Positions 1 to 42,538 of a DNA stretch of 42,538 nt are shown here, in pieces. Location of the stretch: positions 1 to 42,538 of the IMG/VR virus record IMGVR_UViG_3300027533_000048; one strand, 5' to 3'. Every line of letters starts with the position of its first letter. Positions within the stretch are counted from its first letter, which is position 1. The position numbers and the translations under genes were made by a program. The notes beneath the pieces were generated by a model. It was not told the DNA's origin, made no database searches, and saw nothing but the letters and a program-made list of their open reading frames with translations. This DNA comes from a virus. Taxonomy: Duplodnaviria > Caudoviricetes.

Positions 1-2
1 CC

Positions 3-224
3 GCGCCGTTCGCGCTCGGCACGATCGTGTGGGCCGAACCGGGCAAAGTCGCGGTGTTCTGCCGCGTCGGTGCGACGGGCATCGCCATCGGTGCGACCGC
101 CGGTATCACGAACGGTGTCACCGTCGCCGCGGCGGCGGGAAACACGTTCACGAACGGCACCGGCCAGGCGCTCGTCACGGGCGACTACGCATTCCTGACT
201 TCGACGGTGGTTCTCACGCCGTAG
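3..224 (+). CDS. C-terminal part of putative capsid decoration/cement protein (5' part at 42455-42538)
   Basis: Open frame from the window start (APFALGTIVWAEPGKVAVFCRVG...GDYAFL). Small Ala/Gly/Thr-rich protein that follows the MCP gene on the circular map and precedes a terminator. Confidence 0.6.
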   Translation, partial: APFALGTIVWAEPGKVAVFCRVGATGIAIGATAGITNGVTVAAAAGNTFTNGTGQALVTGDYAFLTSTVVLTP

Positions 225-248
225 CCAATCCCCCTGTCTGGGACTCCC

Positions 249-281
249 AAGGCGCGGCGGTCAAACGCTGCGCCTTTTTTT
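249..281 (+). terminator. Rho-independent terminator ending the capsid transcript
   Basis: Stem GGCGCGGCG (251-259), loop GTCAAA, CGCTGCGCC (266-274), then T7. Confidence 0.85.
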
Positions 282-290
282 CAAAGGTGA

Positions 291-1868
291 GTGGTGCCGT
301 TCATCAACTTCGCGGAGGTCGCGGACGCAACCGGGCGCGTGCTGATGTCGCCCGACGTTGCGCCCGGCGATGCGTACCTCGGGGCGCTGCGTTACGACGC
401 CGCGTCGAGGGCGATTCGCGCAGTGTCTGCGGCTGCACCGCCGCCTGTGGTGGTCGAGGCCATCTTCGCGGCACCGACACCGCCGCCCGCCAACTTCTCT
501 GGGACGTATCGCTTGGGTACGGTCTACCAGATCAAGACCGCAGGGTCGGCCATTGGGATGCGGATGTGGCACGTCGCGGGCAACGCCAGCACGGGACGCC
601 CGCTTTACCTGTACGACGACACCACGGGTGCCCTGCTCGGCACGGCCAACATCGTTGAGCAACCGGCGGTATCGGAGTGGTGTCAAGCAAACTTCGCGGC
701 ACCCGTTCCGCTTGCGTACAACCAAACCGTCGTTGCGTGCTTCGATGAAACATCGTACTACGGTCGCGTCGATCCTCCCGGCCCGACTGTGACGAACCCG
801 CTGCACGCCATCTACGTCAGCGGGCGCTATGGCACTTATCAAGTTCCCGCGAAGCCCGACGGCAATCAGGTTGGGTATGCCTACTACGCCGACGTAATCA
901 TGGAGTACCCTGCCGACCCACCTGCGCCTGAGAACATCAACGCATTCCCCACGCCGCCCCCGAATATTGCCAACGGGTTGAATCGGTTTGGGATGGCGTG
1001 GCACATGGTAGTGAGTGGGAGTGTCAGGACCGTGCGTTTCTACCGGCACCCCAGTTCGGCAATCGAACACCGCACCATGCTCCTGTACGACTACCCATCG
1101 GGCGTACTGCTCTTTCAGAGTCCCGGCATCCCCAACGATCTGTTCGGCGTGGATGGTTGGGTCAGCGTGGATCTGCCGACGCCGTTCCCCTTGAGCGCGG
1201 GGCAGGAGGTTGTACTCTGCTACGACGAGAATTCCGGCATCGGTTACGCCACAGGGTACGCCGTGGTGAACCCGGCGCACGCGACCTATCTGTCGGGCTT
1301 CTACGGACCGGCGGGCGGGACTGTCGGCGGTATGCCCACAGGCAACGCGGGCGGGTACACCTACTTCGTGGATATGTTCGTGCTTTTCAACGCCGCCGTC
1401 GTCGTGGCACAGGCGAGCGCGGTGCCGGTGGTGTTCGCCAACGGACTGCCGTTCAACGAGGATGGACAGCTATGCGTGGACCCGGTTGCGGCACCCACGT
1501 CGTACAACAACGGTTTGGCGTTCTCCGACATCGGGGCGCTGCTGATCGACCCGCTCGCGCCGGTAGCCAACCACACGCACGGTTGGCCGGTGACGGCCAT
1601 AGGCAAGGTGTGTCAGTCGGGGATCACGACGCAATCCGCGCCGCCGCCAACGCCGCCGCCGCCCGTGGTCATCGAGTACGACCCGAACATCATCGTGCCG
1701 ATCCCGTGGCCGCATGACGTGGCGACACCGGCGCTCATCCCGCCGGAACCGGAACCAGAGGCGCAGTCCATCCAAAACTGGTGGCAAGGGGTTAAGATCG
1801 CTGCACGCCGTCTGTGGGGCCGTCTGACGGAGTGGGTGGACCCCGTTCTGACTTGGAGGGTGTGGTAA
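291..1868 (+). CDS. Virion-associated protein with two tandem DUF4082-like domains
   Basis: Two repeats (RLGTVYQIKTAGSAIGMRMW...YYADV and RFGMAWHMVVSGSVRTVRFYR...YFVDM) resembling DUF4082. The flanks are paralogous to the next ORF. Confidence 0.65.
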   Translation: MVPFINFAEVADATGRVLMSPDVAPGDAYLGALRYDAASRAIRAVSAAAPPPVVVEAIFAAPTPPPANFSGTYRLGTVYQIKTAGSAIGMRMWHVAGNASTGRPLYLYDDTTGALLGTANIVEQPAVSEWCQANFAAPVPLAYNQTVVACFDETSYYGRVDPPGPTVTNPLHAIYVSGRYGTYQVPAKPDGNQVGYAYYADVIMEYPADPPAPENINAFPTPPPNIANGLNRFGMAWHMVVSGSVRTVRFYRHPSSAIEHRTMLLYDYPSGVLLFQSPGIPNDLFGVDGWVSVDLPTPFPLSAGQEVVLCYDENSGIGYATGYAVVNPAHATYLSGFYGPAGGTVGGMPTGNAGGYTYFVDMFVLFNAAVVVAQASAVPVVFANGLPFNEDGQLCVDPVAAPTSYNNGLAFSDIGALLIDPLAPVANHTHGWPVTAIGKVCQSGITTQSAPPPTPPPPVVIEYDPNIIVPIPWPHDVATPALIPPEPEPEAQSIQNWWQGVKIAARRLWGRLTEWVDPVLTWRVW

Positions 1869-2284
1869 TGCCATTCATCAACGGATTGGAAATCAACCCC
1901 GCGACAGGTCGAGCCAGGATCGACTTGAACGTGGCGATACCGAACCCGAAGGTGCAACTGGCGGGGCGCCTGTACGACGCCAACAACAACCTGCAGGTGG
2001 ACGACAGCGCCACGCCCGCGCCGTTTTCGTGGGTGTGCGGGATTCGCTACAACGCGCTCGGGCAGATGGAGATCGTGCAGTCGCTGCCAGGCGGCGAGGC
2101 GCTCTACGTCAATGGGCTGCGCGTGTCACAGGCGGGTGCGATCGCCATCTCGGCGGGCGGGCCGATCGCCAATCATGTGCATGGTTGGCCGGTCACGATT
2201 GACGGGGCGCTGTGCATTGAGGCGGGCGTGCTACTCGGCGCATTCAGTGATGGATTCTCGGATGGGTTCGACAATGGCGCGTAA
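1868..2284 (+). CDS. Putative virion structural protein
   Basis: TAATG overlap with the upstream stop. MPFINGLEI..., ending in a GAFSDGFSDGFD motif common in phage structural proteins. Confidence 0.7.
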   Translation: MPFINGLEINPATGRARIDLNVAIPNPKVQLAGRLYDANNNLQVDDSATPAPFSWVCGIRYNALGQMEIVQSLPGGEALYVNGLRVSQAGAIAISAGGPIANHVHGWPVTIDGALCIEAGVLLGAFSDGFSDGFDNGA

Positions 2285-2837
2285 AACGATCGCGGAGCTA
2301 CTGGCGGAAGTGCAAGCCAACTTCCCCGACAACAACTCGGGGCAGATCACGCCGGCGATCATCCGCGCGTTCTTCAACGACCTGATCGAGTCGGTCGGCC
2401 CATCGTTCGCCATATTCTCCCGGCAAATGCCACTGCCGCTCGGCGTGGTCGGTGCGGCGCCGGTGGTCATCTCCGACTACAACGGCATCGGCGCGGCACA
2501 GGCGCCGTGGACGTTCGCGCCGCTGCTGGGCACGCTGACCTGGCCCGAGTTCCCCAACGCCGCGAAGGTCGACGTACAGGCCACGCTGGAGCTCGCCGCG
2601 AACGACGCGGTGGAGCTCGAGCTGTACGTCAATGGCGTGGCGACCGGCTACATCAGGCAAGCAACCGCCGGCGAGGGTGCGGGCGCGGGCAATCCGGTGT
2701 CCGTCACCTTCGGCGGCATCGTCACCAACAACTCATCGGCGTCGATCTATGATGTCCGCATCCGTTCGCTGGTGGGCAACGCATCGCCCACGCTCAACTA
2801 CATCACCGTAACCGCAACATCGATCACCGTTCGCTAA
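2274..2837 (+). CDS. Putative virion structural protein
   Basis: ATG 2274, MARKTIAELL...FPDNNSGQITPAIIR (conserved phage N-terminal motif), beta-rich C-terminus. Confidence 0.7.
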   Translation: MARKTIAELLAEVQANFPDNNSGQITPAIIRAFFNDLIESVGPSFAIFSRQMPLPLGVVGAAPVVISDYNGIGAAQAPWTFAPLLGTLTWPEFPNAAKVDVQATLELAANDAVELELYVNGVATGYIRQATAGEGAGAGNPVSVTFGGIVTNNSSASIYDVRIRSLVGNASPTLNYITVTATSITVR

Positions 2838-2853
2838 CCTGACGAGGACACAC

Positions 2854-3429
2854 ATGCAAGGACTGATGCAGCCGCAAGAGAACTTCCCCCCGCTGGCCCC
2901 CGGCGACGAGCTTCTGTACGTCCAGTTTTATATGGGCTCCATGAAGAACGAGGAAAAGACTGTCGAGGCCGGGCGTCCGATCTTCGACTCGGTGCCATTC
3001 GTGAAGATCCTGGTGCCGGGGGATCGCAACACCGTGGTCAACACGACGGTGGACGAGAAGGTGAAGCGCCGGTTCGCGCGGCTGTGGTCGCAGTTCCAGC
3101 ACAACGTGACGCAGACGATTGAGGGCACGCCGCTCACCGAGTGGCCCGCGATCACCCGCGCACAGGCGGATGAACTCATCTACCTCAACATCACCACCGT
3201 CGAGCAGATCGCAGATCTGGCGGACGTGTACGGCTCGCGCATCATGGGCTTCCAGGACTTGAAGCGCAAAGCGATCACCTACCTCGCGGCGGCGAAGGAC
3301 TCGGCATTGACCGAGAAGCTGTCGGCGGAGAACGCGAACCTGCAGGGCCAGATCACCTACCTGCAGGACGAGTTGCGGAAGGTGAACAAACGCTTCGAGG
3401 ACATGGAGGCTGCGAAAAAGAATGAATAG
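2854..3429 (+). CDS. Conserved hypothetical phage protein (HhH-like segment plus C-terminal coiled coil)
   Basis: GAGG SD. GTPLTEWP...ITTVEQIADL motif and a heptad-rich C-terminus. Confidence 0.75.
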   Translation: MQGLMQPQENFPPLAPGDELLYVQFYMGSMKNEEKTVEAGRPIFDSVPFVKILVPGDRNTVVNTTVDEKVKRRFARLWSQFQHNVTQTIEGTPLTEWPAITRAQADELIYLNITTVEQIADLADVYGSRIMGFQDLKRKAITYLAAAKDSALTEKLSAENANLQGQITYLQDELRKVNKRFEDMEAAKKNE

Positions 3430-4174
3430 CACCGTCCTTGATGTCATCCGTACCGCGTGCGCGGAGATGTCGCTGCAAGCGCCGACATCGGTCGCGGCCA
3501 ATCCCGAACTGATCCCGCAGCAGCTGTTCGCGCTCTACAACGCGACCGGCGAGATGCTGGTGAAGCGCCGCTTCTGGCGCGAACTGTTCGGAGAGGCGAC
3601 GATCAACTGCGTCGACGGCCAGGCGGCGTATCCGCTGCCGCCGGACTTCGCGCGCCCGCTGTCGCAGACGGAGTGGGACCAGACCAACCGCTGGCCCATG
3701 ATCGGGCCGGAAACGCCGCAGCAGTGGCAATACCTCAAGTCGGGCATCCTCTCGACGGGGCCGCGCGAGCGCTTCCGCCTGGTCGGCAGCACGATCGAAA
3801 TCTGGCCGGTGCCGGGTGCGAACACGACCGGCGGTGGCTTGCCGCTGCCGCTCACGCTCTCGTACTACTACGTCAGCAAGGGCTGGGTGATCGACGGCGA
3901 CTCGATCGCGCTCCCGCCGCTGGTACGCAAAACGAAGGCAACGAAGGACACCGACTCCTGCATTTTCGAGGATCGGCTGATGATCTCGGGGATCAAGTTC
4001 CGCTTCTACGGTGCGAAGGGATTCGATACCACTTCGTTCGCCGCGGAGTGGCAGAGCAACCTGGACGACGCGATCGCGCAGGATCAGGGCGGGCCGATCC
4101 TCTCGCTGGCGCGTGCGCCGCAGTTTCCGCTTATCACGATTTACAATATTCCCGATGGGAATTGGCCCGGCTGA
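3422..4174 (+). CDS. Head-tail adaptor (tail tubular protein A-like)
   Basis: 250 aa, N-terminal helical segment, YPLPPDF motif, located before the nozzle gene. Confidence 0.7.
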   Translation: MNSTVLDVIRTACAEMSLQAPTSVAANPELIPQQLFALYNATGEMLVKRRFWRELFGEATINCVDGQAAYPLPPDFARPLSQTEWDQTNRWPMIGPETPQQWQYLKSGILSTGPRERFRLVGSTIEIWPVPGANTTGGGLPLPLTLSYYYVSKGWVIDGDSIALPPLVRKTKATKDTDSCIFEDRLMISGIKFRFYGAKGFDTTSFAAEWQSNLDDAIAQDQGGPILSLARAPQFPLITIYNIPDGNWPG

Positions 4175-4175
4175 T

Positions 4176-4310
4176 GTGGAGACTAAACCACGCAGCGCAA
4201 TGGAGCGCATCGCCGTGCTTGAGGCGAAGGTGCGGCTCATCTCGTTGGTGTTGAAGGGAACCATCGCGGCGATCGTTGCCGTAGTGGTCGGGTACTTCAC
4301 GAACAGGTAG
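4176..4310 (+). CDS. Small single-TM membrane protein (holin/anti-holin candidate)
   Basis: GTG 4176 (or ATG 4200). ERIAVLEAK coiled segment then hydrophobic TIAAIVAVVVGYF. Confidence 0.5.
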   Translation: METKPRSAMERIAVLEAKVRLISLVLKGTIAAIVAVVVGYFTNR

Positions 4311-4318
4311 GAGGTCGC

Positions 4319-4522
4319 ATGGAAGGACTCGCTGGAATTCTGCTCAGTCTGGTCATCGTCGGACTGATCTGCTATCTGCTGTGGTGGCTGATCGGCTACA
4401 TCGCCCTGCCCGCACCGTTCGACAAGGTGGCGCGCGTTCTCGTCGCGGTGTTCGCGGTCATCTACATCATCGGTCTGCTCACGGGTCAGTGGGCGGCATT
4501 CCCGATCCTGCGATTCCGATAA
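4319..4522 (+). CDS. Two-TM membrane protein (Thivi_2564-like; holin candidate)
   Basis: Strong AGGAGG SD. Two hydrophobic helices separated by LPAPFDK, basic C-terminus. Confidence 0.65.
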   Translation: MEGLAGILLSLVIVGLICYLLWWLIGYIALPAPFDKVARVLVAVFAVIYIIGLLTGQWAAFPILRFR

Positions 4523-6126
4523 TGGCAAAAGCGTCAGTCCTCGCGCGTCCCGCGCAGAAGGTGAGCAACCTCACCTCCATCCCGGCCCCCACGGGAGGAC
4601 TGAACGCGCGCGACTCGCTGATGGCGATGTCGCCAGACCAGGCCGTCACGCTCAAGAACATCTTCCCGCAGCGCTACGGCGCCCAGCTGCGCCTCGGGTG
4701 GGCGCGGCACGCGGTGCTGGCCGCACCGGCGGCGATCGAAACGCTGATGAACTACGCCGATCATCTCGGCACGGAGAAGCTGTTCGCCATCGCGGGCGGC
4801 ACCATCTGGGATGTCACCACGCAAGCCGCGGCGCCGGTGGCTACCGGCGTCACCGGACTGTCGAACAGCCGCTGGCAGTACACGCAGCTCACGAACGTGC
4901 AGGGCAGTTTCCTCGTCGCGGTGAACGGCGTGGACCCGCCGATCATCTACAACGGCACCACCTGGTCGAACCTGGCGCTAGTGCTGCCCGCGAGCCCGCC
5001 GGCCGGCACTACCATCAACAAGATGATCCACGTTCACCTGGTGCATCGGCGCCTGTGGTTCACCGAGATCAACAGCACCCGCGCGTGGTATCTGCCGGTC
5101 GACCAGGTGGCGGGGACACTGGCGATGTTCGACGCGGGCGAGCTATTCTCGCGCGGCGGATTCCTGCAGTGCGTGAAGTCATGGACGGTCGACGCGGCCG
5201 CGGGCTCGGACGATCATGTGGTGCTGATCTCGTCCAAGGGCGACATCGCTGTATATACAGGCTTCGACCCGACAGTGGCGACCGACTTCACGTTGGACGG
5301 CGTGTACCGCATCGGCTCGACACTCGGGCGGCGCTGCGCCACGAAGTTCGGTTCGGACCTGCTCATCTTCTGCGAGGACGGCGTGCTGCCGCTCACGTCC
5401 ATCCTGGCGCAGTCGAAGATCCTCAACCCGACCCCGCTCACCGATCTGATCCAGTTGAAGCTGAGTGAGGACGTAGGCACGTTCTCCACGCTCTACGGGT
5501 GGGAGCCGGTGGTGAGCAATCGCGCCAATCAGCTTTATCTGAACATCCCCACCAGTGTCGCGGCGGGCGTGATGGTGTACCGCCAGTATGTGATGAACAC
5601 CGTCACCGGCGCGTGGTGCGAGTTCGAGAACTACAACGGCGTCAGCTGGGCAGTCCACAAGAACGAACTGTTCTTCGGCACGCCCAACGGCATCGTCGGC
5701 CATGCGTGGTTCGGCACCCTCGACAACTACGACTTCGCGCTCGACACCGGCGGCGCCATCCCGGCGCAAGCGCTGTGCGCGTTCGCCTACCTCGGGCGCG
5801 GGGCGCAGCAGAAGCACATCACGATGGCTCGGGCCACGATGCAAGCGCCGATCGAACCGCAGTTCCGGCTCACGGTGAACGTCGACTTCAAGATCGAGGA
5901 CGACTCCCCGCCGATCCCGCCGGCCAACGCGTCAACGATCGCCGCCAAGTGGGACCAGGCAATCTGGGATCAGGACGTGTGGGGTGCCGCGTCGACCATC
6001 TTCAAGCGCTGGGTGGGCGTGGGCGAGATCGGGTTCTGCGCCGCGACGTTCCTCAAGACATCCACGTCATTCGGGTACATCTGGGTGTCCACCGATCTGC
6101 TGGTCGAGGAAGGGGCGGTCCTGTGA
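4522..6126 (+). CDS. Tail nozzle / DNA stabilisation protein (tail tubular protein B / P22 gp10-like)
   Basis: TAATG coupling. SIPAPTGGLNARD N-terminus, beta-propeller-like content, WDQAIWD motif, position after the adaptor. Confidence 0.75.
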   Translation: MAKASVLARPAQKVSNLTSIPAPTGGLNARDSLMAMSPDQAVTLKNIFPQRYGAQLRLGWARHAVLAAPAAIETLMNYADHLGTEKLFAIAGGTIWDVTTQAAAPVATGVTGLSNSRWQYTQLTNVQGSFLVAVNGVDPPIIYNGTTWSNLALVLPASPPAGTTINKMIHVHLVHRRLWFTEINSTRAWYLPVDQVAGTLAMFDAGELFSRGGFLQCVKSWTVDAAAGSDDHVVLISSKGDIAVYTGFDPTVATDFTLDGVYRIGSTLGRRCATKFGSDLLIFCEDGVLPLTSILAQSKILNPTPLTDLIQLKLSEDVGTFSTLYGWEPVVSNRANQLYLNIPTSVAAGVMVYRQYVMNTVTGAWCEFENYNGVSWAVHKNELFFGTPNGIVGHAWFGTLDNYDFALDTGGAIPAQALCAFAYLGRGAQQKHITMARATMQAPIEPQFRLTVNVDFKIEDDSPPIPPANASTIAAKWDQAIWDQDVWGAASTIFKRWVGVGEIGFCAATFLKTSTSFGYIWVSTDLLVEEGAVL

Positions 6127-6587
6127 GGCAGATCGTTACCAACTGCGAGGAGGTGATGGGGCCGTTCATGGAGCGCATGTGCGACTCGCACGGGGCGTTC
6201 GCGGTCGGTCGCTGCGTCGGGCTGATCGAGGTGGACGAGGACACGGGCCGGGTGGAGATCATCGCGTGCGTCTGGTTCGAGGGATTCAACGGCGCCAACA
6301 TCAACATGCACGTCGCCGCGGTCCCCGGCTCGCGCTGGATGACGCGGGAGTTCCTCTGGTACGTTTTCCACTACCCGTTCATGGAATGCAGGGTGAAGCG
6401 CATCACCGGCCTGGTGCCGGAATCCAACTATGCAGCTCGGCGCTTCGATGAACACATCGGCTTCAAGCTGGAGGCCACGCTCAAGGATGCGGCCCCCGAC
6501 GGCGATCTGCGCGTCTACACGATGTTCCGCGAGGATTGCCGCTGGCTGAAACCGCCGCGCGGCTGCGCGCCACGAAAGGCAAACTGA
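6123..6587 (+). CDS. GNAT-fold acetyltransferase-like virion assembly protein (P22 gp14/T7 gp13-like position)
   Basis: GTGA overlap. RITGLVPESNYAARRFDEHIGFKLE is a RimJ/RimL-type GNAT motif; lies between nozzle and ejection genes. Confidence 0.8.
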   Translation: MRQIVTNCEEVMGPFMERMCDSHGAFAVGRCVGLIEVDEDTGRVEIIACVWFEGFNGANINMHVAAVPGSRWMTREFLWYVFHYPFMECRVKRITGLVPESNYAARRFDEHIGFKLEATLKDAAPDGDLRVYTMFREDCRWLKPPRGCAPRKAN

Positions 6588-8101
6588 TGGGCAACCAGGC
6601 AAACGGCGGCAAGGGCAAGAGCCCACCGAACCCGAACTACGGATCGGGCGCGAGTACCGACAACTCCAACGGCGTCTACAACGCCGGTGTGGCATCTGCT
6701 GCGGCTGCGCCCCAGTACGATCAGGGGCTCGGTGCGGGCACGCTCGGCGCTACGCCGGGGAATTCCACGACCGGCACCGCGCCGCTCAGTACGACGCCCA
6801 CAGGCGCTACGGGCCTCGTTGACCCCAACGCGCCCACCGGCGCCACTGGCGCAGTCGCCACGCCCATCGGCGCCACTGGCGCTACGCCGCCCGCGGCGTA
6901 CACGGGACCGCAGCCTGGCGGCAAGGGACAGGGCGGGAAGGGCAACATGGCGCCGACGCCCGCAGGGACGATGCAGAGTCAGGCGGCGCTGGCCGGCGCC
7001 ACGGGCTCGACGGCCCCGGCGGGATACTCGACATCGTATGTTCCGCCGCCGCCGCCCGTGTTCACCGCGGCAGCGGGCACGGGATCGCCCATGTCGGGAT
7101 CGAGCCTGACCGTCGGGGATGCGGTCAGCCAGGGCAAAGCGGCCAAGGGCGGCACGCCGGGCGCTCCCGCGGGCACGCTGGGCGGCTTCAACAACCCCGC
7201 GGGCGGTGGGCAGCAGCAGGGCGCGCAGAGCGGCGTAGCGGGCGCTACAGGCACCACAGCACCGGGCGCCACGGGCACGACCGGCCCGGTCGACTATGCC
7301 GCGCAGTTACCCAACAGGTTCAACGCGCAGACCGATCCGACAGGCGGGTACGCGAAGATGTATAACCAGCAGCAAGCCGCGAAGGCCGCGCAAGCGAACG
7401 CGCCCGATTGGATGAAGAAGATGATGGCCGGGACGGGCGGCGCTGAAATTGCAGAGGGAACGAACAAGGATTGGCAGTCGGTCGTCAAGAAAATGTCGGG
7501 GTCGAGCGATCCGTTCGCCGCGATGCAACAGCTTGCCAAGACGGCGGGGCCGAACGGTATGGCGAATGTTCACCGTTCGTTGAAAGCCGCCGGAATTGCA
7601 ACCGGCACCGCCGACCGGCTGTTGGAGATGTTCACCAACTCGGGCAGCAATCAGGAGCAAGCGGCTCGGCGCTTGGGCGTCTACGAGCAGTGGGCGAAGA
7701 TGACGCAGGGCGACAAGTGGCAGGATGCGGTCGGCAAGGAAAAAGAACTTGAGGCGTGGCGGCGCGCGAACCCGACGCTCGGGAACAGTCCTGCGTATCC
7801 GGTTCCCGGCGCGACAGGCACCACGGCGCCGCCGCCCGCAGCAACCGGCGCGACAGGTCCGCCGCCCACAGTTACGCCGGACGTTACGCAGCCGCCGCCC
7901 GGCACAGGTGGCGTGGTGACGCCAGCGGAATCGGCGGCAACGCCCGGCCTGACGACGGATCGGGTGAATCAGATCGCGCGGCAGTACATGGTGTCGCCGG
8001 AAATCGCCAAGCAAATCTACATGCAAATCCTGCAACAATCGCAGGGTTCCGGCGGCGGGGATGGTCCCGGTGGTTCGGGTGGTGTCGGAGGAAATGAATA
8101 A
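6587..8101 (+). CDS. Low-complexity Gly/Ala/Thr/Pro-rich protein, probable ejection/internal virion protein
   Basis: TGATG coupling. N-terminal GGKGKSPPNPNYG resembles the next ORF; repeated GATG peptides. Confidence 0.6.
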   Translation: MGNQANGGKGKSPPNPNYGSGASTDNSNGVYNAGVASAAAAPQYDQGLGAGTLGATPGNSTTGTAPLSTTPTGATGLVDPNAPTGATGAVATPIGATGATPPAAYTGPQPGGKGQGGKGNMAPTPAGTMQSQAALAGATGSTAPAGYSTSYVPPPPPVFTAAAGTGSPMSGSSLTVGDAVSQGKAAKGGTPGAPAGTLGGFNNPAGGGQQQGAQSGVAGATGTTAPGATGTTGPVDYAAQLPNRFNAQTDPTGGYAKMYNQQQAAKAAQANAPDWMKKMMAGTGGAEIAEGTNKDWQSVVKKMSGSSDPFAAMQQLAKTAGPNGMANVHRSLKAAGIATGTADRLLEMFTNSGSNQEQAARRLGVYEQWAKMTQGDKWQDAVGKEKELEAWRRANPTLGNSPAYPVPGATGTTAPPPAATGATGPPPTVTPDVTQPPPGTGGVVTPAESAATPGLTTDRVNQIARQYMVSPEIAKQIYMQILQQSQGSGGGDGPGGSGGVGGNE

Positions 8102-9195
8102 TGGGCGGCAAATCAGCACCACAACCAACACCGGACTACGGCGCCGCTGCGAAAGAGCAGGGGCTCGCCAACGCCGCCACGTCCAAGGAAGATTGGATCA
8201 GGACACTCGGCACGCAGTCGGACCCGTACAAGACGACCTCGACCGTCGCGGACCCCAACTCCGCATCCGGCTACACGACCAAGACTACGTTCGATCCTGC
8301 GGACCAGGCGCGCCTCGACCAGCAGCGCAAGCTGATGTCACAGATGCTCGGCGTCGGGGACAGCACCGTGCAGCAGGTGCAGAACTCACTCGGCAAGGCA
8401 TTCGACACGTCGAGCCTGGACCCGCTCACGGGGCACGTTGACGCGGAGAAGATGGGCCGCGCCGGGATCAAGGGCGGCACCACGATGAACACCGACATCA
8501 ACCTGGAGGGTCTGCAGTCGCTCAACGACCCCACCGCGGTGCGCCAGAAGATGATGGACGAGTCCTACAAGAACTTCTCGTCGCGCTTCGATCCGGTGGC
8601 GGAGCGGCAGCAGGAGCAGATGCGCGCGCGCATCGCCAACATGGGCGGCGTCACCACGTCGGACGCTTCGCGGCAGCAGATGAGCGACTTGCTGCAGGGC
8701 CAGAACGACGCGCGCACGGCGGCGACGTTCGAGGCGCAGAAGGCCGGTCAGGATGCCGCCGCGCAGATCGAGGCGCAACAGCTCGCCAACCGCGGCCAGC
8801 AGTACGGCGAGCGCACCGGCGAGTTCGGTCTGGAGAACCAGGCGGTGATGGACGCGCTCGGCCAGCGCAACACGGCGGCGCAGCAGGACATCAACAACGC
8901 CTTCACCAACGCCAACCTCGGCAACGCCACACGCGCGCAGGGGCTCTCCGAGATGCAGCAGATTCGCCAGATGCCGATGAACGAACTGCTCGCGATGTTG
9001 AGCGGGACGCAGGTGCAGGGCGGCACCTTCGGTCAGCAGCAGGGCAGCAACACCACGGCGGCGCCGATCTTCGGTGCAGCACAGGCGACGGGCGCCGCGA
9101 ACCAGGCAGCGAACGCCACGGCAGCGTCGGAGCGCAACAGCATGATGAGCGCGCTCGGCAGCGTTGCGGGGATGGGCGCCACGGCGATGATCTGA
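8101..9195 (+). CDS. DNA ejection (pilot) protein, P22 gp7-like
   Basis: MGGKSAPQPTPDY start, Q/A-rich helical body, hydrophobic Gly-rich C-terminus. Confidence 0.7.
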   Translation: MGGKSAPQPTPDYGAAAKEQGLANAATSKEDWIRTLGTQSDPYKTTSTVADPNSASGYTTKTTFDPADQARLDQQRKLMSQMLGVGDSTVQQVQNSLGKAFDTSSLDPLTGHVDAEKMGRAGIKGGTTMNTDINLEGLQSLNDPTAVRQKMMDESYKNFSSRFDPVAERQQEQMRARIANMGGVTTSDASRQQMSDLLQGQNDARTAATFEAQKAGQDAAAQIEAQQLANRGQQYGERTGEFGLENQAVMDALGQRNTAAQQDINNAFTNANLGNATRAQGLSEMQQIRQMPMNELLAMLSGTQVQGGTFGQQQGSNTTAAPIFGAAQATGAANQAANATAASERNSMMSALGSVAGMGATAMI

Positions 9196-9926
9196 TGCTC
9201 AAAGACCACAAAATCGTCGCGCTCCACTTCAGCGGCGGCAAGGACTCCCTTGCCACGCTGTACCTCATGCGCCCGTGGTGGGAGCGCATCACGGTGCTGT
9301 GGTGCAACACCGGGGATGCGTTCCCCGAGACACGGCTGCAGATGGACGCGATCAAGCAGCTGGTGCCGCACTTCCAGGAAGTGGAGTCGGACCAGCCGCT
9401 GCAGATCGCGGAGAACGGCTACCCGTCCGACGCACTGAGCGCGTGGGACACGCCGTTCGGCGCGGCGATCTACGAGGGTCGCCCGCACAAGGCACAGGCG
9501 CCGCTCGGGTGCTGCCAGGCGAACATCTGGGCACCGATGGACCGTGCGACCCGGATGCTGGGCGCGACAATGGTGATTCGCGGGCAGCGCAACAGCGAGA
9601 GGCTCAAGTCTCCGATCCGCTCGGGGCACGTCGAGGACGGCATCGAGTACCTGTTCCCGCTGCAGGAGTGGACGGACGAGATGGTGAAGGGGTACTTGCG
9701 CGACAATGACGTGGCGTTGCCGCCGCACTACGTCTACAACAACACGTCGCTCGACTGCCAGCACTGTTCCGGCTACCTGTTCGACACCGTGGGCAAGTTC
9801 GACTACATGCGGAAGCATCACCCGACGCTGCACAGGAAGGTAGTGGAAATTGTGCGGATGAATCTGAACGCCGTGGTGTGGGAACTGCGTCACGCTCGCG
9901 CGATCATCGACGCGCACTCGGAGTAA
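9195..9926 (+). CDS. PAPS/APS reductase family (PP-loop) protein
   Basis: FSGGKDS PP-loop, TGDAFPET, CC, GQRNSE, PLQEWT and SLDCQHC motifs. Confidence 0.85.
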   Translation: MLKDHKIVALHFSGGKDSLATLYLMRPWWERITVLWCNTGDAFPETRLQMDAIKQLVPHFQEVESDQPLQIAENGYPSDALSAWDTPFGAAIYEGRPHKAQAPLGCCQANIWAPMDRATRMLGATMVIRGQRNSERLKSPIRSGHVEDGIEYLFPLQEWTDEMVKGYLRDNDVALPPHYVYNNTSLDCQHCSGYLFDTVGKFDYMRKHHPTLHRKVVEIVRMNLNAVVWELRHARAIIDAHSE

Positions 9927-9928
9927 TC

Positions 9929-11566
9929 ATGCCTCTAGACTTCGCCTCACAGACTGCCTCGATTGCGCGCCAGCGCAAGCTCGCTGAGATGCTGCAGCAG
10001 CAAGCGTTCGCGCCCTCGGAGATGCCCACCGACCCGCGCGCGAAGATGTCCTGGCTGCACCCGCTCGCCAAGGCGCTTGGGGGCGGGCTCTCTGCGTGGC
10101 AAGCCGACAAGGCGGATGCGGCCGACAAGGCGATGTCGGAGTCGATCAAGCAGCAGCGCGCGGAGATCCTGGGTGCGCCGGACGGTAGTGCGCCAGGCGT
10201 GCCGTCGATGCCGATCGAGCAGGAAGCCACGGTGCCCGCGGGCCCGCCGCCGGCCGCGCAGGAAGCCGCGCCGCCACTGGCGCAAGCGTTTGGCCCCACG
10301 GGCATGCCCAACGTCGGCCCGCGCGACAACGAGTTTAAGGGTGCGGGGGCTGACTCGACGCAGCAGCTGGCGCAACTGCTCGGCGGGCCGCAGGGACCGC
10401 AGCCCAGCCCACTCGCGCCGCCCCCGCCCGAGGGCATGCCGCCGCCGGGCGCGGAGCCGCCGCCCATGCTGCCGCGGGTGAATCCGGTCGACATGGCCGG
10501 CCCCGGCATGAAGCCGAAGCTGGCAACGGACGCGATCCTGCCCAAGCTACCGACTGCGGAGAGTTTCCGCACCAAGGGTGAGAAGCTGCTCGCGCTCGGT
10601 GATCCGACCTCGCTGGCAATGGGCAAGGAATACTTCACCAAGGGTGTCGATGCCGACGCGCCGATGACGCGCAAGGAAGAAGCGACCATAGCGGAAACCA
10701 GGGCCGCGCACATCGCGCAGGAGAATCAGCGTATTGAAGAATTGCGCTACCGTGGGGAGAAGGACAAAGCTGATCGGGCGCAGCGGGAGTTGGACGAAAA
10801 ACGCCGCAGCGATGACAAGCGCTACACGACCGACGAGAACAACGAAACGCGGCGGATACTCGCGCAAGCAGTCGCGTCCCGTAAGGGCGACGGCGAGGGT
10901 GGCAAGGCCTCAGTCTCGGGCGGGCACACCAACATCGCGGGCGACCTCCTGGCGTGGGACGGCAAAAAATTCATCAACACGCGCACGGGGCAAGAGCATA
11001 TCCAGACCGAAGCTGATCCCATTATCGAGAAGGGTGATCGCAAGGAGATTCTGGACACGACCAAGCTGCTGACTTCCGCGGCGGACAGTCGCGACATGGC
11101 GGGCGCGATTCGTGCGGACGAGAAACAGAATCCCGGCAAGGGCGCGTACAGCGGGGGCAACAATTTCCGCGCGTATGTGAGTGCCGCAACCGCGGGCATC
11201 GTGGACCCGGCAGAAAGGATGAAGGCGGAGCAGCAGATACTCCGCTCCAACGTCACCCGCGACATCGCGGCGGAAATGCATAGCCTCTATGGCGCGTCGT
11301 TCACCACGTCCGAACAAAAGCAAGCGTCCGACATTATGAAGATGCCGTTTGCCTCGGGTGAGCAAATGGCGCGCAAGCTGGAAGCGCAAGCCAACTTCCG
11401 CGAGCAGATGGCGCGCGCTCACAGCCCGAAAGCGATTACGGTGGCAGAGGCGCGTGTGAAGCACACCCGCAGCAAGAGGGACGAAGGGGCTGAACCACCT
11501 GCCGCCGCGAAGCAGTACACGCCGGAACAACAGAAGGCTATGGCGACGTACGGAGTTAAGGGGTAG
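9929..11566 (+). CDS. DNA ejection/internal virion protein
   Basis: GGAG SD, ATG 9929. IARQRKLAEMLQQQ N-terminus, Pro-rich linker, charged helical C-terminus. Confidence 0.65.
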   Translation: MPLDFASQTASIARQRKLAEMLQQQAFAPSEMPTDPRAKMSWLHPLAKALGGGLSAWQADKADAADKAMSESIKQQRAEILGAPDGSAPGVPSMPIEQEATVPAGPPPAAQEAAPPLAQAFGPTGMPNVGPRDNEFKGAGADSTQQLAQLLGGPQGPQPSPLAPPPPEGMPPPGAEPPPMLPRVNPVDMAGPGMKPKLATDAILPKLPTAESFRTKGEKLLALGDPTSLAMGKEYFTKGVDADAPMTRKEEATIAETRAAHIAQENQRIEELRYRGEKDKADRAQRELDEKRRSDDKRYTTDENNETRRILAQAVASRKGDGEGGKASVSGGHTNIAGDLLAWDGKKFINTRTGQEHIQTEADPIIEKGDRKEILDTTKLLTSAADSRDMAGAIRADEKQNPGKGAYSGGNNFRAYVSAATAGIVDPAERMKAEQQILRSNVTRDIAAEMHSLYGASFTTSEQKQASDIMKMPFASGEQMARKLEAQANFREQMARAHSPKAITVAEARVKHTRSKRDEGAEPPAAAKQYTPEQQKAMATYGVKG

Positions 11567-11568
11567 AC

Positions 11569-13443
11569 ATGCCATCCCGTGACGAACTCATTGATGCAAT
11601 GACGAAGGCCGACGCGGCGGGTGATGTTGAGTCCGCCAAGGCGTTCGCGTCGATGATTAACGCAGCACCCGCGGCTGCGCCAGCAGCGCCGAAGCACGCG
11701 AAGAACGTGTATGTGAAGGGCGTGGACGACTACAACCCGACCGACGACATGAACGTGGTCGAGCAGGGTCTGGCCGGGATCGGGGGCGGGCTCACGAACG
11801 CGTACCTCGGGGCGAAGGGGTTTGCAGCTCGGCGCGGATGGCTCGGTGGAACCGGCGGGCAGAATAGCCTCTCTTCCCTCATTACGGGCAACGAGGCGAA
11901 CTCTGAGGCAATAAAGGTCGCCAAGCAGCAGGAGGAGAAGAACAAGATCGACAAGCCGCTCACCGACACCGTAGCCGGTGCCGCGGGCAATTTCGTTGGT
12001 GAGAACCTGCCCTACATGCTGCCCGGTCTGGGCGTGGCGAAGGGTGTGTCGATGATCCCGAAGGCGATACCGCTCGCCAGGACGGCGAAGGTGGCGGCGT
12101 CCCTCGGGGGCAATGCTGCAGCCGGGGCCGCGCAGAGCGCGATGGCGCCGACCGAGGATGCCGGTGCCGACGACGCGGATCGCGCCATGTGGGGCGGCAT
12201 CTTCGGCGCCGGTGGTGACGTCGCCGGCCGCGGCATCGGTAAGGTGTTCGGTGGACTCGCGCCGAAGGCGTCCAAGTTCGCGCAGTCCAAGATTGACGAC
12301 ATCAGGAACTCGCCCGTGGGCGACAAGATGACGCTGCTCGCATCGCACCTCACCGACAACGAGGGCATCAAGAACATGACCGATGCGCTGTCGAAGGTGG
12401 TTCTCCTCGGCGGCGGTGTCAACAAGGCGGCGATCAAGAACAAGCAAGCGCTCACCGAGTTGGCGACGGACGCCACCGGCACGAAGATGAGTCAGCTGAT
12501 CCCCACCGATGTTGACGCGATAAAGGGGACGCTGGTGAACGAGGGGAACGTGTTCCGCGCGGGGCCGGATGTCCCGATGGACAAGGTCGCGCAGACGACG
12601 CAGGACATCATCGATAAGGTGTCGGAGCACGCGCGCGCGACCGGCGGCAACATGAAGCCCCTGGAGCGCGGCCTGGCGGATGCGACCCCGAAGGCATCCA
12701 CAATCCTAGGGCCGAACGGCAAGCCGCTCCCCGGGCGCCCCAAGACGCTGACGGCGAATGAGGTGATGGACCGCCGCCGGGCAGCAAGTGAGCTCGCGCA
12801 CGGTGCGTTCCAGAATGGTGACGTCACGATGGCGGCGAAGTATGCCGAGTACCAGAACGCGCTGGACGATGCGCTGCGGGACACGATCCCGATGCCAAAA
12901 ACGAAGATGAGCGCGAAGGGCAACCCGGTCCCGTACGACGGTCCACACCCGTTCGATGAGTGGCGGCAGAAGTGGGCCGCGATGGAGAAAACGCGCAAGG
13001 CGACCGATGCCGGGCTCACCCCGCAGGGACACCTGCAGCCCAGCGCTATGGAGAAGCAAGCGAGCCTCGACGTGCAGCAGGGCGGCAGCGGCACAAAAGC
13101 GGGGGCCGTGCCGACGAAGAACGAGGTGGTGGACCGGGTGGCGTCCGCGATGGAGTCGCGGATGCCCGAGGTCACGGGTGGCGGCAACCGGGCGCTGAAC
13201 ACGTCGCTGCTGCTCCTGGGCGCCGGTGGGCTGGGCGCGGGGGCACAGGCGGCGGCGGACAACCCGCTCGCTACAGGCGTGGCCGGCGCCGCGCCGCTGC
13301 TCGCCACGCTGCTGCTCAGTACGCAGGGCGGCGGGAGGTTCCTGACCGGCGACCTCAAACACCAACAGGAGTTCGCCAGAATCCTGCGTATGCTCACACA
13401 GCAAGGTGTGCAGGGTCAGGGCATCAACGTCGCGAATAGATAG
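11569..13443 (+). CDS. Large DNA ejection/internal virion protein
   Basis: 624 aa, Ala/Gly-rich hydrophobic helices, located just before the tail fibre. Confidence 0.65.
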   Translation: MPSRDELIDAMTKADAAGDVESAKAFASMINAAPAAAPAAPKHAKNVYVKGVDDYNPTDDMNVVEQGLAGIGGGLTNAYLGAKGFAARRGWLGGTGGQNSLSSLITGNEANSEAIKVAKQQEEKNKIDKPLTDTVAGAAGNFVGENLPYMLPGLGVAKGVSMIPKAIPLARTAKVAASLGGNAAAGAAQSAMAPTEDAGADDADRAMWGGIFGAGGDVAGRGIGKVFGGLAPKASKFAQSKIDDIRNSPVGDKMTLLASHLTDNEGIKNMTDALSKVVLLGGGVNKAAIKNKQALTELATDATGTKMSQLIPTDVDAIKGTLVNEGNVFRAGPDVPMDKVAQTTQDIIDKVSEHARATGGNMKPLERGLADATPKASTILGPNGKPLPGRPKTLTANEVMDRRRAASELAHGAFQNGDVTMAAKYAEYQNALDDALRDTIPMPKTKMSAKGNPVPYDGPHPFDEWRQKWAAMEKTRKATDAGLTPQGHLQPSAMEKQASLDVQQGGSGTKAGAVPTKNEVVDRVASAMESRMPEVTGGGNRALNTSLLLLGAGGLGAGAQAAADNPLATGVAGAAPLLATLLLSTQGGGRFLTGDLKHQQEFARILRMLTQQGVQGQGINVANR

Positions 13444-13452
13444 GACACAGAC

Positions 13453-14613
13453 ATGCCACGCAACGGGTCAGGCCAATTCATCCTCCCACCGTCGAACCCG
13501 GTGGTGCCGAACACGATCATCCAGACGGCGTGGGCGAACCCGACCCTGGACGACATCGCCGCGGCACTGTCGACCTCGATCGCCACCGACGGGCAGACGC
13601 CGCCGACTGCGAACCTGCCGATGGCGGGGTTCCGCCACACCAACGTCGGCCCCGCGCTCGCCGCGAACCAGTACGCGCGCGCCGACCAGGTGCAGGGGTT
13701 CGTGTTCAACATCGTGTCCAACGTGCAGAACGACTCGGGGCGGGTGACGTATACCGGCACCACGCCGTTCGGAATCGGCGCGGGCGCGGTGGCGATCCCG
13801 ACGTTGATGCCGTTGCTGTTCGTCCCATCCGTCAACAACGGCGGACCGTCCACTCTGGCGCTGAACGGCGGATCCGCGCACCCGATCCTCAACTCGGACG
13901 CGACCCCGCTGTTCGCGGGCCAGATCACCGCCGGGCGTCCGTACGCGCTCGTCTACAACGGCGCGAACTGGATTCTGATTACCAACACGCTCGACTTGGC
14001 GATTCTGAACACGCAATTCCTCAAGTTGAGCGGCGGCACGATGCTCGGTGCGCTGACGCTATCGCAAGCGCCGTCCACCGACCTGATGGCGGCGACGAAA
14101 AAGTACGTCGATGACTCCATCGCGGGCAGCGTGGCGGGCGTGGCGTCGTTCAACACGCGCACCGGCGCGGTCACGTTGCTGTCGTCGGACATCACGACGG
14201 CATTGAGTTACACCCCGGCCAACATCGCGGGGTCCACGTTCACCGGCAACATCGCGGCCCCGCAAGTGACGGCGACGGGGAAGGTCATCGCCCCGGTTTT
14301 CCAGAACACGGCGCTAGTCACCAATGCACTCTCGGGTGCGTTCAACATCGACGCCGCGCTGTCGCAGAATCACATCTGGACCAACATGGCGGGCAACGTC
14401 ACGCTGACGATCACCAACGGGGTGCAGGGGCAGATCATCCGCATCATGATGACCGCCACAACCGGCAGAACGGTCAGTTGGCCCGCAACTACCTTCTGGC
14501 CGATCCCCACGCCGACGCCGCCGGTCATCGACGCGGGCACGATCAAGGCCGCGCTCGTTGTCTTGGAGATGACCGCGACGGGTAACTGGCTCGGCAACGC
14601 GTCGGTCTACTGA
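13453..14613 (+). CDS. Tail fibre / fibre anchor protein
   Basis: MPRNGSGQF...WANPTLDDIAAALSTSIATDGQT podovirus fibre N-terminus; LSGGTMLGALTL, AATKKYVD and VASFNTRTGAVTL fibre motifs. Confidence 0.8.
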   Translation: MPRNGSGQFILPPSNPVVPNTIIQTAWANPTLDDIAAALSTSIATDGQTPPTANLPMAGFRHTNVGPALAANQYARADQVQGFVFNIVSNVQNDSGRVTYTGTTPFGIGAGAVAIPTLMPLLFVPSVNNGGPSTLALNGGSAHPILNSDATPLFAGQITAGRPYALVYNGANWILITNTLDLAILNTQFLKLSGGTMLGALTLSQAPSTDLMAATKKYVDDSIAGSVAGVASFNTRTGAVTLLSSDITTALSYTPANIAGSTFTGNIAAPQVTATGKVIAPVFQNTALVTNALSGAFNIDAALSQNHIWTNMAGNVTLTITNGVQGQIIRIMMTATTGRTVSWPATTFWPIPTPTPPVIDAGTIKAALVVLEMTATGNWLGNASVY

Positions 14614-17102
14614 TGCCTGTAGCTCGACTGTCGTTTCCGTCGTACCAGACCTCCAACGAGAACGGTGGAGGCGGACACCCGTGGATAAACGTAGCGGGCG
14701 CGGGCGCGACCGCAGCGGGTGCGGGTGCCTACAGCATCCGCGATCCGAACAGCGCGGACATGAATTGGCTGCGCTCGTACGGCGACGGTGCGCGTGGCGG
14801 TGCGTCGATTCCAGACGGCTCGATCATCACCGGCATCGTCATCGGGTTCGAGGTAAGTTGCCAGGGCGGCAACCAGACCGGCGGCACCTACAGCGTCGGC
14901 ATCTTCAAGAATGGTTCGCCGGTCGGCACGTTCAAGTCGGGCAGCATCGCCAACAACTCATCGGTCGGCGGGTTCGGCGCGAGCAACGACCTGTGGGGAT
15001 TGGGTGCGCTCGCCACGCCCGCGTACTTCGCCAGCGGCATCTACTTCGGGCATCACTGTAATTTCCCGAACATCACCGCGAACATCTCTGTGTACTCATG
15101 GAATGGGTACATGGACATTTACTACAACGATCCGGTGCCCATACCCACGTCGATCGGTGTAGGCGCGGGCAACAATCAGAACACGCAAGTCAGCACGCAG
15201 TTCGCCACTCAGATGTATGCCATCGTGCGCGACCAGGGCGGCAACCCGATGCCTGGCATCAGCGTCACGTTCACGCTGCCCGCGTCCGGCGCGTCCGGCG
15301 GGTTCAACAGCGTCGGCGGGCCCAAGACGGCGACCGCAGTAACGAACTCGTCCGGTGGCGCCGTGTCACCGTTCTTTTTCGCCAACGCGACCACGGGCAC
15401 ATGGCAACCCGTGGCGGACGTTACGGGATCGTCGCCGCTGATCTTCACGATGTTCCAGATGACCAACGACCCGGTGCCCGTGGTGAAGGTGCCGACGACC
15501 ATCTCGAGGCAGCAGGGCGACGGGCAGCAGGCGGCGGTGTCCACGCAGTTCAACACGCTGCTCAAGGTGCGGGTGTTCGATCAGTTCGTGCAGCCGATGC
15601 CGAACGTCGAAATCAACTGGCCCCCGCCTGGCAGCGGCGCATCCGGCCTGTTTCAAGGTGGCAACCCGTACCGCTCATTCACCGACGTCGGCGGCGTGGC
15701 GACGGCGGTGGCGCTATACGCCAACTCGACGCCGGGCGCGTGGACGCTGCCCGCTGCTCCGGTCGGGTTCCCCGCGGTGGTGGCGTCGTTCGGGCTTACC
15801 AACCTGGCGAACAACGCACCGCCCACGCCCACGTCGGGGCAGATCGTATCCGGCAGCAATCAGTCGGCGGCGCTCAATGCCAACTTCCCCAACTCGATAC
15901 AGGTCAAGGTTCTCGACCAGTACGGATCACCGTACGCGGGTGCTACGGTGGTGGGTGTCACGCCGGGGGTCGCGTACGGCACATGGTTGTCGAATTCATC
16001 GGTCACGAAATCGGTAGTCACTGACTCGCAAGGCATCGCCAACTTCGGCACCTTGAAGGCCAGCGGCAGCGTGCAGTCGAATTGGGCGGTCACGATGACC
16101 GGCAACGCGTTCGTTGCGGGTGTCGATCAGTTCACGGCGAACTTCACCGTGGGCGGGCTCAACAACGTCGACGCCACCATCGTCACGGCGCTCACCGCGA
16201 TCAGTGGGACGGGTCAGCTTACGCAACCATCAACATCGTTCGCGCTGCCCCTCGTCGCCCGCGCAACGAACGGGCTCGGTGCGGGTGTGCAGAACTATGC
16301 GGTCACGTTCACCGCGCCGGGCAGCGCGGCAACGTGTACGTTCACGGGATCGTCCACGCAACTCGTCAACACCGATGTCAACGGTTACGCTACGTCGGCG
16401 GTGCCGGTCGCCAGCGCGACGGAAGGCTCGTACACCGTCGTCGCCTCGGGGGCCGGTGGGCTGACCGCCAACTTCCCACTGCAAAACGGGAACACCTACG
16501 ATCCCGAAGTCTGCACGGCGCTCGCCAACCTGCCGTCAGGCGGCACGAACAGCACGCTCGGCAGCGTGGGCGGGACGCCTACTGCGTGGGTCAACCCCGG
16601 CAATGCGAGCCTGGCGGCGCAGGGTGCGACGAGTACGCTGAACGGACAACAACCGCCGAACAGCAATCGCTCGCAGGGGTTGTTCCTGGTGCCGCTGCCC
16701 GCTGCCGCGCTGGCGATACCGGACACGGCCAAGATCACGAAGATGACGCTGAACTGGTCGCAGCGCATCAACACGTCGGGGGCGCAGGTAGGGCTCGGGA
16801 ACATATTCGCCACGATAATCAAGAACGGCGCGGCCCCCCAACTCTCATCGACGCACGCCGTCCCGCTGATCGACCAGTGGACGAACCAGACCACGACCAA
16901 GACGTTCACCGCGGTGACTATGACCGGCGCCGACCTGAAAACCGGCACCACGGGTATGCTCTTGACCTTCGGCCCGGCGTCCAACTTCGGGTCGACCCAG
17001 GATGTCAGAGTCAACGGGTGCCAACTGATCGTGTGCTACCAGACGATCATCCCGCCGCCAGTGCAGGACCCGATGGGGCCGCTGTTGGTGTGTCAACCGT
17101 GA
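14613..17102 (+). CDS. Ig-like (Big_1/invasin-type) repeat protein, putative adhesin or receptor-binding protein
   Basis: TGATG coupling. Four ~110-aa repeats with G.nQ......F...l.v.V.DQ.G.P..G..VtF. Confidence 0.75.
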   Translation: MPVARLSFPSYQTSNENGGGGHPWINVAGAGATAAGAGAYSIRDPNSADMNWLRSYGDGARGGASIPDGSIITGIVIGFEVSCQGGNQTGGTYSVGIFKNGSPVGTFKSGSIANNSSVGGFGASNDLWGLGALATPAYFASGIYFGHHCNFPNITANISVYSWNGYMDIYYNDPVPIPTSIGVGAGNNQNTQVSTQFATQMYAIVRDQGGNPMPGISVTFTLPASGASGGFNSVGGPKTATAVTNSSGGAVSPFFFANATTGTWQPVADVTGSSPLIFTMFQMTNDPVPVVKVPTTISRQQGDGQQAAVSTQFNTLLKVRVFDQFVQPMPNVEINWPPPGSGASGLFQGGNPYRSFTDVGGVATAVALYANSTPGAWTLPAAPVGFPAVVASFGLTNLANNAPPTPTSGQIVSGSNQSAALNANFPNSIQVKVLDQYGSPYAGATVVGVTPGVAYGTWLSNSSVTKSVVTDSQGIANFGTLKASGSVQSNWAVTMTGNAFVAGVDQFTANFTVGGLNNVDATIVTALTAISGTGQLTQPSTSFALPLVARATNGLGAGVQNYAVTFTAPGSAATCTFTGSSTQLVNTDVNGYATSAVPVASATEGSYTVVASGAGGLTANFPLQNGNTYDPEVCTALANLPSGGTNSTLGSVGGTPTAWVNPGNASLAAQGATSTLNGQQPPNSNRSQGLFLVPLPAAALAIPDTAKITKMTLNWSQRINTSGAQVGLGNIFATIIKNGAAPQLSSTHAVPLIDQWTNQTTTKTFTAVTMTGADLKTGTTGMLLTFGPASNFGSTQDVRVNGCQLIVCYQTIIPPPVQDPMGPLLVCQP

Positions 17103-17113
17103 GAGGGCGAGAT

Positions 17114-17779
17114 ATGCGAACGACTGCGCTGCTGTTGCTGGTAATGCTCACCGGGTGTCAGACCACGATGGACCCGAACTACGCGATTCAGCTTGAGAGC
17201 TACCGGCTGACGATCGCATCGCAGCGCGAGGTCGATGTCGCCAAAGCTCGCGCGGAGGAAGCCCGCTACAACGCCATCGCGGAGATCGCGGTCAAGGGCG
17301 ATCTGGTGTCGCGGCAGACCGCGATCCTGGCGCTGGCGCTGTCCGGGCGCGAGGGTGTCGCCATGCAGCCGGTGCCGGTGCAGTTGCCGCGCATCCCTGA
17401 GTCGCAGGAGGACCGCGCGCTCAAGTGGGCGGCGATCTTCGCCGGGCCGACGATCGCCATAGCGCAAGGGTGGTTCGGCTATAAACTTGGCGTGGCGCAG
17501 AGCAATAACCAGGCAAGCACCACGATAGCGTCCTACAACGCACTAGGCGCAACGGCGATTGCGGGCTACGGCGCGATCACCGAATTTAAGCAACCGCCGC
17601 TCGACCTGTCCACGCTGCCGGTCATCACCAACACGACCACAACGATCAACACGAACACCGAGGTGGATAATCACAGCGGTCAGGTCGCCGTGGGCGGCGG
17701 CGATGCCAACCGTCCGGCGATCGTGCCGCCCGTCGTAGTAGTGCCGCCCGTCGTAGTACCCGGTGCAACCCCGCCATGA
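17114..17779 (+). CDS. Lipoprotein
   Basis: MRTTALLLLVMLTGC lipobox with upstream GAGGG SD. Confidence 0.75.
   Translation: MRTTALLLLVMLTGCQTTMDPNYAIQLESYRLTIASQREVDVAKARAEEARYNAIAEIAVKGDLVSRQTAILALALSGREGVAMQPVPVQLPRIPESQEDRALKWAAIFAGPTIAIAQGWFGYKLGVAQSNNQASTTIASYNALGATAIAGYGAITEFKQPPLDLSTLPVITNTTTTINTNTEVDNHSGQVAVGGGDANRPAIVPPVVVVPPVVVPGATPP
17723..17758 (+). repeat. 18-bp tandem duplication GTGCCGCCCGTCGTAGTA x2
   Basis: Exact copies at 17723-17740 and 17741-17758, encoding VPPVVV twice. Confidence 0.9.
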
Positions 17780-17790
17780 GGAGAAAGACC

Positions 17791-17973
17791 ATGACCACGA
17801 AGAAACTGCCCGAGGATGATCTGCCGCCGTACCTGGAAGGCGACGACGCAGACAAGACCAAAGAGGACAAGAAGAAGGACAAGGAAAAGTCCAAGTACAC
17901 CGAGGACCCGAACGACCCGGCGTACGTCGAACCGCGCCTTCGCCCCGATTGGACCCCGGATCAGCCAGGCTGA
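17791..17973 (+). CDS. Small highly charged hypothetical protein
   Basis: GAGGAG SD; D/E/K-rich, 60 aa. Confidence 0.6.
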   Translation: MTTKKLPEDDLPPYLEGDDADKTKEDKKKDKEKSKYTEDPNDPAYVEPRLRPDWTPDQPG

Positions 17974-17988
17974 CGGCCAACTTTACAC
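17971..17988 (+). promoter_or_regulatory. Putative PEP-CTERM box / PrsR-type enhancer site
   Basis: TGACGG-N5-TTTACAC about 55-70 bp upstream of the sigma54 element. Resembles the TGTCGG-N5-TTTACA motif I recall upstream of proteobacterial PEP-CTERM genes. Confidence 0.55.
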
Positions 17989-18039
17989 CGCGCACCGCCC
18001 CGGACGCGCTCCCCGTTGATTTTATTGGGGATGTGCGTC

Positions 18040-18055
18040 CGGCACCCGAATTGCT
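18040..18055 (+). promoter_or_regulatory. sigma54 (RpoN) -24/-12 promoter
   Basis: cGGCAC-ccgaa-TTGCT with GG at 18041 and GC at 18053 (canonical spacing), ~30 nt before the ATG of the PEP-CTERM gene. Confidence 0.75.
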
Positions 18056-18087
18056 TATGCTCCGGTTCAATCACCGGAGGATCACCC

Positions 18088-18816
18088 ATGAAGAAACTAC
18101 TGTTCGGCATCGCAGCTCTGGCGATCGCGGCGCCCGCGTACGCCACGCTGCAGATCGCGGCCAATTTCGGCGGCGTGCTGTTCTTCTGCGCCGATCAGCA
18201 AGCCTGTGACACCAACCCGCTCGTCGGCCAACTCGGCATTACCAACCAGATCATCAACGGCGTCGAGATTCTGGGGTCGAGCCAGTTCGCCACCATCGGC
18301 GTGAACAACTTCCTCAACACGTCCTCGTTCCAGATCATCAACCACAACCTGTTCAACATCGGCTATGAAGTCGCCGTCGGGGGCACCGGATTTCTCGGGC
18401 CGGTCAGTTCCTATGCGGCATCGGGCAGCGGCACTTGGCAGAATGCCGCCGGGAGCGACATCGACCTGTCGTACTACGGTGACGCCGCCAACGGTCAGGG
18501 TGCCGATACGCCGAATGATCTGCCGGGGTTGCTGTTGGCCTCGTTCAGCGACGTTGCTGTCGGTCCTGCGGACGCATTCGCCTTCAACACCAGCGGCGCA
18601 TTCAACGCTCCCAACCCGTTCAGCATGAGCTTGGGTACTGATGGCACCCTCGCCGCATGGAACGGTCAGCAAGGGCAGGAAACCACGCTCGTAGGCCGCT
18701 CGCAGACGATCCTGACCACGCAACTGCTGGTCCCCGAACCCGGCACACTCGCGCTGCTCGGCCTCGGTCTGCTGGCAATCGGTTTCGCCCGCCGGGGTTC
18801 CCTCCGCCAGAGGTAA
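18088..18816 (+). CDS. PEP-CTERM sorting domain protein (exosortase substrate)
   Basis: GGAGG SD. Signal peptide MKKLLFGIAALAIAAPAYA; C-terminal VPEPGTLALLGLGLLAIGFARR (PEP + TM helix + Arg cluster). Confidence 0.93.
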   Translation: MKKLLFGIAALAIAAPAYATLQIAANFGGVLFFCADQQACDTNPLVGQLGITNQIINGVEILGSSQFATIGVNNFLNTSSFQIINHNLFNIGYEVAVGGTGFLGPVSSYAASGSGTWQNAAGSDIDLSYYGDAANGQGADTPNDLPGLLLASFSDVAVGPADAFAFNTSGAFNAPNPFSMSLGTDGTLAAWNGQQGQETTLVGRSQTILTTQLLVPEPGTLALLGLGLLAIGFARRGSLRQR

Positions 18817-18832
18817 GCACTCTCGGTGTGGC

Positions 18833-18867
18833 AAAAGCAGACGGCCCTTCGGGGCCGTTTGTCTTTT
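18833..18867. terminator. Bidirectional Rho-independent terminator between the converging arms
   Basis: AAAAGCAGACGGCCC-TTCG-GGGCCGTTTGTCTTTT, with A and T tracts on either side. Confidence 0.9.
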
Positions 18868-18976
18868 ACCAGTTCACCACGCCCGACTCGGTGAGGTACA
18901 GACCGATGAGGGCGATGAGGAAGATGATCGCCACCACCAGGTAGCCATGCCGGGAGAGCTCGAATGGTGATTTCAT
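18866..18976 (-). CDS. 36-aa single-TM membrane protein
   Basis: Read manually: MKSPFELSRHGYLVVAIIFLIALIGLYLTESGVVNW*. ATGA overlap with the stop of the 18973 ORF. Confidence 0.6.
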   Translation of the reverse strand: MKSPFELSRHGYLVVAIIFLIALIGLYLTESGVVNW

Positions 18977-20025
18977 GCTTTGCCTTTCATGCTCGGGTCA
19001 CAGTCGGGGAAGCGGCAATGCGCGGCGATGCAGGTGCCCGCATCGTCACTCCAGTTCGCGCAGCGCGTCGATGGCGGCGCGGACAAATTCTTCAGCTTGC
19101 GGAGCGCAGAGGGCGTTTCCCGCGGCGCGTAGAGCGCCCACTCTGCCGGGATACCCATAAGCCAGAGGGAAAAGTCCGGGTTTAGTTGGCCGCGCTTTTC
19201 CGTCCCGGCAGGGGAGCCAGACGGCGTCGGCCCAGAAACCGTTAGTAGCGCCATTTGGTCGAGATACAGGCCGATCCCGTCCATCTTGCTCGGCGGCATT
19301 GAGGAGCCGCCCTTGTAGTCCCGCGTTGCTGGTGTCGCCCACGATGCCAGCGAGCTCGCCATGCCCAACGTCATCCCGAATCCGTTGTTGCCGTGCCGCT
19401 CTTTGCACTCCTCCCGCCGCGCTTCCCATTTCGTGTCCGTGTCGTTCTGCGGTCCCGCGTTCGGCGTCGGCCACGGCGAGAGCATTGCCTCCTGCGATAT
19501 GCCCACCTCGCACAGGCGTCCCGTGTCCTTGTCGTAGGCCCGCTCCCCGCCACTCCAAGGCGTCCCGTCCTTGTTCACCAACCGGCCCAACGTGATGCCC
19601 GACTCCTGCGAGCTCGGACTGCGCCACCCAGTAGATTCGCTGCCGGATGTGCGGCGCCCCGTAGCCCGCAGCGCAGGTATCGACCGCCCCGACGGTGTAA
19701 TCCTCGCCTTCCAGGTCAGCGTAAACATGGTCGAGCCAAGCAAGTGCGTCCTTGCTTGCAACCTGCTCACCAAAGATAACGCCAGGGCGGCACTCGCGGA
19801 TGAGCTCGAACCATGCCGGCCAGAGATGCCGCTCGTCTGCGAGTCCTTTTCCTTTCCCGGCGCTGGAGAATGGCTGGCAAGGACATGATCCGGACCAAAC
19901 AGGTCGGGTGTCAGCCCACCCGGCGCTGCGGAGCGCGTGGCTCCAGATTCCAATACCGGCGAAGAAATGGCACTGGGTGAATCCGCGCAAGTCTGCGGGC
20001 CGGACATCGAGGATGCTTCGCTCAT
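18973..20025 (-). CDS. Alternative-frame beta polypeptide of the C5 DNA methyltransferase (TRD + motif IX-like)
   Basis: GGAG SD before ATG 20025. WRSP/WPTP/WATP repeats and GQLNPDFSLWLMGIPAEW; overlaps the alpha ORF almost entirely. Confidence 0.65.
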   Translation of the reverse strand: MSEASSMSGPQTCADSPSAISSPVLESGATRSAAPGGLTPDLFGPDHVLASHSPAPGKEKDSQTSGISGRHGSSSSASAALALSLVSRLQARTHLLGSTMFTLTWKARITPSGRSIPALRATGRRTSGSESTGWRSPSSQESGITLGRLVNKDGTPWSGGERAYDKDTGRLCEVGISQEAMLSPWPTPNAGPQNDTDTKWEARREECKERHGNNGFGMTLGMASSLASWATPATRDYKGGSSMPPSKMDGIGLYLDQMALLTVSGPTPSGSPAGTEKRGQLNPDFSLWLMGIPAEWALYAPRETPSALRKLKNLSAPPSTRCANWSDDAGTCIAAHCRFPDCDPSMKGKA

Positions 20026-20116
20026 CAACTTCTCCATCTGCAATCAGTCCTGCCTGGATTAAACGGCGCAGCCACTCCGCGGCCACCGGGTCATTCTCAT
20101 TGAAGTAAGCAGCCAT
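19046..20116 (-). CDS. C5 cytosine DNA methyltransferase (alpha polypeptide)
   Basis: Motif I FFAGIG, IV GSCPCQPFS, VI EQV, VIII HIRQRIY, X GNAL. Confidence 0.9.
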   Translation of the reverse strand: MAAYFNENDPVAAEWLRRLIQAGLIADGEVDERSILDVRPADLRGFTQCHFFAGIGIWSHALRSAGWADTRPVWSGSCPCQPFSSAGKGKGLADERHLWPAWFELIRECRPGVIFGEQVASKDALAWLDHVYADLEGEDYTVGAVDTCAAGYGAPHIRQRIYWVAQSELAGVGHHVGPVGEQGRDALEWRGAGLRQGHGTPVRGGHIAGGNALAVADAERGTAERHGHEMGSAAGGVQRAARQQRIRDDVGHGELAGIVGDTSNAGLQGRLLNAAEQDGRDRPVSRPNGATNGFWADAVWLPCRDGKARPTKPGLFPLAYGYPGRVGALRAAGNALCAPQAEEFVRAAIDALRELE

Positions 20117-22128
20117 CAGAATGCGGGCTGCACCGGCGCCGGGAAGTCGATGACCGTCGCTGATGGGTTGCCGGTAGTGGCTAGGCGGTAGCCTTTCACG
20201 TTATCCACGAAGCCCCCGCCTGGAAGCGAAATCTGCTGGTGACAGTGGTACGGCTCCCACACCGGGGCGACTCGGCGCATGGCCGCAGCCAGGTCGCGGA
20301 ACATGTGCGACTTGCGGAAGCGGATCTCCATACCCATCGCGTCCAGCAGTTCCGACGACGTGACGAATCGGTAGCAGACGTTGTTCACGGCGATGACGCG
20401 GAGCTTGCTCACGTCGTTGAGCGCGCGCTGCAGCGGCTCGTCCCAGATGCTGATCTCCATGCGGGATTCCTGCACCGCGGTAGTCGCGTCCTCGGGCATC
20501 TTCCACCAATCCTCGCCGCGCATGTACGCATCCTGCGCTTCAGCCATCAGCTGGCCGCGCCACTTCTTGATCCAATCGATGTCGATGACCCCGCACGCGA
20601 GCGGCCAGAAGCGCCGGTTGCCCGTCTGGTCGCGCAGGAAACGGTCCTCGTTGGTGGTGCCGACCATGACACTGTGCCGATCCATCGCCACGATCGACGC
20701 ACCATACGGCGGGCGGATGTGGTCGACGGCGTCGGTGATGATGCCCTTGATGTGATTCGAGTCGCTGTGGTTCATGGATGACAGTTCCGCCAGATCGATG
20801 ACCCAGCCACGGTGCAGGGATAGCCGGAAGTCCTTGTCCTGCACCTGACTGTGGGTGGAAACGTACAGGTCCGCAGAGGCGACGGCTTCCAGCGACATGG
20901 ACTTCTTGATCCCCTGCTTGCCCACCAGGACGAGCATCGTGTCGACCTTGCAGCCGGGCGCATTCGCCCGCGCGATCGCGCTCACCAGCCACTTGGCGCC
21001 CACGGCGCGGGTGTACTCAGTGTCGGCCGCACCCCAGCCGCGGATGAACATCTCCTCCATGCGCCCCACTCCGTCCCACACCGGCAGGGATTCCAGCACC
21101 AGGTTGCGCCGCCAGCGGGGCTGGTCCGCCATCCAGCGCAGCGCGTCCAGCGCCGTGGTCTTGGACACCGTCATGCCGATCTTGCTCTGCAGCCACACCT
21201 GCTCGTCCACGCCGAAGGAGTCCACGAACGGGACCGGCCCGTGCGGATCGTTGCGGTACAGGTTCCCGCGCATGACATCGAAGTAGTAGCGGTCGCGGTA
21301 GCGCTCATGCCGCCCCATGAGCTTCACCAGGTTGGACATGGTGGGCACGGCGATCCCGTGCTTGTTGGTGGTCAGGCCGAAGAAGTCGGCCACGCTGATC
21401 AGATCCTCGTCGAACTCGGACCCATCGACACGCGGCAGAGCTGCAAAGGCGGCGATCCGGTTGGCTTCCGGCTGTTCCATCAGCCAATCGTCCAGGCCCA
21501 CGCCACGCCCCGGCACGGGCGCCGGGAGTAGCACGAACGCTACCTTGACGCCGATGCGCTGGAACGCCCGTCTAAGGGTGCCAGCGGCGCGATTTACGTC
21601 GGGGTTGGTGCGGACATCGCCGTCGAGGCAGACCTCGACCTCGTCGACGGCGCGCGTCAGCGGTTTGATGGTCGGGTGGACGTGGGCGACACTCTTCAGG
21701 TTCTTCCTGACGCCGCCCCAGCACCCCGGTATCCCGATCACCGCGCGGAGCAGGAGCTTGCCGGCGCACGCCGCCTTGATCTCGCCCTCCACGATCAGGA
21801 GCTTCTTGGGCGTCTGGATCTCGGCCAGTTTCTCCCAGGTGAGCGAGCCCAGGATGTGCGGGTTCAGGTACGGCATCGTCGCTGTCTCTGGCGGATGCCC
21901 GGCCTTCACCAGTTCGTCGACCGACGGACCCTTGTACTTGCCGACGTTGGGCGCCGGCCGCGCGAGGCGGACCCGGTGCATGTGCGGGTGGAGCTTGCCG
22001 TCGAGTTGGTAGTACGGGAGCAGGAACCCGGCGGGCTTGCCGGTGAAGTCGACTATCTCGGTGGCGTCGACATCCTTGGGAGAGAGCCCCGATAGCGCGA
22101 GCTTCTCCACCATGAAATTATCTGACAT
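20116..22128 (-). CDS. Primase-helicase: TOPRIM (DUF3854-like) + VapE-type ATPase
   Basis: IVEGEIKA, CLDGD and GLDDWL in the N-terminal half; GKQGIKKS, WVIDLAEL and GTTN...DQTGNRRF in the C-terminal half. Confidence 0.85.
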   Translation of the reverse strand: MSDNFMVEKLALSGLSPKDVDATEIVDFTGKPAGFLLPYYQLDGKLHPHMHRVRLARPAPNVGKYKGPSVDELVKAGHPPETATMPYLNPHILGSLTWEKLAEIQTPKKLLIVEGEIKAACAGKLLLRAVIGIPGCWGGVRKNLKSVAHVHPTIKPLTRAVDEVEVCLDGDVRTNPDVNRAAGTLRRAFQRIGVKVAFVLLPAPVPGRGVGLDDWLMEQPEANRIAAFAALPRVDGSEFDEDLISVADFFGLTTNKHGIAVPTMSNLVKLMGRHERYRDRYYFDVMRGNLYRNDPHGPVPFVDSFGVDEQVWLQSKIGMTVSKTTALDALRWMADQPRWRRNLVLESLPVWDGVGRMEEMFIRGWGAADTEYTRAVGAKWLVSAIARANAPGCKVDTMLVLVGKQGIKKSMSLEAVASADLYVSTHSQVQDKDFRLSLHRGWVIDLAELSSMNHSDSNHIKGIITDAVDHIRPPYGASIVAMDRHSVMVGTTNEDRFLRDQTGNRRFWPLACGVIDIDWIKKWRGQLMAEAQDAYMRGEDWWKMPEDATTAVQESRMEISIWDEPLQRALNDVSKLRVIAVNNVCYRFVTSSELLDAMGMEIRFRKSHMFRDLAAAMRRVAPVWEPYHCHQQISLPGGGFVDNVKGYRLATTGNPSATVIDFPAPVQPAF

Positions 22129-22155
22129 GTGTGTCCTCTCGGGGGAATGAGGACG

Positions 22156-23604
22156 CTACTGGAGAGTGGTCGCTACGGGCAAGACACTTGTGGTCGCAGC
22201 CGGCGGGATCACTACATGTTGTGGTCGCCGCTTCAATGCTTCCAGCAGCAACTTTTGTGATCTATCCTTGCTGGCGAGAACTTCCGCCACCCGTTCATCC
22301 ATCGTGCCGCGCGCCACCAACGTATGCACAAACACTTGCGCGTTCGGGTTGCCTTGACGCCATACGCGCGCCGTCGCTTGCTCGTCCCACTCCAGGTTCC
22401 ACGTCGGCCCGTACCAGATGACGTGCAACGCCGCGCCCTGCAGGTTGAGCCCGTGGCCGGCGGATGCGGGGTGTGCGAGCAGCACGGGAATCTTCCCTGC
22501 ATTGAAGTCAGCGATGATCTGCGCGGTTGCCGTCTTGTTCTGACCCGTGAGCAGCACCGCGCCAGGAATGCGGTCCATGATGCGGTCCCGATCCGCGTCG
22601 AACTCGTACAGCAGGAGAGCGGGCTCGCCCTGCAGATCGGTAATCAGGTCTTCAAGCCGTTCCAGTTTCTCGCCGTGGATCACCGGCGCATTGTGTGCGG
22701 TGTCGTAGGCGAAGCCGTTCGCCATCTGGCGCAGCTTGTTCGCTCTCGCCGCCGCATGGGGTGACATGATTTCCACACCCTCGGCCAGCGCGATGTAGAA
22801 CTCCTTCTCGAATTCTATGTAGACTCCCCACGCCTCTTCCGGCATCGTGATAACGACGTCCTGCCGGATCAGTTGCGGCATGTGGAATTTGCCGAAGGCA
22901 TCGCTGTGCAGGATCAGCGGCTTGATACGGCGCTGGATCTCTGCTTCCACGCCGGGCTTCAGCACCCAATCGTTGCCCGTCCCGTTGCTGCGCGGCTTCG
23001 CGTCGAAGAACATCATCCGGTAGTGCGTGATGTACCTGCCCAGCGCGCCGCCCATGTCGAGGATGTACATCTGCGGGAACAGGTCTTCATAGCCGCGCGG
23101 GGCCGGCGTGCCGGTGAGGATGATGCGGCGCTGGAATTGGTGCAGGATGCTCTTGATGTTCTTGTAGCGCAGCGACGTGGTATGTCGGAAGTAGCTCGAC
23201 TCGTCCACGATCAGCACGTTCGCCTTCACCTTGTCGAATTGCCGCTTGTGCGTGATCGGGTGTTCCTTGACCAGCCAATCCAGACCCTCGGGCGTGCAGA
23301 CCAGGATGTCGGCCGTGCTGCGCTCCAGGATGTCGCCCTTCTTCGGGCCGTGCAGCACATCGAGCGTCAGATTTTGAACGTGCGCCCACTTGCGGATCTC
23401 GTCGGGCCATACGTTCACGGCTACCTGGCGCGGCGCCACGATGAGCGCACGCTTGAGCCCACCCTTATCCTTGAGGATCTTGAGATAGGTCAGCGTGGCG
23501 ACGGTCTTGCCGAGGCCCGGCTTCCAGATGAGCCCCGCCATCGCCGTGGTGAGCAGGAATTCAATGCCTTCGATCTGGTAATCGTGCGGTACGAAAGTTT
23601 TCAC
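22156..23604 (-). CDS. SNF2-family helicase
   Basis: GTG 23604. PHDYQ, PGLGKT, IVDESS, LTGTP, SAGHGLNLQ and QATARVWRQG motifs. Confidence 0.9.
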   Translation of the reverse strand: MKTFVPHDYQIEGIEFLLTTAMAGLIWKPGLGKTVATLTYLKILKDKGGLKRALIVAPRQVAVNVWPDEIRKWAHVQNLTLDVLHGPKKGDILERSTADILVCTPEGLDWLVKEHPITHKRQFDKVKANVLIVDESSYFRHTTSLRYKNIKSILHQFQRRIILTGTPAPRGYEDLFPQMYILDMGGALGRYITHYRMMFFDAKPRSNGTGNDWVLKPGVEAEIQRRIKPLILHSDAFGKFHMPQLIRQDVVITMPEEAWGVYIEFEKEFYIALAEGVEIMSPHAAARANKLRQMANGFAYDTAHNAPVIHGEKLERLEDLITDLQGEPALLLYEFDADRDRIMDRIPGAVLLTGQNKTATAQIIADFNAGKIPVLLAHPASAGHGLNLQGAALHVIWYGPTWNLEWDEQATARVWRQGNPNAQVFVHTLVARGTMDERVAEVLASKDRSQKLLLEALKRRPQHVVIPPAATTSVLPVATTLQ

Positions 23605-23984
23605 AGATCGTCCTCGGGTAGCTCGGGGAAGAACATAGCAATCACGGCGTAGGCCTCGACCAGCCCGTAGGTCACGACTACAGTCGCGCCCGCCTCGCGC
23701 AACTTGCGATGCTCCATCTCTTGCAGCTTGCTCAAGGTGCCCTTCACCGTCTTGACCTCCATGAACAGCACCATGCCGCCACGGCACAGGATCAGGTCGG
23801 GCATCCCGCGATATGCGATCGACGCAATCTTGCGGACGTAACAGCCACGCGCACGGGCGAGATCGATCACACGGTGCTGGATGTCGCTCTCCAGGTGATC
23901 CTTACCCGAAGGCGCAAGGGCCAGCGTTGGATCGGCGGAAATGTGCCCGGTGTTCACGCGCTCACGACGGCGGCGCGTCGACAT
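23601..23984 (-). CDS. VRR-NUC domain nuclease
   Basis: LESDIQ...GMPDLI...FMEVKT..GTLSKLQ. Start uncertain (23984 or 24038). Confidence 0.85.
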   Translation of the reverse strand: MSTRRRRERVNTGHISADPTLALAPSGKDHLESDIQHRVIDLARARGCYVRKIASIAYRGMPDLILCRGGMVLFMEVKTVKGTLSKLQEMEHRKLREAGATVVVTYGLVEAYAVIAMFFPELPEDDL

Positions 23985-24361
23985 TTTCTTTTCTGATGGT
24001 AGTGAGCTAGTGACCTTTGGTTTGTGCAAGTCCGACATTGCCTGTATCCCTGTTTAAGTTTTGATGCGTCCAGATTGTCCGCGACTAGCGCATGCCCGTG
24101 GGGACAGTGAGTTTTCGCGCGCTGCGGGCAACGCCCATCGCGCACTTTTTGCAGCGCGTTCTCACTGGCGGTTCCCATGTACAGATGCCTCGGATTTACA
24201 CACGCCGGGTTATTACACCTGTGACAAACGTGCAACCTGCGCGGGATCGGCCCGCACACGAAGTCCATGTACGCCGCACGGTGGGCGGAGAACCTGCCCA
24301 CGCGCCCGTACCCGTTCTTACCAATCGTCCCGGTGAACGTGATGCAGTTATCCGAAAGCAC
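23954..24361 (-). CDS. Free-standing HNH homing endonuclease with C-terminal Zn ribbon
   Basis: GYG...AHRAAY...VCHRCNNPACVNPRHL...EN, then KTHCPHGH...CRTC. GTG 24361 has a GGAGG SD. Confidence 0.85.
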   Translation of the reverse strand: MLSDNCITFTGTIGKNGYGRVGRFSAHRAAYMDFVCGPIPRRLHVCHRCNNPACVNPRHLYMGTASENALQKVRDGRCPQRAKTHCPHGHALVADNLDASKLKQGYRQCRTCTNQRSLAHYHQKRKCRRAAVVSA

Positions 24362-25097
24362 ACGGCCCTCCGTTGCTCTTACGAAATGAACACCAACGGC
24401 AGTGGACGCCTGGGCTCGCAGGAAAAATGGTTTCACTCAGGAGGGGTTCAGCAAACTCGGCAAATTCTTGTTCAAGGGAAAGCTCCTGCGCTCGCGTGAA
24501 GCGCGTTAGGTCATCGGCCCGCTCGGGGTCATCGATGTAGTCGCAGCCAACGACGACGACATCGAGCGTAGGGTTCAGCTTCAGTGCGGCGAGCGCGTAC
24601 AGGCGCTTCTGCTTCTCATGCTCGGGGTACACCTTGCCGGTCTTGAACTCATGCACGCGCACCATGTCCTTCAGCACCAGCATCGCGTCCATCACGATCC
24701 GCACCCAGACATTCGCGCCGTACCACGGCACTTGCTCCCAGTTCTTGGTGAACGCGATCTGCTGCTCGGCAATGGCCCCGGCGCCGTGCAGATGTCCCAG
24801 GCGTTTCTTCCAGATGTCCTGGTGCGGGATGAGCGCGCCCTCGGGCCACTCCCCGGTGTTCACCAGGTGCGCCAACTCCCCGTGGATGCCCTTGCCGCGC
24901 TGGATTGCGGTGTTCTCGGGCTCGGGCAAGCGCTCGATCTTGGTGAAGCGGATCACCTGCGGACACTTGCGGTGCTGATTCACCACGCTGTAGCTCCACG
25001 CCTTGATGCGCGGGAACGTCGGCACGCTTATCTCGACGCTGGCCGGCACCACGGGCGCTGTGCTGTTGAACGGGTTGTAGCCTTCGATCATGGTCAT
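24348..25097 (-). CDS. PD-(D/E)XK Cas4/RecB-like exonuclease
   Basis: WSYS...CP, RGKGIH, EQQI, MDA...EFKTGK, Q..LYA and C-terminal CRWC...C. Confidence 0.85.
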   Translation of the reverse strand: MTMIEGYNPFNSTAPVVPASVEISVPTFPRIKAWSYSVVNQHRKCPQVIRFTKIERLPEPENTAIQRGKGIHGELAHLVNTGEWPEGALIPHQDIWKKRLGHLHGAGAIAEQQIAFTKNWEQVPWYGANVWVRIVMDAMLVLKDMVRVHEFKTGKVYPEHEKQKRLYALAALKLNPTLDVVVVGCDYIDDPERADDLTRFTRAQELSLEQEFAEFAEPLLSETIFPASPGVHCRWCSFRKSNGGPCAFG

Positions 25098-25765
25098 CTC
25101 GTCTGTTCGTTGATCTGCAACGGGGGCACCTTGCTCGCGGCAATGGCTGCGCTGGCGCAATGCACGACAGCGCCTAGCCCGTTCGGACGCCCGCAAACGC
25201 ACTTGGTTGGCGCATCGCACATGCCCACGATCCGCTCTAGCGCCCGCTCCAACTCCGCAACGCGGGCCTCGGCTGCTATGCCAGCATCGCGGAATCGCTC
25301 CATGTTCGCTGTGGCTGCGGCCAGCATGTCTGCCTGCGATTGCAGCGCTGCGGCGGCTTGCGTAACCAATGTATGGGCACTGCGCGAGTGCATAACATGA
25401 TTCCGGTCATCGCTGTAAACGTGATCCGGCAGCAGGTCGAGGTAGTAAGCAATCCGCTGCAATCCCGCAATCAGCGCCGCAACGTATGGCACTGGCGCTG
25501 AGTTCGGCACGGCAACTTGATGCTGCGCCCACTCTGGATCGCAGACGGGGCATCCGGTGTCGTCGCAACGGGCACACTTCGGCTCGTCTGCTGGCACTGG
25601 CAGCGAAGCGCGACCGGCGGCGAATGCGCCCGCAATAGCTTGCATTAGCGCAACCATCGTCCAGCCCGGAAGCGGCCCAGCGTTAATGCTGCGCCATGCT
25701 GCCCGCGCCCTTTCCTCTAGCTGCTCGTCAGTCAGCGCCGCAACGTCAGGCTTGCACTGTGTCAC
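25094..25765 (-). CDS. Hypothetical protein with CxxC pairs
   Basis: CARCDDTGCPVC motif and coiled coil; overlaps both neighbours. Confidence 0.6.
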   Translation of the reverse strand: MTQCKPDVAALTDEQLEERARAAWRSINAGPLPGWTMVALMQAIAGAFAAGRASLPVPADEPKCARCDDTGCPVCDPEWAQHQVAVPNSAPVPYVAALIAGLQRIAYYLDLLPDHVYSDDRNHVMHSRSAHTLVTQAAAALQSQADMLAAATANMERFRDAGIAAEARVAELERALERIVGMCDAPTKCVCGRPNGLGAVVHCASAAIAASKVPPLQINEQTR

Positions 25766-28121
25766 AGTTCATCTCCTTCAATTCGCCCCACGATGGACCC
25801 ACCTCGACATCGACCAGGATCGGCACCACCAGCGGCATCGCCTTGATCATGCACGCGCGCAACATCTGCGCGTAGTACAGCGCATGCTCGCGCGGGACGC
25901 TGACATTGATCTCGTCGTACACCTGCGAGATGAACGTGCTGCCCCCGCCGGCCTCGCAGTAGTCCACGATCGCTTGCTTGGTCATGTCCGCAGCACCACC
26001 CTGGATCAGCTTGTTGGGCATCTTGTACTCGAAATTCCGCAGCCGGCCCTTCACCGTCACCGGCTCTTCCATCTGCAGGATGCGCCCGCCCAGCGACGTG
26101 ACACTCTTGCTGCCGGTGGACTTGATCTTGATCCGCTGGATCAGATTGGCGAGCCCCGGCAGTGCCGCGAAATAGGCACTCTTCACCTCCTCGGCTTCCG
26201 CATCGCTGATGCCCATCATGCGCGCGAGCTTCGGAATCCCGGCCCCGTAGATGCTGGCGAACGCGACATTCTTCACATGCTTGCGCGGGAACTTCTTGCC
26301 GACGTTGCGCGCAATCAGATCCTGCGCGAACGTGTGCAGATCCAGTGCCGGGTTGCGCTGGTACGCGCGCTGCATCTGGTCGCCTTCGTAGTGGGCCGTG
26401 ATCCGCAGTTCCTGCTGATTGTAGTCAGCGCTGACCCAGACATGACCCTCCTCGGGCAGCAACGCGCAGCGCAGGTTCGGCAGCGGCGGCAGACTGAACG
26501 GCGGCGGGAGATCATTCGGGTTGGGTACGTTGGCGAGGTTCGGGTCCGCCGACGCGATGCGCCCAGTGCGGGTGCCGTACTTGTCCTGTCCGCGCACCTG
26601 GTGCCAGTTGGTGTGCAGCCGGCCGTCCGCCGCAGAGAGCTCGAGCCACGGCAGCACGAACGTCCGCAGCATGGTCGCCGCTGCACCCCGGTAGGCGAGC
26701 TGCGCGACCAGCGTCTTGTCGACACAGCAACGCTCCAGCGCGCCCTTGGACATGCTGCGCGTCTTGGGGGCCTCAGTGGCGTCCTCGCCGTTCCCGAACG
26801 GGTTGACCGCCTCGGGCGGCGGCGGGGCCAGGCCGGCGACACAGGGGAACGGCACGCCGTCGGGAGTCTCCCAGTGGCTGACCAGACCCTCGCGCTCCAG
26901 CGCGTTCGCCAGATCCTCGGAACTGTCCAGGTTGAGGCTCATGTCGTTCAAGCCCGCGCGGATCATCTCGTCGCACTTCCGCAGCCCCAGTTCCAGCTGC
27001 GACAACCACTCGACCAGCAACCCACGGTCGACGCGAATCCCGCGCCGCTCGGCATCGGTCAGGTACGGCAGCAGCCGCTTCTCGCGCGCGTACGACGGAC
27101 CCTGCTGCGCCATGATGTGGCGATAGAAGCGCACGAACAGCGACCAGGTGCGTGTGGTGTCGCCAATCGCGTAGGGCGCGACCAACTCCACCGGGGCTAG
27201 CGAAATGTGGGCACCGAAATTCTTCTTTGTGGCACCGGGCACGTTGGCGAGAATCCAATCGCGCACGGCGTCCTGTTCCTCGGGCAGCACGCCCAGGAAG
27301 CGCTGCGCCAGTGGCTTGAGCGAGAATGAGTCCGCATTGGGCGCGAACAGGTAGGCGAGCAGCAGGGTGTCTTCCCAGCGCTTCGGGAACGGCAGTTTGA
27401 GCCACTTCCACGCCACCTCCATGTCGAACTTCGCATTGTGGAAGATCACGGTGCTTTCGTACGCCCGGCGCACCGCCCGGGTGGCTTCCTCGATCGTGCA
27501 GTTGTTGCCCGACGGGTGCCCCCACGCGAGGTACTCGCTGACGCCGTGCGGCCAGCGGATCGCGACACCGACGGGCTCGGGCGGATACTGGTGCGGGCGC
27601 GGGCCGATTGCCTTCGTTTCAAAGTCCACGACGGCATAGGTTTCGTCACTCACGGGTTTCCCTATCAATTTTGCGGGCGGCATATCCTCGGGCAGCATCT
27701 GAAATGCCCACAGTCCGCCCTTTGTAAAGCCGACGTGCGTGAAACCTGCACGCCGGTAGCATCGCCCTGGGTCGCGCTTTGGTCGCGTTTTCCCAGCGTC
27801 CACGAACGTAATCATTCCCAACGGCGGTACATCCGGCCAAATCCCCCGCGTTATGGCAATCGCCTCGCGTATCAAATCCGACGACAGGCCCGCACCCTCG
27901 TTGCGAAACAGGCTGTTCACCCACGCCCCGCCCCACGCATGTTTTACATACTGCGCGTAAGGCCACGACGTGATCCACAGTGCATTCCCACAGTCGGACA
28001 GCAGAACGACGCACCGACCTGGCGGCACGAACTGCGGCGACCCGATCTTCTGCCGGTTGTAATGCCGATCGGCAAGCGGTAGCGCCGCCTTGTCCGCACG
28101 ATGCGATAACTGCCACGGCAT
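25746..28121 (-). CDS. polA: Family A DNA polymerase (3'-5' exo + pol) with in-frame N-terminal Mom/GNAT-like domain; polymerase core from GTG 27653
   Basis: ExoI DFET, ExoII HNAKFD, ExoIII YAIGD; TGRIAS..PNL.N, motif A DYNQQELR, motif B KNVAFASIYG, motif C VYDE. Confidence 0.92.
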   Translation of the reverse strand: MPWQLSHRADKAALPLADRHYNRQKIGSPQFVPPGRCVVLLSDCGNALWITSWPYAQYVKHAWGGAWVNSLFRNEGAGLSSDLIREAIAITRGIWPDVPPLGMITFVDAGKTRPKRDPGRCYRRAGFTHVGFTKGGLWAFQMLPEDMPPAKLIGKPVSDETYAVVDFETKAIGPRPHQYPPEPVGVAIRWPHGVSEYLAWGHPSGNNCTIEEATRAVRRAYESTVIFHNAKFDMEVAWKWLKLPFPKRWEDTLLLAYLFAPNADSFSLKPLAQRFLGVLPEEQDAVRDWILANVPGATKKNFGAHISLAPVELVAPYAIGDTTRTWSLFVRFYRHIMAQQGPSYAREKRLLPYLTDAERRGIRVDRGLLVEWLSQLELGLRKCDEMIRAGLNDMSLNLDSSEDLANALEREGLVSHWETPDGVPFPCVAGLAPPPPEAVNPFGNGEDATEAPKTRSMSKGALERCCVDKTLVAQLAYRGAAATMLRTFVLPWLELSAADGRLHTNWHQVRGQDKYGTRTGRIASADPNLANVPNPNDLPPPFSLPPLPNLRCALLPEEGHVWVSADYNQQELRITAHYEGDQMQRAYQRNPALDLHTFAQDLIARNVGKKFPRKHVKNVAFASIYGAGIPKLARMMGISDAEAEEVKSAYFAALPGLANLIQRIKIKSTGSKSVTSLGGRILQMEEPVTVKGRLRNFEYKMPNKLIQGGAADMTKQAIVDYCEAGGGSTFISQVYDEINVSVPREHALYYAQMLRACMIKAMPLVVPILVDVEVGPSWGELKEMNCDTVQA

Positions 28122-28200
28122 ATATCCTCGTCTAGATTAAGGGCCGCTCCCCGCAATGACGGCGCAACGCCGCAAGGAGGGAGCGGGTACTGCTCGAAAC

Positions 28201-28620
28201 TTACGCCGGCGGCGCGCCGAACGGGGAGTTGCCAGGCGCCAGCGACGGGTGCGGCGGCGGGGCCAGCGGCTCGGGCGGTGCCGGTTGTTGCGTGAACGTC
28301 GGCATGACGCCCGGTACGGGGGTTTGACCGACGCCCTCGGTTTCCGGCTTCGGAATCGCCGGGCCAGGCGTCGGCGCGGCCTTCGGTTGCTGCGGCTTGC
28401 TGTAGCGTGCCGCTGCGGCCCGTTTTGCGGCCTCAGAGCGCTTCGCGGCGCCGCCCAGGTCATCGATGCCCAGCATGATGCGATCGGCCGCCATGATGGC
28501 GAACTTGGTCTTGTCGCGCACCGACAGTCCGGTGAGCGTGGACGCGACCTCGGTCATCGCGGAGAACACCACGTCATCGATGTCCATGCGGCTTGCTGCG
28601 ATTACGGTATCTTCTGCCAT
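28201..28620 (-). CDS. Hypothetical protein with Pro-rich C-terminal tail
   Basis: AGAGG SD; helical N-terminus and disordered tail. Confidence 0.65.
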   Translation of the reverse strand: MAEDTVIAASRMDIDDVVFSAMTEVASTLTGLSVRDKTKFAIMAADRIMLGIDDLGGAAKRSEAAKRAAAARYSKPQQPKAAPTPGPAIPKPETEGVGQTPVPGVMPTFTQQPAPPEPLAPPPHPSLAPGNSPFGAPPA

Positions 28621-28648
28621 TTCTGAATTCCTCTATTGTGGGATTACG

Positions 28649-29458
28649 TTAGAACGTCGCCGCGCCGGCCGGGGCCGGTGGGTGGAACGTGGCGGTTGCT
28701 TCCTCGACCGGGCGCACCGGGTACGGCACCAGCATCTCGGCCTCATCGATTGCGTTGCGGACGCTGATCGACTCCAGCACGCCCCGGTCAGTGATGTCCG
28801 ATACATACGAGAACACGAACTTGTGCTGCGCCTTTACGTCGGGCACCAGCTTCATTTTCGTGATCACCGTCAGCGGACTGCGATGCACCTTGGCGAGCTC
28901 GCCAACGTACTGCTGCCATTCCTTGACCGAATAGACGGCCAGACGGATGAATCCGGCCGGCGCTTTCAGTGTCGCCTCGCCACTGGTCAGCACGCCCGCA
29001 GGGATCACCGACAGTCGCCGCATGTTGCGGCACGCCTTGCCCTTCTTGGTGCCCGTTGTCGCCGTGCCGAACTTCGACCACGGGCACATGTCGCACGATG
29101 CCGCTTGCTTAACTGGCGAGTTTTCGTGCGGGACCATGATCGGGATCGGCCGCTCGGGCGTGCCCTTGCCCAGGGCATAGCAATCCGGCGTTTCGATCTT
29201 GTCCGCGTCATAGGGGCGCGGATAGTAGCTGTTGTCGAACACGTTCGCCGTGATACAGACTTCCATCTCGTTGTTGTTGAGTGGAATCTTGTTGAACGTC
29301 AGAACGCCGGCCCTGGTGCCGAAGAATTGCCCAGGCGCCCGCGCAGCTTCGACGGTCACCTTGGTAATCGCGAGCAGATTCTTTTCCCAATCCGGCATCG
29401 TGCTGGGATCCGACACTGCGCCGCCATTGGCGGGAACTACGAGGTCTTTCTTTGCCAT
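28649..29458 (-). CDS. Putative ssDNA-binding/annealing protein (Zn-binding)
   Basis: ATG 29458. PDCY, CDMCPWSKFG...GKACRNMRRL; C-terminal Phe tail; lies upstream of the polymerase. Confidence 0.6.
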   Translation of the reverse strand: MAKKDLVVPANGGAVSDPSTMPDWEKNLLAITKVTVEAARAPGQFFGTRAGVLTFNKIPLNNNEMEVCITANVFDNSYYPRPYDADKIETPDCYALGKGTPERPIPIMVPHENSPVKQAASCDMCPWSKFGTATTGTKKGKACRNMRRLSVIPAGVLTSGEATLKAPAGFIRLAVYSVKEWQQYVGELAKVHRSPLTVITKMKLVPDVKAQHKFVFSYVSDITDRGVLESISVRNAIDEAEMLVPYPVRPVEEATATFHPPAPAGAATF

Positions 29459-29460
29459 GA

Positions 29461-29925
29461 TTAAGTAGTCTCCTGTTGTGCAGCAAGTTGGGCACTCGTC
29501 AGCGGTGCCACGATGAACGCTCGCAGCAAGCCGGCGGAACTGCCCCCATTCTTTGCAACTATCGCCGCGGCATCTGCGTCGGCATCCTGCTCGAGCCGGC
29601 GCGCTAGTTGTGTCGCTTGCCAGGCCAGATTGCGTACCGCGACCATGCGTGCGAGCTTGTGGCGTGACCACTGCTCGTTTAGTAGCGTGATCGCATCTTT
29701 CAGCGCCGCGGCGCCGTGCGCCTCGTCGGGCACCTCCGCAACCCACAGTTCGCTGGGCACGCTGTTGGGATCGATGCCCAGATACCAGAGCGCTTTCTCG
29801 TAGTGGATCTTGGATGTCGGATGCGTGAGCAAAAAGTCCGCCAGTTGCATCATCTCCGTTTGTCGCACATTGCCGACAGCGGCATCCGCAACCGCGAGCC
29901 CGAGCTGCAAATTTTTTAGTTTCAT
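29461..29925 (-). CDS. Hypothetical protein
   Basis: ATG 29925 overlaps the upstream stop (ATGA). Confidence 0.6.
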   Translation of the reverse strand: MKLKNLQLGLAVADAAVGNVRQTEMMQLADFLLTHPTSKIHYEKALWYLGIDPNSVPSELWVAEVPDEAHGAAALKDAITLLNEQWSRHKLARMVAVRNLAWQATQLARRLEQDADADAAAIVAKNGGSSAGLLRAFIVAPLTSAQLAAQQETT

Positions 29926-30326
29926 CCGCCCACCGTAAGCTTGAGTGTCGGCAGCACCACCCGCTTCACGCCGGGGGGCAACGCGTTGTTGGAGTCGCGA
30001 TCGGCCACTGCTTTTTGTCCGACGCGTTTGTAGAGCAGATCGAATTCGCCGGTGCGTTGCACATGCGCGTAGAACGGCGTCCAATCCTCGACGTTGTAAA
30101 CCACCTTGTCGACAATGTCCGCGCTGCCCAGCGTCGACTTCACGCCGCGCATGTTGTGCGTGAGCAGCAACGCTTCGAGCGCGTTTGTTGCTTCCTTGAG
30201 CGCGTCCTCGTCGCGCTTCAGTGCCTCGGCGCTGTGCTTTGCCGTTGCCTGGGCGAACAGGGCGCGATTGAGCGCGGCCGTTATTTCAAATTGGCCGGCG
30301 ACTGCGGATGGTTCATTCATTGCCAT
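29922..30326 (-). CDS. Conserved phage replication-module protein
   Basis: AGGAG SD. Coiled coil, then VEDWTPFY...FDLLYKRV...LPPGV. Confidence 0.7.
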   Translation of the reverse strand: MAMNEPSAVAGQFEITAALNRALFAQATAKHSAEALKRDEDALKEATNALEALLLTHNMRGVKSTLGSADIVDKVVYNVEDWTPFYAHVQRTGEFDLLYKRVGQKAVADRDSNNALPPGVKRVVLPTLKLTVGG

Positions 30327-30456
30327 GCTCCTGATTAAGCCTCCCGCTCTCGTCAGTGGCGGGAAAACGAACTGTGGCAGATTTTCTGCCGAAGATCAAC
30401 AGCGCAATCCAGACAATCCAGGCGGCGAGGCCTGCATACAACAGCCACTCGTTCAA
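30313..30456 (-). CDS. Small membrane protein
   Basis: TTG 30456 overlaps the upstream TGA and has a GGGGAG SD; hydrophobic WLLYAGLAAWIVWIALLIFG. Confidence 0.5.
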   Translation of the reverse strand: MNEWLLYAGLAAWIVWIALLIFGRKSATVRFPATDESGRLNQEHGNE

Positions 30457-30650
30457 AATCTCCCCTTTGTAACGTACATTCCGATAGCCCAGTAGACACC
30501 TTTGTCCACTGCCCAGGTGACCCCGCGCACCAGGCGGATCCATGCCCACTCAATCGGGGGCAGGATGTAGGTCAGGAACACGATCGTGAATACCATCAAC
30601 GAACCCAGTGCCCAGCAAGCAATAACCAGGCCCCACACCAGGAGTTCCAT
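30453..30650 (-). CDS. Small membrane protein
   Basis: Long N-terminal hydrophobic stretch; TAATG coupling. Confidence 0.6.
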   Translation of the reverse strand: MELLVWGLVIACWALGSLMVFTIVFLTYILPPIEWAWIRLVRGVTWAVDKGVYWAIGMYVTKGRF

Positions 30651-30904
30651 TATCGAATCCTCCCTTGTGACACGGGCACAACGTGCCCCAGTTCCCGCGC
30701 ACAGGTGCGTGCCAAGCTCGCCAATTGCGCCGCATTCAGCGGCTTGTGTGTGCGCCTTTGTAGGAGCATTTCCACATCGCGCAGGTGGCGCCTGTCGGTG
30801 AGCCCCGTGGCGCGCTGGATGGCCTCGAGGATCGTGCGTGCGGGGGCCAGCGCCGCATCGCGGATCCTATCGTTGTCCTCGGAATCCTGCATCCAATCGC
30901 TCAT
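30650..30904 (-). CDS. Hypothetical protein
   Basis: ATG 30904 overlaps the upstream stop; GGAG SD. Confidence 0.55.
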   Translation of the reverse strand: MSDWMQDSEDNDRIRDAALAPARTILEAIQRATGLTDRRHLRDVEMLLQRRTHKPLNAAQLASLARTCARELGHVVPVSQGRIR

Positions 30905-31182
30905 TTGTAGCTCCAAGTCCTGGACTTCAATTTGCCCACCGGCGCGAACAGGTCACGCCCATCGTAGACCTCGATGCTCCCCTGGCGGAATGACCCGACG
31001 GGGTGCGCGTAGCATTTCGCGCACATGCCGACAGTCCCGCCACTGTCCTTTGTAAGCACGACGGTGGCGGGCGCGTCCAACAAGTCACCGCAACGCGGGC
31101 ATGTGATGTTGTGCCCAGCGAAATAGCGCACAAGTTCGCGCGCCACCCTGCGACGCATAGGCGTCATAAATTCATTGTCCAT
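30901..31182 (-). CDS. Small zinc-finger protein
   Basis: CPRC...CAKC; GAGGG SD. Confidence 0.65.
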   Translation of the reverse strand: MDNEFMTPMRRRVARELVRYFAGHNITCPRCGDLLDAPATVVLTKDSGGTVGMCAKCYAHPVGSFRQGSIEVYDGRDLFAPVGKLKSRTWSYK

Positions 31183-31234
31183 TGGAATTCCCTCTTTGTA
31201 GGATGTTGCGTATTAATTAACGGCGCGCGTTGCG

Positions 31235-31540
31235 CTATGTCCACATGCGCGCCATGATCACCTTTTCGTAGCACGGGTCCGGCATGTAGCGCATGAGAAT
31301 CGCGGAGAATGCACTGTCCGCGAAATACCCGTCAAAGCTCCGCAACGGTTCCGCTGCGCTGTGGGCAACGTACATGAATTCAGCCAGGTCGTAGACTTCC
31401 CCGCGATAGCGTACGAATGATGCCGCGCATTGCTTGTCGAGCGTGTCCAGGTAGCTGAACTCCCATTTCTCGCGCGCAGTGAGCTGATCCCATGCGAGCG
31501 TGCCGCGCGGGACGTTATTGCACTTGATTGTCATTGCCAT
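31235..31540 (-). CDS. Hypothetical early protein
   Basis: AAGGG SD; FVRYRGEVYDLAEF...DGYFADS motif. Confidence 0.65.
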   Translation of the reverse strand: MAMTIKCNNVPRGTLAWDQLTAREKWEFSYLDTLDKQCAASFVRYRGEVYDLAEFMYVAHSAAEPLRSFDGYFADSAFSAILMRYMPDPCYEKVIMARMWT

Positions 31541-31560
31541 GTTTGTTCCCTTGTAGAGTG

Positions 31561-32025
31561 TCAGTTGAAATAGCGCCGCGCAATGCGCGCGCCGAAAACG
31601 CGGCGGAAATGCGCGCGCAGGTAATCGCCCAGGTTTCGCAGGTTGCTGTGCGGCTCATGGAATCCGGCATCTACTGGCGCATTCTCGCGCGCGGCAGTCC
31701 ACAGCGCGGACGCCAGCACAGCGCATGCCGCGCGGCGGTACTCCGTGGGGAAATATTGCCCGGTGCAATAGTCCAGCGCCTGGGGGCCATTCGGGCCCTG
31801 CACGATAGTCAGGCGGGAACCGCGGAACGCGTCCCACAGTGCCGCATCCGTAATGCTCGATTGTTCAACCTGGCGCAGCATCATTTCCGCGTCATGCCTG
31901 TCTTGCGTAATGCCGCGCGATTCGCTGCGATAGGATGCAGCATCCCCGTAATTGCGGGGGTCCATACCGGGACGCTGTGCGATATGCGCGCGCAACAGCG
32001 CGAGGATTTTGTCTCGATTAGTCAT
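31561..32025 (-). CDS. Hypothetical early protein
   Basis: AGGAG SD; QRPGMDPRNYGD and YCTGQYFPTEYR motifs. Confidence 0.7.
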   Translation of the reverse strand: MTNRDKILALLRAHIAQRPGMDPRNYGDAASYRSESRGITQDRHDAEMMLRQVEQSSITDAALWDAFRGSRLTIVQGPNGPQALDYCTGQYFPTEYRRAACAVLASALWTAARENAPVDAGFHEPHSNLRNLGDYLRAHFRRVFGARIARRYFN

Positions 32026-32061
32026 GGTTCAATACTCCTAGTTAAGTTAGTGTTTCGCGTG

Positions 32062-32262
32062 CTAGCTGATGCGCGCGGCAAATATCCCCAGCGCGCTGGA
32101 TTGTCGGACGCGTACCGTGTAGGTATGCGGTGCGATGCGTTTGAATTCGTACCTGTCGCGATGCCGGCGAAATGCCCGGAATGCGTTTGCCATAGCTGCG
32201 CGCGATTCCGCGGTAGCAAATTGCGGTTCATCTACGAAATGGAATTGAAACTGGCGCTTCAT
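32062..32262 (-). CDS. Hypothetical early protein
   Basis: ATG 32262, 2 nt after the upstream stop; 66 aa. Confidence 0.55.
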   Translation of the reverse strand: MKRQFQFHFVDEPQFATAESRAAMANAFRAFRRHRDRYEFKRIAPHTYTVRVRQSSALGIFAARIS

Positions 32263-32264
32263 GG

Positions 32265-32969
32265 TTAGCTGCCTTTCCTGGTGTGGTGAAACTTGATAAC
32301 CGCCGCTTGGGCTTTCTTGGCTTGCGTGCCATGCGCGGGAAACCCGATGATCGGCCGGGCGCTGGTCGCGCCCCGCTGGCACATTTGGCACGACAGACAG
32401 GTGACATCGTCACGGATAGTCGCCGGACATATGACCACAGCCCGCCCCGCAGGCGTCACCGTATTGGTGACCTGGTCAATCGGCACGACAACCGCGACGG
32501 GCGCGATATTCAGATCAGCTAGCTGATCGGCATGCGCCAGGTTATTGGCGGACAGGTTGATGGTAAAGCCTGCCTTGTTGGCCGCGGCGACAGCGGCGCG
32601 ATTTGCCTGGGATGTCATGGGCTTGTGCGTGTAGGTAAAGCCACGGCGTCCGGTGTTAGCCTTGACCAATTGCGCGAGCTGCGCGGCATCGATTGCATCG
32701 CCTGCGCCAGGCAGATCGCCTGCCTGATTGTGCCGCCACAGCGTGCCGACCGGAAACTTGGCAATGGACGCGCACAGTGTCGCGAGATCCGTGCCACGCG
32801 AACCGTCGGACACTTTGAGCCAATGCAGTTTCAAGGGGCCGCTGTCGGCATAACAGCCGTTATTGATAAACGCGCACGACGGCGGACAGGTGGATGCTGC
32901 CGATGTGGTGACCGGAATTGGCCCCGTCTTGGCGTTGCTAGACTTAGGCGTCAAATGGTAATTGGTCAT
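32265..32969 (-). CDS. Cys-rich gp88/DUF7227-like protein (possible Fe-S, radical-SAM-related)
   Basis: SNAKTG, TCPPSC...GCYA, RHNQAGD, FTYTH, CPA...TCLSCQMC and GFPAHG motifs. Confidence 0.65.
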   Translation of the reverse strand: MTNYHLTPKSSNAKTGPIPVTTSAASTCPPSCAFINNGCYADSGPLKLHWLKVSDGSRGTDLATLCASIAKFPVGTLWRHNQAGDLPGAGDAIDAAQLAQLVKANTGRRGFTYTHKPMTSQANRAAVAAANKAGFTINLSANNLAHADQLADLNIAPVAVVVPIDQVTNTVTPAGRAVVICPATIRDDVTCLSCQMCQRGATSARPIIGFPAHGTQAKKAQAAVIKFHHTRKGS

Positions 32970-33055
32970 GGTTCCAGACTCCGATTAAGTTAGTGCTGGT
33001 GACAACAGGTAAGAGCATACCGCGGCGCGCGCGGCATGGTATTACCGCCTGTCGG

Positions 33056-33517
33056 TTAGTCTTTCACTCCCAGCGCGGCGCGGGCGATGTCGCCAAGCAT
33101 TGCCGCAACGTCCAATTTCGCTCTGTCCGCTGTGCGTGATAGGCGCTCGACTTGGCGCAACGCTGCTTCCAGTTCCGCGCGGCGGTTCACTTCCGCCAGG
33201 TGTGCGGCGGCGAGGATGGCGATTGCCTTTTCCTTGTCGACGCGTACGCGCTCCAATTCCGCAATGCGCGCGCGCATGGTTGCGAGTGTGGCGCTGGCTG
33301 GTGCGGGCGGTGCGGGCGTAGTCTTCCGGGTGACAGTCACCGCGCCGTCGCTGATATGCGCGATAAAATCCTCAGTATCACCCTCCAGCCCGTCAGGGAA
33401 CACGTCGGCGATGGCGAGCCCGCGGCGCGCCAAGTGCGTTTGCATGAAAGCGTACGCGCGCGCCGCGCTGACGGGGATGCCGTTAACGAAATAACTTGCT
33501 GTCTCGTTCTGGAACAT
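33056..33517 (-). CDS. Hypothetical protein with C-terminal coiled coil
   Basis: GGAG SD before ATG 33517. Confidence 0.6.
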   Translation of the reverse strand: MFQNETASYFVNGIPVSAARAYAFMQTHLARRGLAIADVFPDGLEGDTEDFIAHISDGAVTVTRKTTPAPPAPASATLATMRARIAELERVRVDKEKAIAILAAAHLAEVNRRAELEAALRQVERLSRTADRAKLDVAAMLGDIARAALGVKD

Positions 33518-33521
33518 AGTC

Positions 33522-33602
33522 TTAAACTCCAATGATGCGCGCAATGGCGCGCGCGATGATCAACGCGGGAGGGATGCAGGCGGCGAGGATAAGCGCGCTC
33601 AT
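33522..33602 (-). CDS. 26-aa hydrophobic peptide
   Basis: Read manually: MSALILAACIPPALIIARAIARIIGV*; GAGGG SD. Confidence 0.4.
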   Translation of the reverse strand: MSALILAACIPPALIIARAIARIIGV

Positions 33603-33701
33603 GGTTCAGTCCCTCGGCGGTACGATAAAGAAAAGCGCGCCGGCTTCCTTATTACGTTTGATCTGCGCGCCGGACATGTGCCCGGCGCGCGCTGGGGTTG
33701 A

Positions 33702-33935
33702 TCAGGCGAGGGACAAGTCTTCCGGGCTGCCCGGCGCGTACAGCGCACCGAGCGTCGGCACGGGCCCGGTGGACAGCACGCGCCAATCTACTGCGCGCAT
33801 CTTGACGCCGTGCCTGTCGGCATAAGCCAGCACAGCCAGCGCGATATCCTGTCCGTCGCCGCGGTCCACTGTGGTAACTATGGTGGGAGACTTGCACTTG
33901 CACTGCATCTGAATCGTGACTTCCTGGTAGCTCAT
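33702..33935 (-). CDS. First early gene, hypothetical
   Basis: AGGAG SD preceded by the CTTAATC motif. Confidence 0.6.
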   Translation of the reverse strand: MSYQEVTIQMQCKCKSPTIVTTVDRGDGQDIALAVLAYADRHGVKMRAVDWRVLSTGPVPTLGALYAPGSPEDLSLA

Positions 33936-34064
33936 GTCTACTCCTGATTAAGAGGGTTTTGATTCGGTACCGCACTGCTACTAATGCAAGTGTAATGCCT
34001 ATACGGGTGGCTGTGCGTGCTGGCCGACGGACGGTATGTTTTGGGGTATGAACGGCGGCGGATA

Positions 34065-34369
34065 GGATCGGCAAAGCTTGGGATCGATCCGAATGGCATC
34101 CGATCCTAAAATGGGGTTATCCGATCCGGGACTATGCACCCCCCTAAATCTGTTGTGCGAGTTATAGTCGCGGCGGGCTAGGATCGGATGTGCCGTACCA
34201 GGTCATAGTCCGATCCGCATCCGATCCGCCTTTATAATCAAGTACGATCGGCAGGATCGGATAAATATATTAATTTAGAACAAACAAACAATGATGGATT
34301 AAATATATATACCCTATACGCGTTTATATGTATAGGTAGGAGCGTTTATCTGATCCATCCGATCCTGCC
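34065..34369. repeat. Cluster of (AT)CCGATCC repeats in both orientations around an AT-rich core; putative replication origin
   Basis: About ten exact or near-exact copies. A 13-bp inverted repeat GGCAGGATCGGAT (34250-34262) / ATCCGATCCTGCC (34357-34369) flanks the AT-rich segment. Confidence 0.75.
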
Positions 34370-34729
34370 CCAGCGCCGCACTATTAGCCCCCCATCGCGA
34401 GCTCGCCAGGTACCTGGGCCCGAGAATACCCGACCAAAATACTCGGACATGAGTGTAAGCACTAACGGTTAGTGATCACTGGGGCGAATCATTCTCATTT
34501 GGACGGGCACAATGCGCCCAGGAGCGTCATGTGACGTGCCGCGGCACTGGGCACAGAGCGTGCCAGCGCGACCGGCGCACCTTGAGCCCGAAACGGGACT
34601 CCAGCCGCGGCGCGGTCCGGCCCGGGACGCAGTCGCAATCAGCCGTGAGCGTGGCACCATGCCCGTGAGCCAGCGCTCACTGAGTCCTCACTCTCTGTTC
34701 CACGGGAAACATTCTCGCTATCATGCCGC

Positions 34730-35116
34730 ATGGACGAGCCCACGCCCCTGCCGCCACCACGCCTGGAGCCTGAGATGATCTCCCACGCCACCACGCCCTC
34801 CTACGCACCCCCGGCACCTTACCTCGACCTACCTCCTGCACCTACCGGCGTCGTAGCCGCACCGCCCTCGCCGGCGGACACCCTGCAAGCGAGCGTCACG
34901 GGCGCGGTGACCGACGCCCTGCACAAGCTCGACCTGGTCAGCTACCTCGAACTCCTGGCCCGCACGGAGCCGCGCACCTTCAGACAGTGGGTGGAGATGG
35001 CGCTGCCCAAGCAATCGCGGCAGGGCACCAATCAGGCAGTGATCGTGAACATGCACAGCGCACTGCCGAAATCACCCCTGGACGACCTCCCGCCGGGTTT
35101 CGACCTCCACCGCTAG
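34730..35116 (+). CDS. Putative terminase small subunit
   Basis: Directly upstream of terL. VSYLELLARTEPRTF...ALPK resembles podovirus TerS oligomerisation helices. No SD; TATCAT at 34719-34724 suggests a leaderless start. Confidence 0.6.
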   Translation: MDEPTPLPPPRLEPEMISHATTPSYAPPAPYLDLPPAPTGVVAAPPSPADTLQASVTGAVTDALHKLDLVSYLELLARTEPRTFRQWVEMALPKQSRQGTNQAVIVNMHSALPKSPLDDLPPGFDLHR

Positions 35117-35139
35117 CGCGCCGCGCCGACCCCCGCACC

Positions 35140-36489
35140 GTGCAGTACCGCCCGCGCTCGTTCTTCATCGACTTCCACAACCGGAGCAAGCGCTGGAGTG
35201 TCCTGGTCTGCCACCGGCGGGCGGGCAAGACGGTGGCGGCGATCAACGACATCGTGGAGCGCGCGCTGAAGACGGCGAAGGTAGTGAGCGCCAACCCGCC
35301 GCAGTACGCGTACATAGCACCATTCCGCGAGCAAGCGAAGCGCGTGGCGTGGGACTACCTGATGCGCGCGACCTCCGCGCCCGGCATGCGCGTGGCGACC
35401 AACATCGCGGACCTGACCTGCACGCTGTTCAACGGCACCAAGATCATGCTGTTCGGGGCGGACAATCCCGACGCGATACGCGGCATCTACCTGGATGGCG
35501 TGGTCATCGACGAGCCGGCGATGATGCGCCCGCGCGTGTTCTCGGAAGTGATCCGGCCTCTCCTGGCCGATCGCAAAGGGTGGTGCGTGTTCATCGGCAC
35601 GCCCGCGGGGAAGAACGAGTTTTGGCGCTTAAGAGAAGAGGCCCGCACCAACCCCGACGAGTGGTTCTACATGGAGTTGCGCGCGTCCGAGTCGGGCATC
35701 CTCGACGCGGCCGAACTCGCCGGCGCGCGCCGCGTCATGTCCGAGGACGAGTACCTGCAGGAGTTCGAGTGCAGCTTCGACGCCGCCATCCGCGGCGCCT
35801 ACTATGGGCGGATTTTGAACGATATGGGGAACCGGATTGGCGCATATCCTCACGACCCGATGCTGCCGGTGCATGTGTCCCTTGATCTGGGTTATACCGA
35901 CTCCACCGCGCTGTGGTACTGGCAAGCCCTCGGCAATGAACTGCGTTACATCCGCGCCGAGGAGCATAGCGGGCTGGCGCTTTCCGATTACGTTGACATC
36001 ATGCGCGCGCAGCCGTACGTTTATGGTGACGTGTGGCTACCGCATGATGCTCGGGCCAGATCACTGCAAACCGGACGATCAATCCTGGAACTCCTGCGCT
36101 ACCAGCACGGGATCAAGTGCGACATCGCGCCGGAGTTTTCCGTGCAGCAGGGCATCCAGGCGGCGCGCTTCGTGCTGACCTCCGCCACCACCTACCTGGA
36201 CGCCGTGGGCTGCGCCGAAGCGATCGAGGCGCTGCGCCAGTACCAGCGCGAGTTCGATGACAAGAAACAGGCGTTCAAGGAGCAGCCCAAGCACGATTGG
36301 ACGAGCCACTACGCCGACTCCTTCCGCTACAGCGCGCTGATCGCGCACCGCGGCGCGCGCGAGGGGGTCAACCGGATCACGCCCACCAACACCCCGCCGC
36401 TGTACGATCGCAGCAAGCCCTTCGGCGGCAACGTGAAGCTGGAGGAGTGTTGGAGTACAGTGCCGGGTGAGCGAGAACTGAGGTACTAG
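35140..36489 (+). CDS. terL: Terminase large subunit
   Basis: HRRAGKT Walker A, IRGIYLDGVVIDE Walker B, IGTPAG, DLGYTDST nuclease motif and HDWTSHYADSFRY. Start uncertain. Confidence 0.93.
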   Translation: MQYRPRSFFIDFHNRSKRWSVLVCHRRAGKTVAAINDIVERALKTAKVVSANPPQYAYIAPFREQAKRVAWDYLMRATSAPGMRVATNIADLTCTLFNGTKIMLFGADNPDAIRGIYLDGVVIDEPAMMRPRVFSEVIRPLLADRKGWCVFIGTPAGKNEFWRLREEARTNPDEWFYMELRASESGILDAAELAGARRVMSEDEYLQEFECSFDAAIRGAYYGRILNDMGNRIGAYPHDPMLPVHVSLDLGYTDSTALWYWQALGNELRYIRAEEHSGLALSDYVDIMRAQPYVYGDVWLPHDARARSLQTGRSILELLRYQHGIKCDIAPEFSVQQGIQAARFVLTSATTYLDAVGCAEAIEALRQYQREFDDKKQAFKEQPKHDWTSHYADSFRYSALIAHRGAREGVNRITPTNTPPLYDRSKPFGGNVKLEECWSTVPGERELRY

Positions 36490-36491
36490 CC

Positions 36492-39248
36492 ATGACCGTC
36501 GAGTCCGATCCGTCTGCCGGCGCCAACCCCGCCAACAAGGAAGCCGCCAACACCATGAGCGACTTCGGGCCGGTGGGCACGCCGCAAGCGCTGGCCGCGT
36601 ACTGGAAAGAGGAGATCAAGGCCTCGAACAAGGACCCGCTGCGCGCCAAGTGGCAGGAGCGTGCGGCGCGCATCGTGAAGCGCTACCGTGACGACCGGGG
36701 GAACGATGGAGGCATTGCCGACCACCAGAAACGCTACAACATCTTTTGGTCTAACGTACAGACCATCATGCCCGCGATGTATGGAAAACGTCCGGAACCC
36801 TGTGTCGTACGCCGCTATCTCGATCCGGACAGCGTTGCGCGTGTCGCCGCGATCATTCTGGAAAGAACATTGTGTTTTCAGATGGACTCGCAGACCCGTT
36901 TCTATGATGCGATGCGCTCAGCCCTTCAAGATCGTCTTGTTCCCGGAATTGGGACCGTTTGGGTTCGGTATCAGGAGGGACAGAAAAGCCCGACCAACAC
37001 AGTGACCAACGACTATTACGCCAAGCTCACCGGCGAGATGGCGGAGGTCGATTACGTCTATTGGGAAGATTTCGGCTTCGTAGCGGCGCGCACCTGGGAG
37101 GAGGTGCCCGCGGTGTGGCGCATCGTCCACATGAACCGCGAGCAGCTGGTGAAGCGCTTTGGCGAGAAGATCGGCGGCGAGTGCCCGCTCGATCACATCC
37201 CGGCGCGCCACCGCAGCCCGGCCGGCGGGTCCACCAGCGAGACTGACGAGCCGAAAACGGCGGTGTTCAAGCAAGCCGAGATCTACGAGATCTGGGACAA
37301 GCGCACCAGCAAGGTCATTTGGCTCAATATGGGCATGAACGTCCCGCTCGACGTGAAAAAAGACCCGGTGCGCTTCCCCGGATTCTTCCCGTGCCCGAAA
37401 CCGCTGTTCGCCACCAACACCACGGGGAATTTGATCCCGATCCCCGATTTTGCACTCTACCAGGACCAGGCCAACGAGCTCGACAACATCACCCAGCGTC
37501 TGAACCTGCTCACCAAGGCGCTGAAGGTGGTCGGCGTCTACGATCAGGGTCAGTCGGGCGTGCAGCGCATGCTCACCGAGGGTGTCGACAACCAGTTGAT
37601 CCCGGTGGACACCTGGGGGGCGTTCGCGGAGAAGGGCGGGTTGAAGGGCGTGGTCGACTTCATGCCGATCGACCAGATCATCGTGGTGGTGGAGAAGCTG
37701 TACGAGATTCGCGCCAAGCTGATCGAGGACATCTACCAGATCACCGGCATCAGCGACATCGTGCGCGGGGCGAGCAACCCGTCCGAAACGGCGACAGCGC
37801 AGAAGATCAAGGCGCAGTTCGCGTCGGTGCGGCTGGATGACATGAAGTCGCAGATGGGCCAGTTCGTCACCGACACGCTGCGCCTCATGGGCTGGATCAT
37901 CACCGAATTCTTCCCCGAGGACGTGATCATCGCGCAGAGCGCGATCATGCAGTCGCCCGACGGGCAGGAAGCGATCAAGGAAGCACAAGCCGCAATGGCG
38001 CCGCCGCCCGCTCCGCCAGGCCCGCCCGGCGCGGCCCCCTCGCCGCCCGGTCCTCCGCCTGGCCCCGGTGCGGGGGCGCCACCGATGGGCATGAGCGGCC
38101 CGCCGCCGGGACCGCCCGCGGTGCCGGGACTGCCGCCGGGGATGCCGGGCGTGCAGATGGGCGCGCAGAGCATGCCGCCGCCGAACGGCATGCAGATGGG
38201 CGGGATGCCGGGCATGAACGGCGCCGCTCCGCCCCCGCCCGGTGGGATGCCGCCGGGAGCGCTCGGGCCTTACGGTCCGTTGCCGATGGGGCCGGCGCCC
38301 GCACCCACCGCGGTGGGGATCGTGAAGCAGGCGATCGACATGCTGAAAAAGGGCAAGGATGTCGACTTCCGCATCGAGATCATCGCGGAGTCGATGATCG
38401 CCAACGACTACAGCGCGGAGCGCGAGGAGCGCACGGCGTTCATCACGTCGACATCGACGTTCATGCAGAACGCGCTGCCGCTGCTCAAAGCCAACCCCGA
38501 GTTGGCGCCGCTGGTGCAATCGCTGATGATGTTCGGCGTGCGCTCGTTCAAAGCCGGGCGCGATCTGGAGGGTGTGATCGAATCATCGCTGACCAAGTTC
38601 GCCAGCAAGCCAGCGCCGCCCCCGCCGCCCGACCCGAAGGTGGAAGCCATCAAGGCGCAGGGCATGGCGGACCAGGCCAAGCACCAGCAGGAGATGCAAG
38701 CCGCGCAAGCCGCAGGTGCCGCCGCGCAGCAGAAGCATCAGCAGGAGATGCAAGCCTCGCAACAGGCGCTCATGCTCTCCAAGCAGGAGGGCGATCAGAA
38801 GTTGCAGTTCGCGGCGCAGAAGCACGCCGAGGAGATGGAAGCGTTCCGCAAGAAAACACAGGCCGAGGTCGAAGCCATCCTCATCATGGCGAACGTGAAG
38901 GCGGGAGTGGCGCGCGATGCGGCAGCAGCGAAGGCGGAAGGTGAAGCGCAGTTGCAGGAGGTCGCTGTCCAGGGCCGCGCCGCAGACATGGCGCAGGATT
39001 TGGCCCAAGGGGAGGAGAAACATGGACAGGAAATGCAGCACGGCGCGGAAGGGCACGCACTAGACCTGGCGGCGAAGGAAGCCGGTGCGGAGCAGGGTCT
39101 AGTACAGGGCGAGCAGCAGCACGAACAGGGTTTGGAGCAGGGCGCAGAGCAGCACGAAGCGAACCTCGGGCAACAGGAGGAAGCGGCGGAGCAGACGCTG
39201 GAGCAGCAAGAGAAAGCCGCGAAGGCGAAGCTGAAGTCGGCGGAATGA
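36492..39248 (+). CDS. Portal protein with Pro-rich insertion and long Q/E-rich tail
   Basis: Follows terL. YNIFWSNVQT, IYEIWDK, FFPCPKPL and ITGISDIVRG...ETATAQ are P22-like portal motifs. Confidence 0.88.
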   Translation: MTVESDPSAGANPANKEAANTMSDFGPVGTPQALAAYWKEEIKASNKDPLRAKWQERAARIVKRYRDDRGNDGGIADHQKRYNIFWSNVQTIMPAMYGKRPEPCVVRRYLDPDSVARVAAIILERTLCFQMDSQTRFYDAMRSALQDRLVPGIGTVWVRYQEGQKSPTNTVTNDYYAKLTGEMAEVDYVYWEDFGFVAARTWEEVPAVWRIVHMNREQLVKRFGEKIGGECPLDHIPARHRSPAGGSTSETDEPKTAVFKQAEIYEIWDKRTSKVIWLNMGMNVPLDVKKDPVRFPGFFPCPKPLFATNTTGNLIPIPDFALYQDQANELDNITQRLNLLTKALKVVGVYDQGQSGVQRMLTEGVDNQLIPVDTWGAFAEKGGLKGVVDFMPIDQIIVVVEKLYEIRAKLIEDIYQITGISDIVRGASNPSETATAQKIKAQFASVRLDDMKSQMGQFVTDTLRLMGWIITEFFPEDVIIAQSAIMQSPDGQEAIKEAQAAMAPPPAPPGPPGAAPSPPGPPPGPGAGAPPMGMSGPPPGPPAVPGLPPGMPGVQMGAQSMPPPNGMQMGGMPGMNGAAPPPPGGMPPGALGPYGPLPMGPAPAPTAVGIVKQAIDMLKKGKDVDFRIEIIAESMIANDYSAEREERTAFITSTSTFMQNALPLLKANPELAPLVQSLMMFGVRSFKAGRDLEGVIESSLTKFASKPAPPPPPDPKVEAIKAQGMADQAKHQQEMQAAQAAGAAAQQKHQQEMQASQQALMLSKQEGDQKLQFAAQKHAEEMEAFRKKTQAEVEAILIMANVKAGVARDAAAAKAEGEAQLQEVAVQGRAADMAQDLAQGEEKHGQEMQHGAEGHALDLAAKEAGAEQGLVQGEQQHEQGLEQGAEQHEANLGQQEEAAEQTLEQQEKAAKAKLKSAE

Positions 39249-39907
39249 GATTTTACGCTGACGATGTGAAGGTGGGCGACATCACGATGGCGCTGCGCGA
39301 TGCGGGTGTGTCGATACTTCAGACGCATCTGCTGGCGCCGACGGAGCGCGAACACGTCGCGGCGCTGCTGCACTTCTTCGAGCCGGTCGAGAATAGCCTG
39401 ATCCTCGATCTCGGCGCGGGGACCGGCGCGGTGGCGGACATGATGCAGGACGCGCGTGGCGATCTGCAGTTCATCCTGCTCAATCAGTCGCAGTCGCAGC
39501 TCGACCTCGCGCGGACGATACATCGCAAGATTCATGGCGACTTCCAGAACATCCCATCGCTACCGGTGCAACCCAACGCGGTGATGATGACCTACGCGCT
39601 CGGTCACGGGGATTTGCGGCGCACGCTGTCGGAGGTGGCGCGGGTGCTGCCGCGCGGCGGGCTGTTCTTCCTCTACGATCTCACCGCGCGGAACCACGCA
39701 CTGGCGCTGCAGACCGAACTTGAGTACAGCGCGTACCCGGCGCGGCGCATCATACGCCTCGCGGACGAGTACGGGATGGGTCTGTCGCGGGCGCAAGCGC
39801 CGGATGACCTGTTCTCGGATCACATGCTGAAACTGATGTCGCAGGAGCAGTACGACGAGATATTCGACGGCGTGGTGCCGATGCTGTTCCGCTTCGTGAA
39901 GCTATGA
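39245..39907 (+). CDS. Class I SAM-dependent methyltransferase
   Basis: ILDLGAGTG motif I, HGDF, EVARVLPRGG. ATGA overlap with the portal stop. Confidence 0.85.
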   Translation: MRFYADDVKVGDITMALRDAGVSILQTHLLAPTEREHVAALLHFFEPVENSLILDLGAGTGAVADMMQDARGDLQFILLNQSQSQLDLARTIHRKIHGDFQNIPSLPVQPNAVMMTYALGHGDLRRTLSEVARVLPRGGLFFLYDLTARNHALALQTELEYSAYPARRIIRLADEYGMGLSRAQAPDDLFSDHMLKLMSQEQYDEIFDGVVPMLFRFVKL

Positions 39908-40230
39908 AACGACGCTTTCGCTACAGCAAGGAACTGGACGCGCTGGTGGAGATCCCCATCGACGACGGTTTCGAGCCGACCGTGGGCATTCACGGCGACA
40001 TCGAGCCGTTCATCTCGCCGCGCGATGGGACCGTCATCAAGAGCAGGGCGCACATGCGTGACTACATGGCAAAGCATAGCCTCGTCCACTTCGACCCAAC
40101 AGCGAAACGAGAAGAAGATCGCTACGCCAGCGGCCACGCAGACCGCGCCCTGCGCGAACAACTCTACGAACGTGTGGACAAGCTCGTCCGCGACCCGGCG
40201 GTGCGCCGGTACATCCGCACCCGCAGATAA
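39904..40230 (+). CDS. Conserved phage head-module protein
   Basis: DIEPFISPRDGTVIKSRAHMRDYM motif; ATGA coupling. Confidence 0.7.
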   Translation: MKRRFRYSKELDALVEIPIDDGFEPTVGIHGDIEPFISPRDGTVIKSRAHMRDYMAKHSLVHFDPTAKREEDRYASGHADRALREQLYERVDKLVRDPAVRRYIRTRR

Positions 40231-40247
40231 CCTGACGAGAGAAAATC

Positions 40248-41276
40248 ATGGAAAATGGACAAGACGTAACCGCTAACGAGGATGTCACCCCGTCACTGGG
40301 TGAAGCCCTCACGACTGCGCTCGAACAGCGCGAAAGCGCCCAGCCCGCGGCGGCACCGGAGCCCCTTCGCTCGTCAGGTGAGGATGCTCCCGCCGCCGCG
40401 GTGCCTGGGCCCAGAACGGACGGACGCGATGAATTCGGACGATTCAAGCCGAAAGACCCCGCCGCCGCTCCCGGCGCTGCTCCTGCCCAAACCCCCGCTG
40501 CCCCGGCGACCCCGCCCGCCGCCGCGGAAGCGCCGGCGTCCTGGCGCGACGACGTAAAACCGCTGTACGCCGGGCTCCCGGAGCCGGTGAAGGCATACGT
40601 CCACCAGCGCGAGAACGAGCTGCAGCAGGGCTTCCAGAAGGTGTCCCAGCGCGCCGGCGTGGCCGAGGCGGTGCTTGGGGAGTTCGCGCCCTACGCGACG
40701 GTGCTGGAAGCCGAGAAGGCCACGCCGATCGAGGCGATCCGCACGCTGCTGCAGACCGCGCACGCGCTCCGCACCGGCGGGCCTGAGTACAAGAAGGCGA
40801 TCATCCTGGGCCTGGTGCAGCAGTACGGCGTCGACATGTCGACGGAGTTGAACCCGCAAGCCGCCAAGACCGAGGCGGAGCTTGCCCGGCTGCAGAACGA
40901 GCAACTGTACGGCCAGGCGCGGCAGCAGAGTGCGCTGACGCAGGAAGTCACCAACGAGTTCACGGCGTTCGCCAACGACCCGGCCAACGAGTTCTTCCCG
41001 CAGGTGCGCCAGATCATGGGCGGGCTGGTCGGGCAGGGTTACGCCAAGTCGCTGCGCGAGGCGTACGACATGGCGATCGGGATGCACCCCGAGGTGCGGA
41101 ACACGATCTGGTCCCGCGCACAGCAAGCCGCGGTCGAGCAGCCCCGCAAGCGCGCCGCGGCGAACATGAGCGTGACCAACTCGGTCGGCGCCGGCCACAT
41201 GGTCCCGGCCAAGGGGGACAAGCGGGACACGTCGATCCGCGCCAGCATCGAGGCCGCGATGGGGGATGCCGAATAG
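40248..41276 (+). CDS. Capsid scaffolding protein
   Basis: Acidic/Ala-Pro N-terminus, RDEFGRF, APASW, helical body, located just before the MCP. Confidence 0.75.
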   Translation: MENGQDVTANEDVTPSLGEALTTALEQRESAQPAAAPEPLRSSGEDAPAAAVPGPRTDGRDEFGRFKPKDPAAAPGAAPAQTPAAPATPPAAAEAPASWRDDVKPLYAGLPEPVKAYVHQRENELQQGFQKVSQRAGVAEAVLGEFAPYATVLEAEKATPIEAIRTLLQTAHALRTGGPEYKKAIILGLVQQYGVDMSTELNPQAAKTEAELARLQNEQLYGQARQQSALTQEVTNEFTAFANDPANEFFPQVRQIMGGLVGQGYAKSLREAYDMAIGMHPEVRNTIWSRAQQAAVEQPRKRAAANMSVTNSVGAGHMVPAKGDKRDTSIRASIEAAMGDAE

Positions 41277-41306
41277 TTGACACGCTCGTTCGGCGGCGCG
41301 TAGGAT
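41277..41306 (+). promoter_or_regulatory. sigma70-type promoter for the major capsid gene
   Basis: TTGACA (41277-41282), 18-bp spacer, TAGGAT (41301-41306). Confidence 0.7.
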
Positions 41307-41443
41307 TCCGCTGTCAGCCCCCCGACCACACCCGCGAGCAACGACGAGCCGAAGCGGGCCAGCGTGTCGGCACACCCCTAGTCGGGCCAGCGCAAGGCGA
41401 CCAGTAACAGCACCGCCCCATCCACCGACTAGGAGGTTTCATC

Positions 41444-42415
41444 ATGGCATTCCCGAACGCAGCCGTCAGCGATGTGATCGCAACCACGATCCAATCGCGC
41501 ACGGGCATCGTGGCCGATAACGTCACGAAGAACAACGCAATCCTCACCAAGCTGTCCGAGAGCGGCAACATCAAGCCCTTCGGCGGCGGCAACGTCATCA
41601 TGCAAGAGTTGTCGTATCAAGAGAACGGCAACGCGGGCTGGTACTCGGGCTATCAAGCCCTGCCGATCGGGGCGCAGGATGTCATCAGTGCCGCGCAGTA
41701 CGACATCAAGCAAGCCGCTTGCGCGGTCACGATGTCGGGCCTGGAAATGCTGCAAAACTCCAGCAAAGAGCAAATCATCGACCTCATGGAAGCCCGCATC
41801 AAGGTCGCGGAATCCACGATGTCGAACCTGATTTCGCAAGGCCTGTACTCCGACGGCACCGCCGCCGGTGGCAAGCAGATCACCGGCCTCGCGGTCGCGG
41901 TGAGCAAGACGCCGACCGCCGCCGGAACGTACGGCGGGATCGACCAGGTGGCGTGGCCGTTCTGGCAGAACAAGGCGACGATCGCCGCCGGTACGACCGC
42001 TGCCAACATCCAGCAACGCTTCAACGCCATGTACGCGGCGACGGTGCGCGGCGCGGATCACATCGACTTGATCATGGTCGACAACGCCTACTGGGGGCTT
42101 TACATGGCCTCGCTGCAAGCGCTGCAACGCTTCACCGACAGCAAGATGGCGAAGTTGGGCTTCCCGTCCGTGCAGTACATGCAGTCGGACGTGGTGCTGG
42201 ACGGCGGCATCGGCGGTTACGACCCGGTGAGCACGGCGTACTTTCTCAACACGAAGTACCTGTTCCTGCGTCCGCACCGCGATCGCAATTTCGTAGCACT
42301 CGACCCGTCGAAGCGCTACAGCGTCAATCAGGACGCCGTGGTGCAGCTCCTGGCGTGGGCGGGCAACCTCACGGTGTCCGGTCGCCAGTTCCAGGGCGTC
42401 ATGGCCGACGCCTAA
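41444..42415 (+). CDS. Major capsid protein
   Basis: AGGAGG SD. ATTIQSR...DNVTKNNA, LYSDGT, YGGID, YFLNTKYL and WAGNLT motifs; follows the scaffold. Confidence 0.88.
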   Translation: MAFPNAAVSDVIATTIQSRTGIVADNVTKNNAILTKLSESGNIKPFGGGNVIMQELSYQENGNAGWYSGYQALPIGAQDVISAAQYDIKQAACAVTMSGLEMLQNSSKEQIIDLMEARIKVAESTMSNLISQGLYSDGTAAGGKQITGLAVAVSKTPTAAGTYGGIDQVAWPFWQNKATIAAGTTAANIQQRFNAMYAATVRGADHIDLIMVDNAYWGLYMASLQALQRFTDSKMAKLGFPSVQYMQSDVVLDGGIGGYDPVSTAYFLNTKYLFLRPHRDRNFVALDPSKRYSVNQDAVVQLLAWAGNLTVSGRQFQGVMADA

Positions 42416-42454
42416 AACCCCTCCACATAACGGAAGAACTCCGAAAGGGAAATC

Positions 42455-42538
42455 ATGCCAGCAATCATCACACCTCTGATCGGCGCATCGCTGTTGCAAG
42501 TCTGGAAGCCGCCCGGCGGCGTCACGGTGCCCCCGCAA
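42455..42538 (+). CDS. N-terminal part of the putative decoration protein (continues at the window start)
   Basis: AAGGG SD, MPAIITPLIGASLL..., open to the window end. Confidence 0.6.
   Translation, partial: MPAIITPLIGASLLQVWKPPGGVTVPPQ

Follow-up and report, generated by a model that had tools for sequence, protein, structure and literature searches.

A Mom-like GNAT domain reading in frame into a family A DNA polymerase in one lineage of a tailed phage

The window analyzed here, a stretch of 42,538 bases, is a whole tailed-phage record rated 100% complete. Terminase, portal, and major head genes lie on its plus strand, and the minus strand holds a replication block with the polymerase, a PD-(D/E)XK exonuclease, an HNH gene, an endonuclease, a helicase, a primase-helicase, and a C5 methyltransferase. 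Near-identical DNA is present in groundwater and sediment metagenomes. The initial annotation reported a stop-free frame that joins a Mom/GNAT-like domain to a family A DNA polymerase, and proposed that the enzyme modifies bases during DNA synthesis. Translation of positions 28121 to 25746 (minus strand) confirmed the frame, which encodes 791 amino acids with zero stops. The motifs on which the proposal was based were all recovered, namely ADRHY (residues 17-21), FRNE (72-75), TFVD (105-108), and GRCY (119-122), followed by the ExoI motif DFET from residue 166.

The join itself had been put in doubt, as a single-base insertion, real or introduced by sequencing, could have fused two genes. The elements in question lie exactly as described: an A4 run at 27672-27669, TGA-TAG stops in the +1 frame at 27667-27662, an AGGG at 27663-27660, and a GTG at 27653. 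The junction (27662-27672, minus strand) thereby places tandem off-frame stops next to a homopolymer, a layout compatible with a sequencing or assembly error across two genes that are separate in reality; its −1 frame ends at a stop that overlaps the polymerase start. In contigs from 4/4 runs examined (of 22 listed; four studies), however, the A4 run was bridged without a single alternative base or gap, so that there are four As and not three. These contigs cover positions 26500-28154 (X1), 27603-27753 (X2), 27467-27705 (X3), and 27636-27786 (X4), each extending 33 bases or more beyond the run on either side; the window itself may derive from X1, and X2 to X4 are short (151-239 bases) and shallow (depth 2-5). 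X4 also contains a piece that is about 96% identical in the polymerase. JGI/IMG, Logan, and ENA all list the exact 791-amino-acid protein, and a second assembly (P0122) gives a product of the same length that differs by one residue. We conclude that the in-frame join exists in phage DNA; an artifact is extremely improbable. The examined samples are near-clonal at the junction, so that the join cannot be dated from them. Phase variation at the homopolymer was considered and rejected, the run being just 4 bases long and invariant in 4/4 runs examined. No promoter or terminator was predicted within positions 25000-30000.

The N-terminal domain (27654-28121, minus strand; 156 amino acids) belongs to PHROG 24928 (phrog_24928; E 4e-50), whose members, for example in Micromonospora phage pMLP1, Salinibacter M8CR30-2, and Paenibacillus phage Lily, usually form a separate gene of ~160 amino acids, whereas here the domain is joined to the polymerase. 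Relatives are numerous: at least 7,977 small proteins were found (of 8,000 candidates, 85-273 amino acids), the best being 83% identical, and an index-free search returned 1,060 clusters at 50% identity, with 627 amino acids the greatest length among 150 listed. Stand-alone matches with 42-71% identity occur in 6 phage records. In a quick tree with weak support, the window's domain nests among such stand-alone relatives, and only 1 strongly conserved position sets it apart from them. Across the family, H20, Y21, and S81 are conserved at 96-97% and D108 at 85%, position 122 is Y or F, and R73 is conserved as well. Searches of the domain against Pfam and NCBIfam profiles gave no match, nor did the family alignment match any solved-structure sequence at E up to 10.

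An AlphaFold2 model of the domain, built from an alignment of 118 rows, reached pLDDT 86, and the Foldseek PDB and VIA-align matches listed for it are GNAT-fold proteins. The best Foldseek E value was 6e-3; against the PDB and viral models nothing was found at E 0.001, and a phage Mom ranked 14 (E 0.13, TMq 0.56). VIA-align scored AAC(6')-Ib and glyphosate acetyltransferase at Z 10.7 and the Mu Mom crystal structure 8bv8 at Z 10.3 (rmsd 2.9, 130 aligned), which places Mom in a tie with generic acetyltransferases (Z 10.7-10.1). In the Atlas, unnamed or GNAT-named viral clusters came first (0.98), and the nearest named cluster, a lead only, was Mom (0.88, 42% of members). Profile alignment with Mu Mom was not significant (E 0.077, probability 0.7%). 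In that weak alignment, S81, D108, and Y122 pair with Mom S124, D149, and Y159, and the essential Mom residues R111 and R151 fall on G65 and P114, with conserved R73, K111, R113, and K115 nearby; H20-Y21 resembles Mom H58-Y59 by motif only. PMC13219725 and PMC7261163 place these Mom S, D, Y, and H-Y residues in the active site. A global-mode comparison of a deeper family alignment with Mu Mom was unsuccessful, and the Mom relatives retrieved were 85-100% identical, too similar for deepening the profile.

Differences from Mu Mom (PF25680) were also seen. That protein has 241 amino acids against 156 for the domain, and carries an HTH-like insertion (about residues 175-209) whose deletion abolishes activity according to PMC13219725. 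At the corresponding place, 90/104 family rows have 10-11 residues and the longest has 21. None of 118 members matched PF25680 at E up to 1, a profile that Mu Mom itself matches at E 2.4e-75. Mu Mom is, moreover, a late stand-alone dimer that acts on finished double-stranded DNA, as described in PMC13219725 and PMC7261163, whereas the domain here is attached to a polymerase. What the two have in common is a GNAT fold, predicted for the domain, a similar HY motif, putative S/D/Y counterparts, and the setting of a phage gene amid DNA-modification genes. Of the Mom/GNAT assignment first made, the predicted fold and the Mom-like motifs stood, and membership in the Mom family was not supported; the modeled domain is best described as a predicted GNAT fold that is Mom-like but not Mom.

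Since Mom is only tied with other acetyltransferases, Foldseek found nothing at E 0.001, the profile comparison is not significant, and the insert is missing, the case for DNA as the substrate comes chiefly from gene context. The domain was found in 14/180 candidate proteins of 435-1,385 amino acids. Among the 13 long proteins other than the one in the window, 6 are fusions to methyltransferases (3 C5, 2 N6/N4, 1 D12); the remainder comprise 1 SNF2, 1 PD-(D/E)XK, and 1 DUF3631 protein, 2 without a family, 1 with a partial match, and 1 other PolA (P0133). Immediate neighbors of stand-alone genes (152 picked, duplicates dropped) were DNA methyltransferases in 15/133 cases and PolA in 2/133. Methyltransferases appeared on 18/128 flanks within 1 kb, 7/117 at 1-2 kb, and 2/312 at 2-5 kb, and beside related polymerases in 2/129; in these flank counts 11 and 7 duplicate loci were dropped, and the queries derived from these same neighbors, with self-hits excluded. 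Out of sample, 64 loci from prokaryote genomes gave methyltransferases on 12/113 flanks versus 6/271 (p 9e-4, duplicates kept). PolA was not enriched near the family, with 3/261 flanks within 1 kb versus 4/660 further off (p 0.41). A PolA match was present in 6/49 carrier records (of 80 loci) and in 4/21 near-complete ones, an undercount in that the PolA of L042 was missed. In L042 and L049 the gene lies directly behind PolA, and these two PolA neighbors are 72% identical. The search for further PolA fusions or adjacencies that had been suggested for this locus was productive as to single cases, the P0133 insertion, L042, and L049, and negative as to enrichment. Overall, the family associates with DNA methyltransferases and not with polymerases. 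The genome's other DNA-modifying candidate is itself a C5 DNA methyltransferase (19046-20116, minus strand; PF00145, E 4e-14; phrog_363).

This context points to a DNA-modifying role for the domain, although methyltransferases and the domain gene may share accessory regions without a common pathway. A GNAT that acts instead on a host protein, tRNA, or small molecule, with a fusion that is accidental and irrelevant to DNA chemistry, would fit the best fold matches, which are aminoglycoside, glyphosate, and spermidine acetyltransferases. It would also fit the missing PF25680 match and the lack of clear counterparts to Mom R111, R151, and the HTH-like insert, and PMC13219725 cautions that a GNAT fold does not reveal the substrate. 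Such a substrate is nevertheless improbable given the adjacency and fusion to methyltransferases in two collections, the H-Y, S, D, and Y residues at Mom-like positions, and, as a lead only, the Atlas score of 0.88 for Mom. By analogy with Mom, the domain is likely a DNA-base acyltransferase.

The polymerase core (25746-27653, minus strand; 635 amino acids) matches PF00476 (E 1.5e-52), PF01612 (E 2e-6), and phrog_17, and its 3'-5' exonuclease and polymerase motifs are intact in an alignment with 21 relatives. The nearest polymerases in the phage collection are 34-37% identical. An assignment to DpoZ (NF038380) was rejected, as the score of 163 bits compares with a curated cutoff of 500 bits. 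Scans of viral contigs that may omit near-identical records returned no contig for either the junction 20-mer or the polymerase core queried on its own.

The core has kept an initiation region of its own (27651-27663, minus strand), consisting of the AGGG, 6 nucleotides, and the GTG, and the initial annotation was correct in recognizing it. Among 285 loci, a degenerate form of this pattern matched only L082, at the polymerase start of that locus, and the first 13 residues of another polymerase, P0141, are identical to the product of the internal GTG; the start is thus both retained and ancestral. The region is unstructured, with 195/200 shuffles folding as well. The fused product begins at ATG 28121, preceded by a Shine-Dalgarno-like GAGG (28126-28129, minus strand). 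The predicted Shine-Dalgarno duplex is −5.9 kcal/mol for the upstream and internal starts alike, computed with a generic anti-Shine-Dalgarno motif. Prediction of a complex between the domain and the polymerase core was uninformative (score 0.00).

The domain and polymerase could also be made as separate products, either by a −1 ribosomal shift at A-AAA, which would end the domain at 158 amino acids, or by cleavage of the linker, with the polymerase initiated from its own GTG. The A-AAA has a GAGG 13 nucleotides upstream, which resembles the layout of bacterial −1 frameshift sites, and the 10-residue tail added by the −1 frame would bring the domain closer to the family's usual length. A folding test, however, gave no 3' stimulatory structure, and that GAGG codes for ordinary family residues; we regard separate products as quite improbable, more so than a substrate other than DNA.

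Related polymerases were compared. The 119 nearest (up to 74% identical) are 514-675 amino acids long, their first exonuclease (ExoI) Asp is preceded by no more than 24 residues, and 0/119 matched the domain. The family was likewise found at 0/160 polymerase loci, many of which end short upstream, and in whole records of polymerase relatives at 0/50 (of 80 viral loci), including 0/17 near-complete ones. L082, whose polymerase is 63% identical, presents the empty site: the end of a 139-amino-acid gene and a hairpin are followed directly by the polymerase start. In the window, the corresponding gene lies at 28201-28620 (minus strand), and the same intergenic hairpin (28144-28186, minus strand; no T-tail, and not called a terminator) marks the left side of the insertion. 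Other small genes occupy the same spot in L161, L083, L084, and L090, so that the site in front of the polymerase is an insertion spot, and by these comparisons the fusion is confined to a single lineage.

Codon usage was also informative. GC3 is lower in the domain (0.69) than in the polymerase (0.865; Fisher p 1e-6), which bears out the AT-richer codons noted before and fits a newcomer. The HNH and C5-methylase genes of this genome are as low in GC3 (0.63 and 0.62). The empty site in L082, the absence of the domain from 119 relatives, and the low GC3 agree with the recent acquisition that had been suggested from the codons. How the stop was lost is less certain. A tandem stop in the +1 frame is uncommon by chance, arising in 1.9% of shuffles and in none of the 768 further 24-base windows taken from this frame, and to that extent an origin by one-base insertion is favored. 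These stops would, however, leave 3 residues after the conserved Pro148, a tail seen in 3/117 relatives (median 15), which makes such an origin doubtful. Loss of the stop by truncation on insertion fits as well.

A different view is that the fusion was selected as a replication-coupled modifier, in which a domain that lacks the insert would gain access to DNA through the polymerase and acylate the new strand at its exit. The initial annotation had drawn on a link between Mom activity and replicating DNA, which finds no support in PMC13219725 or PMC7261163: according to PMC13219725, Mu Mom modifies preformed double-stranded DNA in lysates and in vitro, depends on Gly-tRNA, and does not need replication, and PMC7261163 has Mom expressed after phage replication. 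A literature search for a Mom-replication link found no paper. As Mom acts on preformed double-stranded DNA and is expressed after replication, replication coupling is no premise to borrow for the domain studied here.

Several observations are nonetheless compatible with coupling. In this phage the domain exists only fused, and intact; the same allele turned up in four studies dated 2017 to 2020; PolA lies directly upstream of the gene in L042 and L049; and further fusion partners are DNA-acting too (SNF2, PD-(D/E)XK, and HNH). Against it stand the lack of any fusion in 119 related polymerases, the lack of PolA enrichment near the family (p 0.41), the PolA match in 6/49 carrier records only, the ancestral internal start that was left untouched, and the independence of Mu Mom from replication. 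The lack of conservation and of enrichment likewise speaks against a polymerase that modifies bases while synthesizing DNA, and we consider selected coupling unlikely, if somewhat less so than a non-DNA substrate.

A further point in favor of coupling is the second PolA case, P0133, a protein of 823 amino acids known as a single sequence from one 43-kb Logan contig, whose DNA gave no viral contig in a scan that may omit near-identical records. Its domain occupies residues 383-544, between thumb and palm, and all polymerase motifs are kept. The polymerase is 25% identical to that in the window, and the domain lies far off in the quick tree (weak support, long branch); we therefore take the union to be independent. 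A fold model from the single sequence reached pLDDT 36. An internal in-frame insert is harder to obtain by accident, and no other case argues as well as P0133 that a tether to PolA can at least be tolerated. A broader form of the same idea, also unlikely and to the same degree, is that a minimal Mom-like family without a DNA-binding insert docks on methyltransferases and polymerases, or fuses to them, and so reaches DNA, that PolA was joined twice independently (at the N-terminus here and at the thumb base in P0133), and that PolA would thereby mark DNA while copying it.

Comparable architectures offer a further guide. Fusions listed for PolA in PMC10201439 are to 5'-3' exonuclease, helicase, primase, and UDG, with GNAT, Mom, and acetyltransferase absent from that text. 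The UDG-PolA proteins of N4-like, SPO1, SP-15, and YerA41 phages (PMC10201439 and PMC13697223) are a precedent for coupling in that a base-handling domain lies N-terminal to a phage family A polymerase, as here. According to the same sources they are conserved across a clade, hold a fixed structural place, and remove uracil, whereas the present fusion is limited to one lineage, keeps an internal start, and has a transferase fold; conservation of the extra domain across the polymerase clade, as in the UDG-PolA type, was not seen in 119 relatives or 50 records. Jumbo-phage Mom domains fused to REase-fold nucleases, described in PMC7824862, likewise combine a Mom-type GNAT with a DNA-acting enzyme, although the partner here is PolA and the common partner of the family is a DNA methyltransferase. 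No fusion of Mom or a GNAT to a phage polymerase was found in the literature searched, whose coverage excluded most subscription papers. A survey of Mom-type architectures reportedly made by Iyer et al. in 2013 may already include the phrog_24928 family. The homologue alignments and similarity network in the supplement of PMC13219725 may also include this family. The Mom-like GNAT plus PolA architecture in one lineage is apparently undescribed so far.

Overall, we favor a recent insertion of a small mobile gene before the polymerase, with loss of its stop and a fusion that was tolerated rather than selected, and assign this reading a probability of a little under 60%. The inserted phage gene, for which a GNAT fold is predicted, would thus probably have been placed recently before the DNA polymerase gene, into which it reads in frame. 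Both starts would be used, yielding the 791-amino-acid fusion together with an ordinary polymerase of 635 amino acids from the internal GTG. The domain would acylate or aminoacylate a DNA base, by analogy with Mom at the N6 of adenine, and the modified base would block host restriction. Lacking its own stop, the domain would carry out any such action while tethered to the polymerase, near new DNA, whereas the family normally works untethered. That the join is tolerated and not selected is what we infer from these comparisons.

Should the join be a neutral accident, it would be one more, minor case of an accessory gene being inserted. An active domain would make it possible to test, within one polypeptide, whether hypermodification of DNA benefits from a tie to the replication fork; the free polymerase from the internal start and the thousands of relatives that stand alone would act as built-in controls. 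The family as a whole may be of greater value: its small Mom-like GNATs number in the thousands, are tied to DNA methyltransferases, lack the insert that Mom requires, and could hold a new base modification and new anti-restriction chemistry.

A domain of the phrog_24928 (Mom-like) type is also carried by a second DNA polymerase A, P0133 (823 aa), a phage enzyme that is unrelated to the window polymerase and is present in one record only. The domain occupies residues 383-544 as an in-frame insert at the thumb/palm boundary, and the catalytic motifs of the polymerase are retained. In two related phages, PolA overlaps the start of a stand-alone Mom-like gene, and a second GNAT (PF13302) follows next (L042:3091-6246 and L049:3040-6261).

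Run X4, one of the four runs examined, all with contigs bridging the domain/polymerase junction, also holds a second strain, approximately 96% identical in the polymerase (window 26504-26759); among its pieces listed for X4, none reached the junction.

Elsewhere in the window, a gene at 18016-18816 (+) encodes a protein that begins with a signal-peptide-like stretch and carries at its C terminus the PEP-CTERM sorting motif (PF07589, match at E = 1e-6), usually a tag of host surface proteins. A DUF7227 gene (32265-32969, -; PF23872, E = 4e-92) lies among the small early genes. Amid the virion genes, a PAPS-reductase-domain gene (9195-9926, +) follows a structural gene and a class I methyltransferase (39245-39907, +) follows the portal; both are possible enzymes for decorating the virion or tRNA/DNA.

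The C5 methyltransferase (19046-20116, -) is located after the primase, whereas in L082, a relative with an empty site, it lies directly behind the polymerase (L082:5897-7228). By eye, it is similar to the methyltransferase part of P0125, which is fused there to a Mom-like domain. At L345:4001-5150, the Mom-like frame extends 249 residues further, into what looks, from its motif on inspection, like an adenine methyltransferase. Overall, phrog_24928 is linked to DNA methyltransferases of the C5, N6/N4, D12, Dam, and MT-A70 classes through both fusion and adjacency (loci L001-L080 and L287-L350).
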